NCBI GenBank assembly: GCA_046292385.1
Contig: JBKBRF010000029.1
Location: forward strand, 1 to 64,000
DNA: 64,000 bases
Direction of reading: 5' to 3'
Source: Armatimonadota bacterium
GTDB lineage: Bacteria; Armatimonadota; SYMT01
Position numbers and translations under genes: made by a program
The notes under the pieces: model-generated
What the model saw: the letters and a program-made list of their open reading frames with translations, nothing else
Database searches by the model: none
What the model was told of the DNA's origin: nothing
Part shown: positions 1-64,000 of the stretch, in pieces
Position numbering within the stretch: position 1 is the first letter of the stretch
How the letters are laid out: each line of letters opens with the position of its first letter

Positions 1-80
1 ATCCCGAACACGGCAGTTAAGCCCCACTGCGCCGAGAGTACTGCTCCTTATCAGGAGTGGGAGCGTAGGTCGCCGCCAGA
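1..80 (+). rRNA. rrf: 5S rRNA, 3' portion (truncated by window start)
   Basis: Conserved 5S segments ATCCCGAACACGGCAGTTAAG...GCGCCGA.AGTACTG...GGGAG.GTAGGTCGCCGCCAG, followed by a terminator hairpin. Confidence 0.93.
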
Positions 81-87
81 ATACTTT

Positions 88-128
88 GCGAGCCTCCACC
101 CTTACCCGGTGGGGGCTCGCTATGTTTC
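88..128 (+). terminator. Intrinsic terminator after 5S rRNA
   Basis: GCGAGCCTCCACC-7nt loop-GGTGGGGGCTCGC stem followed by TATGTTTC. Confidence 0.8.
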
Positions 129-145
129 TGGTCACGCCGGCGCAC

Positions 146-169
146 CTCCCCCACTCCCCCACTCCCCCA
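146..169. repeat. Short tandem repeat (CTCCCCCA)x3
   Basis: Three exact octamer copies in intergenic DNA. Confidence 0.75.
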
Positions 170-295
170 TTCGCCAACTGCACCTTCCCCTGGTCGGCTG
201 TGATATTCGGAACCGGCCGCCGCTCGCAGCGCGGGCCTTTGTTCCGCCGCGCGCGGAAGCGCGGTGGGATCTCCATTCTCGAGGACGCTCTGAAG

Positions 296-607
296 ATGTT
301 CGTGCACACCGTTTACTTCTGGCTCCGGGAAGGCACTCCCGAGGCCGCGCGGCAGCAGCTGATCGACGACTGCCGCACCCTCTTGGCGCAGGTTCCCACG
401 GTCCAGAAGGTGTGGGCTGGCCCTGCCGCCAATACGCCGCGTGACGTGGTCGATAACTCCTACGGCTGCGGCCTGACCGTGCTCTTCGCCAGCCGGGAGG
501 ATCACGACGTCTACCAGGACCACCCGCTCCACCAGGACTTCATCGAACGGAACCGCGAGCATTGGGAGCGGGTACAGGTGTACGACTACCTCGACGGATC
601 GGCCTGA
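296..607 (+). CDS. Dabb family (stress-responsive A/B barrel) protein
   Basis: MFVHTVYFWL...R.VVDNSY..GLTVLF...HDVYQDHPLH..FI motif; ATG at 296 after GAGGA RBS. Confidence 0.85.
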   Translation: MFVHTVYFWLREGTPEAARQQLIDDCRTLLAQVPTVQKVWAGPAANTPRDVVDNSYGCGLTVLFASREDHDVYQDHPLHQDFIERNREHWERVQVYDYLDGSA

Positions 608-662
608 TCGGGCTCTACCCTGGGCCGCATTGGTGGAAGAACAGGCCGGGGGAGTCACGAAC

Positions 663-1472
663 ATGATCGATGCGGTGGTGCTGGCCGGCGGTGAGCTGGA
701 GCGGGAGCGGTTCCAGGGGCTGACGGCGGCGGTCGACGCGAAGGCTGAAATCCCGATCCTCGGTCGTCCGATGGTCGAGTGGACCGTCCGCGCGCTGCGG
801 GAGACCGGGGCGGTCGATCGGATCGTGGTGGTCGGCCCGGCCTCCCTTTCCGCCGGCGAGTTGCGGGCGCTCGGAGTGGACCTGATCCCGGAGCGCGGAG
901 GCCTCGCGCCGAACGTCCGCACCGGCCTGGAAGCGCTCTCCGGTTCGCCGCGGGTGCTCGTCCTCTCCGCCGACCTGCCGCTGGTCTCGCGGGAGGCGCT
1001 GCTGGATCTGCTGGAGCACGCTCCGGAGGCCGACGTCGTCTTCCCGGTTGTGGAGCGCGCGGAGGCGGAGCGGCGGTTCGGCGATCGGGAGTGGATCTAC
1101 GCGCGCACGGCGGACGGCGAATTCACCGGCTCCGCACTCGGGTTGGTGCGCCCCGGCGCGGTGCTGCGCCGCTGGGAGTGGGCCGAGCGCCTGCTCGACG
1201 CGCGCCGCCTCTCGCCGCTTAGGCTGGCGATGATGGTTGGGCCGCTCATTGCGTTCAAGTATCTGTTCGGAGCCCTGCGCATCCGAGACGTAGAGCAGCG
1301 TCTCTCCCGCATTCTGAAAGTCGGGGGGCGGGCCTACCGCAGCCGGTACCCCGAGCTGGCGATGGACGTCGACAAGCTCTCGGACCTGGCGTTCGTCGAG
1401 CGGGAGCTCCGAAGACGCGGCACGGAGAAGTCAGGCACCCCGGCGGGAGGAGATAGGACCTCCGGCCCATAA
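663..1472 (+). CDS. MobA-like NTP transferase domain protein
   Basis: N-terminal DAVVLAGG, KA..PI.GRPMV, ADLPL, C-terminal ELAMDVDK; ATG 663 after GGAG. Confidence 0.8.
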   Translation: MIDAVVLAGGELERERFQGLTAAVDAKAEIPILGRPMVEWTVRALRETGAVDRIVVVGPASLSAGELRALGVDLIPERGGLAPNVRTGLEALSGSPRVLVLSADLPLVSREALLDLLEHAPEADVVFPVVERAEAERRFGDREWIYARTADGEFTGSALGLVRPGAVLRRWEWAERLLDARRLSPLRLAMMVGPLIAFKYLFGALRIRDVEQRLSRILKVGGRAYRSRYPELAMDVDKLSDLAFVERELRRRGTEKSGTPAGGDRTSGP

Positions 1473-1545
1473 AGCGCTCTGCGGCGGCGCGCTAGAGAGT
1501 CTTGTGAGAGCCTTCCGGCAGTCTCCGCCCAGCAAGGAGCATTCC

Positions 1546-2862
1546 GTGTCTACCGCCGCTGCTTCCCGCTTCAAAGAGCCGTTCACGCACCTGGACCAGT
1601 TCTACGTCTCGTGCCTGTGGCTCGCCTACAACTTCCAGTGGGGCGCCATCCTCTTCATCGTGCTGCCGATGCAGGTCGAGGCGGCGGTCGGCGCGGCGCA
1701 GAAGGAAGCGGTGCTGGGGCAGATTCTGCCGCTCGGCGCCATACTCTCGCTGATCATCACGCCGATCACCGGGGCGCTCTCCGACCGCTCCCGCAATCCA
1801 AAGGGGAAGCGGCGGCCCTACCTGGTCGTCGGGGCGCTCATCAACTGCGCGGCCCTGCTCGTCCTGGGCGCCTCCGGCCAGGGCACCAGCGCCTGGATCC
1901 TCGCGATCGGCTTCATGGGCGCGCAGCTCGGCTGCAACTGGTGGGGCGGGCCTTACGCCGGGCTGATCCCGGACGTGGTGCCGCCGAAGCTCCACGGACG
2001 CGCCAGCGGCTGGCAGGCGCTCATGACCGCGCTGGGGCTCATCCTCGGCTCGCTCGCCGGCGGCTTCCTGGTGCGAGGCAGCAACTTCTGGCCGGTCTAC
2101 CTCTGCATCATCGGCGTTCAGCTCATCACCCTGGCGCTCACCCTCTACGGCGTCCGAGAGCCGAAGCCGGTGGGTGCCGCCGAGCCGTTCCGGCTGGGAC
2201 CGTTCATGCGCTCCTTCGTGCTCGATCCGAAGGAGCATCGGAACTTCTACTGGGTGCTGGTGACCCGCGCCTTCGTGAACATGGGCGTCTACGCGATCTC
2301 GCCGTACTTCGTCTACTTCATGGGCGACATCATCCTGCGCGGCGACATCGCTGCGCGGGGGCTCAACCCGGCGCAGGCGGGCGAGTACGCGGGCCAGATG
2401 ACCTCCATCCTGATGGTGATCATCATCGGAATGGGGATCCCCACCAGCCTTACGGCAGGCATGCTCTCCGACCGCACCGGCCGCAAGCCGCTGGTCTACC
2501 TGAGCGGCGCCGTGATGGCGATTGCCTGTGCTATCTACATCGGTGTCTCGTTCTCCCCCAGCCTGGCGCTCACGTTTATCGTCGCCGGCATCTACGGGAT
2601 CGGGAACGGGGCTTACCAGGCGGTCGACTGGGCGCTGGCGCTCGACGTGCTCCCGTCCGGCGAGGACGCGGCGAAGGACATGGGGGTCTGGCACGTGGCG
2701 ATTGTGCTTCCGCAGGTGCTCGCTCCCTGGATCAGCGGAATGGTGATTCACGCGTTCAAGAGCCAGTCGCTCCTGATGGGCTACACCACCATCTTCGCGA
2801 TGGCGGCGGTCTGGTTCGTGCTGGGGACGATCTTCGTGCGGCAGATCCGCGGCGTCCGCTGA
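1546..2862 (+). CDS. MFS transporter (sugar-transporter-like)
   Basis: About 12 hydrophobic segments, GALSDRSR..GKRRPY and LSDRTGRKP motif A repeats; GTG 1546 after AAGGAG. Confidence 0.88.
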   Translation: MSTAAASRFKEPFTHLDQFYVSCLWLAYNFQWGAILFIVLPMQVEAAVGAAQKEAVLGQILPLGAILSLIITPITGALSDRSRNPKGKRRPYLVVGALINCAALLVLGASGQGTSAWILAIGFMGAQLGCNWWGGPYAGLIPDVVPPKLHGRASGWQALMTALGLILGSLAGGFLVRGSNFWPVYLCIIGVQLITLALTLYGVREPKPVGAAEPFRLGPFMRSFVLDPKEHRNFYWVLVTRAFVNMGVYAISPYFVYFMGDIILRGDIAARGLNPAQAGEYAGQMTSILMVIIIGMGIPTSLTAGMLSDRTGRKPLVYLSGAVMAIACAIYIGVSFSPSLALTFIVAGIYGIGNGAYQAVDWALALDVLPSGEDAAKDMGVWHVAIVLPQVLAPWISGMVIHAFKSQSLLMGYTTIFAMAAVWFVLGTIFVRQIRGVR

Positions 2863-3665
2863 TGGCGAAGTCGAGGGCGGAGCGCCCGGAACGGGAGCCG
2901 ATCGACGTGGTGGTGCTGGCGGGCGGCCGCATCAGCGGCTGGTTCCGCCGGTCGGCCGGCACCTCCGTGAAGGCGCTCGCGCCGGTCGCCGGCGAGGCGG
3001 TGGTGCGGCGGACCGTCCGCGGCCTGCGCGAATCCCGCTGGGTGCGGGAGGTCTGCGTGGTGGGGCCGGAGCCGCTGCGGGAGGCGGTGGCGGACCTGGC
3101 GCTCTGGCAGGCGGACGCCGGCTCCGCCCTGGCAAACGCGATAGCCGGACTGGAGAAGCTGGGCGGCGATGCGACCCGCCGCGTGCTGGTAAGCGCCTCC
3201 GACCATCCGTTCCTGAACGGCGCCGCGGTAGACGACTACCTCGACCGCTCCCCCACCGGGGCCGCCGTCACGATGCCGCTGGTCCGTCGCGAACGGTTCG
3301 TGGAGCGCTTCCCCGGCAACTGGGGGGTCTACGTGCGCCTGGCGGAGGGGCGCTTCACCTCCGGCGGGCAGTTCCTCTTCCGTCCGGACCCGGTGCTGCA
3401 GAACCCGCCGCTGCTGCAGAGCCTCTTCAACCGGAGGAAGTCGCAGCTCGCGCTCGCCTCCATGCTCGGATGGGGCCTCGTCTGGAAGCTGGTGCGCGGA
3501 CGGCTCTCGATCGACGACGTGGAGCAGCGCATGTCCGAGATCACCGGCTGCGCCTGCCGCGCCGTGCCGGACTGCCATCCGGAGCTCGCCTACGACATGG
3601 ACAACGTCCTCGACCTGCGAGACGCCGAGCAGCGCCTCCTGAACGAACGAAGGGCCGGTAGCTGA
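2862..3665 (+). CDS. MobA-like NTP transferase domain protein (paralog of 663-1472)
   Basis: DVVVLAGG, KALAPVAG, SDHPFL, ELAYDMDN; ATG overlaps MFS stop (TGATG). Confidence 0.8.
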   Translation: MAKSRAERPEREPIDVVVLAGGRISGWFRRSAGTSVKALAPVAGEAVVRRTVRGLRESRWVREVCVVGPEPLREAVADLALWQADAGSALANAIAGLEKLGGDATRRVLVSASDHPFLNGAAVDDYLDRSPTGAAVTMPLVRRERFVERFPGNWGVYVRLAEGRFTSGGQFLFRPDPVLQNPPLLQSLFNRRKSQLALASMLGWGLVWKLVRGRLSIDDVEQRMSEITGCACRAVPDCHPELAYDMDNVLDLRDAEQRLLNERRAGS

Positions 3666-3712
3666 TCTTCAGCTTCCGGCCCCTCTCCTCTCGATCCGCA
3701 GCTTCCCACGCA

Positions 3713-4069
3713 CTACTCGGTGTGGAACGGGCGCCACTTTCCGCTGCCGTCGATGCGGCTCACGTGCTCCCGCACCACCTCCAGAGGGCAGAGCTGGATG
3801 AAGGCCTGCGCCGCCAAGGTGAGGAGCGCCAGGTCGTCCACCTGGCCCACCAGCGGCATCAGGTCCGGCAGGAAGTCGAAGGGGGAGATCACGTAGGCGA
3901 TCGCCCCAAGCAGGATCAGCTTCGCGCCGACGCTGACCCGCCGCTCCCGCAGGAGCCCCAGGAAGAGCCGGGCGAAGCTGGGGAGATGCGCCACGAACCG
4001 GGCTATGTTCATCGGGTGGCGCCGCTGCACCGCCTGTTTGAGACTGGTCTTCGTCATTTTGATCCTCAT
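3713..4069 (-). CDS. YkvA/DUF1232 family membrane protein
   Basis: YVISPFDFLPD..PLVGQVDD signature. Confidence 0.85.
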   Translation of the reverse strand: MRIKMTKTSLKQAVQRRHPMNIARFVAHLPSFARLFLGLLRERRVSVGAKLILLGAIAYVISPFDFLPDLMPLVGQVDDLALLTLAAQAFIQLCPLEVVREHVSRIDGSGKWRPFHTE

Positions 4070-4142
4070 CCCGCCGCCGGACCGATCCGGCCCGCAACAT
4101 TAGACGGCGGCACCGCGAGAACGCGGATCTCCATGATGTCAG

Positions 4143-4226
4143 ATACAGCTCGCGGTGTCGAGGATAGCGGTGGCGAGCGGATTTTACGAGCGCTACGGCT
4201 TCCGTGCGGTAAGGAAGGAGCAGTAG
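4143..4226 (+). pseudogene. Possible GNAT acetyltransferase C-terminal remnant
   Basis: Short frame reads A.GFYERYGFR, typical of the GNAT C-terminal motif; no intact ORF. Confidence 0.3.
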
Positions 4227-4529
4227 ACGTGGGGGTGCGGCGCAGGTCGGCGAGGCGGATCTGGGCCGGGGCCTTCTTCGAGGCGGGCTCACCCTCCTGC
4301 ACCAGGAGTTCTGTCCGCCGCCACGGCATCCTGTGGGATTAGCGACAGACTACCGCGCGGGCGAGTGCCATGTCCGGGCCCGTGTCGGTAGAATCGCTCG
4401 TGTCGCGACCTCATGTCGCGATAGTCGGTAGCCGCTTGCTCACGCGCGAAGAACAACGCCTCGGCAGCATCCTATGCGGCGTCGAACTGCGTTGCCGAGC
4501 CACCTGACAGTAGCAGTTCCGAGAAGGGG

Positions 4530-5594
4530 GTGACTATCATCGGACGAAAGGCCGAACAGGCTGCCGAGGCGGAGAGGCGACGGCGACAGCAACACCCGGA
4601 GGAGTTTCCGCTGCCGGATCAAGACTATGGCTTCTGGCGCGGCGATTACTCCCTTATCGATCCTTCGCCGAACCTGGTAGACCGTGCGCTGAGGGAAGCT
4701 GTCAGAAGATACGTAGGGAGCAAGCCTAAACAGCAGAGGGCTATCCGGAATTCAATCAGCACCGATGGTTGCTACACACTGATGGCGTTCGCCCGGCGGT
4801 CCGCCGTCTTTGCGATGCGTGAACGGAACGCCGAGTTCATCCGGGATGGCCTGGCAGCGCTCGCAATGATTGGCCAGGGACGAGTGGATTGGCGCGACCT
4901 CCCCGGTTCAGAGCTCCACCTCTTGTACCACGCGGCGAAGCGGATCGGTGCTGACGCGGACGGAATGTTCCGGCAGGTCGGAAGCGCCACCGAGACGAGG
5001 GTCGGAGGGCTGATGCTCGAATTCCTGGAACGCGACCCGGAGCGTCGCAGCCTTCCTTCCGGGCTCTATGTAGAAGTTCAGACCGGAAAGGGAGTGGGGT
5101 TTATCGAGCGAGGCATCGCAGACTATGACCCCACCCTCGACCTCGAGTCGCTCGTGATTGCGGTTGCGCGGTTGGTGTCAGCCGACAGGTACCAACCGAA
5201 TAGGGTTGCGGTGGGAACCGATCTCTCGCCGATATGGGTCTCGCGTGAGAGGAACGCCGAACTGGAGCGGATCCTTGCGGCGGTGCGAGGAGGGGCGACC
5301 ATTCACGCGCGTCTCCGTCCCAACCAACGCCCCGAGCACCTCGGGCAATCACTGATCGTGTTCATCGTAGAGACTGCGCGAGCTGACGACGCCCAGACAC
5401 TTCTCCGACTGTCCAGTTCGGAGGACGCCCAGACGCACTGCAGCATCGCCACCGCAGCGGGCCGGCTCTTTGCGTTAATTGTTGCAGCGGCTACGTGGGA
5501 GGGCGCTGAGGCATACGAAACGAGCGAGACCCTCGTCCGATTCGATGAAGCACTCACCCAACTCTTGGCCCGATTTGCCAACGAGGCCGATTAG
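4530..5594 (+). CDS. Hypothetical protein (354 aa)
   Basis: Long ORF with protein-like composition and a purine-rich RBS (GAGAAGGGG); no family recognised. Confidence 0.65.
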   Translation: MTIIGRKAEQAAEAERRRRQQHPEEFPLPDQDYGFWRGDYSLIDPSPNLVDRALREAVRRYVGSKPKQQRAIRNSISTDGCYTLMAFARRSAVFAMRERNAEFIRDGLAALAMIGQGRVDWRDLPGSELHLLYHAAKRIGADADGMFRQVGSATETRVGGLMLEFLERDPERRSLPSGLYVEVQTGKGVGFIERGIADYDPTLDLESLVIAVARLVSADRYQPNRVAVGTDLSPIWVSRERNAELERILAAVRGGATIHARLRPNQRPEHLGQSLIVFIVETARADDAQTLLRLSSSEDAQTHCSIATAAGRLFALIVAAATWEGAEAYETSETLVRFDEALTQLLARFANEAD

Positions 5595-5799
5595 ATCTGG
5601 GGTTCTGTGGTGGGCGATGTCGCCGCCAGCGGGGCCCGGAAGGAATGGTGGACTTCGGCATCTGACCCGCCTCTGGGCCTTCACCTGTCCTACACCACGG
5701 CACACTCATCCTGGTGTCACCTGGTCAGATGCGGGTCGGCGGGCAGAGGAGCCGCTTGGTAGAGGCGGCGCCTAAATCGAGCGCCAAAGGCAGAAAACA

Positions 5800-5828
5800 A
5801 GAAATCCCCGCCGCACCGGCGAGGATTA
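5800..5828 (-). terminator. Probable native tRNA-Pro terminator, now downstream of the displaced tRNA 3' fragment
   Basis: AATCC.CGCCG-CAC-CGGCG.GGATT hairpin with T-rich tail on the minus strand. Confidence 0.6.
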
Positions 5829-5832
5829 TCCA

Positions 5833-5891
5833 AATCGGGGTGCGCGGATTTGAACCGCGGACCTCTGCGTCCCGAACGCAGCGCTCTACCA
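5833..5891 (-). repeat. att site: 59-bp duplicate of the tRNA-Pro 3' portion
   Basis: Exact match to 28148-28206; lacks the tRNA 5' acceptor strand and part of the D-arm. Confidence 0.95.
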
Positions 5892-6021
5892 GACAAACTT
5901 GCCCGAGAACTGGACCCAACGCAACAATATCAATGCCGAGGGAACGGGTTCAACACCATGCTCGAAGCTACCCACAAGCGCTTGAAGGTCTTGAACCGGT
6001 CATCCCGCAGCTTGCTTCAGT

Positions 6022-6657
6022 TTAGTGCGAGAGAATCGGCAAGTCAAGAGCTGTTTCTCGCGGCGCTCGCCCGCTATCGCGCCCGCAGGACTGACAAGAG
6101 CACCGTCCTTCAGCGATGGAGATGACGAGCAAGTCGTCGTGTAACTCACGTATGGTACGCGGGTTGTATAGGTCTTGGTTCTTGATTTCGTAGAGGTCAG
6201 CTTCAGCGGGGAAACTGGTTCCGTCGGCGCGGGGACGAAGCGCGCCTCTGGGGTGGAAATCTGCTATCCGGAAGAAGAGGTCCTTCAGAGTCCAGCCGCA
6301 TACCGTGAGCACGCGCCGGCTCCAGTTCAGGCTACAGAAGATAAACGCGCGGGCAGACGTGTCCGCCTGTAGTCCGGAGAAGTTGTTCACGTAGTGGCGC
6401 CGAACAGGTGCATCACGTCGCATCGTCTTCACATCAATGGTGATGCCGTGGAACACGAGGTCCACCCCACCATCCGGGGAGGTCTGTCCCCTTGCGCGAG
6501 GGTAGTCGAAGAGATCCTGAACGACGATCTCCCCGACGAGGCCGGTCAACTGTTGGTCTACAGTCCCGTCAGCGACGCCCCTGCGCCCGAAGTTATGCCT
6601 CGCGAGCACGGACCTGGCGTATGTCACGGCCTCTTCTGTTATATCCGCTTCAAACAC
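6022..6657 (-). CDS. PD-(D/E)xK restriction-endonuclease-like protein
   Basis: G..GE helix, DGGVD...IDVKT catalytic pattern, FIFCS and VCGW strands. Confidence 0.6.
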   Translation of the reverse strand: MFEADITEEAVTYARSVLARHNFGRRGVADGTVDQQLTGLVGEIVVQDLFDYPRARGQTSPDGGVDLVFHGITIDVKTMRRDAPVRRHYVNNFSGLQADTSARAFIFCSLNWSRRVLTVCGWTLKDLFFRIADFHPRGALRPRADGTSFPAEADLYEIKNQDLYNPRTIRELHDDLLVISIAEGRCSCQSCGRDSGRAPRETALDLPILSH

Positions 6658-7089
6658 TTACTCTTCCGTTGAGTTCCAGTCCGCTGTCGAGCAAGACGTA
6701 TTCAACGGCACGGGCGTTGCATAGCGCGACGGGGAGTGCCTGAACCCCACCAGGGAAAAGGTTGTCGCGAGTGACAGCTCCCCTACCCTCACTACCGGGA
6801 GAAGCGGACGATGGCCGAACCAGACGACTTCGATGAGTTGCGCGTCCACGAGCCGCCGTGCCAAGCCCACTGCATGGATCGCGTGGACAGGCACGGCGGC
6901 GTCTGATTAGGTGTCACGCCGATCTCGGTCCGCCGGACCTGGGACCTATGCGAATGCCCGACCGAGCGGACCTTTCGGTGGTGGATCGTCGCGCGGCAGA
7001 GTTTCAGAGGACGCTTCAGTCAGGTCTGGCACTCGACGAAGTGGAGTAGGACTGCTGCACTCGGGAAGCACCTCTCGGCCGTAGAACAA

Positions 7090-7380
7090 GCTGCCCGAGT
7101 CCCACGACTGGATTCGTGGGGTCCAGGTGGAACATCAGGACTTAAGACAGGCGCTCCGCCGCTACGACTGCCCGGAGATGCTGCGGTGCGTGGACCCACC
7201 GCACGTTACCGAAAGCCGCAGCCGACCGAAGCTGCACGGGCACGAGATGAGCGAGGAGGACCACCACGAACTTGTGGACTTCCTCCTCGTTGTTAAGGGT
7301 CGAGCGGTTGTCTCCGGCTACACCCATCCCCGCTACGCAGTGCTGGAACGACACCGATAGCGGCGGCAGGACTTCATCAG
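7090..7380 (+). pseudogene. Dam/D12-class N6-adenine methyltransferase C-terminal remnant
   Basis: LPE.HDWIRGVQVEHQD...RRYD.PE...VDPPH...HEMSEEDH.EL..FL..VKG.AVVSGY; DPPY is DPPH, TAG at the conserved W, no N-terminal half. Confidence 0.75.
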
Positions 7381-7552
7381 GGTCGTATGTCCGACCGCCG
7401 ATGAGCGGCGCGTGGAGAGTGTCTGGATCGCCGCCGCCTAACGCCGTCCCCCTGCGCCTCGGGTGTCCTGGTGTCCGGCGTCAGGCCACCCCGTCCACTC
7501 CCAGGCACAGTCGCCGTCTTGGAGCTGCCCGTCCTCGCTCCAATCCCACACG

Positions 7553-8335
7553 TCAAGGCGTGGGCAGGTCCTGGATGAACCGGTCGAGATACTCCTCCGC
7601 CGCAAGCATCCCCTTGCCGTCGGATTGAAAGAAGCCATCGAGAATCCAGCGCGGAATCCGCACGAGCCGCTTCGCGGACACCTCGACTATTCCGGGAGGC
7701 AACGGCTTGCGGGGGTCCTTCTCCTTCTCCTGTATGTAGCGGGCGAGTCGGCGCGCCGATACCGCCGCTTGGTCCCACAGTTCTTTCCGACGAGCTGGCT
7801 CCGAGCAGTGGTTATACTCCCGAACCAGGTCCAGTAGCGTGGTTAGGCTACTTGGAGCGACCGGGATCAGCACCGGGTCAGTCTTCGGTTCTTCTTCCAG
7901 ACTCTGGATCAGGTTTGCTCGCCGCGTCAGCCGTGTCCGGCACTCGTCCATTTCTTCATCCGAGAGGCCGAGCAGGAGCCAGAGGCCAACCGCCATCTGG
8001 ATCACCGTGTCACCGGCATCCTGCTCAAAACAGGTCTGCTTGCGGTCCTGAAACGCCCGAAGAGCGTGCCGCAGGCCATAGAAGCACGCCCGCAGCCCAT
8101 CCCGGTCCACCAGCACCTCGTCCACGCCGGTCTGGTCGTCGTGGGTGTTCGCATGTTCGAGCCACTCTTCGCACTCCTGGTAAGCAGTCTGAAGAGTGTC
8201 CATGTGCTGCTCGGCGTTCAGGTCGCCGGTGTTCTCGCTGTGCGTCCTCAAACACGGGACGAGGCCGTCCAGGAGATAGGCTGCAAACTCCGCCAAGTCA
8301 TCGCGCGGCACCGCGCAGTAGGGGGAACCTTCCAT
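7553..8335 (-). CDS. Hypothetical acidic helical protein (260 aa)
   Basis: Long ORF with an RBS-like AAGGGTGA upstream; no recognised family. Confidence 0.6.
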   Translation of the reverse strand: MEGSPYCAVPRDDLAEFAAYLLDGLVPCLRTHSENTGDLNAEQHMDTLQTAYQECEEWLEHANTHDDQTGVDEVLVDRDGLRACFYGLRHALRAFQDRKQTCFEQDAGDTVIQMAVGLWLLLGLSDEEMDECRTRLTRRANLIQSLEEEPKTDPVLIPVAPSSLTTLLDLVREYNHCSEPARRKELWDQAAVSARRLARYIQEKEKDPRKPLPPGIVEVSAKRLVRIPRWILDGFFQSDGKGMLAAEEYLDRFIQDLPTP

Positions 8336-8372
8336 CTGTCACCCTTTCTCAAGCTTAACAATCTGGTGGGTG

Positions 8373-8645
8373 CTACCCACCCTCGGGATAGCGCTCCAAC
8401 CCCCGTTTGTTCGCCAGGTAAACCAGCAGCCCGCAGATCATCAGGTTCCCGCCGAACTGGACCCCCGTCTCGCGCATGTTGAGGCGGTCCAGGTTTACCA
8501 CGCTGGTGTCGAGTAGCGTGCCGCCGGTCACGTCGAACCCGAACTGGTAGAACGCTGCCATCACCAGGCCGATCAGCGCTGCCAGGAAGCCCAACGCTCC
8601 AGCAATCTCGCACCCGAGTTTCCTCGCCCGGTCCTTCTTGTTCAC
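8373..8645 (-). CDS. Small membrane protein (two TM segments)
   Basis: GGAGGGAG RBS; two hydrophobic helices around a VVNLDRLN.R loop. Confidence 0.65.
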   Translation of the reverse strand: MNKKDRARKLGCEIAGALGFLAALIGLVMAAFYQFGFDVTGGTLLDTSVVNLDRLNMRETGVQFGGNLMICGLLVYLANKRGLERYPEGG

Positions 8646-8832
8646 ACTCCCTCCCGCTTCTCTCTAGGGTCCGCCACGTGACCCGGCACCGAATGGGCAC
8701 GCGCCGCCGGGCACGAACGCCATGACTCCTGACAGCAATTTCGATTGAGGTATATCGCACTGATATCCAGGTTTTCAGGTATTCAGCGCCGCTGCGCTAG
8801 CTTGGCCTCCGAACCCTTCGGAGGCGACCGTC

Positions 8833-9087
8833 TTGCGCAAGAGTATCTTCAGCCCGGAACAAGAGGTACTTCTGTTCGAGTTGCAGAAGGCACGGCGGGA
8901 GGCAGGCCTGACCCAGACGCAGCTTGCGGAGCGGCTCCAGAAGACACAGGCGTGGGTGAGCCAGTGTGAGACGGGCGAGCGGCGGATCGACACCCTGGAA
9001 CTCCGGGCGATCTGCCGGGCCATCGAAATCCCGTTTCTGGACTTCCTGAAGCGAGTCGAGGACGCGCTTCAAAAGGAAGGGCTGTAG
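8833..9087 (+). CDS. XRE-family HTH transcriptional regulator
   Basis: RKSIFS...ARREAGLTQ.QLAERL.KTQAWVS.CETGERRID..EL; GGAGG RBS before TTG. Confidence 0.88.
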   Translation: MRKSIFSPEQEVLLFELQKARREAGLTQTQLAERLQKTQAWVSQCETGERRIDTLELRAICRAIEIPFLDFLKRVEDALQKEGL

Positions 9088-9097
9088 CGTCCACCGG

Positions 9098-9682
9098 TCA
9101 CGCCTTTTCCGGGCCGCGTGGCTGCATCTCGCGGAGCTTCGCCATCACCTCTCGGTGTCGTCTCCCAAGCGCGAGCAAGACAACCCGCCCCGAAAGGGCG
9201 AGCACCTCCGAGCGGAGTCTCTTGTGGAGATCCTGCTCCGTCAGGAACCGCACCTCGCGGCCGGTGAGGAGCACGATGAGCTGATCCAGGTCCGCGGATT
9301 CGGTGACCACCCGGCGCAGTGCTTCCACAGCTTCCCGGAAAGGATCGCCCTGGCGACGCCGATCCCTCGGCAACAGGGTTAAGAGTTCTGCTGCGAAGAT
9401 CGCCTCGCGTATACCATCGGGTTGGAGGAGAAGGCTGGAGTCGAGCGGACGGGGTGCCGGAAGGCTGACGTAGCCGCCGTCGATGTACTTGTGCAGCGCC
9501 CCTGGCGAGATCCCAACCGCTTGCGCGACCTTGCGCAATGACCAGCCTCGAAACTCTCTCGCGGCGGGAGGGCTCACTCGATGATGTGCTCTGTTCATCT
9601 TGCTCCTGTAAGTGTTCGCGCCGTGAACGGTTTCAGGCCCGACTAACCTTTTTATCGTTGACCCGTGTTGCGTTCGACCCAA
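9098..9682 (-). CDS. HTH-domain protein (start uncertain)
   Basis: WSLRKVAQAVGISPGALHKY helix-turn-helix. Confidence 0.55.
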   Translation of the reverse strand: MGRTQHGSTIKRLVGPETVHGANTYRSKMNRAHHRVSPPAAREFRGWSLRKVAQAVGISPGALHKYIDGGYVSLPAPRPLDSSLLLQPDGIREAIFAAELLTLLPRDRRRQGDPFREAVEALRRVVTESADLDQLIVLLTGREVRFLTEQDLHKRLRSEVLALSGRVVLLALGRRHREVMAKLREMQPRGPEKA

Positions 9683-9912
9683 AACGGCCTCTGCACCTCA
9701 CGGGCAACTGGTTTACATGACTTCGGCCCGCCACCTCCGCTTCGGGAGGGTGTGCCTCATCCCAGCCTTCTCCGATGAACCATTTGCAAGCGCACGTGCG
9801 ACACTCCTTCCGCGGCTCGCTGAACTGCTCCGAAACCGTCTCCCCAAAATAGTTGCCAATTCGAGCCTGTTCAGGCATACTGAATGCGTCCCCAACTTGA
9901 GGAGAGAATCCT

Positions 9913-10219
9913 GATGCTTCACTCTGCCCGGTACAAAGCAGCGCCGTATCCCTCGGACACCCGGCGCCACCAGATCCCGGCCGAGGTGTTCAACGCCTTC
10001 TTCGGTTCACCGGACCCGCGCCAACTCGACGGTGTGGACTGTCTGCTGGAGGTCTTGGTGGTGATGCCGGGCAGTTCGACACCGGTGGTCCTGCCGCCGG
10101 TAATCCATCGCGTCTCATCCGCAGGGGAACCTCGACTCGGGAAGCGGGTGTGTGCTGAATACCCAGAGCCCATGCCGCCAGGAGCCTACCTCCTGGTCCA
10201 ACTGACGCCGCTCACCTGA
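9913..10219 (+). CDS. Hypothetical protein (~101 aa)
   Basis: ATG 9913 after GAGGAGAG RBS; first ORF of the plus-strand defence cluster. Confidence 0.5.
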
Positions 10220-10306
10220 CCCCGCGACGCAGCTTCACTCGCCCCAGCGAGTAGCATCCCGCGCACCGGCTCCGGGCCGGGCTTCTCTTCGACTAGAGGA
10301 CGGCAG

Positions 10307-11380
10307 ATGGCACTATACGAGATGACTAGAGAGACGCTCCGGCGGATCGAGACCACCACTCTCGGGAACCAGGGCTTCAAAGAGCGGGCGGACCTCCAGC
10401 GCCTGCTTCGTCAGCAGGTGGAGATCGTCGCGCCGGGGACGATGGTGATCGCCGAGGAGTTCGGAGATTGGGAGGAGAGCCGCCGACGGATCGACCTCTT
10501 GGCCCTCGATAGGGATGCGAACCTCGTCGTCATCGAGCTGAAGCGCACGGAGGACGGGGGGCACCTGGAGTTACAGGCGATTCGCTATGCCGCGATGGTC
10601 TCCACGATGACCTTCGATCAGGTGGTGGACGCTCATGCCGCCTATCGGGCGAAGTACGGTCAAGAGGAGGAAGGCGCCCGAGCGGCGATCCTGGAGTTCC
10701 TCGGCTGGATGGAGCCGAACGAGCCGGAGTTTGCCCAGGACGTGCGGATTGTGCTGGTCTCCGGCGACTTCTCGAAAGAGATCACCACTGCCGTCATGTG
10801 GCTCAATCAGAAGGGTCTGGATATCCGCTGCGTGCCTCTCCAAGTTTATGCCCTGGAGGGGCGGGTGCTCGTGGACGTGCGGCAGAGCATCCCCCTCCCG
10901 GAAGCCACTGATTACCAGGTTCGAGTTCGAGCCAAGCAGGCGCAGCAGCGGGCAGCTTCGGAGTCGCGTCGGGATTACACGAAGTTTGACGTGACCATTG
11001 GCGAGGTAACTCGTCCTCGCCTTGCGAAGCGACACGCGATCTTCGCCGCCGTGAGTTCTCTCTGCGCTACGGGAGTTTCGCCAGCGGAGATCTCTCGCAC
11101 CCTAGAGCAGGACCACGGAACATGGTGGGGACAACCCGAGAACCTTTGGTACTGGGTTGACGGCGAAGTGGATGCAGCCACATTCCGCGAGCGGGCCACA
11201 GCGTCATCACGCAGGTTTGATCGAAGGCGGTGGTTCTGTGAGGATGCGGAACTGATCCAGTACGATGGGAGGACCTGGGCCTTCCTGAACCAGTGGGGAC
11301 CGTCCACCCGGAAAGTGCTCGACAGCCTGGTCAAGGCCTTCCCTGAAGCGCGGCTAGCCTATACTGCCGTCGAAGGCTAG
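10307..11380 (+). CDS. NucS/EndoMS-like (DUF91-type) PD-(D/E)xK endonuclease with extra C-terminal domain
   Basis: ER.DLQ.LL, RIDLLALD.D.NLVVIELKR, Q.IRYA motifs; C-terminal NQWG domain. Confidence 0.8.
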   Translation: MALYEMTRETLRRIETTTLGNQGFKERADLQRLLRQQVEIVAPGTMVIAEEFGDWEESRRRIDLLALDRDANLVVIELKRTEDGGHLELQAIRYAAMVSTMTFDQVVDAHAAYRAKYGQEEEGARAAILEFLGWMEPNEPEFAQDVRIVLVSGDFSKEITTAVMWLNQKGLDIRCVPLQVYALEGRVLVDVRQSIPLPEATDYQVRVRAKQAQQRAASESRRDYTKFDVTIGEVTRPRLAKRHAIFAAVSSLCATGVSPAEISRTLEQDHGTWWGQPENLWYWVDGEVDAATFRERATASSRRFDRRRWFCEDAELIQYDGRTWAFLNQWGPSTRKVLDSLVKAFPEARLAYTAVEG

Positions 11381-11456
11381 GAAGATCGGAATGTGAGCAG
11401 GCAAGGCAGGGCTTCCGGTCCTCTGTGGTGAACATCCCCCGGAGTACTCCCCCCGC

Positions 11457-14312
11457 GTGCTTACCCCCTACCATAGCCAGTACTACGCCTACGAGCTGAC
11501 CAAACGGAGCGCCTCGGACAGCATCGCCAAGCTCGGGCCGTCCCTGTTCAACGCGCAGGTGGACCTCAACCCCCACCAGCTCGATGCGGCGCTCTTTGCC
11601 TTCCGTTCCCCCCTTTCTCGCGGAGCGATTCTGGCTGATGAGGTCGGGCTCGGGAAGACCATCGAGGCGGGGCTGATCATCAGCCAGCTCTGGGCCGAGC
11701 GGAAGCGGCGGGTCCTGGTGATCGCACCGACCATCCTCCGCAAGCAGTGGGCACAGGAACTCGCGGACAAGTTCCACATCCCCTCGCGGGTGCTGGACTC
11801 GCGGGAGTACCACGCTCGGAGGCGAGCAGGTGACCGGCCGCTGGAGCCTGCGGATAGCGTGGTGATCTGCTCCTACCACTTCGCTCGGTCTTATTCCGGG
11901 GAGATCGGGGCGACACCGTGGGACCTCGTGGTGATCGACGAGGCGCACCGCCTCCGGAACGTCTATAAGCCGGGGAACAAGATCGCGACGGCGATCAAGA
12001 GCGCGGTCGGCCATCGTCCCCTGCTGCTCCTCACCGCCACGCCGCTCCAGAACAGTCTGCTGGAGCTGTACGGGCTGGTCAGCTTCCTAGACGAGCACCT
12101 CTTCGGGGACATCGAGGCGTTCCGCGCCCGCTATATGCGCGGGACCGTGGAACAACGCCAGCTCGCGGAGCTGCGGCAGCGGCTGCGACCCGTCTGCCAG
12201 CGGACGCTTCGGCGGCAGGTGACGGAGTATGTGCGGTTCACCAACCGCATCCCGGTCACCCAGGACTTCACTCCGACCGCCGACGAGCAGGCCCTCTACG
12301 ATCTCGTTACCACCTACCTCCAGCGAGAGACCTTGCACGCTCTCCCGGCGAGCCAACGGAAGCTGACCACGCTGGTTCTTCGCAAACTCCTCGCGTCCTC
12401 AACCTACGCCATCGCCGGGACGTTCCGCCAGCTTGCCGAGCGGCTGAAGCGGAAGCACGCGGAGGTGGAGGAACTGCTCGAAGCGGACTATGAGGGCTAC
12501 GGCGAGCTGTCGGACGAGTGGACCGCCGAATCCGACGACGAGAGCACTCCGGAAGAGGAGATCGACCTCGATGCCGCTGTCCGGGCGGAGATCGAGGAAC
12601 TGACCGCTTACGGCGACCTGGCCGCGTCGATCACCACTAACGCCAAGGGGCAGGCGCTCCTTCAGGCTCTGGACCACGGCTTTAGCAAACTGGCGGAACT
12701 CGGCGCTCGGCGGAAGGCGGTGATCTTCACCGAGTCGCGCCGTACCCAGGCGTACCTGATCGACCTGCTGAATGCGAACGGTTTCGGCGGGCGAGTGCTC
12801 ACCATCAATGGCACCAATACGGACGACCGCGCCGGAGAGATCTACCGCGCTTGGGTGGAACGACACCGCGGGGAGGAGGTGGTCACCGGAAACAAGACCG
12901 TGGACCTCCGCGCCGCACTGGTAGAGCACTTCCGGGATCATGCGGAGATCCTGATCGCCACGGAGGCCGCCGCCGAAGGGGTAAACCTCCAGTTCTGCTC
13001 TCTGGTGGTGAACTACGACCTCCCCTGGAACCCGCAGCGCATCGAGCAGCGGATCGGGCGCTGCCACCGATATGGTCAGGCGCACGACGTGGTGGTCATC
13101 AACTTTCTGAACCGGGCGAACGCCGCGGACCAGCGAGTCTTTGAACTCCTCTCCGAGAAGTTCCGGCTGTTTGAGGGGATCTTCGGCTCTTCGGACGAGG
13201 TGCTCGGGGCGCTGGAGTCGGGCGTGGATTTCGAGCGCCGGATCGCGGAGATCTACCAGGAATGCCGCACGCCCGACGAGATCGATGCTGCGTTTAGCGA
13301 GTTGCAGCAGGACCTGGAGGAGCAGATCTCCGCGCGGATGAGCGAGACGCGGACGGCGCTGCTAGAGAACTTCGATGAGGAAGTCCACCGCCGTCTGCGG
13401 ATGAGCCTGGAGGACAGCCGGGCCTGCCTGGACCACCTTGAACGCTGCCTCTGGAATCTCACCCGTCACGAGTTGGACGGCGCGGCAGAGTTTGACGAGG
13501 GAACACTAACCTTCGACCTGCAGCGCCAGGGGCCAGACTGGCCGAATGCGTCTCTGGGCTGCTACCAGTTCGTGACACGCACGCGGCAGAGGAACGGGCA
13601 TATTCCCTACCGGCTCGGGCACCCTCTGGCGGAGGCCGCACTGCGTCGCGCGCGCGAGCGGACGCTGCCCCCTGTTCGCACCACATTTCACTACAGCGCC
13701 TATCCAGGGCGTATCGGCCTGCTCGAAGGGCTGAAAGGCCGCTCGGGGTGGCTCACCCTTGCACGCCTGACCGTCTCCTCCCTGGAGAACGAGGACCGTC
13801 TCCTCGTCGCCGTCATGGATGACAACGGCACATGGCTCCACCCGGACGTGGGAGAGAAGCTGTTCCTGGTGGGCGGCAACGTAGAGGGGACGGCGGAGCC
13901 CTCCGCAGAGGTAGAAGCGGCGCTTCAGCGGCGTCTTGCGGAGTTGGAGACCCGTGCCCTCACGGAGATACAGCAGCGGAATAGCCGTTTCTTCGATGAG
14001 GAGATCGAGAAGCTGGACCGCTGGGCCGATGACCTCAAACATGGGCTGGAGGTGGAACTGAAGGAGGTGGATGCCGAGATTCGGCAGGCGCGGAAGGACG
14101 CGAAGCTGGCCCCGGACCTGGAGGGGAAGCTGGCTCTCCACCGGACTATCAGGGACCTAGAAGCTCGCCGCGCGAAGAAACGCCGCGAGTTGTACGAGGC
14201 GCAGGACGAGATCGATGGCCGGAAGGAAGAGTTGATCTCCGGCGTCGAGGCGCGGCTCCAGCAGGCCGTGGAGGTCCGGGTCCTCTTCACCCTGGAGTGG
14301 CGGATACAATAG
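11457..14312 (+). CDS. SNF2/RapA-like SF2 helicase (Type III RM-associated)
   Basis: LADEVGLGKT, DEAH, TATP, EGVNLQ, NYDLPWNP.RIEQRIGR.HRYGQ; C-terminal coiled coil. Confidence 0.92.
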   Translation: MLTPYHSQYYAYELTKRSASDSIAKLGPSLFNAQVDLNPHQLDAALFAFRSPLSRGAILADEVGLGKTIEAGLIISQLWAERKRRVLVIAPTILRKQWAQELADKFHIPSRVLDSREYHARRRAGDRPLEPADSVVICSYHFARSYSGEIGATPWDLVVIDEAHRLRNVYKPGNKIATAIKSAVGHRPLLLLTATPLQNSLLELYGLVSFLDEHLFGDIEAFRARYMRGTVEQRQLAELRQRLRPVCQRTLRRQVTEYVRFTNRIPVTQDFTPTADEQALYDLVTTYLQRETLHALPASQRKLTTLVLRKLLASSTYAIAGTFRQLAERLKRKHAEVEELLEADYEGYGELSDEWTAESDDESTPEEEIDLDAAVRAEIEELTAYGDLAASITTNAKGQALLQALDHGFSKLAELGARRKAVIFTESRRTQAYLIDLLNANGFGGRVLTINGTNTDDRAGEIYRAWVERHRGEEVVTGNKTVDLRAALVEHFRDHAEILIATEAAAEGVNLQFCSLVVNYDLPWNPQRIEQRIGRCHRYGQAHDVVVINFLNRANAADQRVFELLSEKFRLFEGIFGSSDEVLGALESGVDFERRIAEIYQECRTPDEIDAAFSELQQDLEEQISARMSETRTALLENFDEEVHRRLRMSLEDSRACLDHLERCLWNLTRHELDGAAEFDEGTLTFDLQRQGPDWPNASLGCYQFVTRTRQRNGHIPYRLGHPLAEAALRRARERTLPPVRTTFHYSAYPGRIGLLEGLKGRSGWLTLARLTVSSLENEDRLLVAVMDDNGTWLHPDVGEKLFLVGGNVEGTAEPSAEVEAALQRRLAELETRALTEIQQRNSRFFDEEIEKLDRWADDLKHGLEVELKEVDAEIRQARKDAKLAPDLEGKLALHRTIRDLEARRAKKRRELYEAQDEIDGRKEELISGVEARLQQAVEVRVLFTLEWRIQ

Positions 14313-14392
14313 TTTGCAGGTTGCTTGAGTGCCGCTGATCGAGCGACCTGTTCAACCGTGAAGGCCACCTTCAGGACAACGAGGCGAGAACC

Positions 14393-15466
14393 ATGTCTTC
14401 ATCGAGCGAGGCCGTACGAAAGATGCTCCTCGCCCACGTGTCCGGTGACGAAGCAGCGTTCCAGGATGCGGCACGGGAGTACATCGAAGAAGAGCGCAGG
14501 AAGCGGCACAGCGTGCTGGCTCGCGATCTCGAAAGCATTCTCGCGGATGGCGGTAGCAAGAGTCGGCACGACTCCCTCACGGCGCTAGGAACATCGAACG
14601 GCTCGCTCCCGAAGGATAAAGACCGGGGTCTGGTTCTGGTCGAGGTGCGCGAGCCGCGCCGGGAGCTTGAGAGCCTGGTGCTGGCGCCATCGCTGCGGAG
14701 TGTCCTGGATCGAGTGATCGAAGAGGGGCGGCGAGCTGATGTGCTTCGGACGTACGGCTTGAGGCCGATCAGCAAGATTCTCTTCTGCGGGCCTCCCGGA
14801 TGCGGCAAGACCGTGGCAGCCGAGGCGGTGGCGAACGCACTCTACCTGCCGCTGGTATTGGTGCGATTCGATGCCGTGATCTCCTCCTATCTGGGCGAGA
14901 CTGCCGCCAACCTACGGAAGGTCTTCGACTTCGCCCGGTCGAGGCCGATGGTCCTCTTCTTTGATGAGTTCGACGCGGTGGGGAAGGAGCGGGCGGCAGA
15001 GGAAGAGCACGGCGAGTTGAAACGGGTCGTCACCTCTCTGCTCCAGATGATGGACAGCTTCCGGGGGGACGCGCTGACCATTGCCGCGAGCAACCACCAG
15101 GGTCTGCTCGACTCGGCGCTCTGGCGGCGCTTCGATGAGATTCTCTACTTCGATAGGCCGGACCCGAAGGAGATCGAGGAGTTGCTCACTCGCAACCTGC
15201 GCCAGATCGGCCTCTCCCCGAAGATCAAGCTCGCAACGGTTGCCAGGTCGCTCACCGGGATGACCCACGCGGACGTGGAGCGGGTGGCGCTGGACGCAAC
15301 CAAGCAGACGATCCTCTCCGGCGGGAACCGTGTCGAAGCGGAGGTGCTGGCACAGGCCGTGGCGCGGCAGCAGGAACGCCGGAAGGTCACGGACGGTGAA
15401 CCGAGCGTCGGTCCGGCTTCCAGACGGAGCACGCGGCGGAGCGCGAAGGAGGCGGGTGAATCGTAA
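14393..15466 (+). CDS. AAA+ ATPase, IetA-like
   Basis: Walker A GPPGCGKT, SSYLGETA.NL, Walker B FFDEFD, ALWRRFD; 5 bp upstream of an S8 peptidase. Confidence 0.88.
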   Translation: MSSSSEAVRKMLLAHVSGDEAAFQDAAREYIEEERRKRHSVLARDLESILADGGSKSRHDSLTALGTSNGSLPKDKDRGLVLVEVREPRRELESLVLAPSLRSVLDRVIEEGRRADVLRTYGLRPISKILFCGPPGCGKTVAAEAVANALYLPLVLVRFDAVISSYLGETAANLRKVFDFARSRPMVLFFDEFDAVGKERAAEEEHGELKRVVTSLLQMMDSFRGDALTIAASNHQGLLDSALWRRFDEILYFDRPDPKEIEELLTRNLRQIGLSPKIKLATVARSLTGMTHADVERVALDATKQTILSGGNRVEAEVLAQAVARQQERRKVTDGEPSVGPASRRSTRRSAKEAGES

Positions 15467-15471
15467 CCGTC

Positions 15472-17952
15472 ATGAGACTGCCCTTCGAGAGCAATCGATA
15501 CCCACACCTGCTTCTACTCCGGCACGAGATGAACCCGGACCGGCGCAAGCGGTCAAGTCCGCCGCGCCCGAGTGGACGATCCCGGCAGGAGGCAGCTACC
15601 GAGATCGAAGAGAAGCTGGTCGCGCTGGAGCAGGAGGAGGTGCGGCAGCGTCCGTCCACGCCAGGGTTTCAGCCACACCTGGTGTTCCGCGTTCCCCTCA
15701 CTAAAGAAGGTTCCCAGGAACAGGTGGCTGACGCGCTCCGCAACGTGGGAGCTATCATCGTCAGTCACGAGCCGGACAGGGCGGTCATCGCGTTCTATGA
15801 GGATGCGGACCTCTCTGCCTTCCACGAGGCCCTCCAGCAGTACAGTGCCGGGCCTCGCTCGGGCATCAATCCCCAGACGCAGAAGCCCTACGAGAGCACC
15901 AAGTGGGACGTGTTCGGGTACATCCAGGCCGATCAGATGCGGAACTGGAACCGGGAGGATCGAATCGGCCTGCGGCTCCGCGAGGAGATTGCTGCGGACG
16001 GGACGGGTATCGACCGGGATCGGCTCTACTATCTCGACGTGGAGTTCTGGCCTCGGGGCCAACAACAGGCTCGGGCTGATCTTGCAGAGTTGCGGAGGCT
16101 GCTCCAGGGGCAGCCGCATCCCGAGGAGCGGATTCACGACGAGTTCGCGGGCGATCTGATGTGCCTGGCGCGCGTGGCGATCACCGGGGCGAAGCTGGAC
16201 ACTCTCCTCAACCTTTCATCCGTCGCCGAGGTGGACCGGCCCCCGCAGCCCACCTTCGACACTCTTGCAGCCGCCGAGGTCACCCCCGCCCAATTCCCCA
16301 CTCCCGCCGCCCCGCCGGAAGATGGTCCCCGTGTCTGCGTTGTGGACAGCGGAATCACCTCAAACCACCCGCTCCTTCGGAACCACGTTGGACACGAAGA
16401 GGCGATTCTGACGGAGACGGAGAGTGCCGCCGATGAAAACGGCCACGGCACGCGAGTCGGTGGAGTTGCGGTGTTCGGAGACGTGCGGGCGGCGTACGAC
16501 GCTGGCATGTTCATGTCCGAGGTCACGCTGTTCAGCGCCCGCGTCCTTAACGACCAGAACGAGTTCGATCAGCGTCGCCTGGTAGAGAAGCAGATGGAGG
16601 CGGCGATCAAGACATTCGCCGCGCCCCCCTATAACTGTCGGGTCTTCAATATCTCCATCGGGGATCGCACTCCTCTGCTCCGCGGGGCAGGAGATCGGCA
16701 GGGGCGTTGGGCGGAGGCTCTGGATCGCCTGATGCGGGAGCACGGGGTGTTGATCTTTGTCGCCGCAGGCAACCATCGCCTTGCTGGTGCCCGCCGCCCG
16801 GATGATGCGGAGCAGGTGCTGCACGACTACCCGGAGTTCCTCTTCCACCTGGAGGCGGGTCTCTGCGAACCTGCCACGGCTGCCCTTGCCGTCACCGTGG
16901 GATCTCTGGCCCAGTACGACGTTGCGGCCATACGACGCGGCTCGCAGGAGCACGATATCGTGCGGCCTGTCGCCCGGCGCAACGAGCCGTCCCCGTTCAC
17001 GCGCATCGGCCCTGGGGTCAATGGAGCCGTGAAGCCGGAGTTCGTGGACTACGGCGGCAACGTCGGCTTCGACGGTACCGGCTCGTCCCGGCGCTTCATC
17101 CACGATGAGATACCCGACCCCGGCCTCGCGGTTATGTCTCTGTCCAGCCAGCCGCTCCAGAAGCTGTTCGGCTACGGGATCGGGACGAGCTACGCCGCCC
17201 CGCACCTCGCCCGCCTGGCTGCCCGCCTCTGGCTCCGACTCCGCGACGACCTGGGCCAGGAGCCGCACCCCAACCTCGTCCGGGCGGTCCTGGCGTCTTC
17301 CGCCGAGGTGCCCGACGAGGCGAAGGCACTCCTCGACCCGCACGGCGGCGACAAAGCCATCCGCCGGGTGTGTGGCTACGGTCTGCCGGACGAAGACCTC
17401 GCGTTCAACTCGACCGACTGGCGCGTCACTCTCGTTGCCCAGGCGGCGCAGCGGATCGACACGATTACCCTTTACGAGATCCCGATCCCGACGGAGATGA
17501 TCGAAGCACGCGGCAGGAAGAGGGTGATCGTCTCACTGGCGTTCGATCCTCCCGTGCGGCGGCGGCGGGCCAATTACCTCGGCGTGGAGATGCAGGTCGA
17601 TCTGCTGCGCGGGAAGTCGCCCGACGAGATCGAAGCCGCCTACAGAGCGGTTAGCAAAGAGGAGCGGAAGACTGCCCCGAAGTCGTTCCAGGACCGGCAC
17701 CTGTGCAAGCTGGAGCCGGGACCCCAAGCGGTCGAGTCCAGTACCCTCCACCGGCGGGAGTGGTCTTTCAGGCGAGGCGACCTCAACGATGGCGACACCT
17801 ACTACCTGATGGTGCGCTCGTTCAGGAACTGGGCACCCGACGAGATCACGGACCAGGACTACGCGCTTGCCGTGACCCTGGAAGCCGAGGACGAGCGCCT
17901 CTACAACCTCATCAGCCAGCGGGTCCGGCAGCGCCCGCGCATCCGTGTGTAG
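15472..17952 (+). CDS. S8 subtilisin-like serine protease, IetS-like
   Basis: Catalytic D (VVDSG), H (HGTRVGG), oxyanion N (AAGN), S (GTSYAAP); FDPPVR in the C-terminal domain. Confidence 0.88.
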   Translation: MRLPFESNRYPHLLLLRHEMNPDRRKRSSPPRPSGRSRQEAATEIEEKLVALEQEEVRQRPSTPGFQPHLVFRVPLTKEGSQEQVADALRNVGAIIVSHEPDRAVIAFYEDADLSAFHEALQQYSAGPRSGINPQTQKPYESTKWDVFGYIQADQMRNWNREDRIGLRLREEIAADGTGIDRDRLYYLDVEFWPRGQQQARADLAELRRLLQGQPHPEERIHDEFAGDLMCLARVAITGAKLDTLLNLSSVAEVDRPPQPTFDTLAAAEVTPAQFPTPAAPPEDGPRVCVVDSGITSNHPLLRNHVGHEEAILTETESAADENGHGTRVGGVAVFGDVRAAYDAGMFMSEVTLFSARVLNDQNEFDQRRLVEKQMEAAIKTFAAPPYNCRVFNISIGDRTPLLRGAGDRQGRWAEALDRLMREHGVLIFVAAGNHRLAGARRPDDAEQVLHDYPEFLFHLEAGLCEPATAALAVTVGSLAQYDVAAIRRGSQEHDIVRPVARRNEPSPFTRIGPGVNGAVKPEFVDYGGNVGFDGTGSSRRFIHDEIPDPGLAVMSLSSQPLQKLFGYGIGTSYAAPHLARLAARLWLRLRDDLGQEPHPNLVRAVLASSAEVPDEAKALLDPHGGDKAIRRVCGYGLPDEDLAFNSTDWRVTLVAQAAQRIDTITLYEIPIPTEMIEARGRKRVIVSLAFDPPVRRRRANYLGVEMQVDLLRGKSPDEIEAAYRAVSKEERKTAPKSFQDRHLCKLEPGPQAVESSTLHRREWSFRRGDLNDGDTYYLMVRSFRNWAPDEITDQDYALAVTLEAEDERLYNLISQRVRQRPRIRV

Positions 17953-17973
17953 ACGGGATCGGAAAGCACAACA

Positions 17974-18360
17974 GTGGACGAGGTTCAAACGGACGTAGAT
18001 ACCATCGCGGAGGTGATCCGGCTGCCGGTCGAGCGGTGGGTGGGCCGCTGCTTCGCAGTGGCGCGAGATATCGTGGATGAGGCATTGGTCCAGGGGATCG
18101 TCCACCTGGGACACTGGATGGGTCCCGTAGCCCCGGAGAGCGAGTGCGCGAAGGGGACTGCGGAGCCACCATACCAGCATAGCTGGATACGACTGCCGGA
18201 CGGGCGGGTCTACGACCCCACCCGCTGGACCTTCGAGGGGCGGGAACCCTACGTATACGTGGGGGAGGACAGTGAAGGCTACTACTGGGCGCTTCAGGAG
18301 TGGGTCAACGGAGGACCGAGAAGGTTGAGCGACAGGAACGAGTGCAGTCGGAATGAGTAA
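17974..18360 (+). CDS. Small transglutaminase/papain-like (Cys-His-Asp) protein
   Basis: GRCFAVA (Cys) ... QHSWIRLPDGRVYDPT (His, Asp); overlaps the mod start by 8 nt. Confidence 0.6.
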   Translation: MDEVQTDVDTIAEVIRLPVERWVGRCFAVARDIVDEALVQGIVHLGHWMGPVAPESECAKGTAEPPYQHSWIRLPDGRVYDPTRWTFEGREPYVYVGEDSEGYYWALQEWVNGGPRRLSDRNECSRNE

Positions 18361-20065
18361 ACACACGAAACTGGAACTGACCTGGATCGGCAAGGAGAAC
18401 CGGCCTCGCCTGGAGCCGCGTATCCTGCTGGAAGATCCGGAACTCTCCTGCCACGCAGAAGCGCACATCACCGAGTGCGACCTGTTCGACAACCGGCTGA
18501 TCTACGGGGACAACCTACTGGCGCTTAAGGCGCTGGAGGAGGAGTTCACTGGTAAGGTGAGGTGCATCTTCATTGACCCACCTTACAACACAGGGGCTGC
18601 TTTCACTCACTACGATGACGGAGTCGAGCACTCGCTATGGTTGACCCTCATGCGAGACCGACTGGAGATTTTGAAGCGGCTCCTTCGCCAAGATGGGTCA
18701 ATTTGGATCGCGATTGACGACACAGAATGTCACTACCTTAAGGTTCTCTGTGACGAAGTTTTCGGACGAGCCAACTTCGTCGCTAACATCATCTGGCAGA
18801 AGTCCCATACCCGCGAGAACCGAACTGATATCTCTAGTACTCATGACAACATTCTGGTGTTTTCAAAGGATCGGGAAACCTTCAAGAACACTAGGAATCC
18901 ATTACCGGCATCAGAGGAGCAGCTTGATCGGTATGGAAACCCAGACAATGATCCACGAGGCGTCTGGGCTTCGCTACCGGCCCACGCGAAGGCGGAGAAA
19001 GGCAGGCGGCAGGCACAGTTCTTCACCGTTACCACCCCGTCGGGCCGAAAAGTTGACCCACCCGCAGGTCGCTGCTGGCTGTATACGGAGTCACGATTTG
19101 CGGAGATGGTCAGGGACAACCGCATCTGGTTTGGCCAGAACGGTGATAACGCTCCACGGGTTAAGAAGTTCCTGTCGGAGGTTCAAGTAGGACTCGTGCC
19201 TACAACTATCTGGCCCTATACGGAAGTGGGAACCACAGGTACTGCGAAAGCCGAGATAACGCAGCTCTTCCCCAATGAGGTGCCGTTCTCGACTCCGAAG
19301 CCAGAGGCACTGTTGCAGCGCGTCTTGCAGATTGCCACAGACCCGGGGGATTGGGTGCTCGATTCCTTCGCAGGATCAGGTACGACGGGAGCCGTTGCTC
19401 ATAAGATGGGCCGTCGCTGGATTATGATTGAGTTGGGGGAGCACTGCCATACCCATATTATCCGTCGGCTGCGGAAGGTGGTCGAGGGAACGGATCAGGG
19501 CGGCATCAGTCAGTCGGTGGGCTGGAGAGGCGGTGGCGGCTATCGGTACTTCCGCCTCGCGCCCTCGCTGCTCCAAAAGGACCGGTGGGGCAACCTGGTT
19601 ATTAACCGGCACTACAACCCGGAGATGATGGCCGAGGCCATGTGTAAGCACATGGGCTTCAGCTATGCGCCGAGTGAGTCGGTCTATTGGCAGCACGGAC
19701 ACTCGACGGAGAGCGACTTCATCTACGTCACTACGCAGACGCTCACGCACGAGCAGCTTGCCAGCTTGAGCGAGGAGGTGGGCGAGGGCCGCTCTCTCCT
19801 CGTCTGCTGCGCGGCCTATCGGGGCAACCCAGACACGTTCGACAACCTGACGGTGGAGAAGATCCCTCGCGCAGTCCTGAACCGCTGTGAGTGGGGCAAA
19901 GACGACTACAGTCTAAACGTCGCCAGCCTTCCCGCCGCACCTGCTGGGAATGCGGAGGGGCCGCCACCAGACAGCACCTCCGGGAACGGCAAGAAGGGTA
20001 ACGCAGGCCGGAAGGCTGCGAAACCCGGACCATCGCTTGCGTTGAACCTGGAGGGGGACGCCTGA
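18353..20065 (+). CDS. mod: Type III RM DNA methyltransferase (Mod)
   Basis: KLELTWIGK, GDNL..LKAL, IDPPY, TPKPE.LL, DSFAGSGTTG (beta-class order). Confidence 0.92.
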   Translation: MSKHTKLELTWIGKENRPRLEPRILLEDPELSCHAEAHITECDLFDNRLIYGDNLLALKALEEEFTGKVRCIFIDPPYNTGAAFTHYDDGVEHSLWLTLMRDRLEILKRLLRQDGSIWIAIDDTECHYLKVLCDEVFGRANFVANIIWQKSHTRENRTDISSTHDNILVFSKDRETFKNTRNPLPASEEQLDRYGNPDNDPRGVWASLPAHAKAEKGRRQAQFFTVTTPSGRKVDPPAGRCWLYTESRFAEMVRDNRIWFGQNGDNAPRVKKFLSEVQVGLVPTTIWPYTEVGTTGTAKAEITQLFPNEVPFSTPKPEALLQRVLQIATDPGDWVLDSFAGSGTTGAVAHKMGRRWIMIELGEHCHTHIIRRLRKVVEGTDQGGISQSVGWRGGGGYRYFRLAPSLLQKDRWGNLVINRHYNPEMMAEAMCKHMGFSYAPSESVYWQHGHSTESDFIYVTTQTLTHEQLASLSEEVGEGRSLLVCCAAYRGNPDTFDNLTVEKIPRAVLNRCEWGKDDYSLNVASLPAAPAGNAEGPPPDSTSGNGKKGNAGRKAAKPGPSLALNLEGDA

Positions 20066-22761
20066 TGGACCGACACGTCAACGCCATCAGCGGGCGCTTG
20101 AGCCTGCGGCAGCCGCAGCGGCAGGCGCTGGAGATCTTGGCCCGAGTCACGGAGATCGTCCCGCCCGAGAAGGAGCAGGATCTCGAACTTGCGCTGGAAG
20201 TGATTCGCACCGAGTACCCCACGGTGGAAGACTTCGAGCGGGACTTTCCCTCCCTCTGCTTCGCGCTCGCCACTGGTGTGGGCAAGACTCGCCTCATGGG
20301 CGCGTTCGTCGCCTATCTGCACCTCAAGCATGGCATCCGGCACTTCTTCGTCCTCGCGCCGAACCTGACGATCTACAACAAGCTGATTGCGGACTTCACG
20401 CCCAGCACGCCCAAGTACGTGCTTCAAGGCATCGGAGAGTTCGCGGCCAACCCGCCGGAGATCATCACCGGCGACAATTACGAGAGCGGGCGCGGCGTCC
20501 GGGACGAGGCGCTTCGACAGCGCCGCCTCGACTTCGGGTTCGAGGGCCAGGTCCATATCAACATCTTCAACATCTCGAAGATCAACTCCGAGGTGCGGGG
20601 CGGCCGGTCCCCCCGGATCAAGCGGCTGTCCGAGTACATCGGCCAGAGCTACTTCGACTACCTCGCCGGGCTCGAAGACCTCGTGCTGCTGATGGACGAG
20701 TCGCACCGCTACCGCGCCTCGGCGGGCGTGCGGACGATCAACGAGCTGAAGCCGATCCTTGGGCTGGAGCTAACGGCCACGCCTTTTGTGGAGACCCAGG
20801 GTCGGCAAGTGCCGTTCGAGAACGTCATCTACAGCTATCCCCTCGCCAACGCCATCCAGGACGGTTTCGTGAAGGAGCCGTCAGTCGCCACCCGGGAGAA
20901 CTTTGACCCCGAGGGCTACACCGATGGCGAGTTGGAGCGCCTGAAGCTAGAAGACGGCGTGGCGATCCACGAAGAAGTCAAGGTGGAGCTGGACGTGTAC
21001 GCGCGCCAGCACGGCCAGCCGCTGGTCAAGCCCTTCATGCTGGTCGTGGCGCGTGATACCGCCCATGCCAATGCCCTGGTGGAGACGATCCAGCAGGATG
21101 ACTTCTTCGACGGCCGCTACCGGGACCGGGTGATCACCGTCCACTCCAACCAGCGCGGCGAGGAAGCCGATGAGACGGTGGAGCGGCTGCTGAAGGTAGA
21201 AGACCCGGACGAGCCGACGGAGATCGTAGTCCACGTCAATATGCTCAAAGAGGGCTGGGACGTGCGGAACCTCTACACCATCGTCCCGCTCCGGGTCGCC
21301 AACTCTCGCACCCTGGTGGAGCAGTCCATCGGGCGCGGCCTGCGCCTTCCCTACGGCAAACGAGTCGGCACCCCGGCCCTGGATCGCCTCACCATCGTCG
21401 CGCACGACCGGTTCCAGGCCATTGTGGACGAGGCGAACGATCCGAACTCGATCATCAAGAAAGAGAACATCCTGCTGATCGGAAAGGACGTGGCGAAGGA
21501 GAAGAAGGCATCGGTCACGGTCCAGCCGCAGATCGTCCAGCGGCTCACGCAGGCACCTTCGGACGGCGACCAGCAGGCGATCTCCTTCCCCACATCCGGC
21601 GAGCAGGAGATTGCCCGTCTTACCTACGAGGCGATCAAGCGCCACGAGTCGCGCCCGCGCTCCACCGACCTGAAGCTGCCGGACGTGCGGGAGGACCTCG
21701 TGGCAGAGGTGCGTGCCGCCTACGTCACTGCCCGCGCCGGGCAGGGCGAACTGGAAGGCACCACCGAGGGGGCGGACCTCCCGGAAGTGGTGGAGAAGGC
21801 GGTCGAGCTGTTCATCCAGCAGTCCATCGACATTCCTCGCATCGTGGTCCTTCCGAAGGGGACGGTGACGACCGGCTTCAACGACTTCGACCTGGACACG
21901 AGCAGCGTTGGGCTCCAGCCGGTGGAGGGACGACTGTTCACCCAGGGGCTTCACTCCAACGAGCGCGTTTACCTCGACGCCGGGGCCGTGTCACCTAGCG
22001 AGGAGCGGCTAGAGAATTACCTCGTTCGCGGCCTGATGGACTTCAACGACATCTGCTACGACGAGCACGCCGACCTGCTCTACAAGCTGGCCGGACAGAT
22101 GGTGGCGCACCTCCGATCCTATCTCCCGGATGAGGAGGCGGTGCTGAACGTCCTAGTGGGCCGACAGCAACAACTGGTCCAACTGATCTATTCCCAGATG
22201 CAGCAGCACGTCTGGACCAGCAACACGGAGTACGAGGCGAAGGTCAGCCGGGGCTTCCAGACCCTGCGCCCCAACACCTTCTCCGCGGCTGCGGGTGAGA
22301 AGATCCGCCCCTTCCGTGCACCGGTCGAGGAGCGGCAGTATATCCGGGGAATGCTGTTCGGCGGCTTCAAGAAGTGCCTCTACCCGGAGCAGAAGTTCGA
22401 CTCGGACGCGGAGCGCCGCTTCGCCGTGCTGATCGAGGATGACCCCGAAGTCCTGAAGTGGTTTAAGCCTGCCCGGGGTCAGTTCCAGATCTACTACCAT
22501 CACGACCAGGCGTATGAGCCGGACTTCGTGGTGGAGACGAACGACGCCAAATACCTCTGCGAGCCGAAGCGCGCGGATCAGATGCAGGATGAGGAGGTCC
22601 AGGCGAAGGCCCGCGCCGCCGTCCGCTGGTGCGAGCACGCCACGGCGCACGAGATGGCCCACAGTGGCAAGCCGTGGCGCTACCTGCTGATCCCGCACGA
22701 CGCGATCCAGAGCAGCATGACCCTAAAGGGCATGGCGGCAGCATACGCCGTGAACCCTTGA
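20065..22761 (+). CDS. res: Type III RM restriction subunit (Res)
   Basis: ATGVGKT, DESH, TATP, MLKEGWDV, Q.IGRGLR; C-terminal YEPDF...EPK nuclease; TGATG coupling to mod. Confidence 0.92.
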   Translation: MDRHVNAISGRLSLRQPQRQALEILARVTEIVPPEKEQDLELALEVIRTEYPTVEDFERDFPSLCFALATGVGKTRLMGAFVAYLHLKHGIRHFFVLAPNLTIYNKLIADFTPSTPKYVLQGIGEFAANPPEIITGDNYESGRGVRDEALRQRRLDFGFEGQVHINIFNISKINSEVRGGRSPRIKRLSEYIGQSYFDYLAGLEDLVLLMDESHRYRASAGVRTINELKPILGLELTATPFVETQGRQVPFENVIYSYPLANAIQDGFVKEPSVATRENFDPEGYTDGELERLKLEDGVAIHEEVKVELDVYARQHGQPLVKPFMLVVARDTAHANALVETIQQDDFFDGRYRDRVITVHSNQRGEEADETVERLLKVEDPDEPTEIVVHVNMLKEGWDVRNLYTIVPLRVANSRTLVEQSIGRGLRLPYGKRVGTPALDRLTIVAHDRFQAIVDEANDPNSIIKKENILLIGKDVAKEKKASVTVQPQIVQRLTQAPSDGDQQAISFPTSGEQEIARLTYEAIKRHESRPRSTDLKLPDVREDLVAEVRAAYVTARAGQGELEGTTEGADLPEVVEKAVELFIQQSIDIPRIVVLPKGTVTTGFNDFDLDTSSVGLQPVEGRLFTQGLHSNERVYLDAGAVSPSEERLENYLVRGLMDFNDICYDEHADLLYKLAGQMVAHLRSYLPDEEAVLNVLVGRQQQLVQLIYSQMQQHVWTSNTEYEAKVSRGFQTLRPNTFSAAAGEKIRPFRAPVEERQYIRGMLFGGFKKCLYPEQKFDSDAERRFAVLIEDDPEVLKWFKPARGQFQIYYHHDQAYEPDFVVETNDAKYLCEPKRADQMQDEEVQAKARAAVRWCEHATAHEMAHSGKPWRYLLIPHDAIQSSMTLKGMAAAYAVNP

Positions 22762-22980
22762 CCGCATCCTGCCCTGCCTCACCCATCCAATTGGCACTAC
22801 CGCACCTGGAGCCGGGATTCTAACGAGGTGCCGCCCTCTACCCGCTCCAGGTGCGCACCAGTGGTGCTGTGATCTGGCGCGCTACCCCCTGACGACAGGG
22901 CGCTGCCAGCCGGGTGCCCACCTCCCCCAGCAGTTTGGTTCCGTCGGAAGCGGATTACGGCAGGTGCCTGTGCCGCGTGC

Positions 22981-23369
22981 AAGTGTTCACGTGGTGAACA
23001 GTATGCAGCCGAGTGCGCACCACTGGCTGACGGTCGGGACAGCCTCAAAGTCCTGGCGAGAAAGCCCGACGGGCCGATGCAACGCTCCCGCGGTTGGGTG
23101 CGTCTTGCTATCCAGGATCGACAGTTAGACCGATAGGCGAGCGAAGTTCGGTCGGGGAAGGGAACGCTCGTCGTTCCGCTTGCGGGCGACGAGAATCCCG
23201 CCAGACCCGCCCCGTCGGTCCTGCGACCATAGGTCGCATGAGGTTGACGCCCTGGGGAACCCCCCTAGGGTCTTCGCCGTCCTGCTCGGTGGAAAAGGCT
23301 TACCGCGTCAGGCAATGACGAACACAGGTCGGCGGCACAGCAACGGAACTGTTCACGATGTAAACACTT
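22981..23369. promoter_or_regulatory. Pair of inverted 22-bp sites, each a TGTTCAC-N3-GTRAACA palindrome
   Basis: 22981-23002 AAGTGTTCACGTGGTGAACAGT versus reverse complement of 23348-23369 AAGTGTTTACATCGTGAACAGT (19/22). Confidence 0.55.
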
Positions 23370-23479
23370 CCGCCACTGCGGGAAGCTAAAAGGACATCAG
23401 CCACCTTTGGTTGGCGTTTTCAGGGTGAAATCACGGCGGGAGTCACCCAACCGCCCGGAAGACAGCACGGAACCGTACG

Positions 23480-23983
23480 ATGAACAAGCTACCTTCAGGG
23501 GTGGGGCACCACTCATCCAACCTCGACGCGGACATGCACCGAGCATCGGTCAAGTCTCCCGCGTCTCTCGCGTTTCGCATCAGGCTGGCCTCGCTTTTAA
23601 TCGAGGCAGTAGAGGCAGGCGTATTCGATCCCCACGAGATGCTGACCTGGGTGGAGAACCGCCTGCAATCCGACGCCAAGTCGTCGGCGCAGATCGCCAC
23701 GGTTAGCGAAGTCGAAGAGTACCTCCTCGTTGCTCGCGAGACCCTGCTCGGGTTCGCACACGCGGTCGCAGAAAGCGAAACCGTCTTCCGGGACGAGTTC
23801 CCGGGTGCGGACGAGGAAGATACGGACTGGTATCCGCAACCGTGGTCGCACTACTGCCTGCCTAAACCGATTACCCGCGCCATGCTCTACGCTACCGGGT
23901 ACTCCGGTCTAATGCCGGACACGATGCACGAGGCAACGTTACTCGCCCTCCGGCGGATGAAGAGTCAGGAAAACTGGAAATGA
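23480..23983 (+). CDS. Hypothetical protein (167 aa)
   Basis: ORF translationally coupled (ATGA) to the helicase gene. Confidence 0.6.
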   Translation: MNKLPSGVGHHSSNLDADMHRASVKSPASLAFRIRLASLLIEAVEAGVFDPHEMLTWVENRLQSDAKSSAQIATVSEVEEYLLVARETLLGFAHAVAESETVFRDEFPGADEEDTDWYPQPWSHYCLPKPITRAMLYATGYSGLMPDTMHEATLLALRRMKSQENWK

Positions 23984-25374
23984 CACCTCTCTCGGACGAG
24001 ACGGTCTTGGTGACTGATCAGGACTTTGTGGCGCTACTCGAAGTGGCGGAAGAACAGGGGCGGGCAGAGGAGTTCACTAGCCTCTGGTTCGGGGACCACG
24101 ACGACAAAGATGGGTGGCAGGGCACCGCACACCTGAAGCTGGTGCAGATGATGACGGACTTCTGCAAGGCTCGTCCAGAGCTGCGCGAGCGGGTGAATCG
24201 CTTTGGGTGGGAGTACCCGCCGGGCGACCTGATGGTCACATCCGATCCTGCCCCATCGTCCGAGTCCGTGCACCCGGATGAAACAGTGGGAGACGCAGAG
24301 ATTGCTTCTCCGCAACGCTCCGGAAAGAAAGCGCAGCACCGCTTACCAAAGCAACCGGAATGTCGGACACGGACTGCGGTCGAGTTGATGTCGATGCAGT
24401 TTCCAGACCCCGCATGGGCTGTGCATGGCCTGATCCCGGAGGGGCTGTCGGTGCTCGCGGGCAAGCCCAAACTCGGCAAGTCGTGGCTGGCGCTACAGGT
24501 GGCAGTTGCAGTAGCTTCCGGAAACGTGATCCTCGGCGACCACCGTGTTGAGCAGGGAGCGGTCCTCTACCTGGCGCTGGAGGATACGGACAGACGCCTT
24601 CAAGACCGGCTGAAAAAGGTTCTCCGCGAGGCGCCTGTACCCGACGACTTCCACTACGCAACTGATTGGCCTCGAATGAGTGTAGGTGGAGCCAGCGGTC
24701 TGAAGAAGTGGCTGGAGGCGCAGGCGAAGCCACGTCTGGTGATCGTGGATACCCTCGCCTGCGTGCGATCAGGCTCTGGGACCTCATCTACCCAGTATGA
24801 GGACGACTACCGCGCCACACAAGAGTTCAAGCAAATCGCCGACGCTTTCGGTGTGGCTGTCGTTCTGGTCCACCACGTCCGCAAAATGGGTGCCGACGAC
24901 CCGTTCGACACGGTTGCGGGGACGGTCGGTCTAACTGGCGCGGCGGATGCCATCCTGCTGCTGCAACGCGAGCGGAACCGAAGCCACGGTAAACTGGCAG
25001 TCACCGGGAGGGATGTGGAAGAACTCGCGTTGGACTTACTCTGGAACCCCGAGGCTGGACTGTGGACCGCGGACAGTAGCCGGATCACCCCACCCGTAAG
25101 CGAGGAGCGACGCCGTATTGTGGAGGTGCTTGGATATGCTGCCGCGCCCAAGGGGCCGAAGGAGGTAGCCTCAACACTCGACAGAGACTACAACGGTGTG
25201 CGGCAACTGATGTGGCAGATGGAACGAGACGGGCAGCTCGTTCGTATCAAGGGCAAGTACGCGCTACCAGATAACCTCGATAACGTAACTAACGAGGCGA
25301 GCCTCACCGACTTTGAAGAACCTGCCTCTGACGTGGACGAGATCCAGGACTTCGAGGAACTCGACGTGCCATGA
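23980..25374 (+). CDS. AAA_25/RepA-like (SF4-related) replicative helicase with C-terminal wHTH
   Basis: GKPKLGKS, LYLALED..RRL..RL, LVIVDTL, LVHH.RK, GLTGAAD, GRDVEE. Confidence 0.85.
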   Translation: MTPLSDETVLVTDQDFVALLEVAEEQGRAEEFTSLWFGDHDDKDGWQGTAHLKLVQMMTDFCKARPELRERVNRFGWEYPPGDLMVTSDPAPSSESVHPDETVGDAEIASPQRSGKKAQHRLPKQPECRTRTAVELMSMQFPDPAWAVHGLIPEGLSVLAGKPKLGKSWLALQVAVAVASGNVILGDHRVEQGAVLYLALEDTDRRLQDRLKKVLREAPVPDDFHYATDWPRMSVGGASGLKKWLEAQAKPRLVIVDTLACVRSGSGTSSTQYEDDYRATQEFKQIADAFGVAVVLVHHVRKMGADDPFDTVAGTVGLTGAADAILLLQRERNRSHGKLAVTGRDVEELALDLLWNPEAGLWTADSSRITPPVSEERRRIVEVLGYAAAPKGPKEVASTLDRDYNGVRQLMWQMERDGQLVRIKGKYALPDNLDNVTNEASLTDFEEPASDVDEIQDFEELDVP

Positions 25375-25510
25375 CTTCCGTGAGCGGCAGGCGGTGGAGT
25401 TGGTAATCACCGCCTGCCCCTTCCGGGTGGCTCGACAACCACTGCATCGCGACCAGCAAGCGCCCCGACACTGCCGCACCGGCGGGCGTTATGTTAGTTA
25501 CCGCGGTTAT
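25271..25510. repeat. Inverted TAAC iteron-like arrays (putative element origin)
   Basis: ATAACCTCGATAACGTAACTAACG (25271-25294) facing CGTTATGTTAGTTACCGCGGTTAT (25487-25510). Confidence 0.55.
25386..25418 (+). terminator. Hairpin after the helicase gene
   Basis: GGCAGGCGGTG-11nt-CACCGCCTGCC perfect 11-bp stem; no clear U-tail. Confidence 0.5.
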
Positions 25511-25722
25511 GGCAGGAGTGGGTCAGTCAGCCGCAGCCCGCAGGAACTATTCTCGGAGGGCGCTTTCAGTTACTGCCTTTGGAGCGCAGGTGTTGGAAGA
25601 GTATCGCCCAAGCCCCCGTGTTTTTTTCTCCCCGGAAGGAGAGGGCATCGGGAGCGCGGACGTGCTCTTGAATCATCACAGGCACGAACGGCGGCGCGCG
25701 TGGACTAGGATTGCACACCTAG

Positions 25723-25758
25723 ATTCCGGGATTTCCGAGGTATCCGGGTTTTCCGGAG
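25723..25758. repeat. Four TCCG-core repeats at 9-bp period, followed by an AT-rich tract
   Basis: TCCG at 25725, 25734, 25743, 25752; TTTTTGATTTTTCAC at about 25796. Confidence 0.5.
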
Positions 25759-25988
25759 TAACCCGTCTCCAGCTACACGGGGACTCTTCCCTCGGTTTTT
25801 GATTTTTCACTTGTAGTGCGGCCAAGGGTGTATCGGCCCCTGCACCTGGCGGTACTCCGCTCATTAGAGAATGAATAGGGGTGGGTCAGCTTCCCTCCTC
25901 CCCTACCGCCTATCTGCTCATGAGGGCGCACAGCGCACGGTTTCCCCATGAGGCCTTCGTCTTGAGGGCGCTCGTTCGGATCGCGGCG

Positions 25989-26351
25989 TCAGCCGACCCG
26001 ATCCGAGATTGAAGGCATCGCGTCGAGGTCGATCTCCCCGGCTTCGATCAGCGCGAGGAGCTTCCGCAGCTTTGGCTGCGCCTTCTGTCGCCGCTTGCGA
26101 GCCGCAGCCGCCTTCGTCTCCTCCCGCTCGCGCTTCAGGCGGAGAACATCCCCCCGGAAGAAGTAATGGAGCGGATGCCGGACCGTCCCGAGGACGACCG
26201 ACGGCAGCTTGTTCTCCTTCGCCAGCCGCCACATCTGCGTCCGCTGGAGGCCAAGCAGCCGGGCTGCGGCAGACACGGCGAGGAGGTTGCCGCGTTCATC
26301 CGCCGGGCCATCCTTCTCCGGGAGGTTCGTGGGTCCAATCGTATGCTTCAT
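25989..26351 (-). CDS. Excisionase-like (HTH_17) DNA-binding protein
   Basis: LLAVSAAARLLGL.R..MWRLAKENKLPS...F.R.DV pattern; downstream of the integrase on the same strand. Confidence 0.7.
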   Translation of the reverse strand: MKHTIGPTNLPEKDGPADERGNLLAVSAAARLLGLQRTQMWRLAKENKLPSVVLGTVRHPLHYFFRGDVLRLKREREETKAAAARKRRQKAQPKLRKLLALIEAGEIDLDAMPSISDRVG

Positions 26352-26426
26352 AGGGTCGGTGCTCTCTTAAGGCGAGGGTAAGGGTGCGGCCCCGGAACGT
26401 CAGCGTCCCGAGGCCGCTGGCGACAG

Positions 26427-26861
26427 TTACTCGGCGTCCTGCTCTTCGGGGGCCGGGTTCAGGGTCTGCAGGCGGGTGTCCCCGAACGAGCCGTCCGGTC
26501 CCAGGGTGATCTGCATCCAGGAGAGCGGGATCGGAGTCCCCCGGAACACGTCCAGGACCTGCTGATACTCGTCGTCGGACAGGTCCAGCCGCGTGTCCTC
26601 GGCGGTCTCCGCCCCGACCACGTAGACGGCGCGAGGGTTTCCGGCCGGGTCGGTCTGGAGGACCAAACAGTCCGCAATCCTGCCGAGGCGCTCCACGAAG
26701 TTCAGGATGATCGCCTGGGTCATGGTCTTGGTCTTGCGGGGCTTCACCTCGCAGGCGTATCCCGCGAGCGGAGTCATGTGGAGGTCCTCTGCCTTCGCGC
26801 GCTCGCAGATCCGCTGGACGAGCTTCGGCAGGTCGATGGGCTTTGGGTTCGTGTTGTTCAT
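26427..26861 (-). CDS. Hypothetical protein (144 aa)
   Basis: ORF with high-GC3 codon usage between the integrase and HTH genes. Confidence 0.65.
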   Translation of the reverse strand: MNNTNPKPIDLPKLVQRICERAKAEDLHMTPLAGYACEVKPRKTKTMTQAIILNFVERLGRIADCLVLQTDPAGNPRAVYVVGAETAEDTRLDLSDDEYQQVLDVFRGTPIPLSWMQITLGPDGSFGDTRLQTLNPAPEEQDAE

Positions 26862-27006
26862 CGGATTGGGTCAGGTTCAGTCAAAGTCGTAGAGCCACCC
26901 GGACAGGCCGGGGAGTGCGGACGGCAGTAGCAGGCGAAGCGCCGGGGTCTGGAGGCGGAGAGCGACCGCGTCGCCCGCCGAAAGCAGGCGTGCTCACTGG
27001 CAGCGG

Positions 27007-28005
27007 CTATCGAGGCAGCCGCCGACGAGCGAACGGCGTTCGCTGGGGTGTCGCAGTCCGAGACCGATCTCGCTCCGAAGCGGCGTCTGGTGCTTCCTTC
27101 GCCGGGCGGAAACCCGCCAGGGGCGCGATCTTCCGACACTGCTGCTCGTCGGTGTGGAGGTAGACCGCGGTGGTCTGAAGCTGCGAGTGTCCCAGCCAAG
27201 CCTGGATGGATCGGATATCGGCTCCGTTCCGCATTAGGCGGGTGGCGGCGGCGTGCCGAATGCTGTGAGGCTTGATCCGGGGATCGTCCTTCAGCCCGGC
27301 GATGGCTTTGATCTCCTCTAGCATGTGCCGAAGCCCGACCTCACCCAGCGCCGCGCGGGTCTCTCCGATGAAGAGAGCGTTCCGGCGACACCGGATGGTC
27401 TGCCGCAGCGCCAACCACTCCCGCAGTGCCTCCAGCACCTCATCGCACAGGTAGACGACCCGCGACCTCATGCCCTTGCCCTGCTGGATCAACAGGGAGC
27501 GGTCATTCAGGTTCACCGCCTCGACCGTGAGGTCCAGGAGTTCCTGTCGGCGTACCCCGCAGAAGATCAGCACCGAGAGCACCGCGCGGTCCCGAACACA
27601 GCGGAAATCCGACCGCTGCCGCCCCGTAGCATCGAGGAGCCGCATCAGGTCCTCGTCGGTGACGGTGAGCCGGGTGGCTGCGTCCTTCTTCGGAAGACGC
27701 ACTTCGGTCGTCGGGTTACTCGGTACCGCACCCTGCTCATGCAGGTATCGGAACAGAGCACGCAAAGCGTGGAGAGCACCCCGGATGGTACGAGGACGCA
27801 CGCCCCGGCTCGACATGGAGTAGGAGTAACGCCGGATGAGCGCCTCGCTGATCTCCGTTACCGGCGGGTCGGGCAACCCATTCTCCGCCAGCCACCGGCC
27901 AAAGTTCCGGTGCCAGCTTACGTACGCGTGGTAAGTGGAGGCGGTGTGGCCGAGTTCATGCCGCATGAACCGACCATAGTCTTCGATGGCTTCAGAGAGG
28001 ACCAC
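27007..28005 (-). CDS. Tyrosine recombinase/integrase
   Basis: SAM-like N-domain, RDRA.L..L..CGVRRQE (R), GKG..SR (K), HSIRH (HxxR), LGHS...TT..Y; GTG 28005 after GAAAGGAG. Confidence 0.95.
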   Translation of the reverse strand: MVLSEAIEDYGRFMRHELGHTASTYHAYVSWHRNFGRWLAENGLPDPPVTEISEALIRRYSYSMSSRGVRPRTIRGALHALRALFRYLHEQGAVPSNPTTEVRLPKKDAATRLTVTDEDLMRLLDATGRQRSDFRCVRDRAVLSVLIFCGVRRQELLDLTVEAVNLNDRSLLIQQGKGMRSRVVYLCDEVLEALREWLALRQTIRCRRNALFIGETRAALGEVGLRHMLEEIKAIAGLKDDPRIKPHSIRHAAATRLMRNGADIRSIQAWLGHSQLQTTAVYLHTDEQQCRKIAPLAGFRPAKEAPDAASERDRSRTATPQRTPFARRRLPR

Positions 28006-28098
28006 GGTGAGGCTCCTTTCAGAGCAGGTGACCGTGAGTCCAGTTGGCGGGGGTTTGGGAAGAGCGCGATGAACGGTTCGCACCACCCCTGTAGGCAG

Positions 28099-28134
28099 CA
28101 AAAAGCCCGGTTCAAAAGATGGCTTGAACCGGGC
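28099..28134 (-). terminator. Island-supplied terminator downstream of the intact tRNA-Pro
   Basis: GCCCGGTTCAA-8nt-TTGAACCGGGC stem with a T-run on the minus strand. Confidence 0.75.
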
Positions 28135-28149
28135 GGATGCTGGTACTAA

Positions 28150-28223
28150 TCGGGGTGCGCGGATTTGAACCGCGGACCTCTGCGTCCCGAACGCAGCGCT
28201 CTACCAAGCTGAGCCACACCCCG
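28150..28223 (-). tRNA. tRNA-Pro(CGG)
   Basis: CGGGGTG acceptor stem, D-loop GCTTGGTAGAGC, anticodon arm CTGCG-TTCGGGA-CGCAG, T-loop GGTTCAAATCC; CCA not encoded. Confidence 0.96.
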
Positions 28224-28234
28224 AAAGCGACTGC

Positions 28235-28263
28235 ATTCTAGCACGCACCCCTTGCCGGGTCAA
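28235..28263 (-). promoter_or_regulatory. Sigma70-type promoter of tRNA-Pro
   Basis: TTGACC-17 bp-TAGAAT with extended -10 TG. Confidence 0.8.
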
Positions 28264-28544
28264 GCACCGAGTTTGCCTCGAGCGCGGTTTTCCGGAAGCG
28301 AGTCCTTGCCTGCCTGGCAACTCAACTCCCAGGTTTGGCCTCGCTCTCTCGCCGGGTAGGTAAGACCGTCCCCGCTGCCGCTCCGTCGGCTCCGCGCCCT
28401 GTCCCGTGCCGGAGAACCGACGCCCGTTTTCGCGCGCCCAGTCCCGGGCGGCAGCATTCCGGGACCCGGAACGCATGCCCCGCCCCGCGGCGGAGCGTGG
28501 GACTCCATGCAGCTATCGGGCCGAGAAAGGCGAAGTGAGACAGG

Positions 28545-29912
<1,368 letters not shown>

Positions 29913-29940
29913 TCGCCTCCATCCTACCGAACAGGCAGAG

Positions 29941-29975
29941 CGGCCCGCCATCCGGAGTGGATGGCGGGCCGTTTC
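29941..29975. terminator. Terminator hairpin between convergent genes
   Basis: CGGCCCGCCATCC-GGAGT-GGATGGCGGGCCG followed by TTTC. Confidence 0.8.
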
Positions 29976-29988
29976 TCGATCGGGCACC

Positions 29989-30339
29989 TCAGCCGAGCAG
30001 GGTGAAAACCCAACCGGCGAGCAGAACCGCCTCTGCGGCGGCGTCGAGCAGGTAGATCCGGCTGATGCGGCGCTGGGCCACGTAGATCACGTCCACCGCT
30101 GCCAGCGCGACGGCGCTGCCCAGGGCGAGAACGACGGCGTCGACGGAAGGCGCGCCGCGATAGGCTGCCGCCAGCAAGACGATCGCGATGACGCCGATCA
30201 TAGCCGCGACCGTCTTGACCAGCCAGTGGTCCTGCTTCGGTCCGGTTACCCGCTCGAAGCTGCGCATGCTCACCAGCGGCCAGGCCGCCGTCGCCAGGTA
30301 ATACAGCCCCTGCCCCCAGAGAAGGTAGGTCGCCTCCAT
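29989..30339 (-). CDS. Small integral membrane protein
   Basis: QG.YYL.T..WPL...RSFE.VTGPK.D.WLVKTV; four TM segments. Confidence 0.75.
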   Translation of the reverse strand: MEATYLLWGQGLYYLATAAWPLVSMRSFERVTGPKQDHWLVKTVAAMIGVIAIVLLAAAYRGAPSVDAVVLALGSAVALAAVDVIYVAQRRISRIYLLDAAAEAVLLAGWVFTLLG

Positions 30340-30776
30340 CAGCGGCGTGTCAGCTCCCCTTCGGCACCGGTGAGGGAGGTGACGTCGGAGATCTCCCAGC
30401 TCCCCTGGCTGCGTTTCAGACGGAAGCGCAGGGGCACTTCTCCACCGGCGGAGGTGGTGAGGACCGCGGAGGCCGACGCTTCGTCACCCTCGATGCTGAG
30501 AAACTCCCCGCGGACGTCGCTGAACGGTCCGTGCCGCCGCTCCAGCGCTTCCATCCCGCGGCGCAGCCCCTCTTCCGAGACTTGCTGCTGCAGGGAGGAC
30601 TCCAGGTGGTCCAGCGCCTGCCCGAAGCGCTCCGTCTCTACCTTGCGCATGAACTGCTCCGCGACCGCCTCCGGCGGGGAGACGAAGATGGTCCGGTCCC
30701 CGAGGCCGAAGACGATCCCGGCCAGCAGTCCCAGCGCCGCGGCGGTGACGAGCAGGACCTGCAGGAGTGATCTCAC
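30339..30776 (-). CDS. Membrane-anchored hypothetical protein (NTF2-like/DUF4878-like)
   Basis: GTG 30776 overlapping the upstream stop; N-terminal TM, SPPEAVAEQF, C-terminal G.W.I strand. Confidence 0.6.
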   Translation of the reverse strand: MRSLLQVLLVTAAALGLLAGIVFGLGDRTIFVSPPEAVAEQFMRKVETERFGQALDHLESSLQQQVSEEGLRRGMEALERRHGPFSDVRGEFLSIEGDEASASAVLTTSAGGEVPLRFRLKRSQGSWEISDVTSLTGAEGELTRR

Positions 30777-31282
30777 GCCTCCGCCTCCCCACGCTGACGC
30801 ACGCGGACCAGGTCGCACTTCTGCGCTTCCCGGGCCCAGGGCCGCGGGCAGATGCCGAGTTGCCCGGTCGTCTCCAGGGTAGCGGTCTCGATCTCCCGGA
30901 GATCGTCGATCCCCTGCTCGCGGACCAGTCCGAGCAACTCGGACTTCTCGAGCCGCTCCCGTCGAAGCGAGCCCTTGACCCATTCGCCGCCCCGGATCAT
31001 CACCTCCGGCCGACCGCTCACCCACCGTTCCAGGGTGGGGCTCACCTGGGTCCCCATGGTGATCAGGATCGCCAGGGACAGCAGCGTCCCCACCGCCACT
31101 ACCGCCTGGCTGGCCGGGACTTCCGCCCAGAGCAGGTCGTCGATCAGGTCCCCGGCGATGATCGAGGCGGTGAAGTCGATCGGCGTCACCTGCCGCACCG
31201 TTCGTTTCCCGGAGACACGCACGATCAAGAGCAGGAACAGGTAGCTGAAGATCACGCGGGCAGCGATCGCAGCGAGTGTCAT
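30773..31282 (-). CDS. YetF/DUF421 family membrane protein
   Basis: R.SGKR.V.Q.TPIDF, LREQGI.DL.EI..A.LE..GQL. Confidence 0.85.
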   Translation of the reverse strand: MTLAAIAARVIFSYLFLLLIVRVSGKRTVRQVTPIDFTASIIAGDLIDDLLWAEVPASQAVVAVGTLLSLAILITMGTQVSPTLERWVSGRPEVMIRGGEWVKGSLRRERLEKSELLGLVREQGIDDLREIETATLETTGQLGICPRPWAREAQKCDLVRVRQRGEAEA

Positions 31283-31872
31283 CAGGCGGCCTCCCGGTTC
31301 AGCGCGCGTGGAGAGTAGGTCTGCTTCTCCAGCGGCGGCTCGTCCTGCCCGCCCGTATCCGCCTGCTTCTGCTGTGCTTCCTTCCCGCGGAGGTCGCCCT
31401 TCTGCAGCGGCTCCGCCCACTCGTGTTTCACCACGGCCAGCCGGCCGCTTGCCTCCAGCGTTCCGAGCTTCACCTCGCGCAGGTCGTCGACCATCTGCTC
31501 GCGCAGCATGGCCATCACTTCGTCTTCCGAGATCCGCTCCTTGCGCATCTCGTCCCGGCAAAGCTCCCCGTCTTTGATCAGCATGCTGGGAGAGCCCTGC
31601 AGGATCCGGTCGAGCGTCTTGCTTGCATACGCCATCCAGCCGGTGGCCACGTGCAGCGCGGCGATGAGGACGGCGGCGAGGCCGAACTGCAGGAAGCTGA
31701 CGTCGCCGTAGATCGCCTCGTCCACGATCTCTCCCAGCATCAGCGCCACCAGCAGGTCGAAGGGCGAGAAGTTGCCGATCTCTCGCTTCCCCGTCAGGCG
31801 CAGCAGCGCCAGCATCAGCGCGTAGACGCCCAGGGTCCGTACCGCGGTCCAGAGTAGCTGTGAAGGATCCAT
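31282..31872 (-). CDS. YetF/DUF421 family membrane protein (tandem paralog)
   Basis: RLTGKREIG.FSPFDL, G.P..LIKDGE, LE.SG.L.V. Confidence 0.88.
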   Translation of the reverse strand: MDPSQLLWTAVRTLGVYALMLALLRLTGKREIGNFSPFDLLVALMLGEIVDEAIYGDVSFLQFGLAAVLIAALHVATGWMAYASKTLDRILQGSPSMLIKDGELCRDEMRKERISEDEVMAMLREQMVDDLREVKLGTLEASGRLAVVKHEWAEPLQKGDLRGKEAQQKQADTGGQDEPPLEKQTYSPRALNREAA

Positions 31873-31986
31873 AACCTGCTGCCCGGCCCACCAGTTGCCA
31901 GGGTGGCGAGCATCCTCCCGGCCCGTAGTCCCCGGAGGAGGAACAGCTACAAACCTGCGGGACGTGTACGCGCGTGGCAGCGGAGA

Positions 31987-32472
31987 TCAGTCGCCGGCGA
32001 GCGCGGCCATCTGCTTCGCCTCCAGCAGCCAGCGGAGCTCCCCGGCGCCGAAGCGCGGGTTCAGCTCCACGCACGCCAGGCTCGCCTTCTTCATCCGCAC
32101 CGCTCCGCCGCCGATCAGCGTGGAGACCGCTTCGCTCAGCGTCGGCTCGTGACCCACCAGCATCACGCGGGCGTTCCCGGGGAGGCGCTGCAGGAGGTCG
32201 AGGAGGGGCTCCACGCCCTCGCCGGAAGCGAGCCGGGGATCCTCCCGGAGGCTCGAATCGAGAGAGAGGCCGGATGCCACGATCTCCGCGGTCCGGCGCG
32301 CCCGCGCGAACGGGCTGGTGACGATCAGGTCGAGCTTCAGCTCCAAGCGCCGCAGGCCCCGGGCGACCGCGTGGAGCTCTTCTATCCCCTCGGCGGTAAG
32401 CTGGCGGTCGCGGTCGGACAGTCCAATTCGGGGATCTTCCGCAATGCCGTGACGAAGAAGGTAGACTCGCAT
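31987..32472 (-). CDS. sixA: Phosphohistidine phosphatase SixA
   Basis: YLLRHG.AE, DR.LT.EG, TSP..RA..TA, LVGHEP. Confidence 0.88.
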   Translation of the reverse strand: MRVYLLRHGIAEDPRIGLSDRDRQLTAEGIEELHAVARGLRRLELKLDLIVTSPFARARRTAEIVASGLSLDSSLREDPRLASGEGVEPLLDLLQRLPGNARVMLVGHEPTLSEAVSTLIGGGAVRMKKASLACVELNPRFGAGELRWLLEAKQMAALAGD

Positions 32473-32607
32473 GGTGTTCTCCTGGCCCCCGGGTGGAGAG
32501 GACCGGCGTCCCCGCGGGGGCAACAGTCCTACGCCGCGCTCCGTGAGCGCCTCTGATACCACCGCGTCAGCCGCGGCGGCTCGGACACGCTCCTAGTCTG
32601 ACTCCCG

Positions 32608-35094
32608 ATGCGCTCCCACCAAACGCCCGCCTCCCGCTCCCGGCTCCGCATCCTGGCCCCCGTGCTTCTGCTGGTCGCCCTGCCGGGGGCCTTCCTATTT
32701 CCGTATCTGTTCCTGGGCCGGTCGATGGTGCCGCTCGACATGCTGCCGGGGTTCCAGCCGTGGGTGCGGCACGCCGCGAGCCTCTGGCCGGCGGAGGTCT
32801 GGACTCCCGGACAGCTCCCCCACAACCCGCTGCTCGACTCGATCCAGCAGTACTTCCCTCGCCGGGTCTACTTCTCCGGCGCGCTCTCCGGCGGCTGGCT
32901 GCCGCTCTGGAACCCATACGTTTACGCCGGCAGTCCCTTCGCGGGGATCCAGCAAGGCGCGCTGCTCTACCCGCCGGCATGGCTCCTCGCCCTCTTTCCT
33001 CCGGAGCAGCAGTTCGGGTGGTCCGCCTTTCTCCACCTCTCCCTGGCGGCAGTCGGGAGCTATCTCTTCTTCCGCCAGATGGAGCTGCGGCGCGCCGCGG
33101 CGGTCGCGGGCGGGGTCGCCTTTGCGTTCAACGGCTTCATCGTCGTCTGGCTCGCCTATCCGAACGTGACACAGTGGACCCTCTGCTGGCTGCCGCTGGC
33201 CCTCTTCCTGTGGGAGAAGGGCCGCGAGCGGGACGATCTCCGCTGGATTGCCGGCTCTGCCGCCGCGCTGGGGCTTAGCCTGCTGGGCGGCCACGCGCAG
33301 AGCTCCGCGTACGTGCTCCTGGTCTGGGCCGCCTGGGCGCTCTACCGCTGCCTCACTTCCGGGCGGCCGCTCTCCGCGCTGGCGCGCTGGGCCGCGCTGC
33401 CGGGCACGCTCGCCGTGCTCTTCGCACTGGGACAGCTCCTGCCGGCGTTCGATTATCTGCCGCGGACCGACCGTTCCGGGCGGCTGCCGTGGGAGGCAGT
33501 CCTGGCGAACGGGATGCCGCCGAATCAGCTCTGGACCCTCATCCTGCCGCGGCTCTTCGGAGACGAGACGGCGGGCTTCGGCACGCTGCCGAGCTGGCTC
33601 AACGGGTACGATACCAGTCCGTACGCCCGCCTCGCCTTCCTCGAGCGGAGCTTCTACCCCGGCGCGGCCGTGCTCGTGCTCGCGGCCGGAGCCTGGGCGG
33701 CCCGGCGGCTTCCGCCGGAGTACCGGCGGCTCGCGCTCTTCTCTTTGGTGCTGGCGGTCGGCGGGATAGCCATGGCTCTCTTTCCGCCGCTCTACTGGCC
33801 GCTCTGGCGCTTCGCCCCCGGGTTCGGACACCTCACCGCCTGGGCGCGCATCATCTGCATCGCCGCGTGGGGCCTGGCAGGTCTTGCCGCGCTCGGAGTG
33901 CACGCGCTCGGCGACGCCGACCCCCTCGTCCGGCGCTCCGCGCTGCGGGGTATCGCCGCGGCCGCCGCCCTCGGGGCGGTGGTAGCGATCGCCGGTTACA
34001 TTCTCCACCCGGTGCCGCTCCCAGTCGACGAGACGCTTCAGCGCCAGGGACTTCCGGCGGCCGACCCGCAGCTCACCCGAGACTTGCTCCTCGCGCTGGG
34101 CTGGCTCCTGCTGCCGGTCGTGATCGCGCTGCTTTCGCTGCCCCTGCAGCAGCGGCAGCGCCCGGTGCTGCAGCCCGCGCTCGCCGCGGCAGCGGCTGTC
34201 GTGGTGATCGCGGCCGACCTCTTCACCTTCGGCTTCGGCTTCAATCCCCGCGCCGATCCCCGCTTCCTCACCGCCCAGGTGCCGGAGTTGCAGGCGGTGA
34301 CGGCGGAGCCGGAGGCGTTCCGCTTCCTCTCCGTGGGGCCCGGGCCCGATCCGATGCGGCACCTGCACGAGCGAATGCCGTCCAACCTCCCCTCCGTGTT
34401 CGGGTTGGCGGACGCGCTGGGAAGCGACTCGTTCGTCTCGAAACGCTACCGCCAGTGGGAGCGCGCGCTCTCGCGGGCGACCGGCGAGGGACCGTGGTCT
34501 CGCCCCGGCGCGGCGAACCTGCGCGCCGCCGGCGTGCGCTACTACCTCACCGGCGCGAAGGAGCCCTTTTCCGGACTGGAAGAAGTGGTCGGCACCGGCC
34601 TGCAGCGAGATCCGCGCGCGCTGCCGTACGCACGGCTCCACCCGTTCGCGCAGGCGCTCCCGTCCGAAGCCGCCGTGCTGGAGAACCTGGCGAACCCGAA
34701 CCGCTCTCCGCTCGTGGCCCTCGTCGCGGGACCGGACGCGCCCACGTTTTCGAACCCGGGCCCGGTGACGCCGTTCACCGTGCGGCGGCGGAACGGGAAC
34801 CGGCTGGTCCTCGAGGGGGAGGCGCCGTCTTCGGGACTGCTGGTGGTGGCCGAGCAGTACGAGCCGGGCTGGCGCGTGGCCGTGAACGGCCGGCCGGCTC
34901 GCCTCTTCCCGGCCGACCATCTTTTCGTCGGCGTGCCGCTGGAGGCAGGCCCGCAGGTGGTGGAGCTCACCTACCAGCCGGCGCCCTGGCGGGTGGGGCT
35001 CTTCGGCACGCTCGCGGCGCTGGGGGCACTCTGCGCGCTCCTCGTCGGAGCGCGTCCGCGCCGTCCGGCAAAACTTTCTACCGCCGACGTTTGA
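32608..35094 (+). CDS. YfhO-family (GT-C fold) membrane glycosyltransferase-like protein
   Basis: G.LPLWNPY..AGSPF, LLYPP, GGH.Q, many TMs, E.Y.PGW...VNG, V.L.Y.P. Confidence 0.85.
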   Translation: MRSHQTPASRSRLRILAPVLLLVALPGAFLFPYLFLGRSMVPLDMLPGFQPWVRHAASLWPAEVWTPGQLPHNPLLDSIQQYFPRRVYFSGALSGGWLPLWNPYVYAGSPFAGIQQGALLYPPAWLLALFPPEQQFGWSAFLHLSLAAVGSYLFFRQMELRRAAAVAGGVAFAFNGFIVVWLAYPNVTQWTLCWLPLALFLWEKGRERDDLRWIAGSAAALGLSLLGGHAQSSAYVLLVWAAWALYRCLTSGRPLSALARWAALPGTLAVLFALGQLLPAFDYLPRTDRSGRLPWEAVLANGMPPNQLWTLILPRLFGDETAGFGTLPSWLNGYDTSPYARLAFLERSFYPGAAVLVLAAGAWAARRLPPEYRRLALFSLVLAVGGIAMALFPPLYWPLWRFAPGFGHLTAWARIICIAAWGLAGLAALGVHALGDADPLVRRSALRGIAAAAALGAVVAIAGYILHPVPLPVDETLQRQGLPAADPQLTRDLLLALGWLLLPVVIALLSLPLQQRQRPVLQPALAAAAAVVVIAADLFTFGFGFNPRADPRFLTAQVPELQAVTAEPEAFRFLSVGPGPDPMRHLHERMPSNLPSVFGLADALGSDSFVSKRYRQWERALSRATGEGPWSRPGAANLRAAGVRYYLTGAKEPFSGLEEVVGTGLQRDPRALPYARLHPFAQALPSEAAVLENLANPNRSPLVALVAGPDAPTFSNPGPVTPFTVRRRNGNRLVLEGEAPSSGLLVVAEQYEPGWRVAVNGRPARLFPADHLFVGVPLEAGPQVVELTYQPAPWRVGLFGTLAALGALCALLVGARPRRPAKLSTADV

Positions 35095-35119
35095 GGAATT
35101 CCGCCCCGGGTATGATTTC

Positions 35120-35430
35120 GCTGGAACGAGGAACGCTCGATCCGGTTCTGATAAGAAGCGAAGACGAGGAACGGACGTCAGGAAAGCCGGACAGGGAACA
35201 CACGGGATCTGGGACACTACAACCGCATAACGGCAGCACAACTGAAGAACGGCACACAACTGAATAGACAACCGAAGAACATGCCGCTCTCCGGAGCGGA
35301 AGGACAACAGAAGAACGGCAACCGGCCGTGGTTATGCGGTCGCACAACTGAACACGAGATGCGAACAACGGCCCCTCGGGGTCGACACAATAGAGAGAGG
35401 GCGGTGAGGCTTGCGCTTCACCGCCCTCTC
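35120..35430 (+). ncRNA. Candidate structured sRNA with repeated GGA and ACAACNGAA motifs
   Basis: TATGAT -10 at 35111; 9 GGA in 35121-35220; at least 5 ACAACNGAA; 10-bp long-range helix; 16-bp terminal stem. Confidence 0.6.
35395..35430. terminator. Strong hairpin ending the candidate sRNA and convergent DUF1501 gene
   Basis: GAGAGGGCGGTGAGGC-TTGC-GCTTCACCGCCCTCTC. Confidence 0.75.
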
Positions 35431-35456
35431 GGCGTCTCATCTGCGTTTCGGCTGGC

Positions 35457-36839
35457 TCACACCAGCTCCCGGATGACCTCACCTTCGCCGGCGATCTCCC
35501 ACGGCCGGCCCTGCGGGTCGTGGAGAATGGTGCCGGGCGAGACGCCCATCTTCTGGTAGATCGTCGCGATCAGGTCGATCGGGCGCAGGCGGCGTTCGTC
35601 CGCGTATCCGCCGTCCGCCGTCGTGGAGCCGATCACCTGCCCGCCGCGCACTCCGCCGCCCGCGGCGACGACCGACATCGCGTGCGGCCAGTGGTCCCGG
35701 CCGCTGTCCGGCGCCTCGACCTTGGGGCTGCGGCCGAACTCGCCCATCCAGAGGACCAGCGTCTCCTTCAGCAGGCCGCGGTCGTCCATGTCCCGCAGGA
35801 GCGCGCTGAACGCCTGGTCGAGCGTGGGGCAGAGATGGTCCCGCATCCGGGCGAGCGCCCCGATCTCGATCCCCTGCGCCATCAGGTTGCCGTGCGTGTC
35901 CCAGTTACCCGTGGAGACGGAAACGACCGGCACGCCTTTCTCCACCAGGCGCCGGCCCAGCAGGAACGCCTGGCCGAAGCCGTTCTTGCCGTAGTCTTCC
36001 TTCAGCTTCTCCGGCTCGCCGGAGAGGTCGAACGCCTCCCGCGTGGCGCTGGAGGTCACCAGCCCATACGCCCTCCGCTGGTACTCGTCCAGCGTGCTCG
36101 CCGCCAGCTCCCGGTCGGCCAGTCCGGCCGCCCCGTCGATGATCCGCGCGAGGCGGCTGCGGCGCTCCAGGCGGCCACTGGTCACGTTGGGGGGCAGCGG
36201 CAGGTCGTTCAGCACGTAGCCCTGCTTGTCGCTTCCGGTCATGCGCAGGGGCGCGTACGCCGGTCCGAGCCGCTCCGGGTTGTCGTAGTAGACGTAGTTG
36301 AAGCCGCCGATGCCGTACGTGCCGTAGCTGCGGATGCTGATCAGCGGCGGCAGCGCGCTCTGCGGCGGGAGAGTTCGGGCGAGCACGGAGCCGAAGTAGG
36401 GCGCCGCCTGCGCGGGGTTCCCCTGCGAGTCCGGACGGCCGGGCGCGACTCCGGTCTGCATCCAGTGGTCCGCCGCCGTGTGGCCCGGCTCCTGGTGGTA
36501 GATCGACCGGATGATCGCGTACTTGTCCGCAATCTTCGCCATCCGCGGCAGCCACTCGTGGATGCGGATGCCGGAGACGTTCGTCGGAATCGCCGAGGAG
36601 GGGCCGCGGTAGGCTTCGGGGGCGTCCGGCTTGGGATCGAACGTCTCGTAGTGGCTCGGCCCGCCGCCCATCCAGAGCAGCAGTACCGCCTTCGCCTGCG
36701 GAGCCGCGGCGCCGGCAGCCCGGCCCGCCAGCAGCGTCGGCAGCGTCAGCCCGCCGAGCCCGAGCGCGCCGACCCGGACGAAGTCCCGCCGGGTGAGTCC
36801 ATCACAGTAGACCGACCGCCCTCTCCGGATCTCCAGCAT
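35457..36839 (-). CDS. DUF1501 family protein (Tat-like RR motif)
   Basis: CDGLTRRDFVRVG.LG, LWMGGGPSH.ETFDPKP, FGQ..LL.RRLVE.GV, WDTH, GEFGRSP, GRDHW. Confidence 0.9.
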   Translation of the reverse strand: MLEIRRGRSVYCDGLTRRDFVRVGALGLGGLTLPTLLAGRAAGAAAPQAKAVLLLWMGGGPSHYETFDPKPDAPEAYRGPSSAIPTNVSGIRIHEWLPRMAKIADKYAIIRSIYHQEPGHTAADHWMQTGVAPGRPDSQGNPAQAAPYFGSVLARTLPPQSALPPLISIRSYGTYGIGGFNYVYYDNPERLGPAYAPLRMTGSDKQGYVLNDLPLPPNVTSGRLERRSRLARIIDGAAGLADRELAASTLDEYQRRAYGLVTSSATREAFDLSGEPEKLKEDYGKNGFGQAFLLGRRLVEKGVPVVSVSTGNWDTHGNLMAQGIEIGALARMRDHLCPTLDQAFSALLRDMDDRGLLKETLVLWMGEFGRSPKVEAPDSGRDHWPHAMSVVAAGGGVRGGQVIGSTTADGGYADERRLRPIDLIATIYQKMGVSPGTILHDPQGRPWEIAGEGEVIRELV

Positions 36840-36987
36840 CGCCGCCTCCCCAGTAGTCCTGCCATTCGGACAACGGCCGGAGGCGCCGGTTTCAGGGAGT
36901 GCGGTAGAGAACGTGTGCCGACTGTGACTGTTCGCCAGCAGGCTGCTTCCGCCAGCCCTTCGGGTGGAGGCACCATTCCCCGAATCT

Positions 36988-37521
36988 GTCATTCTGAGCC
37001 GCAGGCACGGCCGAGAGCCGGCCACGCCCGAAGAAACGATCCCTAGCCCTGACGACCGCCCGACGGCTTTCCGCTTGACCCGCCACTCACCGTAAGCAGT
37101 CATTCTGAACGCAGTGAAGAATCTCGGCAGCCGGCTTGGTCCGGAGCACGCATCGGGGCGACGAGGACACGGCCTGGCGGAGCGCTCCCGAACGCGGGTG
37201 CTCACCGTACCTCCGGAGAGCCGAGTGACGTAGATCCTTCACTGCGTTCAGGATGACCCTCGGGGGCGGAGCTGTGCTCCCGCAGGGCTGACGCCGATCC
37301 GGTGATGCTGGCTCGCGGGGGAGTTTCTTGAGAACGCAGGGAAGAATCTCGGCAGCCGTCCTGGTCCGGAGTACGCATGCTCGTGACGAGGACAAGGCCT
37401 GGCGAGGCGCTCCCGAACGTGCGGGCACACCGTCTCCTCGAAGAACCGAGTGACGGAGATCCTTCACTCCGTTCAGGATGACCCCCGGGGAGTAGAGCCG
37501 CGCTCACGCAGGGCCGACGCC
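36988..37521. repeat. Cluster of REP-like palindromic elements in a degenerate ~225-bp tandem duplication
   Basis: GTCATTCTGAACGCAGTGAAGAATCT (37099-37124) inverted to AGATCCTTCACTGCGTTCAGGATGAC (37232-37257); second unit about 37323-37482; extra GTCATTCTGAG at 36988. Confidence 0.8.
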
Positions 37522-37630
37522 GCCACCGGCGCTGTCTCGAGGCGCCGAGAAGTCCTGGCGGGAAACTCTTCACTTCCGCTCAGCGTGACCGGCGTGGGAA
37601 ATAGACGCGGCCGCGTTCTGTCGCCGGGAG

Positions 37631-38893
37631 TTAGTCGCCGCCGCCGCGGAGGGTCTTGTCGACGATCTTGAGGAACTCGTCGTTGCTGGTGGTGTTCTTC
37701 AGGCGGTCGATCAGCAGCTCGGTGGCCTGGACGGTATCGAGCGCGGCGAGGGCGCGGTGGAGCTTCCAGACCTGCTTGAGGGTCGCCTCGTCGTGCAGGA
37801 GCTCGTCGTGGCGGGTTCCGGAACGCTTGATGTCGATCGCGGGGAAGATGCGGCGCTCCTGCAGGTCCCGGCTCAGGTGGAGCTCCCAGTTGCCGGTGCC
37901 CTTGAACTCCTCGAAGATCATGTCGTCCATCCGGCTGCCGGTATCGACCAGCGCCGTGGCGATGATCGTGAGGCTGCCGCCCTCTTCGATGTTCCGCGCG
38001 GCACCGAAGAACCGCTTGGGGCGGTAGAGCGCGGCGGGGTCGAGGCCGCCGGTGAGGGTGCGGCCGCTGGGGGTGACGGTCAGGTTGGAGGCGCGGGAGA
38101 GGCGGGTCAGGCTGTCCAGCAGGATCACGACGTCGCGGCCGCTCTCGACCAGGCGCTTCGACTCTTCCAGCACCATGTCGGCGACGCGGCTGTGGTTCTC
38201 CGGAAGCTCGTCGAAGGTGGAGCTCACCACCTGCCCCTTCACGGACCGGCGCATGTCGGTCACTTCTTCCGGGCGCTCGTCCACGAGCAGGACGATCAGG
38301 AACACCTCCGGGTTGTTCTGCGTGATCCCGTGCGCGATGTTCTTGAGCAGCGTCGTCTTACCGGCCTTCGGCGGAGAGACGATCAGGCCGCGCTGCCCCT
38401 TTCCCACCGGGGCGATCAGGTCGATGAAGCGCCCGCTGATGTTGTCCCCGCTCGTCTCCATCTGGAGCCGCTCGTTGGGGTAGACGGTGGTGAGGTCGGC
38501 GTAGTCCTTGCGCTGCCGGGCGCGGTCCGGGTCCATGCCGTTGACCGCTTCCACGCGGAGAAGCCCGTAGTACTTCTCGTTCTCCTTCGGGGGCCGCACC
38601 TGGCCGCTCACCCAGTCCCCCGTCTTCAGGCCGAAGCGCTTGATCTGGGATTGGGAGACGTAGATGTCGTCCGCCGCCGGCTGGAAGTTGTCGTGCCGGA
38701 GGAACCCCCACCCGTCGGAGAGGATCTCGAGCACCCCCTGGCCGTAGATGAGCCCGCTGTTCTCCGCCTGGGTCTGGAGAATCTTGAAGGTGAGGTCCTG
38801 CTTCCGCAGCCGGTCGATGTTCTCGATGTTCAGCTCCCGGGCGATTCCCTGAAGCTCCGCGACTGTCTTCGATTCGAGCTCGGCGAGTTCCAT
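37631..38893 (-). CDS. rho: Transcription termination factor Rho
   Basis: [45 protein letters not shown]. Confidence 0.98.
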
Positions 38894-39019
38894 GACCACC
38901 TCGGTCGATGCGAGGGAAAAGGGGTGCGGTCCGCGAGGTGAGCGGTATGCCGGAACAGCGCGGCGGTGAAGCGGACGGGGAAGACGACGACGGCGCGCGG
39001 AGCTGCGCGCCTCAAGGCG

Positions 39020-39048
39020 AGTTTAGCACGCAATCTGGCGGGTGTCTA
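39020..39048 (-). promoter_or_regulatory. Sigma70-type promoter upstream of rho
   Basis: TAGACA-17 bp-TAAACT with extended -10 TG. Confidence 0.6.
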
Positions 39049-39083
39049 CCTGACACGCTCACGGCTGAAAGTAGGCTATCCAC

Positions 39084-39635
39084 TCATTCTCCGGCGGAGT
39101 GAAGCACCCCGATGTACGGCAGCCCCCGGTAGAGCTGCGCGTAGTCGAGGCCGTAGCCGACGACGAACGCCTCCGGGATCGAGAAGCCGACGTACCGCGC
39201 CTGTACCTCCACCTTCCGCGCCAGCGGCTTGTCGAGCAGCGCGCAGACCTCGATCGAGGCGACGCCGCGGTTGCGCAGCAGGCTGGTGAGGTAGTTGATC
39301 GTGAGCCCGGTGTCGATGATGTCTTCCACCACCAGCACGTGACGGCCTTCCACCCCATCTTCCAGGTCTTTCAACAGGCGCACCACGCCGGAAGAGCGGG
39401 TCTCCGCGCCGTAGCTGGAGATGGCGATGAAGTCGATCGAGGCCGGGATCCGCAGCGCCCGGAGCAGGTCCGCGGCGAAGACGGCGGCACCGCGGAGCAC
39501 CACTACCAGGTGGAGGGTGCGGCCGGCGTAGTCGCGGGAGATCTGCTCCCCCAGCTCGTGCACGCGGGCCGCGATCGCCTCCTCGGAGATCAGCACCTCG
39601 CGGACATCTTCGTACGCGCTCACGGTTACTCCCAC
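39084..39635 (-). CDS. hpt: Hypoxanthine phosphoribosyltransferase
   Basis: [35 protein letters not shown]. Confidence 0.95.
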
Positions 39636-41170
39636 TCGATCGTGCCGGGCGGCTTCGACGTGAGGTCGTAGACCAGCCGGGACAGCCCCGCCACCTCGTT
39701 GACCACGCGGTTGCTGATCCGCTCCAGCACCTCGTACGGGATGCGCGCCCAGTCCGCCGTCATGAAGTCTTCGGTGGTGACGGCGCGGAGCACGGCGTAG
39801 TGGCCGTAGGTCCGCTGGTCCCCCATCACGCCGACCGTGCGGTCGCTCGGGAGCACCACGAACGCCTGCGCGAGCTGACGGTAGAGGCCCGCCCGCTCCA
39901 GCTCTTCCATCGCGATGGCGTCTGCCTGGCGCAGCACCTCCAGCCGCTCCCAGGTCACCTCGCCCAGCACCCGCACCGCCAGGCCGGGGCCCGGGAACGG
40001 ATGACGCCAGACCATCGAGGCGGGCAGCCCGAGCTGCTCGCCCAGCGCCCGGACCTCGTCCTTGAAAAGGAACCGCAGCGGCTCCACGAGCCCGAGCGCC
40101 ATGTCCTCCGGAAGGCCGCCGACGTTGTGGTGGGTCTTGATCGTGGCCGCCTTGCCGGGCCCGCTCTCGATCACGTCCGGGTAGAGGGTGCCCTGGACCA
40201 GGTACTTCACGTCGCCCAGCCGGTTCGCTTCCTCTTCGAAGACACGGATGAACTCGGTGCCGATGATCTTCCGCTTCCGCTCCGGGTCGGTTACCCCGGC
40301 GAGCGCACTCAGGAACCGCTCCCGCGCGTCCACGTAGACGAGGGGGATGTGGAAGTGACCGGCAAAGGTATCCCGCACCCGCTCCGCCTCTCCCAGACGG
40401 AGGAGGCCGTGGTCGACGAAGATGCAGGTGAGCTGGTCGCCGATGGCGCGGTGGACCAGCGCGGCCGCGACCGAGCTATCGACCCCGCCGCTGAGGCCGC
40501 AGATAACGCGCCCGTCCCCCACCTGCGCCCGGATCGCTTCCACCGACTCGTTCAGGAAGTTCTCCATCGTCCAGGTCGGAGCGCAGCCGCACGCCTTCTC
40601 CAGGTAGTTGCGCAGGATCTCCTTGCCGTGCAGCGTGTGGGTTACTTCCGGGTGGAACTGGACGCCGTACAGCTTGCGATGCGGATCGGCCATCGCCGCC
40701 ACCGGGGTGTTGCCCGTCGAAGCGACCACCTCGAAGCCGGGAGGAGGCGCCTCCACCCGGTCTCCATGGCTCATCCAGCAGATCGTCGGGTTATCGAGCC
40801 CGTGGAAGAGGATGTCGGGGTTCCGGACCTCCAGCTCGGCCTTGCCGTACTCCCGGCCGTGGCCACCCGGCACCACCTCGCCGCCGAGCTGGCGGGCCAT
40901 GAGCTGCATGCCGTAGCAGATGCCGAGGATCGGCACGTTGAGATCGTAGACGGCGGGATCGACGGTCGGCGCGCCCTCTTCGTAGACGCTGGGCGGTCCG
41001 CCGCTGAAGACGAGGCCGGAGGGCCGCCGCGCGGCGATCTCCGCGATCGGCGTGTCGCACGGCAGGATCTCGCAGTAGACGTTGCACTCGCGGATGCGGC
41101 GCGCGATGAGCTGGCTGTACTGCGCGCCGAAGTCGAGGACGAGGACGCTTTGAGAAGGAGTGGTGGACAT
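39626..41170 (-). CDS. guaA: GMP synthase (glutamine-hydrolysing)
   Basis: [46 protein letters not shown]. Confidence 0.98.
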
Positions 41171-41207
41171 AGCGCAAAGGAGTCCCCGCACGGCGGGCGA
41201 GGATAAG

Positions 41208-42374
41208 CTATCTTAACGCGTCCGCCACGCGCGCGACGCGAGCCATTTCCCGGACGTCGTGCACCCGCACGGCCGCGGCGCCCGCGGCGATCGAGTGGGA
41301 GACGGTGGCGGCGGTGCCCTCCAGCCGGTCCGATGCCGGAAGGCCGCCGAGGAGGTGCCCGATGGTGCTCTTGCGGGAAGTGCCGACGAGAATCGGCAGT
41401 CCGGCGGCGGTGTACTCGCGGAGCCGGCGGAGCAGCTCGATGTTCTGCGGCGGGGTCTTGCCGAATCCGAAGCCGGGGTCGAGCCACAGGCTCTCCGCCG
41501 GGATGCCCGCCTCCAACGCCCGCCCAACCTGGGCGCGAAGCCAGCTCAGGGTATCCGCCACCACGTCGTCGTAGACCGGCCGGCCCTCCGGATCGTACTG
41601 GTGGGAGTAGACTTCCGCCCCCGGTCGCTTGCGGCTGTGCATCAGCACCAGGGTGGTGCCGGGGTGCGCGGCCACTACGTACGCCAGCTCCGGATCGTGG
41701 GTGAGGCCGCTCACGTCGTTCACCCAGTCCGCCCCCGCTTCCAGGCAGGCCTCCGCGACGGCGCTCTTGCGGGTGTCGATCGAGATCAGCGCGTTCGTCG
41801 CCTCCCGCAGCCGCTCCACCACCGGAAGGACGCGCTGCAGCTCGGCCTCGACCGAGATCTCCTCCGCCCCCGGCCGCGTCGATTCGCCGCCGATGTCGAT
41901 GATGTCCGCCCCTTCTTCCACCATCCGCAGCGCGCCCTCCACCGCGGCGCGGGCGGACGGCCACTGACCTCCGTCGCTGAAGCTGTCCGGCGTCACGTTC
42001 AGAATGCCCATCACCAGCGTGCGCTCGCGCCGGTAGAGAGAGGCCTCGAACGCCGAGCAGGCCGCCCGCAGCTCCGTTCCCAGGTGCGGCGCGTCCCCCG
42101 CCAGCAGGCTGCCGGAGAGATCGAAGAGCTGGGCTGGGCTGCCGCTGATCCGCACGCGGGTCTCGTGGCGGGCCGTATCGACCTCCGCCGACTCCGCCGC
42201 TTCGCCCAGCGCCTCCCGCTCCGAGCTCGTGAGCGAGTCGAGGAGGGCGGTCCACGCTCCCCGTGGCGGCGGCACGCTCCCGCCCATCCACGCTGCCGCC
42301 GCCACCGCGCTTGCCGTGTGCCCCGCCGCGAAGAGGCGGAGGTTCAGGTGCGGATTGAGGGCGGTGGAGGGCAC
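41208..42374 (-). CDS. folP: Dihydropteroate synthase with N-terminal extension
   Basis: [44 protein letters not shown]. Confidence 0.95.
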
Positions 42375-42381
42375 GTTGGGA

Positions 42382-42411
42382 GGGATGAGGGCGGAAGGAT
42401 GAGGGGATGAA
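42382..42411. repeat. GGATGA-type degenerate heptamer repeat
   Basis: GGATGAG-GGCGGAA-GGATGAG-GGGATGAA; complement of the TCATCCC array at 56357. Confidence 0.55.
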
Positions 42412-42495
42412 TTCGAGCCGTTCGTGAACGGTACGGCGTGCCGCTGTCGCCCCGGGCGAGCCCGGCGCGCGATGGTCTACACCTGGCCCCTACCC

Positions 42496-43731
42496 CTAAT
42501 GATAGTGAGTGGGTCTCTGGGAGCCGGTGCAGCTCGCGATGGCGTCGATGTCGAGCGACTGCAGCATCGCCAGGCCGATCTCGCTCAGGAAGAAGCGCCG
42601 CTCCTCCGTGGCGGTGGCGGCATTGCGGCGCAGCTTGGCGCGGAAGACCGGATCTTCGGAGGCGAGGAGGATGATCTGCCGGATCTGATGGCTGTCCATC
42701 GATTCGATCGCCTGGCGCGCCTCGTCGGCCATCTCGCTTTCGGGGGCGAGGGTGGTGACCCGCAGGAACTCGCCGGTCGCCTCGCGCAGCATCCCCTGCT
42801 GCTGGAAGAGCACCGCCTTCTTGAAGTGGTGGCTCGGGTCGAGCGGGTTGAGCGCCACCATTTGGTCCGCCATCCGCAGCGCCTCACTCACCCGCCCCTG
42901 CTGAAGGTAGGCGACTCCCAGCAGGTCGCGGGCGGCCAGGCTCTTGCTGCTGCAGCGGAGGAGCCGCCGCGCGTACTCGATCGCGGCGTCGGCATCTCCC
43001 AGCTCCAGCATCACCTCGGAGGCCGATTCGAGGAGGTCCGCGTTCTCCGGATCGAGCCGGAGGCCCTGGCGGAGGACCGTTCCGGCCTCCTCGGAGCGGC
43101 GCGTCTCGCGCAGCAGGGAAGCGAGGCTGAAGTAGTAGTCGACGCGCTGGGGGCAGAGCTGGATGGCGCGGGCCATCGCGCGCACGGCGTCGTCCATGCG
43201 GCCGGCACGCGCCAGGCTGACCGCCAGCTCCACGTGGGCCACGTCGTACGAGGGATCGCAGCGCACCGCCAGCGAGCACTCGGCAATCGCCTGCTCGACC
43301 TGGTCTTCCTGGAGGAAGAAGTAGCCGAGCGCCTTATGGGCCTTGGCGCTGTCCGGGTTGTGTGAGATCGCCTTCTCCAGCGCGGCGCGGGCCTGGTCGC
43401 GCTCCCCGCGGAGATTCATGATGTAGGCAAGCTCGCACAGCGCCTCCGGGTTGGTCGGCTCCATGGCCAGCACCACGTCGAGCTCCCGCAGCGCCCGCTC
43501 CAGGTCCCCCTGCTCCACAAAGCAGTAGCAGAGCCCGAGCCGCGCCTGCGCTACCAGCGGGTTCTGCTCCTCCGGCGTGTTCACGGCGGTCCCGCGGGAG
43601 CGGCGCACCCGGGCGAAGGCGAGGCGCCGGAAGAGACAGGCGGCGTCGTGGGTATTGCCATCCTTCAAGAGCGCCTGTGCGTCGTGGTACAGCCGCCAGA
43701 GGGATTTAAGCGTAAGTCGGGTGGATTGCAT
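42496..43731 (-). CDS. Tetratricopeptide repeat protein
   Basis: About 8 TPR units (A...LG..Y...G...EA...); start may be 43731 or further upstream. Confidence 0.85.
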   Translation of the reverse strand: MQSTRLTLKSLWRLYHDAQALLKDGNTHDAACLFRRLAFARVRRSRGTAVNTPEEQNPLVAQARLGLCYCFVEQGDLERALRELDVVLAMEPTNPEALCELAYIMNLRGERDQARAALEKAISHNPDSAKAHKALGYFFLQEDQVEQAIAECSLAVRCDPSYDVAHVELAVSLARAGRMDDAVRAMARAIQLCPQRVDYYFSLASLLRETRRSEEAGTVLRQGLRLDPENADLLESASEVMLELGDADAAIEYARRLLRCSSKSLAARDLLGVAYLQQGRVSEALRMADQMVALNPLDPSHHFKKAVLFQQQGMLREATGEFLRVTTLAPESEMADEARQAIESMDSHQIRQIILLASEDPVFRAKLRRNAATATEERRFFLSEIGLAMLQSLDIDAIASCTGSQRPTHYH

Positions 43732-44006
43732 GCCTGGACGCCGGGACGCAAAAGCGTTAGCTCTCGGTCGATACATATAACATGAGCCCATGCGCGTGTC
43801 AAAGAGACGGCGCCGCCGCCGCACGCGTCATGTATCAGTGCAGAGCAGGAGTTCTGCCCCCGTTTGGGGAAGCGATCACAATCCGCTCCTCGTTCAGTAT
43901 GCCCGGACTTCGGCCGCGTAACCTGCGCGTGGGAGCGGCGTTATAGAGGTAGAGCGCCGGCAGACCTGCCGGCCCTCTCCTGTCTTCGCGGATCAGGCAC
44001 CTACCC

Positions 44007-46055
44007 ATGCGCGTGTTGTCCCACCGCTTCATCCGGCACGCCCGGCCGGCCGTCATCGCTGCTGCCGCGCTCGCCGTAGTGCCGCTCCTGGCCCCGAGCC
44101 CGGCGGCGGCGCAGGCCACCGTCACCGCGGAAGCCGGCCTGGGCGGCTACGGTCGCCCTCAGTCCTGGCTGCCGGTGCGGGCGGTGCTGACGAACCAGGG
44201 CGCTGCCGCGCGGGTCGGTGTCAGCGCCCGGTACGCCAGCGGGCGGGACGGCGGCGTGCACGCGGTGCTGCCGGAGCGGCAGCTCTCCAGCGGGGCGAAC
44301 GAGGCGCACGTTCTCTACCTGAAGGAGCCGCAGAACTGGGGTGCGCAGGAGGTGGCGGTCGACTACCGGATCGAGGGCCGCTCGCAGCCGCCGGTGCGCC
44401 TGCAGCTCAACTGGGTAAACGATGCGGACTGGCTGGTCGCCGGCATCGGCGAGAACGCGCCGGTCCTCCAGTCGCTGGCCGTCGCGAACGTGCCGGCTAA
44501 CCCGCGGGCTGCCTTCCGCGGCTCCTGGCAGCCGCCGAACCAGAGTTCCCGCGCCCACGTGGCGATCCTCGAGGCGTCGAAGGTGCCGGACCGCGGCCAG
44601 GGCCTGGCCGCCGCCGACCTCGTCTACCTCGGCAGCGTGGGCGAGCGGGAGCTGACGCCGGAGCAGGTAGCGGCGCTGCGGCAGTACGCGCTTTCCGGCG
44701 GCAACCTGGTGATCGGCGGAGGCCTCAACTGGCAGCGACTCAGCTCGGAGCTCTACCAGGATCTCCTCCCGGTCCGGGTGACCGGCTCCCATACCGCCAG
44801 CAGCGCCCCACAGCTCGGCACGCTGGCGGGAGCGACGGCACCCTCAGGCACGACCTTCGCCGTGGCGACCGCCCAGCCGAAGCCCGGCGCGAAGACGCTG
44901 GCGCACGATGCCGCGGGGCGCCCGCTGGTGGTGACCGGCGCCTACGGTGCGGGGCAGGTGATCTTCCTCGCCTATGACCCGGGCACCTCGCCGTTCCGGG
45001 AGTGGAACGGCGCCGGAGCTCTCTGGAGCAAGCTGCTCCAATCCCGGCCGTCTCCCGGACTGGTCGAGGCGATCGAGGCGGGAGAGAACCGCTACGACGC
45101 GGGCTACGCGATGCAGACGGGGCGGGCCGGCGGCCTGCAGCTGTCGGATGCGCCGTTCGCGATCTCCCAGCTCGACATCCCATCGTTCTACCTGGTGGCG
45201 CTCTTCCTGGTCGCCTACATCGTCTGCCTGGTGCCGGTGAACTACTTCTTCCTGAAAAGCCGGGACAAGAAGGAATACGCCTGGCTCACTACCCCGCTGA
45301 TCGTGCTCGTCTTCTCGGTCGGCGCCTACATGATCGGCTACGGCTACAAAGGCGGGCGGACGCTCGTTTCAAAGGTCGCCGTCATCGAGGCGCGAGTGGG
45401 CGAGGCGGGCGCTCCGGCGGTCTCCTACGCCGGGCTTTTCTCCCCGCGCAAGACGACGTACGACATCCAGCTCGCCTCGAGCGGCGCCGCCGGAGAGGCG
45501 GCCGCGGGGGTCCTCCTCTCAGAGCCGGCGAGCGGTGCCGACACCTCCGACCTCCGGCTGGCGCTGGGCGATACGGTCCGGTTGGAAGACCTGCCGGTCG
45601 ACATGTGGGCGATGCGCGTGGTGAAGGCGGAAGGGGTCACCTCGCTCGGCGAAGGCTTCAGCGTGGAGTGGCAGGGCGTGCCGGGGAAGAGTGCCGGGAC
45701 GCTGCGGAACGGCAGCCCCTATACGCTGACCGACGCGCAGATCGTGCTGGACGGCGTGGCGCTCCCCCTGCCGGAGCTGGCTCCCGGCGCGACGGTCGAG
45801 TTCCAGCGGCCGAGCACCGCCACCGCCGGTCAGGCCTCCGTGCCCGGCACGGTGACCGAAAAGATCAGCGGCTCCCCGGACGAGCGACGGATGAAGGAGG
45901 CGGTGCTGGAGCGGATCCAGGGCGCCTCCGTGCTGAGCGAAGGCACCCCCTTCGTGCTCGGCTGGGTCCGAGAGCCGGTGTTGCCGCTGCTGGTAGACGG
46001 CAGCCGCCCCAACGAGCAGTCCGCTTCCCTGCTGCTCCTCCGGCTTACACCTTGA
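44007..46055 (+). CDS. Exported/membrane protein with class I glutamine-amidotransferase-like domain (ABC-associated)
   Basis: Signal peptide; Q.AAL..Y...GG.LVI.GG, LLPV, G.G.V; two central TMs (Y..LV.PVNY..L...AW.T.P). Confidence 0.75.
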   Translation: MRVLSHRFIRHARPAVIAAAALAVVPLLAPSPAAAQATVTAEAGLGGYGRPQSWLPVRAVLTNQGAAARVGVSARYASGRDGGVHAVLPERQLSSGANEAHVLYLKEPQNWGAQEVAVDYRIEGRSQPPVRLQLNWVNDADWLVAGIGENAPVLQSLAVANVPANPRAAFRGSWQPPNQSSRAHVAILEASKVPDRGQGLAAADLVYLGSVGERELTPEQVAALRQYALSGGNLVIGGGLNWQRLSSELYQDLLPVRVTGSHTASSAPQLGTLAGATAPSGTTFAVATAQPKPGAKTLAHDAAGRPLVVTGAYGAGQVIFLAYDPGTSPFREWNGAGALWSKLLQSRPSPGLVEAIEAGENRYDAGYAMQTGRAGGLQLSDAPFAISQLDIPSFYLVALFLVAYIVCLVPVNYFFLKSRDKKEYAWLTTPLIVLVFSVGAYMIGYGYKGGRTLVSKVAVIEARVGEAGAPAVSYAGLFSPRKTTYDIQLASSGAAGEAAAGVLLSEPASGADTSDLRLALGDTVRLEDLPVDMWAMRVVKAEGVTSLGEGFSVEWQGVPGKSAGTLRNGSPYTLTDAQIVLDGVALPLPELAPGATVEFQRPSTATAGQASVPGTVTEKISGSPDERRMKEAVLERIQGASVLSEGTPFVLGWVREPVLPLLVDGSRPNEQSASLLLLRLTP

Positions 46056-46199
46056 GACGGAGAGACAGAGGGACGGAGAGACAGAGAGCGTTTGCGCCGG
46101 CAGGCTGAACTCTTGATGACCGCGCGTGCCGCCGTGCGGAGAGTAGCGAGCTCACCGCGCGGCAACCCTAGACCCTAGACCCTAGACCCTAGACCCTAG
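46054..46199. repeat. Intergenic simple repeats: G(A/G)GAC(G/A)GA x4 and (ACCCTAG)x5
   Basis: Octamer run 46054-46085; five exact ACCCTAG copies 46165-46199, 20 bp before the ABC ATPase start. Confidence 0.85.
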
Positions 46200-46219
46200 A
46201 CTAGAAAGCGAAGATTCCC

Positions 46220-47152
46220 GTGGTCGACATCCAGCACCTTCGGAAGGAATACAGCAACAACCTGGTCGCCGTGAAGGACCTCTCCCTTCAGCTCGACCGC
46301 GGCGACATCTTCGGCTTCATCGGCCCGAACGGCGCCGGGAAGACGACGACGATCAAGATGCTCGCCACGCTGCTGCGGCCGACCTCCGGCCGGGCGTTCA
46401 TCGACGGTGTCGACGTGACCCGCGAGCCGGAGCGCGTGCGCGGGATCATCGGCTACATGCCGGACAACTTCGGGGTCTACGACGACATCAAGGTCTGGGA
46501 GTACCTCGACTTCTTCGCCGCGGCCTACAAGATCCCGCGGGACAAGCGCCCGCGCATCATCGACGACGTGCTGGAGCTGACCGACCTCACCGTGAAGAAG
46601 GACAGCTACGTGGAGGAGCTCTCCCGGGGCATGAAGCAGCGTCTCTGCCTGGCGAAGACGCTGGTCCACGATCCGCAGGTGCTGCTGCTGGACGAGCCGG
46701 CCTCCGGTCTCGATCCCCGCGCGCGGATCGAGATCAAGGAGCTTCTGAAGGAGCTCAAGAGCATGGGGAAGACGATCATCATCTCCAGCCACATCCTTCC
46801 GGAGCTCGCCGACTTCTGCAACAAGATCGGCATCATCGAGCAGGGCGAGCTGATCGTCAGCGGCGACGTCACCGAGATCATGCGCCAGGTGACCGGCGGC
46901 CACGTGCTCGATATCCGGGTGGTGGCGGACGATCTCGAGCGCGCGCAGGAGGTGCTGAGCGGCATCGCCTCGGTGCGCGGCGCCCGCGTAGTGGACGGCG
47001 ACCTGAAAGTCGACTACGTCGGCGAGCCGGACCGGTCGCACGAGGTGCTGACGACGCTGGTAACCTCGGGCATCCGGGTGCGGGCGTTCGTCGAGGAGCA
47101 GACCGACCTGGAGGACATCTTCATGAAGGTCACCCGCGGCGTGGTCAGCTAG
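46220..47152 (+). CDS. ABC transporter ATP-binding protein (ABC-2 type)
   Basis: GPNGAGKTT, LSRGMKQR, LLLDEP, ISSH. Confidence 0.95.
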   Translation: MVDIQHLRKEYSNNLVAVKDLSLQLDRGDIFGFIGPNGAGKTTTIKMLATLLRPTSGRAFIDGVDVTREPERVRGIIGYMPDNFGVYDDIKVWEYLDFFAAAYKIPRDKRPRIIDDVLELTDLTVKKDSYVEELSRGMKQRLCLAKTLVHDPQVLLLDEPASGLDPRARIEIKELLKELKSMGKTIIISSHILPELADFCNKIGIIEQGELIVSGDVTEIMRQVTGGHVLDIRVVADDLERAQEVLSGIASVRGARVVDGDLKVDYVGEPDRSHEVLTTLVTSGIRVRAFVEEQTDLEDIFMKVTRGVVS

Positions 47153-47168
47153 GAGAGAAGACCCCGGT

Positions 47169-48929
47169 ATGAACGACTCCGTCACCCGCGAGCCGGAAGG
47201 CGCTCTCTCCGGCGCCGGCGCGTCTGCCGGCCCGCGGGTGCGCTCCGCCCGAGAGCTGATCCGCCTGCTCGCGTTCTCCACGTTCGACAACCCGGTCCTG
47301 GTGAAGGAGCTCCGGACGCGCATGCGCGGGGCGCGGGCATACTGGCTGATGCTTGGCTACACCCTCTTCCTGGCGGGCGTGCTGGGCCTGATGTACTTCA
47401 CCATGGAGGCGGAGGCGGCTCAGGGCCGGGGCGGGCTCGGCGGAGGGGTCACGCCGGAGGCCGCGCGAGACCTGGGCCGGACGATGTACCTCTTCGTCTT
47501 CATCGCCCAGGCGGTGATGGTGGCGCTGATTACGCCTGCGCTCACTTCCGGTGCCATCACGATCGAGCGAGAGCAGCGCTCCTACGAGCTGCTCTCAACC
47601 ACCCCGCTGAAGCCGGGCGACGTGGTCCGCGGAAAGCTGATTGCCAGCGTCTCGTTCGTGGTCTTGCTGCTCACCGCGTCGCTGCCGCTGGTGAGCGTCT
47701 CCTTTCTGGTAGGCGGCGTCTCCCCCGCGGAGATCGCCTCCAGCTACGCCATCGTGGCGCTCAGCGCGTTCGTCTACGGCGCCATCGGCCTCTTCTGGTC
47801 CGCCACGCTGGCGACCACCGCCGTGGCGACCGTCCTCACTTACCTTTCCGTCCTCTCGTTCTTCGTGCTGACGGTGGTGCCCGGCTCGATCGCGGCTTCG
47901 ATAGCGATGGGAACCGGGGCGGGCACGCCGGAGATACCGTTCAAGAGCCTGAACCCGCTTACCGCCGCCTTCCAGGCGGTCCATCCGGAATACCTGTTCC
48001 AGACACAGCTTCCGAGCTGGGTCTCCGGCGTGGTGATGAACCTGCTGCTGGGGCTTACCATCACCACGGCGGCGATGCACCGCCTGGAGCACTTCTATCC
48101 GCCGAGGGCGCTCTGGGTGCGCCTCTTCGCCACCCTCACCTGGTGCGCCGGCTGGATCTTCTTCCTCGGAGCGATCAACGGCTCCACCGCCTTCATCGGC
48201 TTCCAGGGCACGGTCGCGGCCGCCCTCGCGCAGGTGTTGATGGTGGTGCTCACCGGGGTCGCGGCGGTGGCCCCCGTCTTCAACACGGGAGAGCTGGTCG
48301 TGCGGCGCGGCGAAAGCGCGCTCGGCCGCTACTTCGCCGGCTGGCTGCCGCACCGGCTGTTCCGCGACGATCTCTCCTGCGGACTGCCCCTGTTGACCTG
48401 GTGGACCCTCGCGGCCGCCGGCCTGGCGCTCGCGGGGCTCTGGCTCAGCGGCCACTCGATCGACGCGTCGGTCTTCTCGCACTGGCTCCGCGGCGTGTTC
48501 GTGATCTTCTCCGTGCTCCTGGGCCTCGTCGGCCTGGGGAACCTGCTCTCGGTGGTGCTTCCCAGCCGCTGGGCGGCTTGCGTGTTGACCTACCTGGGGG
48601 CCGTCCTCTCGATGGTGCTCCCGTACTTCGCCCTGGTCCCCTACCAGGGGCTCTGGTCCGCCACCACCCGCCTGGAGCCGGTGCTGCAGGTGCTCTACCT
48701 CTCCCCGTTCGAAGCGCTCCGGGAGATCGGCGACCCCGCCGGCTTCTGGAGCGGGCACCCGGTGATGGCGTTCGGCCGCGCGGTGCCGTTCTGGGTCGTC
48801 ACCAGCGTCCTCCACCTGCTGGGTGCCGCCCTCTTCTTCGCGCTCACGCTGGTGCTGATCCGGCGGGCGGAGCAGTCGCTCGGCGCCCGGCCCGCCGCCG
48901 TGGGGACCATCGCCGGACAGGAGGTGTGA
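47169..48929 (+). CDS. ABC-2 type permease
   Basis: NPVLVKELR.RMRG.R, AITIEREQRSYELL..TPL, multiple TMs. Confidence 0.88.
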   Translation: MNDSVTREPEGALSGAGASAGPRVRSARELIRLLAFSTFDNPVLVKELRTRMRGARAYWLMLGYTLFLAGVLGLMYFTMEAEAAQGRGGLGGGVTPEAARDLGRTMYLFVFIAQAVMVALITPALTSGAITIEREQRSYELLSTTPLKPGDVVRGKLIASVSFVVLLLTASLPLVSVSFLVGGVSPAEIASSYAIVALSAFVYGAIGLFWSATLATTAVATVLTYLSVLSFFVLTVVPGSIAASIAMGTGAGTPEIPFKSLNPLTAAFQAVHPEYLFQTQLPSWVSGVVMNLLLGLTITTAAMHRLEHFYPPRALWVRLFATLTWCAGWIFFLGAINGSTAFIGFQGTVAAALAQVLMVVLTGVAAVAPVFNTGELVVRRGESALGRYFAGWLPHRLFRDDLSCGLPLLTWWTLAAAGLALAGLWLSGHSIDASVFSHWLRGVFVIFSVLLGLVGLGNLLSVVLPSRWAACVLTYLGAVLSMVLPYFALVPYQGLWSATTRLEPVLQVLYLSPFEALREIGDPAGFWSGHPVMAFGRAVPFWVVTSVLHLLGAALFFALTLVLIRRAEQSLGARPAAVGTIAGQEV

Positions 48930-48930
48930 C

Positions 48931-50004
48931 GTGGCTGCGGTAGGCGAGAGCGGCGCGGTCGGCCGGCTGCGGGCCACCTGGGAGCAGCTCGAGAATCCGG
49001 TGATGGGGCGCGAATTCCGCAGCCGGATGCGGGGCGCGCGCAGCTATCTGATCACCGGGGGCTACACCGTGCTGGTCTCGGCGATCGTGCTCATCGTCTA
49101 CTGGGCGCTCACGGTCGGCGGCCCCACCCAGCTCACCCAGATGAACCAGCGGGCGGCGGAGGTGGGCCGCGGCATCTGGCTCTGGGGCTGCGTGGTGCAG
49201 GCGTGCCTCCTGCCGCTGATGGTGCCGGCATTCACCTGCGGGGCGATCACCCTGGAACGGGAGCGGGAGATGCTGGAGCTGCTGCTGCTGACCCGGCAGA
49301 GCGCCCTGCAGATCTGCCTCGGCAAGCTCGCGAGCGGGGTAGGGCTCGGACTGATCCTGATCGCCGCCTCCGTGCCGGTTCTCTCGATCTCGCTGATTCT
49401 CGGTGGCGTGGCCCCACACGAGATCCTCGCCTGCATCTCGGTGCTCGCCGCCTCGGTGGTCGTCAGCGGCGCGCTCGGGCTCGTCATGTCGTCCCTGGCG
49501 CCGCGGACGGTGGTGGCAACCGCGCTCACTTACCTGGTGGTCGGCTCCGGAATGCTCGGCATGCCGTTCCTGCTTGCGGTCCTGGGGGCGGCGAACAGCG
49601 CCTCGATGAACGGCTCCGAGCTCGGCATCCTCGCCATGCTGCTCGCGCTAATCCTCGCCTCGTTCGCGCCGGGCGTGGCGGTGGGAATCGGCATCCTGAC
49701 GCTCCAGGCGCGGCGCACCGGGAAGAGTCCCGAGCGGTATCAGGTGATCGGCACCGTCGGGGCGAGCTGGGCGCTGCTGCTCGGTACGCTCTACCTGCCG
49801 GGAATGTCCGAGCTGTTGATGCATGGCAGCGCGCTCCTGTTTCTGCACCCGGTGATGACGATCCACGGCCTGATGGAGCCGGGTTCAGCCTTCCGGTCCT
49901 GGGCGCCGATGGAGTGGCTCGTCTGCACGGTCGTCTATCTCGGCGCCGCCGTCGGGTTCACCTACCTCGCTATCCTGCGCGTCCACCGCATGCGCGCCGC
50001 TTGA
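48931..50004 (+). CDS. ABC-2 type permease (paralog)
   Basis: NPVM.REFR.RMRG.R, AITLERER..LELL..T, GKL. Confidence 0.88.
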   Translation: MAAVGESGAVGRLRATWEQLENPVMGREFRSRMRGARSYLITGGYTVLVSAIVLIVYWALTVGGPTQLTQMNQRAAEVGRGIWLWGCVVQACLLPLMVPAFTCGAITLEREREMLELLLLTRQSALQICLGKLASGVGLGLILIAASVPVLSISLILGGVAPHEILACISVLAASVVVSGALGLVMSSLAPRTVVATALTYLVVGSGMLGMPFLLAVLGAANSASMNGSELGILAMLLALILASFAPGVAVGIGILTLQARRTGKSPERYQVIGTVGASWALLLGTLYLPGMSELLMHGSALLFLHPVMTIHGLMEPGSAFRSWAPMEWLVCTVVYLGAAVGFTYLAILRVHRMRAA

Positions 50005-50017
50005 ATCCGTCGCGGTT

Positions 50018-50092
50018 GTTGGCAGGTTGCAGGTTTCAAGTACCGAAACCCCACCGCCGGCGGGTCTCAACCTGCAACCTGCAACCTGCAAC
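50018..50092. repeat. Inverted heptamer arrays (GCAGGTT / ACCTGCA x3) between convergent genes
   Basis: GTTGGCAGGTTGCAGGTTTC ... CAACCTGCAACCTGCAACCTGCAAC can pair into a long hairpin. Confidence 0.7.
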
Positions 50093-50099
50093 ACCCGGT

Positions 50100-51416
50100 C
50101 TATTCGTGGCGAAGGGCCTGGATCGGGTCGAGGGCGGAAGCCTTCACCGCCGGGTAGAGCCCGAAGAAGACGCCGACCAGCACGGAGAAGGTGAAGCTGA
50201 TGATGATCGGCGCGGCCGAGAGCTGCATCGGGAAGCCGAGGCCGCCTTCGGAGGCGGGGGAGCCCATCCAGAGCGCCACGCCGATGGCGATCCCGATCCC
50301 GAGCAGACCGCCGAACACGCTGAGCGTGATCGACTCAATCAGGAACTGGTAGAGAATGTCCCGCCGCTTGGCGCCGATCGCTTTCCGGATGCCGATCTCG
50401 CGGGTCCGCTCGGTCACGGAGACGAGCATGATGTTCATGATCCCGATGCCGCCGACGATCAGCGAGACCATCGCGACGCCGGAGAGCAGCATGGTGAGGA
50501 AGCCGCTCTGCTCGTTGGCACTCTCCATCAGGTCCTTCTGGTTGTGGACCCGGATCGGCGGATCGTCGTACGCCCCCAGCTTGTGGATGCGGTAGTAGGC
50601 CGCCATGACCTGTTCTTCGGCGGCGATCATGCGCTCCGCGGAGACTGCCTGGACGCTCATCGCATTCAGGTACCGCTCGCCGAAGATCCGGCGCATGGCG
50701 GTGGTGGTCGGGATCGTCACCTGGTCATCCGGGTTCCGGAACGCCATGCCGCCGCGCTCCTGCGCGACGCCGACGACCAGGAAGTTCTGCCCGTTGATCT
50801 TGATGCTCTTCCCCACGGGCTGGCGCTCACCGAACAGCTCTTCCCGGATCTGGTGCCCGATCACGGCCACCTTCGCCCTCGACTCTACTTCCTTCATCGT
50901 GAAGTAGCGGCCGTCGGCAAGCGGCAGGTTGCGGATCTCGAAGTAGTTGGGATAGGCGCCGTAGATCGTCGTACGGGTGTTGTTGTTCCCGAACTTGACG
51001 GTACCGTTACCCCGGTACTCCGGAGAGATCCGCACGACGTCCGGACACATCTTGAGGAGCTGGTCGGCGTGCTCGATCTCCATCGACTGCCGGGTCCCCG
51101 CCTCACCCTTCACGCCCGCGGAGCGCTGCGCCTCCGGGCGGACGGTGAGCACGTTGGTGCCCATTTTCTGGATCGCTTCGGCGGTCGCGGCCGCGGCCCC
51201 CTCACCCAGCGCCACCATCACGATCACGGCGGCGACCCCGATGATCACGCCGAGCATCGTGAGGATCGACCGCAGCGGGTTGGAGATGAGGCCCTGCCAC
51301 GCGACGTGGAACGCCTCCACGATGCTGAGACCCCCGCGGTGGCGGAAGTTCGGGACCTTAGGGAGAACGGGCGTGTGGGCTTTGTCGCGGAGCGAGCTGG
51401 GGTGGATTCCTTCCAT
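50100..51416 (-). CDS. MacB/FtsX-like ABC permease
   Basis: RS.LTMLGVIIGVAAVI, VGGIGIMNIMLVSVTERTREIGIRKAIGA, FGLYPA.KAS.LDPI.ALR.E. Confidence 0.93.
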   Translation of the reverse strand: MEGIHPSSLRDKAHTPVLPKVPNFRHRGGLSIVEAFHVAWQGLISNPLRSILTMLGVIIGVAAVIVMVALGEGAAAATAEAIQKMGTNVLTVRPEAQRSAGVKGEAGTRQSMEIEHADQLLKMCPDVVRISPEYRGNGTVKFGNNNTRTTIYGAYPNYFEIRNLPLADGRYFTMKEVESRAKVAVIGHQIREELFGERQPVGKSIKINGQNFLVVGVAQERGGMAFRNPDDQVTIPTTTAMRRIFGERYLNAMSVQAVSAERMIAAEEQVMAAYYRIHKLGAYDDPPIRVHNQKDLMESANEQSGFLTMLLSGVAMVSLIVGGIGIMNIMLVSVTERTREIGIRKAIGAKRRDILYQFLIESITLSVFGGLLGIGIAIGVALWMGSPASEGGLGFPMQLSAAPIIISFTFSVLVGVFFGLYPAVKASALDPIQALRHE

Positions 51417-51711
51417 ACAGGTCTATTCGACACCGGCGAGCCGTGTTCCACGTCCGCTTTCCGCTGCGGTTTCCTTGGGCCGGTGCTGCCTCGCGCTCAA
51501 TCTTCGCTCAACCAACCCGCCTGTCACGGTGCGTATGTGATTTCAGTTCGTTACTGGCGCAACCAGTTGGTGGTCCGATCCGTATGTTATGGAAGTGGCT
51601 CTCCGTTCCCGAAGACGGCAGCACGGCCAGCCGGGCGAGTACCCTCCGGATGTCCTGCACGCAACCGCTGCGCCGGTGGCCGGAGCCGACCCTCGGATGA
51701 AAGGTTTTGCG

Positions 51712-52407
51712 ATGAGATCCCTCCTGACCCCGCGCCGCGCCGCCGTCGGCGTGGCTGCCGCTGCCGTGGCAGCCGGCGCCCTGCTGAGCCAGCGAGAAGT
51801 GCCCGCTGCTCCCACGGTTAAGCTGCCGGCGCCGACCGGCCGGATCGCCTACCAGATCAAGAGCAGCTTCATGAATGGCTCCGCCACGCTCGCCTGGGCC
51901 GAGTCCGGGAAGCGGTTCCGCCAGGACATGGACATGAAGACCTCCTTCCCCGGCGCTCCGAAGGGCCAGGCTCCGCAGTCGATCAAAGGCTGGGCGATCT
52001 CGGACGGAACCTACCTCTACATGCACCAGGCGAACCAGGGCAAGACCGTCAAGCGGATCAAGATGCAGGGCAACACCAACCCCTTCGCTTCGATGATGCC
52101 GATGGGCGGGCAGGTCGGGAATGCCGGAAAGGTGGTCGGTAAAGCGACCGTGCTCGGTAAGCCGTGCCAGATCCGCGAGGCTGGGGGAGCCAAAGCGTGG
52201 GTGTGGAACGGCCTGCCGCTCAAGGTCGAGGTCGCGGGGCCGCAGCAGGGCGGCGTCCAGCTGAACATGAACATGACCGCCACCAAGCTGGAGACCGCCC
52301 CGAAGTTCGCCGCCAACCACTTCAAGGTTCCGAGCGGCTACAAGATCGAGGAAGTGAAGCCGCGGCCGCTTCCGGCAGGTCCCAGGCCCGGCGCTCCCAA
52401 GAAGTAG
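51712..52407 (+). CDS. Exported hypothetical protein (LolA/DUF4412-like)
   Basis: Signal peptide; GK.TVLGKPC, WVWNGLPLK, F.VPSGY; ATG 51712 after GAAAGG. Confidence 0.7.
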   Translation: MRSLLTPRRAAVGVAAAAVAAGALLSQREVPAAPTVKLPAPTGRIAYQIKSSFMNGSATLAWAESGKRFRQDMDMKTSFPGAPKGQAPQSIKGWAISDGTYLYMHQANQGKTVKRIKMQGNTNPFASMMPMGGQVGNAGKVVGKATVLGKPCQIREAGGAKAWVWNGLPLKVEVAGPQQGGVQLNMNMTATKLETAPKFAANHFKVPSGYKIEEVKPRPLPAGPRPGAPKK

Positions 52408-52521
52408 CGCCCCAGCTGCCGGCCAGGTGCACGCGAGGCAGACACCTGGCCGGCGGCCCCCTTCCCCATCCGGTCCGCCCGGCTCCGGTCGAACCGCCGC
52501 CGGACGGCGCACAATGGAGGC

Positions 52522-53565
52522 GTGAACCTCTACCGCCTCCTCTTCCCGCTCATCCGCCGCCTCGATCCGGAGTCGGCTCACCACCTCGTCCTGCGCCTGC
52601 TCGGCGCCGCCCAGCGCTCCTCCCCCGGGCGCGCGCTGCTGCGCCGCATGGCCGGCCCCACGCCGGAAGACCCGGTCGCGCTCTTCGGGCTGCGCTTTCC
52701 GAACCGCGTGGGAGTCGCCGCCGGGTTCGACAAGGACGTCCACATGGCGGAGGGCCTGGGCCTGCTCGGCTTCGGGCACGTGGAGGTCGGCACGCTCACC
52801 CCGCGGCCGCAGCCGGGAAACCCGCGCCCGCGCATCTTCCGCCTGGCGGACGACCGCGCCATCATCAACCGGATGGGCTTCCCCAACTGCGGCGTGGAGG
52901 CCGCGCTGCCGCGGCTTCGGGCACTCGACCGGGAGCGGCGACGGTTCGTGCTGGGGGTCAGCCTGGGGAAGCAGAAGGAGACCCCGCTGGAGCGGGCCGC
53001 GGACGATTACCTCGCCGTGATGCGCTCGGTCTACCCGTACGCGGACTACCTGGCGGTGAACATCAGCTCCCCCAACACGCCGGACCTCCGCGCGCTGCAA
53101 GGCGACGTCTACCTGCGCGACCTGCTGTCGCAGCTCCAGACCGAAAGCGAGGTGCTGGCGCGGGCTTCGGCAGCGGCGGCGCGGCCGCTCCTGGTTAAGA
53201 TCGCGCCGGACCTCACCTGGGACGAGCTGGACCGGATTCTCGCGATCGCGCTGGAGACCGGAGTCGCGGGCCTCATCGCCACCAACACCACCCTCTCCCG
53301 GGAGGGACTGACCGACCCGCGAAAGACCGAGACCGGTGGGATGAGCGGGCAGCCCCTTCTGGCGCGGAGCACGGAGATCGTCGCGCACATCCACCGCCAG
53401 ACCGGGGGCCGGCTGCCGGTGATCGGAGTGGGCGGGATCTTCTCCGCGGACGACGCGCGGAAGAAGCTCGACGCGGGGGCCTCCCTGGTGCAGGTTTATA
53501 CCGGCCTCGTGTATGAAGGACCGGGGATCGCCGGGACGATCCTCCGGGGACTGTGCCGCCGTTGA
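52522..53565 (+). CDS. pyrD: Quinone-dependent dihydroorotate dehydrogenase
   Basis: LDPE.AH, AAGFDK, INRMGF.N, VNISSPNTP, KIAPDL, GGMSG.P, QVYTG.VY.GP. Confidence 0.96.
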   Translation: MNLYRLLFPLIRRLDPESAHHLVLRLLGAAQRSSPGRALLRRMAGPTPEDPVALFGLRFPNRVGVAAGFDKDVHMAEGLGLLGFGHVEVGTLTPRPQPGNPRPRIFRLADDRAIINRMGFPNCGVEAALPRLRALDRERRRFVLGVSLGKQKETPLERAADDYLAVMRSVYPYADYLAVNISSPNTPDLRALQGDVYLRDLLSQLQTESEVLARASAAAARPLLVKIAPDLTWDELDRILAIALETGVAGLIATNTTLSREGLTDPRKTETGGMSGQPLLARSTEIVAHIHRQTGGRLPVIGVGGIFSADDARKKLDAGASLVQVYTGLVYEGPGIAGTILRGLCRR

Positions 53566-53670
53566 TCCTCGATAGCCAGATGTAAGCGGGCACTCGCCCC
53601 GTCAGCGCGTCAGCCGCTCTTAAAGCGGGCAAGCTGTAGGAGGAAGCTCCAGGGGAGGAAGAGACCAGGT

Positions 53671-54516
53671 ATGCCGTTACGCACTATTCTGCTCGCCACG
53701 GACGGCTCCGCGGGAGCCCAGGCGGCCGCCAGACAGGTCGCGGAGCTGCCGCTCGAGTCCGACGCGCTGGTCACCCTGCTCTGCGTGCAGGAAGATCCGG
53801 AACACGACCCGAGCCGCGTGCTCGCCGAAACGGCCGAGCTGTTCCGCTACAGCACGGCGGCCCTGAAACGGGACACCGAGACCGGCCATCCCGCGGAGAC
53901 GATCCTCCGAGTAGCCGACGAGCTGCATCCGGACCTGCTGGTGCTGGGGGCGAGCGGTCGCTCCGGTATCGCCCGGTTCTTCCTCGGGAGCGTCTCCGAG
54001 CGAGTGGCCCGGCACGCGCAGTGTCCGGTCCTGGTAGCCCGCGGCGGCGACGGCCCGATCGGCCGCGTGATCGTGGGGATCGACGAGTCGGAGACCGCGG
54101 ACCGGCTGGTGCCCTGGCTGGCCGACCTTCCCCTGCCGGCGGAGAGTGAGCTGCGGCTGGTGACGCTGATCCCGAACCTCCACGCCATGGCGGCGGAGCG
54201 GATGTCCGTGGCCCCACCGCTCAGCGAGGCGCCGGAGGCGATGTCCGACTGGATGCGAGACCGCGCCCAGGAGCGGCTGTCGGCGCTCGCCGCCGGGATG
54301 AGGGCGAGGGGCCGCCGCGCCGCCACCGAGATCCGCTCCGGGGATCCGGCCCGGGGGTTGATGACGATCGCTTCCGATGAAAGCGCGGGGCTGCTCGTGA
54401 TCGGCGCCGGCGCCGAGGGCGCGCTGGAGCGGTTCCTGCTCGGCAGCGTGAGCGAGCGAGTCGTGCGCCACGCCCCGTGCTCGGTGCTCGTGTTCCGTCC
54501 CGCCGTTGGCCGCTGA
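53671..54516 (+). CDS. Universal stress protein (tandem USP domains)
   Basis: ILLATDGS; G..G...FLLGSVSERV.RHA.C.VLV twice. Confidence 0.92.
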   Translation: MPLRTILLATDGSAGAQAAARQVAELPLESDALVTLLCVQEDPEHDPSRVLAETAELFRYSTAALKRDTETGHPAETILRVADELHPDLLVLGASGRSGIARFFLGSVSERVARHAQCPVLVARGGDGPIGRVIVGIDESETADRLVPWLADLPLPAESELRLVTLIPNLHAMAAERMSVAPPLSEAPEAMSDWMRDRAQERLSALAAGMRARGRRAATEIRSGDPARGLMTIASDESAGLLVIGAGAEGALERFLLGSVSERVVRHAPCSVLVFRPAVGR

Positions 54517-54574
54517 AACCTAAAGATTCGGTGCGACACGAAGCAGGCAAGTGCTCGTCCTGAGATATAGGTAG

Positions 54575-54597
54575 AAGTGGTACGGGTTCTACCAGTT
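54575..54597. promoter_or_regulatory. Putative Rrf2 autoregulatory operator (23-bp imperfect palindrome)
   Basis: AAGTGGTA-CGGGTTC-TACCAGTT, 5 bp upstream of the Rrf2 ATG. Confidence 0.6.
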
Positions 54598-54602
54598 TAA
54601 AG

Positions 54603-55043
54603 ATGATCCGCCTCAACCTCTCCACTGACTACGCCCTGCGCACGCTGCTGTTCCTCGCGTCGCGACCCGGCGGCCACTGCTCCACCCGCGAGGTGGCGGA
54701 GTTCTACGAGATCTCCGCCGACCACGTGAGCAAGGTGGTCCAGACCCTGGCGCGCGCCGGGGTGGTACGGGCGGAGCGGGGTCGCGGCGGCGGCATCCGG
54801 CTCGCCCGGAAGCCTGCCGACGTGACCGTGGGAGAGATCGTGGAGCTGTTCGAGGGACCGGTGGCGCTGCTGGCGTGCGTGAACACGGACGACGTCTGCA
54901 CCATCCAGCCCTCGTGCCGGCTGCGCCTCATCCTCGACGACGCGGGCCGTCAGCTTATCCTGCGGCTCAGACAGGTGACCTTGAGTGACCTGGCTGTGCC
55001 GGAGCCGGCGGCGCTGATCCAGTTAGAACCTGCTGCTAAGTAG
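54603..55043 (+). CDS. Rrf2 family Fe-S transcriptional regulator (NsrR-like)
   Basis: TDYALR.L..LA, RGRGGG..LA, three Cys in C-x6-C-x5-C. Confidence 0.88.
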   Translation: MIRLNLSTDYALRTLLFLASRPGGHCSTREVAEFYEISADHVSKVVQTLARAGVVRAERGRGGGIRLARKPADVTVGEIVELFEGPVALLACVNTDDVCTIQPSCRLRLILDDAGRQLILRLRQVTLSDLAVPEPAALIQLEPAAK

Positions 55044-55117
55044 TCCATTACTCCCGACCGCCGGCGACCGAGTCGGCGCTCCTGCCGGGTTTTCCCGGAA
55101 GCACTGGAACCGATGCC

Positions 55118-55636
55118 ATGAAGAAGAACCTCGCTCCCCTGTTTGTCTCGGGCGCCGCGCTGGCGCTGGCGGGACTGATCGGACTCTCCGCCAACGCGCA
55201 GGATAAGAAGCCCCAGCCCGTCAAGATGTCGCTCGCCCAGGCGAAGCAGACGGTCACCATGCTGAACGACCTCTACGTGACCACCGTGGTCCTGACCCAC
55301 GCCACCTACGTGAAGGACCGCAGCACGCCGGCCTCCGCGATCGTCGCCCGCAAGGTCTTCGACGCGATGGAAGAGAAGGGCTGGCCGCAGACCCGCTGGC
55401 TCAGCACCACCGGCCGGCCGTTCAACCCGGACTCCAACCCGAAGGACCAGTTCGAGAAGGACGCCGTCGCCGCGCTGAAGAAGGGCGAGAGCCGCTTCGA
55501 GCGCGTGGTGGACGGCAAGCTGCGCGTGGTAACGCTGGTGCCGCTGGTCGACAAGAGCTGCGGCATGTGCCACACCCGCGACAAGGTGGGAGACCCGATC
55601 GGTGGTCTCTCCTACACGATCAACCTCGCCCAGTAA
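55118..55636 (+). CDS. Exported monoheme c-type protein, DUF3365/Tll0287-like
   Basis: Signal peptide; P.NP...P.D.FE..A; C-terminal CGMCH...GD.IGG.SY. Confidence 0.8.
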   Translation: MKKNLAPLFVSGAALALAGLIGLSANAQDKKPQPVKMSLAQAKQTVTMLNDLYVTTVVLTHATYVKDRSTPASAIVARKVFDAMEEKGWPQTRWLSTTGRPFNPDSNPKDQFEKDAVAALKKGESRFERVVDGKLRVVTLVPLVDKSCGMCHTRDKVGDPIGGLSYTINLAQ

Positions 55637-55689
55637 CGGGCACCTGCCGGGGCGGGGCTCCGGTCCCGCCCCTTCCGGAGGTTCACGCC

Positions 55690-56250
55690 ATGACCTCGCC
55701 GCTGACCCTCGCCCCCGGCCGCCTCACCCTCGTAGCCCTCACGGGCGCCTGTCTGCTCTTCCCGGCCGGCCTCGCCGCCGCGGGGAGCTCCGCCCCGGCC
55801 AAAGCAGCGCCGCCGCCCTCGCTGGCGGAAGCGAAGCGCCTGGTGCGGATGATGGACGACATCTACCAGGCCGGCGTGCTTTCCGCACACAAGATGTACG
55901 TGCAGGAGCCCGGCGTCCCCGCGGCGGTCACCTGGGCCAAGCAGGTGATCGGCCAGGTGAAAGAAAAGGGCTGGCCCGAGGCCCGCATCTTCGCGACCAC
56001 CGACCGGATCCTCAACCCGGAGAACAAGATCGAGACCGCTTTCGAGCGCGAAGCCGCCGCCGCCTTCCGTAAGGGGATGCCGCGCTTCGAGAAGATCGAT
56101 GGCGACGTGCTCCGCTACGCCACGGAGATCCGCGTGGTCGACCAGGCCTGCATCTCCTGCCACAACAAGGAGAAGATCGGCGACCTCCTGGGCGGCGTGA
56201 GTTACCAGATCCGCTTTGCACAAGAGGGGAAGCCGAAAGCCCAGAGATGA
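55690..56250 (+). CDS. Exported monoheme c-type protein, DUF3365/Tll0287-like (paralog)
   Basis: Signal peptide; LNPEN...FE; CISCH...GDLLGG.SY; ATG after GGAGG. Confidence 0.8.
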   Translation: MTSPLTLAPGRLTLVALTGACLLFPAGLAAAGSSAPAKAAPPPSLAEAKRLVRMMDDIYQAGVLSAHKMYVQEPGVPAAVTWAKQVIGQVKEKGWPEARIFATTDRILNPENKIETAFEREAAAAFRKGMPRFEKIDGDVLRYATEIRVVDQACISCHNKEKIGDLLGGVSYQIRFAQEGKPKAQR

Positions 56251-56356
56251 AAGACGCGCACCCGGGTGCGTGATCGGTGTGAGCGGGCCGGGGGGAGACC
56301 TCCGGCCATTGTCGTCTCAGCGGCAGAGATCCTTCCGTGGAAGGGCCGGTTCGGCC

Positions 56357-56387
56357 TTCATCCCTCATCCCTCATCCTTCATCCCTC
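56357..56387. repeat. Heptamer tandem repeat (TCATCC[C/T])x4
   Basis: TTCATCCCTCATCCCTCATCCTTCATCCCT. Confidence 0.7.
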
Positions 56388-56472
56388 TGAAATCCCGCGA
56401 CTCCTTTTCCGCTCCGCGTCGAACCTATGCATGGACGCGTCTTGAGGTACGGAAAACGACAAGGAGCTCGCG

Positions 56473-57138
56473 GTGACCGAGCAGCTTCATACGGCACCTC
56501 CCGGCGAGGACGACTGGCTCCGCGCGCTCCGGCGGCGAGAGCCGTGGGCGTGGGACCGCCTGCAGCGCGAGACGTTGGACGCGGTGTACGGCTACCTGCG
56601 CCTGCGGTGCCGCCGGCGTGAGGACGCGGAGGACCTGGCCGCCGAGGTCTACGCCGCGGCGGTCGCCTCGATCGACGGATTCCGCGGCGACGCGCGGCCG
56701 GAGGTCTGGCTCATCGGGATCGCCCGGCGCAAGCTGATCGACGCCTTCCGGCGCCGGCAGCGGAGGCCGGAGGTGCTGGAGAGCGATCTTCCGGAGCCGG
56801 TCTTCTACGCGGAAGACCGGTCCGGCCGGGCGGTCTCTCCGGAGACCGCGCTGGAGCAGAAGGAGCGCCTCGCCACGGTGCGGGCGGCCGTGCTCCAACT
56901 GCCGGAAGCGCAGCGCGAGGTGCTCTGGCTGCGCTGCGTAGACCAGCTCTCTCTCGCCGAAACCGCCGCCGTTCTGCGCCGCACGGAGAACGCCGTGAAA
57001 GGCCTCATCCGCCGGGCGCGGCTCGCCGTGCTGGAGCGGCTCGCCGCCGACAGTGCTCCCCAACTTGAGACCATGGAGACTTCCCATGTGGAGCCCTCGC
57101 TTTCGCCTGTGGTTCCGGCCGGACGCTCCCGCGAGTGA
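56473..57138 (+). CDS. ECF sigma-70 factor
   Basis: DAEDL..EV, WL..IARRKLID..R, LPE.QREV..LR....LS..E.A..L..TE.AVK....RAR; AAGGAG RBS. Confidence 0.93.
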   Translation: MTEQLHTAPPGEDDWLRALRRREPWAWDRLQRETLDAVYGYLRLRCRRREDAEDLAAEVYAAAVASIDGFRGDARPEVWLIGIARRKLIDAFRRRQRRPEVLESDLPEPVFYAEDRSGRAVSPETALEQKERLATVRAAVLQLPEAQREVLWLRCVDQLSLAETAAVLRRTENAVKGLIRRARLAVLERLAADSAPQLETMETSHVEPSLSPVVPAGRSRE

Positions 57139-59917
57139 TCCCGGTCCGGTCAATTCGATACCGGAAGAGACGGCGGCGCTGATCCGGGACGCGTTCCCGC
57201 GTGAGGCCGCCTCGGAAGCGCTGCGCGGCCGCGTCGCCGAGCGGTGCCGGTCGGCATTGGAAGCCGGGAGCCCAGCACGCCCCGCCCGGCGGCCGACGCG
57301 CCTGCACTACGCGCTGGCGGCGTGCTTGCTGCTGCTCCTGATCCTGCCGCTCCTCTCCCCGCGCGGCGGCGGAGTTGCCTACGCGGAGGCGGCGACCACG
57401 CCGGGCCAGCTCACGGTGCTGGACGACACCGGCCGCGCCGCCGGGGTCTGCCCGCTGAAGCACACCGACGTGAAGGCGGACGTGACCGGCTACCTGGCGC
57501 GCGTCTCCGTGACGCAGCAGTTCGAAAACCGGGAGCGGCAGCCGGTGGAGGCGGTGTACACCTTCCCGCTGCCGGCCGACGCCGCGGTCGACCGCATGAC
57601 GCTGACGATCGGCGACCGCGTGATCGAGGGGGAGATCCGGCGCCGAGAGGAGGCCCGGCAGCTCTACGACGCGGCAAAGGAAGCCGGACAGGCGGCGGCG
57701 CTGCTGGACCAGGAGCGGCCGAACATCTTCACGCAGTCGGTCGCGAACCTGATGCCGGGGCAGCCGGTCACCGTCACCATCAGCTACGTGCAGACGCTGA
57801 AGTACGAGGACGGGCAGTACGAGCTGGTCTATCCGATGGTCGTCGGGCCGCGCTTCACCGCGGGCAGCGGCGGCTACCAGGCGCCGGGACTGCGGGGCGA
57901 GCCGAGCTCCATCCGCCAGTTCCAGGGAGATCCGGGCAAGCAGAGCGTCGTGACCGACGCCGAGAAGATCACCCCGCCGATCACCCCGGAGGACACGCGC
58001 GCGGGACACGATATCTCGGTGACCGTCAACGTCGACGCCGGCCTGCCGATCCAGGCGCTGCAGTCCGAGCTGCACGATGTCGACGTCGAGCGCCGGGGCG
58101 AGGGCCGGGCCACGGTAGCGCTGCGCGGCGGAAAGACGATTCCGAACAAGGACTTCATCCTCCGGTACGGCGTGGCGGGTGACGACGTAAAGGCGGCCGT
58201 CCTGGCGCACGCCACGGAGAAGGGCTCCGGCTACTTCACGCTGTTAGTGCAGCCGCCGAAGCTCGACGCCGCCGAAGCGCCGGCCGCCCAGCCGCGGGAG
58301 ATCATCTTCGTGATCGATCAGAGCGGCTCGCAGTCCGGCTGGCCGATCGCGAAGGCGAAGGAGACGATGCGGTACCTGATCCGGACGATGAACCCGGACG
58401 ATACCTTCCAGCTCCTCGGCTTCTCCATGGAGGTAGAGCCGTGCTTCGAGAAGCCGGTGCCGAACACGCCGGAGAACGTGGCGAAGGCGCTGCGCTTCCT
58501 GGAGCCGCTCGAGGGGAACGGGGGAACCGACGTCCTGAATGCGGTCGACTACGCCCTCACCATTCCCTCCTCCGGGCGCCGGCGCCTGGTCTGCTACCTG
58601 ACCGACGGCTACGTCGGAAACGACATGCAGGTGCTCGGCTACGTGCGGAAGCACCGCGGCGAGGCGCAGATGTTCCCGTTCGGCATGGGGAACGGCACCA
58701 ACCGCTTCCTGATCGACGGCATGGCGAAGGAAGGACACGGCGTGGCCGAGTACGTCACGCTGAAGTCGTCCGCGGAAGAGGCGGCGGCACGCTTCTACCG
58801 CCGCGTTGCCGAGCCGCTGGTGACCGATCTCACGCTCGATTGGGGCGGACTGAAGGTCGCCGACCTGCTGCCGGAACGGATCCCCGACCTGTTCGTCGGC
58901 GGCCGGCCGATCGTCCTGAAGGGCCTCTACCTGGCGCCCGGCGAGGGCACACTCACCCTTCGCGGCGCGCTGGATGGCAAGCCCTGGAGCTATGAGGTGC
59001 CGGTCCGCTTCCCGGAGGAGACCGGCGGCGACCCGAGCATCGCCACCCTCTGGGCGCGGGAGAAGATCGAGGAGCTGCAGGGTCAGGACTGGAGCGGCGC
59101 CCAATTCGGCACGCCGAACCCGCAGATCAAGGAGCAGATCGTTAACCTGGCGCTTGAATTCCGGCTGATGAGCCAGTACACCTCGTTCGTCGCCGTGGAG
59201 CAGCGCGTGGTCAACGTCGGCGGGAAGCAGCGGACGATCGACGTGCCGGTCGAGATGCCGGACGGCGTCTCCTACGACGGCATCTTCGGCGAGGATGCGG
59301 AGCAACAGGTCGCCTTCGCAGATGGCCGCGCGAAGCGGGTTGGCCACTGGTACTCGGCGCCGGCCACCCCACCGGCTGCCGGCGGGCAGATGGCACCGGG
59401 CTTCCTACCGCCCGGTGGTGCTGTGGCCGCGATGCCGGCGAGCGAGGCTCCGCTCCAGCGGAGGAATGGAGACGCGTATGGGGATGGTGGTGTTGTACCC
59501 GAGGTCGGCGTCACCCCGTTCCAGGAAACGCCAGAGATGACTGCCGTCCCCATTCCTGGAAAGTCCAAGTCGCGTGTGATCGCCCGCCGACCGCGCTCGC
59601 TGCAGGTCCAGGAGAGCGGCAGCCCGACCGGGTTCACGGACATCCCGTTCGGGCGCGGGGAAGTAAAGCCCGCCAAGCTCCACGCGACCCTCCGCCAGCG
59701 TCTGACGCAAGCGACTCCCGGCGAGGAAGTGGAGGTGCAGCTCTGGGTCCGGAAGCTCCCGGCGGACTGGAAGGCGCAGCTCGAAAAGCTCGGCTTCGAG
59801 CTGGCGACGGAGCTCACGCCCGGCAAGCTCCTCCTCGGCTCGGTGCCGGTGAAGGCGCTGGAGAAGCTGGCGGAGCTGGAGTGGGTCGTGCGGGTCGAGC
59901 CGCCGCGCTTCCGATAG
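57086..59917 (+). CDS. Membrane-anchored VIT + vWA domain protein (putative anti-sigma/sensor)
   Basis: Short N-terminal domain, one TM, VIT (PLKHT.V.A.V.G, EAVYTFPLP), vWA MIDAS DQSGS, GGT, LTDG, S.YTSFVAV. Confidence 0.85.
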   Translation: MWSPRFRLWFRPDAPASDPGPVNSIPEETAALIRDAFPREAASEALRGRVAERCRSALEAGSPARPARRPTRLHYALAACLLLLLILPLLSPRGGGVAYAEAATTPGQLTVLDDTGRAAGVCPLKHTDVKADVTGYLARVSVTQQFENRERQPVEAVYTFPLPADAAVDRMTLTIGDRVIEGEIRRREEARQLYDAAKEAGQAAALLDQERPNIFTQSVANLMPGQPVTVTISYVQTLKYEDGQYELVYPMVVGPRFTAGSGGYQAPGLRGEPSSIRQFQGDPGKQSVVTDAEKITPPITPEDTRAGHDISVTVNVDAGLPIQALQSELHDVDVERRGEGRATVALRGGKTIPNKDFILRYGVAGDDVKAAVLAHATEKGSGYFTLLVQPPKLDAAEAPAAQPREIIFVIDQSGSQSGWPIAKAKETMRYLIRTMNPDDTFQLLGFSMEVEPCFEKPVPNTPENVAKALRFLEPLEGNGGTDVLNAVDYALTIPSSGRRRLVCYLTDGYVGNDMQVLGYVRKHRGEAQMFPFGMGNGTNRFLIDGMAKEGHGVAEYVTLKSSAEEAAARFYRRVAEPLVTDLTLDWGGLKVADLLPERIPDLFVGGRPIVLKGLYLAPGEGTLTLRGALDGKPWSYEVPVRFPEETGGDPSIATLWAREKIEELQGQDWSGAQFGTPNPQIKEQIVNLALEFRLMSQYTSFVAVEQRVVNVGGKQRTIDVPVEMPDGVSYDGIFGEDAEQQVAFADGRAKRVGHWYSAPATPPAAGGQMAPGFLPPGGAVAAMPASEAPLQRRNGDAYGDGGVVPEVGVTPFQETPEMTAVPIPGKSKSRVIARRPRSLQVQESGSPTGFTDIPFGRGEVKPAKLHATLRQRLTQATPGEEVEVQLWVRKLPADWKAQLEKLGFELATELTPGKLLLGSVPVKALEKLAELEWVVRVEPPRFR

Positions 59918-59982
59918 TCCCGCGAGGGGCAGGGATGCCGCTCTCCCGCGCCTAACCGTGCCACGAGCACACGGGAGGGCGT

Positions 59983-61776
59983 ATGGCGCGGGAGAGCGGG
60001 AGCATCGGAGAGCCGGGACAGGTGCTGGGGACGGGGCGCGAGGCATTCACCACGCGTCCCGTCATCACCGGCCGTAAGGGCGTCGTAACGGCCGGGCACT
60101 ACCTGGGCGCGGCCGCGGGCATGGAGATCCTGCGCGGCGGCGGTAACGCGATCGATGCCGCCGTGGCGACCGGCTTCTGCCTGGCGGTGCTGGAGCCGCA
60201 CCTGAACGGGATCGCCGGCGAGTCGCCGATGCTGATCTACCACGCGGCCTCGCGGCGGGTGGTCGCGATCAACGGCCAGGGCACCGCTCCCGCCGCGGCG
60301 ACGATCGACTGGTTCCGGGGCCAGGGCATCTCCCTGATTCCGGGCGACGGCCTCCTCGCCGCGACCGTGCCGAGCCAGGTCTCTAACTGGCTCCTCGCGC
60401 TGGAGGAGTTCGGGACGCTCCCCCTCTCCGCGGTCCTGCCGCCGGCGCTGGAGCTGGCGCGCGACGGCTTCGCGATGTACCACGGCCTGCGCCGCTGCCT
60501 GCTGGCGAACCAGCAGCGCTTCCGCGACGAGTGGCCGGGCTCCGCGGCCGTTTACCTCCCGAACGGACGCGTGCCGGAGTGGGGGGATACCTTCCGCAAC
60601 CCGCAGTGGGCGGAGACGTTCGAAGCGCTCCTGCGGGCGGAGCGGGAAGCGGCGCACCGGGGCCGCGCGGCGGGGCTGGAGGCGGCGCGCGACGTCTTCT
60701 ACCGCGGCGCGATTGCGGAGCGGATCGCGGAGTTCTGCCGCGAGAACCGCTTCCGGGATGCCACCGGCGACGAGCACTCCGGACTGCTCGCCTACGACGA
60801 TCTCGCCGGCTACCGGTCTCGGGTGGAAGACCCGGTCACGTACGACTACCGCGGACTCAGCGTCTCCAAGTGCGGGCCGTGGTCGCAGGGCCCCGTCTTC
60901 CTCCAGCAGCTCGCGCTCCTGGAGGGCTACGACCTCCCCCGCCTCGGCCACAACTCCGCGGACTACATCCATACGGTGGTAGAGTGCGCGAAGCTTGCCT
61001 TTGCCGACCGCGAGCTCTACTACGGCGATCCGGACTTCGCGGAGGTCCCCCTCCCCCGCCTTCTCTCGCCCGAGTACAACGCCGCGCGCCGGGGGCTGGT
61101 CGATCCCGCGCGGGCCTCGCTGGAGCTGCGGCCGGGCGACGCCGGCCCGCGCCCGCTGAAGCTGATCCTGGGAGACGAGCGCTCCTACAACGGCGACACC
61201 ACGCACCTCGACGTGATCGACGCCGAGGGGAACATGATTGCCGTTACCCCGAGCGGGAGCTGGATCCAGAGCAGCCCGGTGATCCCGTCGCTCGGCTTCC
61301 CGCTCGGCACGCGCGCGCAGATGTTCTCCCTCGATCCCGCTCACCCCAACGCGCTGCAGCCGGGCAAGCGCCCCCGCACCACGCTGACGCCGTCGCTCGC
61401 GACCCGTGACGGCGCGCCGTGGATGGTCTGGGGCACACCCGGCGGCGACCAGCAGGACCAGTGGACGCTCCAGTTCTTCCTGAACGTGGTCGAGCTCGGC
61501 ATGGGCCTGCAGGAAGCGCTCGACGCCCCCACCTTCCACTCCCAGCACTTCCCCAGCAGCTTTTACCCCCGGGCGCAAATGCCGGGTCGACTGGTGGTGG
61601 AACGCCGCATCCCCGAAGCGGTGCGGGATGAGCTGCGCCGCCGCGGGCACGACGTGGAGGTGACGGGGGACTGGTCGAACGGCCGCGTCCTCGGGATCCG
61701 CATCGATCCGGCCCGCGGCCTCATCTTCGGCGGCGCCTCCCCCCGCAACGAAACCGGCTACGCCATCGGCTGGTAG
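59983..61776 (+). CDS. ggt: Gamma-glutamyltransferase family protein
   Basis: GGNAIDAAVA, DTTH..V.D..GN (Ntn Thr), PGKRP..TL.P, GTPGGD.Q. Confidence 0.92.
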   Translation: MARESGSIGEPGQVLGTGREAFTTRPVITGRKGVVTAGHYLGAAAGMEILRGGGNAIDAAVATGFCLAVLEPHLNGIAGESPMLIYHAASRRVVAINGQGTAPAAATIDWFRGQGISLIPGDGLLAATVPSQVSNWLLALEEFGTLPLSAVLPPALELARDGFAMYHGLRRCLLANQQRFRDEWPGSAAVYLPNGRVPEWGDTFRNPQWAETFEALLRAEREAAHRGRAAGLEAARDVFYRGAIAERIAEFCRENRFRDATGDEHSGLLAYDDLAGYRSRVEDPVTYDYRGLSVSKCGPWSQGPVFLQQLALLEGYDLPRLGHNSADYIHTVVECAKLAFADRELYYGDPDFAEVPLPRLLSPEYNAARRGLVDPARASLELRPGDAGPRPLKLILGDERSYNGDTTHLDVIDAEGNMIAVTPSGSWIQSSPVIPSLGFPLGTRAQMFSLDPAHPNALQPGKRPRTTLTPSLATRDGAPWMVWGTPGGDQQDQWTLQFFLNVVELGMGLQEALDAPTFHSQHFPSSFYPRAQMPGRLVVERRIPEAVRDELRRRGHDVEVTGDWSNGRVLGIRIDPARGLIFGGASPRNETGYAIGW

Positions 61777-61789
61777 TGAGGAGCGCTCC

Positions 61790-62677
61790 GTGGCCGAGAA
61801 CATTCCACTTCTCTTCGATACCGACATCGGCAGCGACATCGACGACGCGGTGGCGCTCGCCTACCTGCTGCGGCAGCCCCGCTGCGAGCTGCTCGGCATC
61901 ACCACCGTCACCGGGGAAGCGCAGGCGCGGGCGCGGCTGGCCGACGCGGTCTGCCGCGCCGCGGGGCGCGACGACGTGCCGATCCACTCCGGCGCGGAGG
62001 AGCCGCTCCTGATCGACCAGCGCCAGCCGCGGGCGCCGCAGCAGACCGCCCTCGCCCGGTGGCCGCACCGGTCGGAGTTTCCGCCGAACACGGCGGTGCC
62101 GTTCCTGCAGGAGGTGATCCGATCTCGCCCCGGCGAGGTGACGCTGCTGGCGGTGGGGCCATTCACCAACGTGGGGCTGCTCTTCGCGCTCGATCCGGAG
62201 ATCCCGCGGCTGCTGAAGCGGCTGGTGATCATGGGCGGCAGCTACCGGCACGGGCAGTCGGGCTTCAGCCGCCGGGAGTGGAACACCGGCTGCGATCCCC
62301 ACGCCGTCGCGCGCATGTTCCAGGCGCCGGTGCCGGAGCTGGCGGCGTTCGGGCTGAACGTGACGCTGCAGTGCCAGCTGGAGGCCGAGGAGTGTCGGCG
62401 GAGGCTGCGCGGCGGGGTGCTCGACGTGGTGGCGGAGATGGCGGTGGTCTGGTTCGGGCACCGGCCGCAGATCACGTTCCACGACCCCCTCGCCGCCGTC
62501 GCGCTCTTCGAGCCGGAGGTCTGCGACTACGCCCGCGGCCGGGTGGAGATCGATCTTTCCAACCCACGGACCGCCGGCGTCGCCCACTGGGCGCGGAACG
62601 CGGAGGGTCCGCACTCGGTCGCGATCGCGGTCCGGCCCGAGCAGTTCTTCCAGCGCTACTTCGAAGTCTTCTCCTGA
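61790..62677 (+). CDS. Nucleoside hydrolase (IU-NH family)
   Basis: DTDIGSDIDD, GP.TN, IMGG, EWN..CDP, FHDPLA. Confidence 0.9.
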   Translation: MAENIPLLFDTDIGSDIDDAVALAYLLRQPRCELLGITTVTGEAQARARLADAVCRAAGRDDVPIHSGAEEPLLIDQRQPRAPQQTALARWPHRSEFPPNTAVPFLQEVIRSRPGEVTLLAVGPFTNVGLLFALDPEIPRLLKRLVIMGGSYRHGQSGFSRREWNTGCDPHAVARMFQAPVPELAAFGLNVTLQCQLEAEECRRRLRGGVLDVVAEMAVVWFGHRPQITFHDPLAAVALFEPEVCDYARGRVEIDLSNPRTAGVAHWARNAEGPHSVAIAVRPEQFFQRYFEVFS

Positions 62678-62695
62678 CCCTTTGGAGCTCCCCAG

Positions 62696-63799
62696 ATGTC
62701 GAATGCCCCCCTCTCTTCCCGCAAGCTGCGGGTCGGCGTGATCGGCGCCGGCGGCTTCGCGGAGATCTGCCACGTTCCCGGCCTCCAGTCCCATCCGCAG
62801 GCGGAGGTGGTGGCGCTCTGCGGCCGCCGCGTCGAGCACGCCCGCGCCATGGCGGACCGGCTCGGCGTGCCGGAGGTGCACACCGACTACCGCGAGCTCT
62901 GCGCGCGGGACGACCTCGACGCCGTCACCATCACCACACCGAACGCCGTGCATGCGGAGCAGGCGATCGAGGCGTTCCGGCACGGCAAGCACGTCTTCTG
63001 CGAGAAGCCGCTCGGGATGACCGTGGCGCAGGTCCGGGAGATGCTGCGCGCGGCAGAGGAGAGCGGCAGGATCCACCAGGTGGCGTTCACCTTCCGGTAC
63101 ACCTACGGCGTGCAGGAGCTGCGGCGGCGGGTGCGCGCGGGGGAGATCGGCCAGCCGTACTACATCCGGCTCCGGTGGGACGGCTGGGGCGGCCTCAGCT
63201 CCGGGTTCAAAGCCGGCTGGCGGGAGACGCTGGAAGAGGCGGGCGGCGGCGTGCTCTACGACATGGGCTCGCACCTACACGACCTCGCCCACTTCACGCT
63301 GGGGCCGGTGGAAGCGCTGACCGGCCTGCTGCACCACGTCCCGCGGGAGCGGGAGGACCGCCTCACGGGAGAGCGCCGGCCGGTGGAGACCGACGACCTC
63401 GCCGCCGCGTGGTTCGAGCACGAGAGCGGCGTCCGCGGCGAGTGGTTCATGAGCCGCGCCACCCCGCCGCAGGGCGACAACAGCTACATGGAGGTGGTCG
63501 GCCCGGAAGGCGCTCTCCAGTGCGCCCTCAGCCGCGGCAACGTAGAGCGGCTCCGGCTCTCCCGGCCGGACCAGCCGCAGTGGGAAGACGTCCCGCTCCC
63601 CGAAGAAGCGTACGACGGCACCCCGCACGGCCTTGGGATCATGATGCGCAGCTTCGTCGACGCCTGCCTGCGGGGCAGCCTGGACGGCGACGTCGACGCG
63701 TCGTTCCAGGACGGCCTTGCGGCGCAGCAGGCGCTGGCGGCCGTAGCGGAGTCCGCCGGCTCCCGGCGGTGGATCGCCCTGCGGGACGCGGGACCGTAG
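62696..63799 (+). CDS. Gfo/Idh/MocA family oxidoreductase
   Basis: GVIGAG, ITTPN..H, GKHV.CEKP, GGG.L.D.GSH..D. Confidence 0.92.
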   Translation: MSNAPLSSRKLRVGVIGAGGFAEICHVPGLQSHPQAEVVALCGRRVEHARAMADRLGVPEVHTDYRELCARDDLDAVTITTPNAVHAEQAIEAFRHGKHVFCEKPLGMTVAQVREMLRAAEESGRIHQVAFTFRYTYGVQELRRRVRAGEIGQPYYIRLRWDGWGGLSSGFKAGWRETLEEAGGGVLYDMGSHLHDLAHFTLGPVEALTGLLHHVPREREDRLTGERRPVETDDLAAAWFEHESGVRGEWFMSRATPPQGDNSYMEVVGPEGALQCALSRGNVERLRLSRPDQPQWEDVPLPEEAYDGTPHGLGIMMRSFVDACLRGSLDGDVDASFQDGLAAQQALAAVAESAGSRRWIALRDAGP

Positions 63800-63907
63800 C
63801 GGACTGAGTGGGCGCAAGGGAGAGTGGGCGAGCTTGAAACGCTTTCGGCGGTACGCCGCGCTCTCGAGAGTCGAGCTACCGTGGAGGGGACGAGGATGGG
63901 GATTTCG

Positions 63908-64000
63908 ATGACCCGGCGCGCGCTGCTCGGCGCCGTGCTGCTGCTGGGGATCTGCGGCCCGGCACAGGCTCAGGCGCAGCGCTTCGCCGACCTGGGAGAC
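63908..64000 (+). CDS. N-terminus of an exported protein, possibly an alpha/beta hydrolase (truncated by window end)
   Basis: MTRRALLGAVLLLG...AQA signal peptide, then QRFADLGD. Confidence 0.5.
   Translation, partial: MTRRALLGAVLLLGICGPAQAQAQRFADLGD

Follow-up and report, generated by a model that had tools for sequence, protein, structure and literature searches.

An apparently undescribed small RNA gene of an Armatimonadota bacterium with a putative SigB-type promoter and repeated units that resemble part of the rRNA-leader nut site

CsrB/RsmZ and CrcZ are non-coding RNAs that expose many copies of a short protein-binding motif, and they occur as paralogs in one genome with a common dedicated promoter. 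As the mimic of a nucleic-acid ligand, 6S RNA sequesters the transcription machinery during slowed growth; what it imitates is open promoter DNA, and it binds the sigma-70 holoenzyme via a conserved fold. SigB-dependent small RNAs of Firmicutes (SbrE/Rli47 of Listeria, RsaA of Staphylococcus) act by base pairing. In the nut sites of rRNA (rrn) operons and lambda, the boxA core (UCCUU or GCUCUUU) is bound by NusB/NusE, and extracts of PMC2724277 state that E. coli NusA binds the spacer adjoining boxA. We describe a small RNA, apparently undescribed, that has features in common with each of these systems and was analysed within a 64,000-nucleotide stretch of an Armatimonadota genome (the window).

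The locus is intergenic between convergent genes encoding a YfhO-like protein (32608-35094, + strand) and a DUF1501 protein (35457-37205, − strand) and is single-copy by BLAST in its own genome. It is A-rich and of lower GC content than the high-GC genome around it, as the original prediction had it (GC, 0.54-0.58, versus ~0.70-0.76 in the flanks; positive AT skew, up to +0.33 to +0.70). The locus encodes, on the + strand, a stand-alone non-coding RNA of ~310 nt with its own promoter (Table 1); the promoter, the relatives and contigs from RNA libraries all bear out the earlier view of a stand-alone RNA. Overlapping ORFs (35281-35559, +; 35217-35390, −; 35078-35482, −) are not regarded as coding, since many indels separate the relatives, which have the units alone in common. 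Contigs assembled from four public RNA runs (X15 and X16 have identical contigs and are perhaps not independent) match 35141-35388 with 0 to 6 differences; one RNA contig carries a junction from 35388 to 35166. No near-identical contig from these runs was found for the flanking genes (34600-35094, 35457-35900) or the closing stem (35392-35435), where lack of cover is not evidence, and 35629-35773 is matched by 33- to 50-nt pieces only, at 90 to 95% identity, from other organisms.

The original prediction had placed the RNA in no named family, and an Rfam search agrees. No Rfam 15 family reached its gathering score in the window, and no model lay over unit arrays, either at the gathering score (window plus 32 related loci) or at E-value thresholds (34950-35600 plus 10 further loci). 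At an E value of ≤10, region 34950-35600 gave 12 matches (best E value, 0.68), none to Csr, Rsm or CrcZ, and most covered the closing hairpin alone.

Table 1. Features of the small RNA locus, in window positions
Feature	Position	Strand	Basis or remark
-35 element GTTTGA	35089..35094	+	Putative SigB-type; overlaps TGA stop of YfhO-like gene
-10 element GGGTAT	35108..35113	+	Putative SigB-type; overlapped by TATGAT 35111-35116
Purine-rich 5' part, nine GGA	35118..35217	+	Trinucleotide count
Transcript, ~310 nt	35122..35435	+	Ends inferred: start from promoter geometry, end from closing stem
RNA-library contigs	35141-35388, 35150-35223, 35194-35358, 35212-35364		Contigs from public RNA runs
Conserved GGGAACACACGG box	35194-35205	+	Inside purine-rich 5' part
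Array of six 16-nt units	35218..35358 (starts 35218, 35237, 35255, 35267, 35303, 35343)	+	Unit matrix
10-bp long-range helix, 5' arm ACCGCATAAC	35222..35231	+	MFE fold; window-specific
Small GC hairpin CCGCUC-UCCG-GAGCGG	35284..35299	+	Inside array; MFE fold
10-bp long-range helix, 3' arm GTTATGCGGT	35331..35340	+	MFE fold
Degenerate unit ACAACGG, hairpin, degenerate unit ACAAUAGAG	35365..35394	+	
Hairpin GGCCC-CUCG-GGGUC	35370-35383	+	UUCG/CUCG-loop form common to G004, L196 and G006
16-bp stem, 4-nt loop	35395..35430	.	Likely 3' end/terminator; + strand without U-run

All eight strings named in the original prediction are at the positions it gave: TATGAT (35111), the motifs ACAACTGAAGAAC (35238), ACAACTGAAT (35256), ACAACCGAAGAAC (35268), ACAACAGAAGAAC (35304) and ACAACTGAAC (35344), and both arms of the long-range helix. 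The degenerate copies that it listed (35219, 35365 and 35387), the CCGCTC/GAGCGG hairpin and the 16-bp closing stem are likewise present. The repeats are copies of a 15-nt unit of the form gA(C/A)AACUGAAUAGCG, of which ACCGCAUAAC is one variant; 92 units from 18 regions give the consensus gA(C/A)AACUGAAUA(G/A)CG, with AA and AAUA near-invariant. The six window units score 16.9, 18.0, 19.5, 14.4, 15.9 and 8.8 bits in order with the unit matrix, and the degenerate unit further downstream (35365-35394) scores 5.2 bits. Counted over both strands, the 7.04-Mb genome has 117 occurrences of ACAAC[TCA]G[AC]A, and the sole cluster of at least three (gaps of ≤60) is the one described here, with 6 copies in 126 nt, a clustering far beyond chance.

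The closing stem, the hairpin and the 10-bp helix are all in the minimum free energy (MFE) fold (z-score, −4.97; 0 of 100 shuffles as good). Predicted mean unpaired probability is 0.71 in unit cores versus 0.44 elsewhere, and the body of the RNA is modelled as six to eight mostly single-stranded copies of the unit, a conserved array of the kind found in titrating RNAs, as had been proposed. The long-range helix fared less well: it forms in the predicted fold, but its 3' arm is missing in four aligned relatives and in the paralog on contig C19. The stem at 35395-35430 probably also terminates the convergent DUF1501 gene (− strand tail, UCUAUUGU), and it is absent from the list of a terminator scan on both strands.

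A second, shorter paralog is found in the same genome (contig C19), and relatives are found in three other genomes of the class (G004, G005 and G006) and in one metagenome contig (L196). The GGGAACACACGG box and the junction to the first unit are common to the window, the C19 paralog, G004 and also L196, and a GC hairpin lies inside the array of each relative at a varying position. Where neighbours were scanned (window, G004, G006 and G005), the copies adjoin different genes; the L196 copy has the same neighbour as that of G004.

All six copies of the class (window, C19 paralog, G004, L196, G006 and G005) are preceded by GTTTNN-N13-GGGTA(T/G), which in the window reads GTTTGA-N13-GGGTAT (35089-35113); for comparison, SigB promoters have the published consensus GTTTAA-N12-14-GGG(A/T)A(A/T). 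The TATGAT sequence earlier read as a −10 box is there, but it belongs to this putative general-stress (SigB-type) promoter and not to a plain sigma-70 promoter. The genome encodes seven sigma factors of the SigB/F/G subfamily above the curated cut-off (TIGR02980), and GTTTNN-N13/14/15-GGGTAT occurs in it 5, 11 and 7 times, versus 3, 1 and 0 times for control spacings N10, N18 and N22 and once for the reversed pattern. Across 27 array loci, a relaxed SigB-like pattern lies upstream in sense in 11, in antisense in none and downstream in none. On this promoter match, the window RNA would be induced by stress. It has in common with the SigB-dependent small RNAs of Firmicutes a GTTT-N-GGGTAT type of general-stress promoter, but no sequence relationship, and its host belongs to a different phylum with seven SigB-family sigma genes. 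Position C8:80580 was considered as a third paralog and rejected; its promoter is similar, but drives an mRNA.

Unit arrays extend beyond the class. Of 401 genomes in the phylum, 24 contain a strict two-unit pattern (at 31 places, versus 4 for the reversed control), and a three-unit sequence model was found in 24 of 151 genomes and 22 of 95 genera. Arrays also occur in one Oscillospiraceae metagenome-assembled genome (2 loci) and in 14 of 101 Bifidobacterium genomes (22 places, versus 6 in the control). Searches by overall similarity recovered little: in BLAST, the region had matches of 23 to 29 nt only among 41 relatives, the C19 paralog had chance matches in coding DNA only among the 8 genomes of the class, and a metagenome scan with a 21-mer gave 4 loci only. 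Among the matches listed for a three-unit pattern in public genomes, at least 120, most were simple 8- to 9-nt tandem repeats (AACTGAAT or AACCGAAT) of Bacteroidota and other groups; these are unlike the unit arrays and were rejected.

The unit resembles the 3' half of boxA plus the following spacer of the rRNA-leader nut site. In all six rRNA leaders from five genomes of the class (two of which run into the start of 16S), the best unit-matrix match is (C/U)UUGAAAACU(A/G)AACAG(U/C)G, which scores 10.6 to 16.3 bits and is identical to GAAAACUGAAUAGCG at 12 to 14 of 15 positions; among 1,500 random 450-nt chunks, 10 reach 10 bits and 2 reach 13 bits. These leaders are homologous and therefore do not count as six independent observations. 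In Bifidobacterium, the best match is GAGAACUCAAGAGCG in 3 of 3 rrn leaders (11.8 bits). Individual window units are less similar, being identical at 7 to 9 of 15 positions only to the rrn element of their own genome and at 9 to 11 of 15 to that of G001/G002. A 16S rRNA search of the own genome found none. Elsewhere in the phylum, one of four rrn leaders from two other families reaches 10.2 bits and the others reach ≤4.5 bits, and the leaders of G027 and of G040 rrnA contain no unit.

Several features set the unit apart from a nut site. The boxA core is missing: units start at GA(C/A)AAC with no UCCUU or UCUUU before them, whereas the class leaders carry the core. The unit is also repeated 3 to 9 times, and its setting is a stand-alone RNA, a 3' region or the sequence ahead of a riboswitch rather than an rRNA leader. 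The resemblance to the leader element points to a protein partner other than those originally proposed.

NusA is the candidate that we favour. According to Table 1 of PMC1635273, the RNA in the M. tuberculosis NusA crystal presents AGAA on KH1 and CUCAAUA on KH2, and extracts of PMC2724277 describe the AUA as critical. The consensus unit ACAACUGAAUA is identical to this crystal ligand, AGAACUCAAUA, at 9 of 11 positions, AUA included, as judged from these two secondary sources only. The ligand is single-stranded, as the unit is predicted to be. The A, U and A positions are conserved in 100, 82 and 100% of consensus units, and in the window itself AUA is kept in two of six units only, the other four having AGA or ACA. 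The NusA of this genome (378 aa) matches PDB 2asb_A with 224 bits; it has no match to the C-terminal repeat domains, and its alignments with E. coli NusA chains stop near residue 340.

Since the unit copies part of an rRNA-leader anti-termination site, the RNA may be a NusA decoy. Judged from sequence, we give a little less than an even chance to the reading that stress induces this RNA and that its many sites imitate the rrn nut element as a decoy, with NusA as the protein most likely titrated. The RNA would be transcribed from its SigB-type promoter when a stress sigma factor is active, and the array would then titrate NusA, or another reader of the element, from rRNA leaders and other nascent transcripts. 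Units placed in cis before riboswitches or terminators could tether the same reader to the elongating polymerase. The wider scheme is somewhat less likely: stress-sigma-driven nut mimics would titrate NusA, lower rRNA anti-termination and reset termination genome-wide, with tethering in cis, in at least three phyla.

Such a decoy would share with CsrB/RsmZ and CrcZ the presumed logic of many exposed protein-binding motifs, and paralogs with a common dedicated promoter. It has no sequence or Rfam relationship to them, its motif is neither GGA in hairpin loops nor AANAANAA, and its proposed partner is a transcription elongation factor and not a translational regulator. With 6S RNA the analogy would be functional only: what the proposed decoy would mimic is a site on nascent RNA, in many unstructured copies, and the locus matches no Rfam 6S model.

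Titration of another single-strand RNA-binding protein (KhpA/KhpB, Hfq or ribosomal protein S1) is unlikely but deserves weight, since protein sponges typically have arrays of this kind; likeness to the rrn leader would then reflect shared use of that protein, or coincidence. The genome encodes KhpA/KhpB-type KH proteins (2 matches, 74 and 41 bits) and two Hfq genes, two of the protein classes that the original prediction had named, and KhpA/KhpB are described, in extracts of the literature, as global small-RNA binders without a defined sequence motif. The unit, however, matches no known motif of KhpA/KhpB, Hfq or S1. The crystal of KhpB, as excerpted, used a C-rich 10-mer held mainly by backbone contacts. 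For Hfq, region 35118-35440 contains no AANAANAA motif and one run of three ARN triplets. Actinobacteria are generally without Hfq, which makes Hfq unlikely if the Bifidobacterium arrays are the same phenomenon.

Somewhat less probable is that the units act in cis only, as nut-like loading sites that tether NusA or a Nus complex and tune pausing or termination at the next hairpin, the small RNA being a leader/terminator module or a by-product with no trans-acting decoy role. Units do lie directly 5' of c-di-AMP riboswitches at five loci (L024, L029, L195, L253 and L255) and of c-di-GMP-I riboswitches at two (L254 and L256), Bifidobacterium units sit between stop codon and terminator, and most arrays end in a terminator hairpin. 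A co-directional gene also follows the copies of G004 and L196 (DJ-1/PfpI) and of G006 (M20 peptidase). In the window and G005, however, the next gene is convergent, which leaves no downstream gene to control; six to nine copies exceed the need of a loading site, and the presence of one dedicated stress-type promoter on two paralogs suggests a regulated product.

Base pairing, with the units as multiple seeds complementary to targets of a regulator or RNA sponge, is improbable. Repeated exposed motifs are known in some multi-seed small RNAs, and the units are predicted to be unpaired, but single-unit matches on both strands of the genome (69) show no excess over reversed or column-shuffled matrices (54, 76, 59 and 51), so no enriched complementary motif was seen, and no regulon of single units was found. 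Moreover, it is to the sense strand of the rrn leader that the unit corresponds, not to its complement.

The original model, in which a GGA-rich half titrates CsrA and an A-rich half an Hfq/Crc-like factor, retains very little probability: nine GGA trinucleotides are indeed present, relatives' 5' parts are also purine-rich with GGA and Hfq is encoded (2 matches above cut-off), but the CsrA role is largely refuted because CsrA (PF02599) has no match in the four genomes of the class with the RNA (own genome G000 [98.45% complete], G004, G005 and G006; control genomes E. coli, B. subtilis and T. maritima recovered) and GGA exceeds expectation only weakly (5 of 2,000 mononucleotide shuffles of 35118-35217 [average, 3.7] reach nine, as do 84 of 2,000 dinucleotide shuffles [average, 6.1]), while the CrcZ-type half is without its motif and no Rfam CsrB, Rsm or CrcZ model matches.

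Full-text literature searches and an excerpted review yielded no account of a small RNA that sequesters NusA or mimics a nut site. If the NusA decoy is real, there would be a direct connection between the general stress response and the elongation step of rRNA transcription, the sequence-specific binding of RNA by NusA would serve a physiological purpose outside rRNA leaders as well, and the elongation machinery would have an RNA decoy as a counterpart of 6S RNA for initiation. The unannotated 15-nt module that recurs in Armatimonadota, Oscillospiraceae and Bifidobacterium, where it lies in small RNAs, riboswitch leaders and 3' regions, would then also have an explanation. Were the partner another protein, the RNA would still represent a new and well-delimited class of small RNAs whose motif is clear, whose promoter type is defined and whose relatives are tractable, and Bifidobacterium carriers of unit arrays are open to direct tests.

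Autoregulation of nusA through the unit was considered and rejected; the unit occurs in the nusA leader of 1 of 30 genomes of the phylum and is absent from the leader of the own gene. On a Pyrinomonadaceae contig (L068), three units lie ~70 nt before an ORF whose N-terminus is NusA-like by eye.

The window RNA gene occupies an A-rich, T-poor island (AT skew up to +0.70; GC content, 0.54-0.58 vs about 0.70-0.76 in the flanks) between a YfhO-like gene and a DUF1501 gene (see the table for coordinates). The eight strings quoted in the original prediction, three degenerate motif copies and a CCGCTC/GAGCGG hairpin were all present. The predicted fold of 35118-35440 contained the proposed 10-bp helix, small hairpin and 16-bp closing stem, and was far more stable than shuffled sequences (z = -4.97; stability matched by 0/100 shuffles). 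Counting both strands, the 7.04-Mb assembly had 117 occurrences of the motif ACAAC[TCA]G[AC]A, whose sole cluster was the window RNA region (6 copies in 126 nt); this clustering is not due to chance. The nine GGA trinucleotides in the first 100 nt were confirmed, but their enrichment was mild (nine were reached in 84 of 2000 dinucleotide shuffles), and the window RNA matched no family in Rfam 15.

Locations of features in the window (plain coordinates) and on other contigs (C, own genome; L, other loci)
Feature	Position	Strand	Remark
tRNA match	5843-5899	-	weak (30.5 bits), truncated in model
tRNA match	28150-28223	-	
YfhO-like gene	32608-35094	+	flanks RNA region on one side
10-bp helix	35222-35231/35331-35340	+	
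16-bp closing stem	35395-35430	.	
DUF1501 gene	35457-37205	-	convergent, flanks RNA region on other side
rho gene	37631-38899	-	next after DUF1501 gene
rRNA leader element	C8:1-124	-	contig end, facing outward
rRNA leader element	C18:119299-119445	+	contig end, facing outward
Shorter paralog (L209)	C19: about 29400-29060	-	
nusA leader	C7:84800-85000	-	two consecutive hairpins with U-runs
Single strong unit	C67:17094	-	AAAACUGAAUACG; in a tRNA-tRNA spacer upstream of rpmG
Single unit	C46:44226	-	abuts Shine-Dalgarno GAGGGAG of an ORF
6S RNA gene	L029: 1005-1189	-	75 bits; ~180 nt downstream of same-strand c-di-AMP riboswitch
Extra hairpin, G004	L003: about 1620-1700		between array and terminator
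Extra hairpin, L196	about 420-500		between array and terminator

BLAST of the genome itself returned one copy of the window RNA. Short matches in two genomes from its own family pointed to RNAs that are clear relatives (G004 and G005), the copy in a further relative (G006) was located with a two-unit pattern, that on metagenome contig L196 by a metagenome scan, and a second, shorter paralog in the same genome (C19) by a unit-matrix scan. The paralog has a promoter of the same type as the window RNA (GTTTGA-N13-GGGTAG). Its 5' part is rich in purines and contains GUUAGGGAC...GGAACACACGGACAACCGCAUAG; it also carries two or three units, a GC hairpin and a U-run terminator. What the six class copies share is limited to the promoter, the units, a small C(U/C)UCG hairpin and a 5' part rich in purines that bears a GGGAACAC(AC)GG box; the rest aligns poorly. 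The 10-bp long-range helix does not hold as a class-wide feature, having no counterpart in any other class copy, because ACCGCAUAAC is a unit variant. An extra long imperfect hairpin, which the window RNA lacks, is found in G004 and L196, with apparent compensatory changes (AUGC/GCAU vs GAAC/GUUC). Flanking open reading frames were scanned for four copies, whose neighbors were YfhO-like and DUF1501 (window), esterase and DJ-1/PfpI (G004), M20 peptidase (G006), and topoisomerase IB and Ldh_2 (G005); L196 has a DJ-1/PfpI-type start, as in G004. Different genes beside these copies and a promoter common to all six indicate that the gene travels together with its promoter.

That promoter, GTTTNN-N13-GGGTA(T/G), opens 6/6 class copies and agrees with the SigB-type general-stress consensus, given as GTTTAA-N12-14-GGG(A/T)A(A/T), with Pctc as GTTTAA-N14-GGGTAT (PMC8346170, PMC9847131). 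The TATGAT originally read as a -10 box is present, but as the tail of the SigB-type -10 element. GTTTNN-GGGTAT with spacings of N13, N14 and N15 occurred 5, 11 and 7 times in the genome, vs 3, 1 and 0 times with control spacings of N10, N18 and N22, and once for the reversed pattern. A relaxed SigB-like pattern lay upstream, in the sense direction, of 11/27 array loci of the phylum (the six class copies plus L007, L008, L250, L259 and L260); it lay in antisense at 0/27 loci and downstream at 0/27. Seven paralogous SigB/F/G-subfamily sigma genes (L199-L205) exceeded the curated cut-off of the subfamily model, which among control genomes only Bacillus subtilis passed; seven is an unusually large set.

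RNA contigs from four libraries (soil and plant samples) aligned to 35141-35388, 35150-35223, 35194-35358 and 35212-35364 with 0-6 differences; two of the runs have identical contigs in common and may not be independent. These contigs fit natural expression, although they carry no end or strand information and RNA libraries can contain DNA. In the 272-nt contig from run X17 (35141-35388), position 35388 joins directly to 24 nt repeating its own version of 35166-35189. Candidate explanations are tandem duplication in a relative, a circular or permuted molecule, and a chimera made during reverse transcription.

The unit consensus (92 units, 18 regions) was gA(C/A)AACUGAAUA(G/A)CG, with two A's and AAUA almost invariant, and unit cores in the window RNA, G004 and L196 were predicted unpaired at 0.71-0.74 vs 0.42-0.44 elsewhere. 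Across the phylum, the two-unit pattern was found at 31 places in 24/401 genomes, and its reversed control at 4 places; by inspection, about 15 of 24 matches were intergenic arrays with a terminator at the end, the remainder being coding or chance. A three-unit sequence model found 24/151 genomes in 22/95 genera, most of them not among the genomes from which it was built. Arrays of the same kind occurred in a Chthonomonadaceae MAG (Armatimonadota by NCBI taxonomy), as two stand-alone loci in an Oscillospiraceae MAG, at three loci in Bifidobacterium tissieri (3' of stop codons, 5' of terminators) and, by pattern, in 14/101 Bifidobacteriaceae genomes (22 places; control, 6 places). Single units showed no genome-wide excess (69 matches; reversed matrix, 54; column-shuffled matrices, 76, 59 and 51); two are tabulated. 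Long, simple intergenic tandem repeats with units of 8-9 nt (AACTGAAT, AACCGAAT), which differ from spaced unit arrays, were common among the matches listed in public genomes (L038-L117), where they occurred in Bacteroidota, part of the Planctomycetota and further groups.

The outward-facing sequences at the ends of C8 and C18 are identical and preceded by TTGAC-type promoters. A homologous element in four relatives always lay 94-257 nt from a contig end and in two (G001, G003) continued into the start of 16S rRNA, which identifies these elements as rRNA leaders. The boxA-like region in them is (A/U)UC(C/U)UUGAAAACU(A/G)AACAG(U/C)G. The unit matrix, derived solely from small-RNA arrays, found as its best match in 6/6 class leaders GAAAACU(A/G)AACAG(U/C)G (10.6-16.3 bits; 12-14/15 identical to GAAAACUGAAUAGCG); as these leaders are homologous, they count as one observation and its conservation. 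Random 450-nt genome pieces reached at least 10 bits in 10/1500 cases and at least 13 bits in 2/1500. In rRNA leaders of Bifidobacterium, a different phylum, the best match was GAGAACUCAAGAGCG (11.8 bits, 3/3). Within the home phylum of the window RNA, four leaders belonging to two further families gave one match of 10.2 bits and three with nothing notable. The class and Bifidobacterium matches indicate that the unit copies the 3' half of boxA and the following spacer, whereas the boxA core of the leaders is absent from it. The window's six units share only 7-9/15 positions with the rrn element of their own genome, and AUA is kept in only 2/6.

The best-supported reading is of a stand-alone RNA, induced by a stress sigma factor, that exposes the rrn nut spacer many times over and would thereby compete for the factor reading this element, against nascent rRNA leaders and further sites of the nut type. 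The gene itself, its promoter type, the arrays and their likeness to the leaders are established, whereas induction under stress, binding of NusA and activity in trans are inferred. NusA is the candidate because it alone has a matching documented ligand; action of the RNA as a NusA decoy is plausible but less likely than not. Counting against this reading are the low identity of the window's units to their own rrn element and their mostly missing AUA, the mostly unremarkable leaders of the two further families, the missing excess of single units, the rarity of units in nusA leaders, and the presence of KhpA/KhpB-type and Hfq genes. In the Mycobacterium tuberculosis NusA-RNA crystal, AGAA lies on KH1 and CUCAAUA on KH2 (PMC1635273, Table 1), and the ligand AGAACUCAAUA is identical to ACAACUGAAUA at 9/11 positions. 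PMC2724277 describes the ligand, derived from boxC, as bound in extended form by both KH domains, its AUA being particularly critical, and Escherichia coli NusA as binding the spacer beside boxA, not boxA, with RNA binding masked by its C-terminal domain. For the 378-aa NusA encoded here, the RNA-bound construct from M. tuberculosis (2asb_A) is a 224-bit match; matches to E. coli NusA chains stop near residue 340, so C-terminal repeat domains of that kind go unmatched.

The first of three main rivals is that another single-strand RNA-binding protein is the partner; the genome encodes KH proteins of the KhpA/KhpB type, described as having no defined RNA motif, and two Hfq genes. The second, that units are a purely cis-acting tethering module, fits their 3'-region and riboswitch contexts (immediately 5' of c-di-AMP riboswitches at L024, L029, L195, L253 and L255, and of c-di-GMP-I riboswitches with tandem aptamers at L254 and L256), but not the convergent gene downstream of the window RNA. 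A recurring riboswitch-leader layout is a promoter, a 5' hairpin, and two to three units abutting the cyclic-dinucleotide aptamer. The third rival, action by base pairing, found no support. The proposed CsrA sponge fails because no CsrA gene was found in 4/4 class carriers searched, and the CrcZ analogy fails on motif.

The window RNA has the architecture of the titrating RNAs CsrB/RsmZ and CrcZ, and resembles 6S RNA by analogy only; its motif, promoter, lineage and proposed target are new. Neither the unit motif nor any small RNA that sequesters NusA or imitates nut was found described in a full-text literature search and a review. A unit was present in the nusA leader of 1/30 genomes; the leader here has none, only two terminator-like hairpins that would fit autoregulation by attenuation. 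On a Pyrinomonadaceae contig (L068), three units lie ~70 nt before an open reading frame with a NusA-like start, the only such case among the matches listed.
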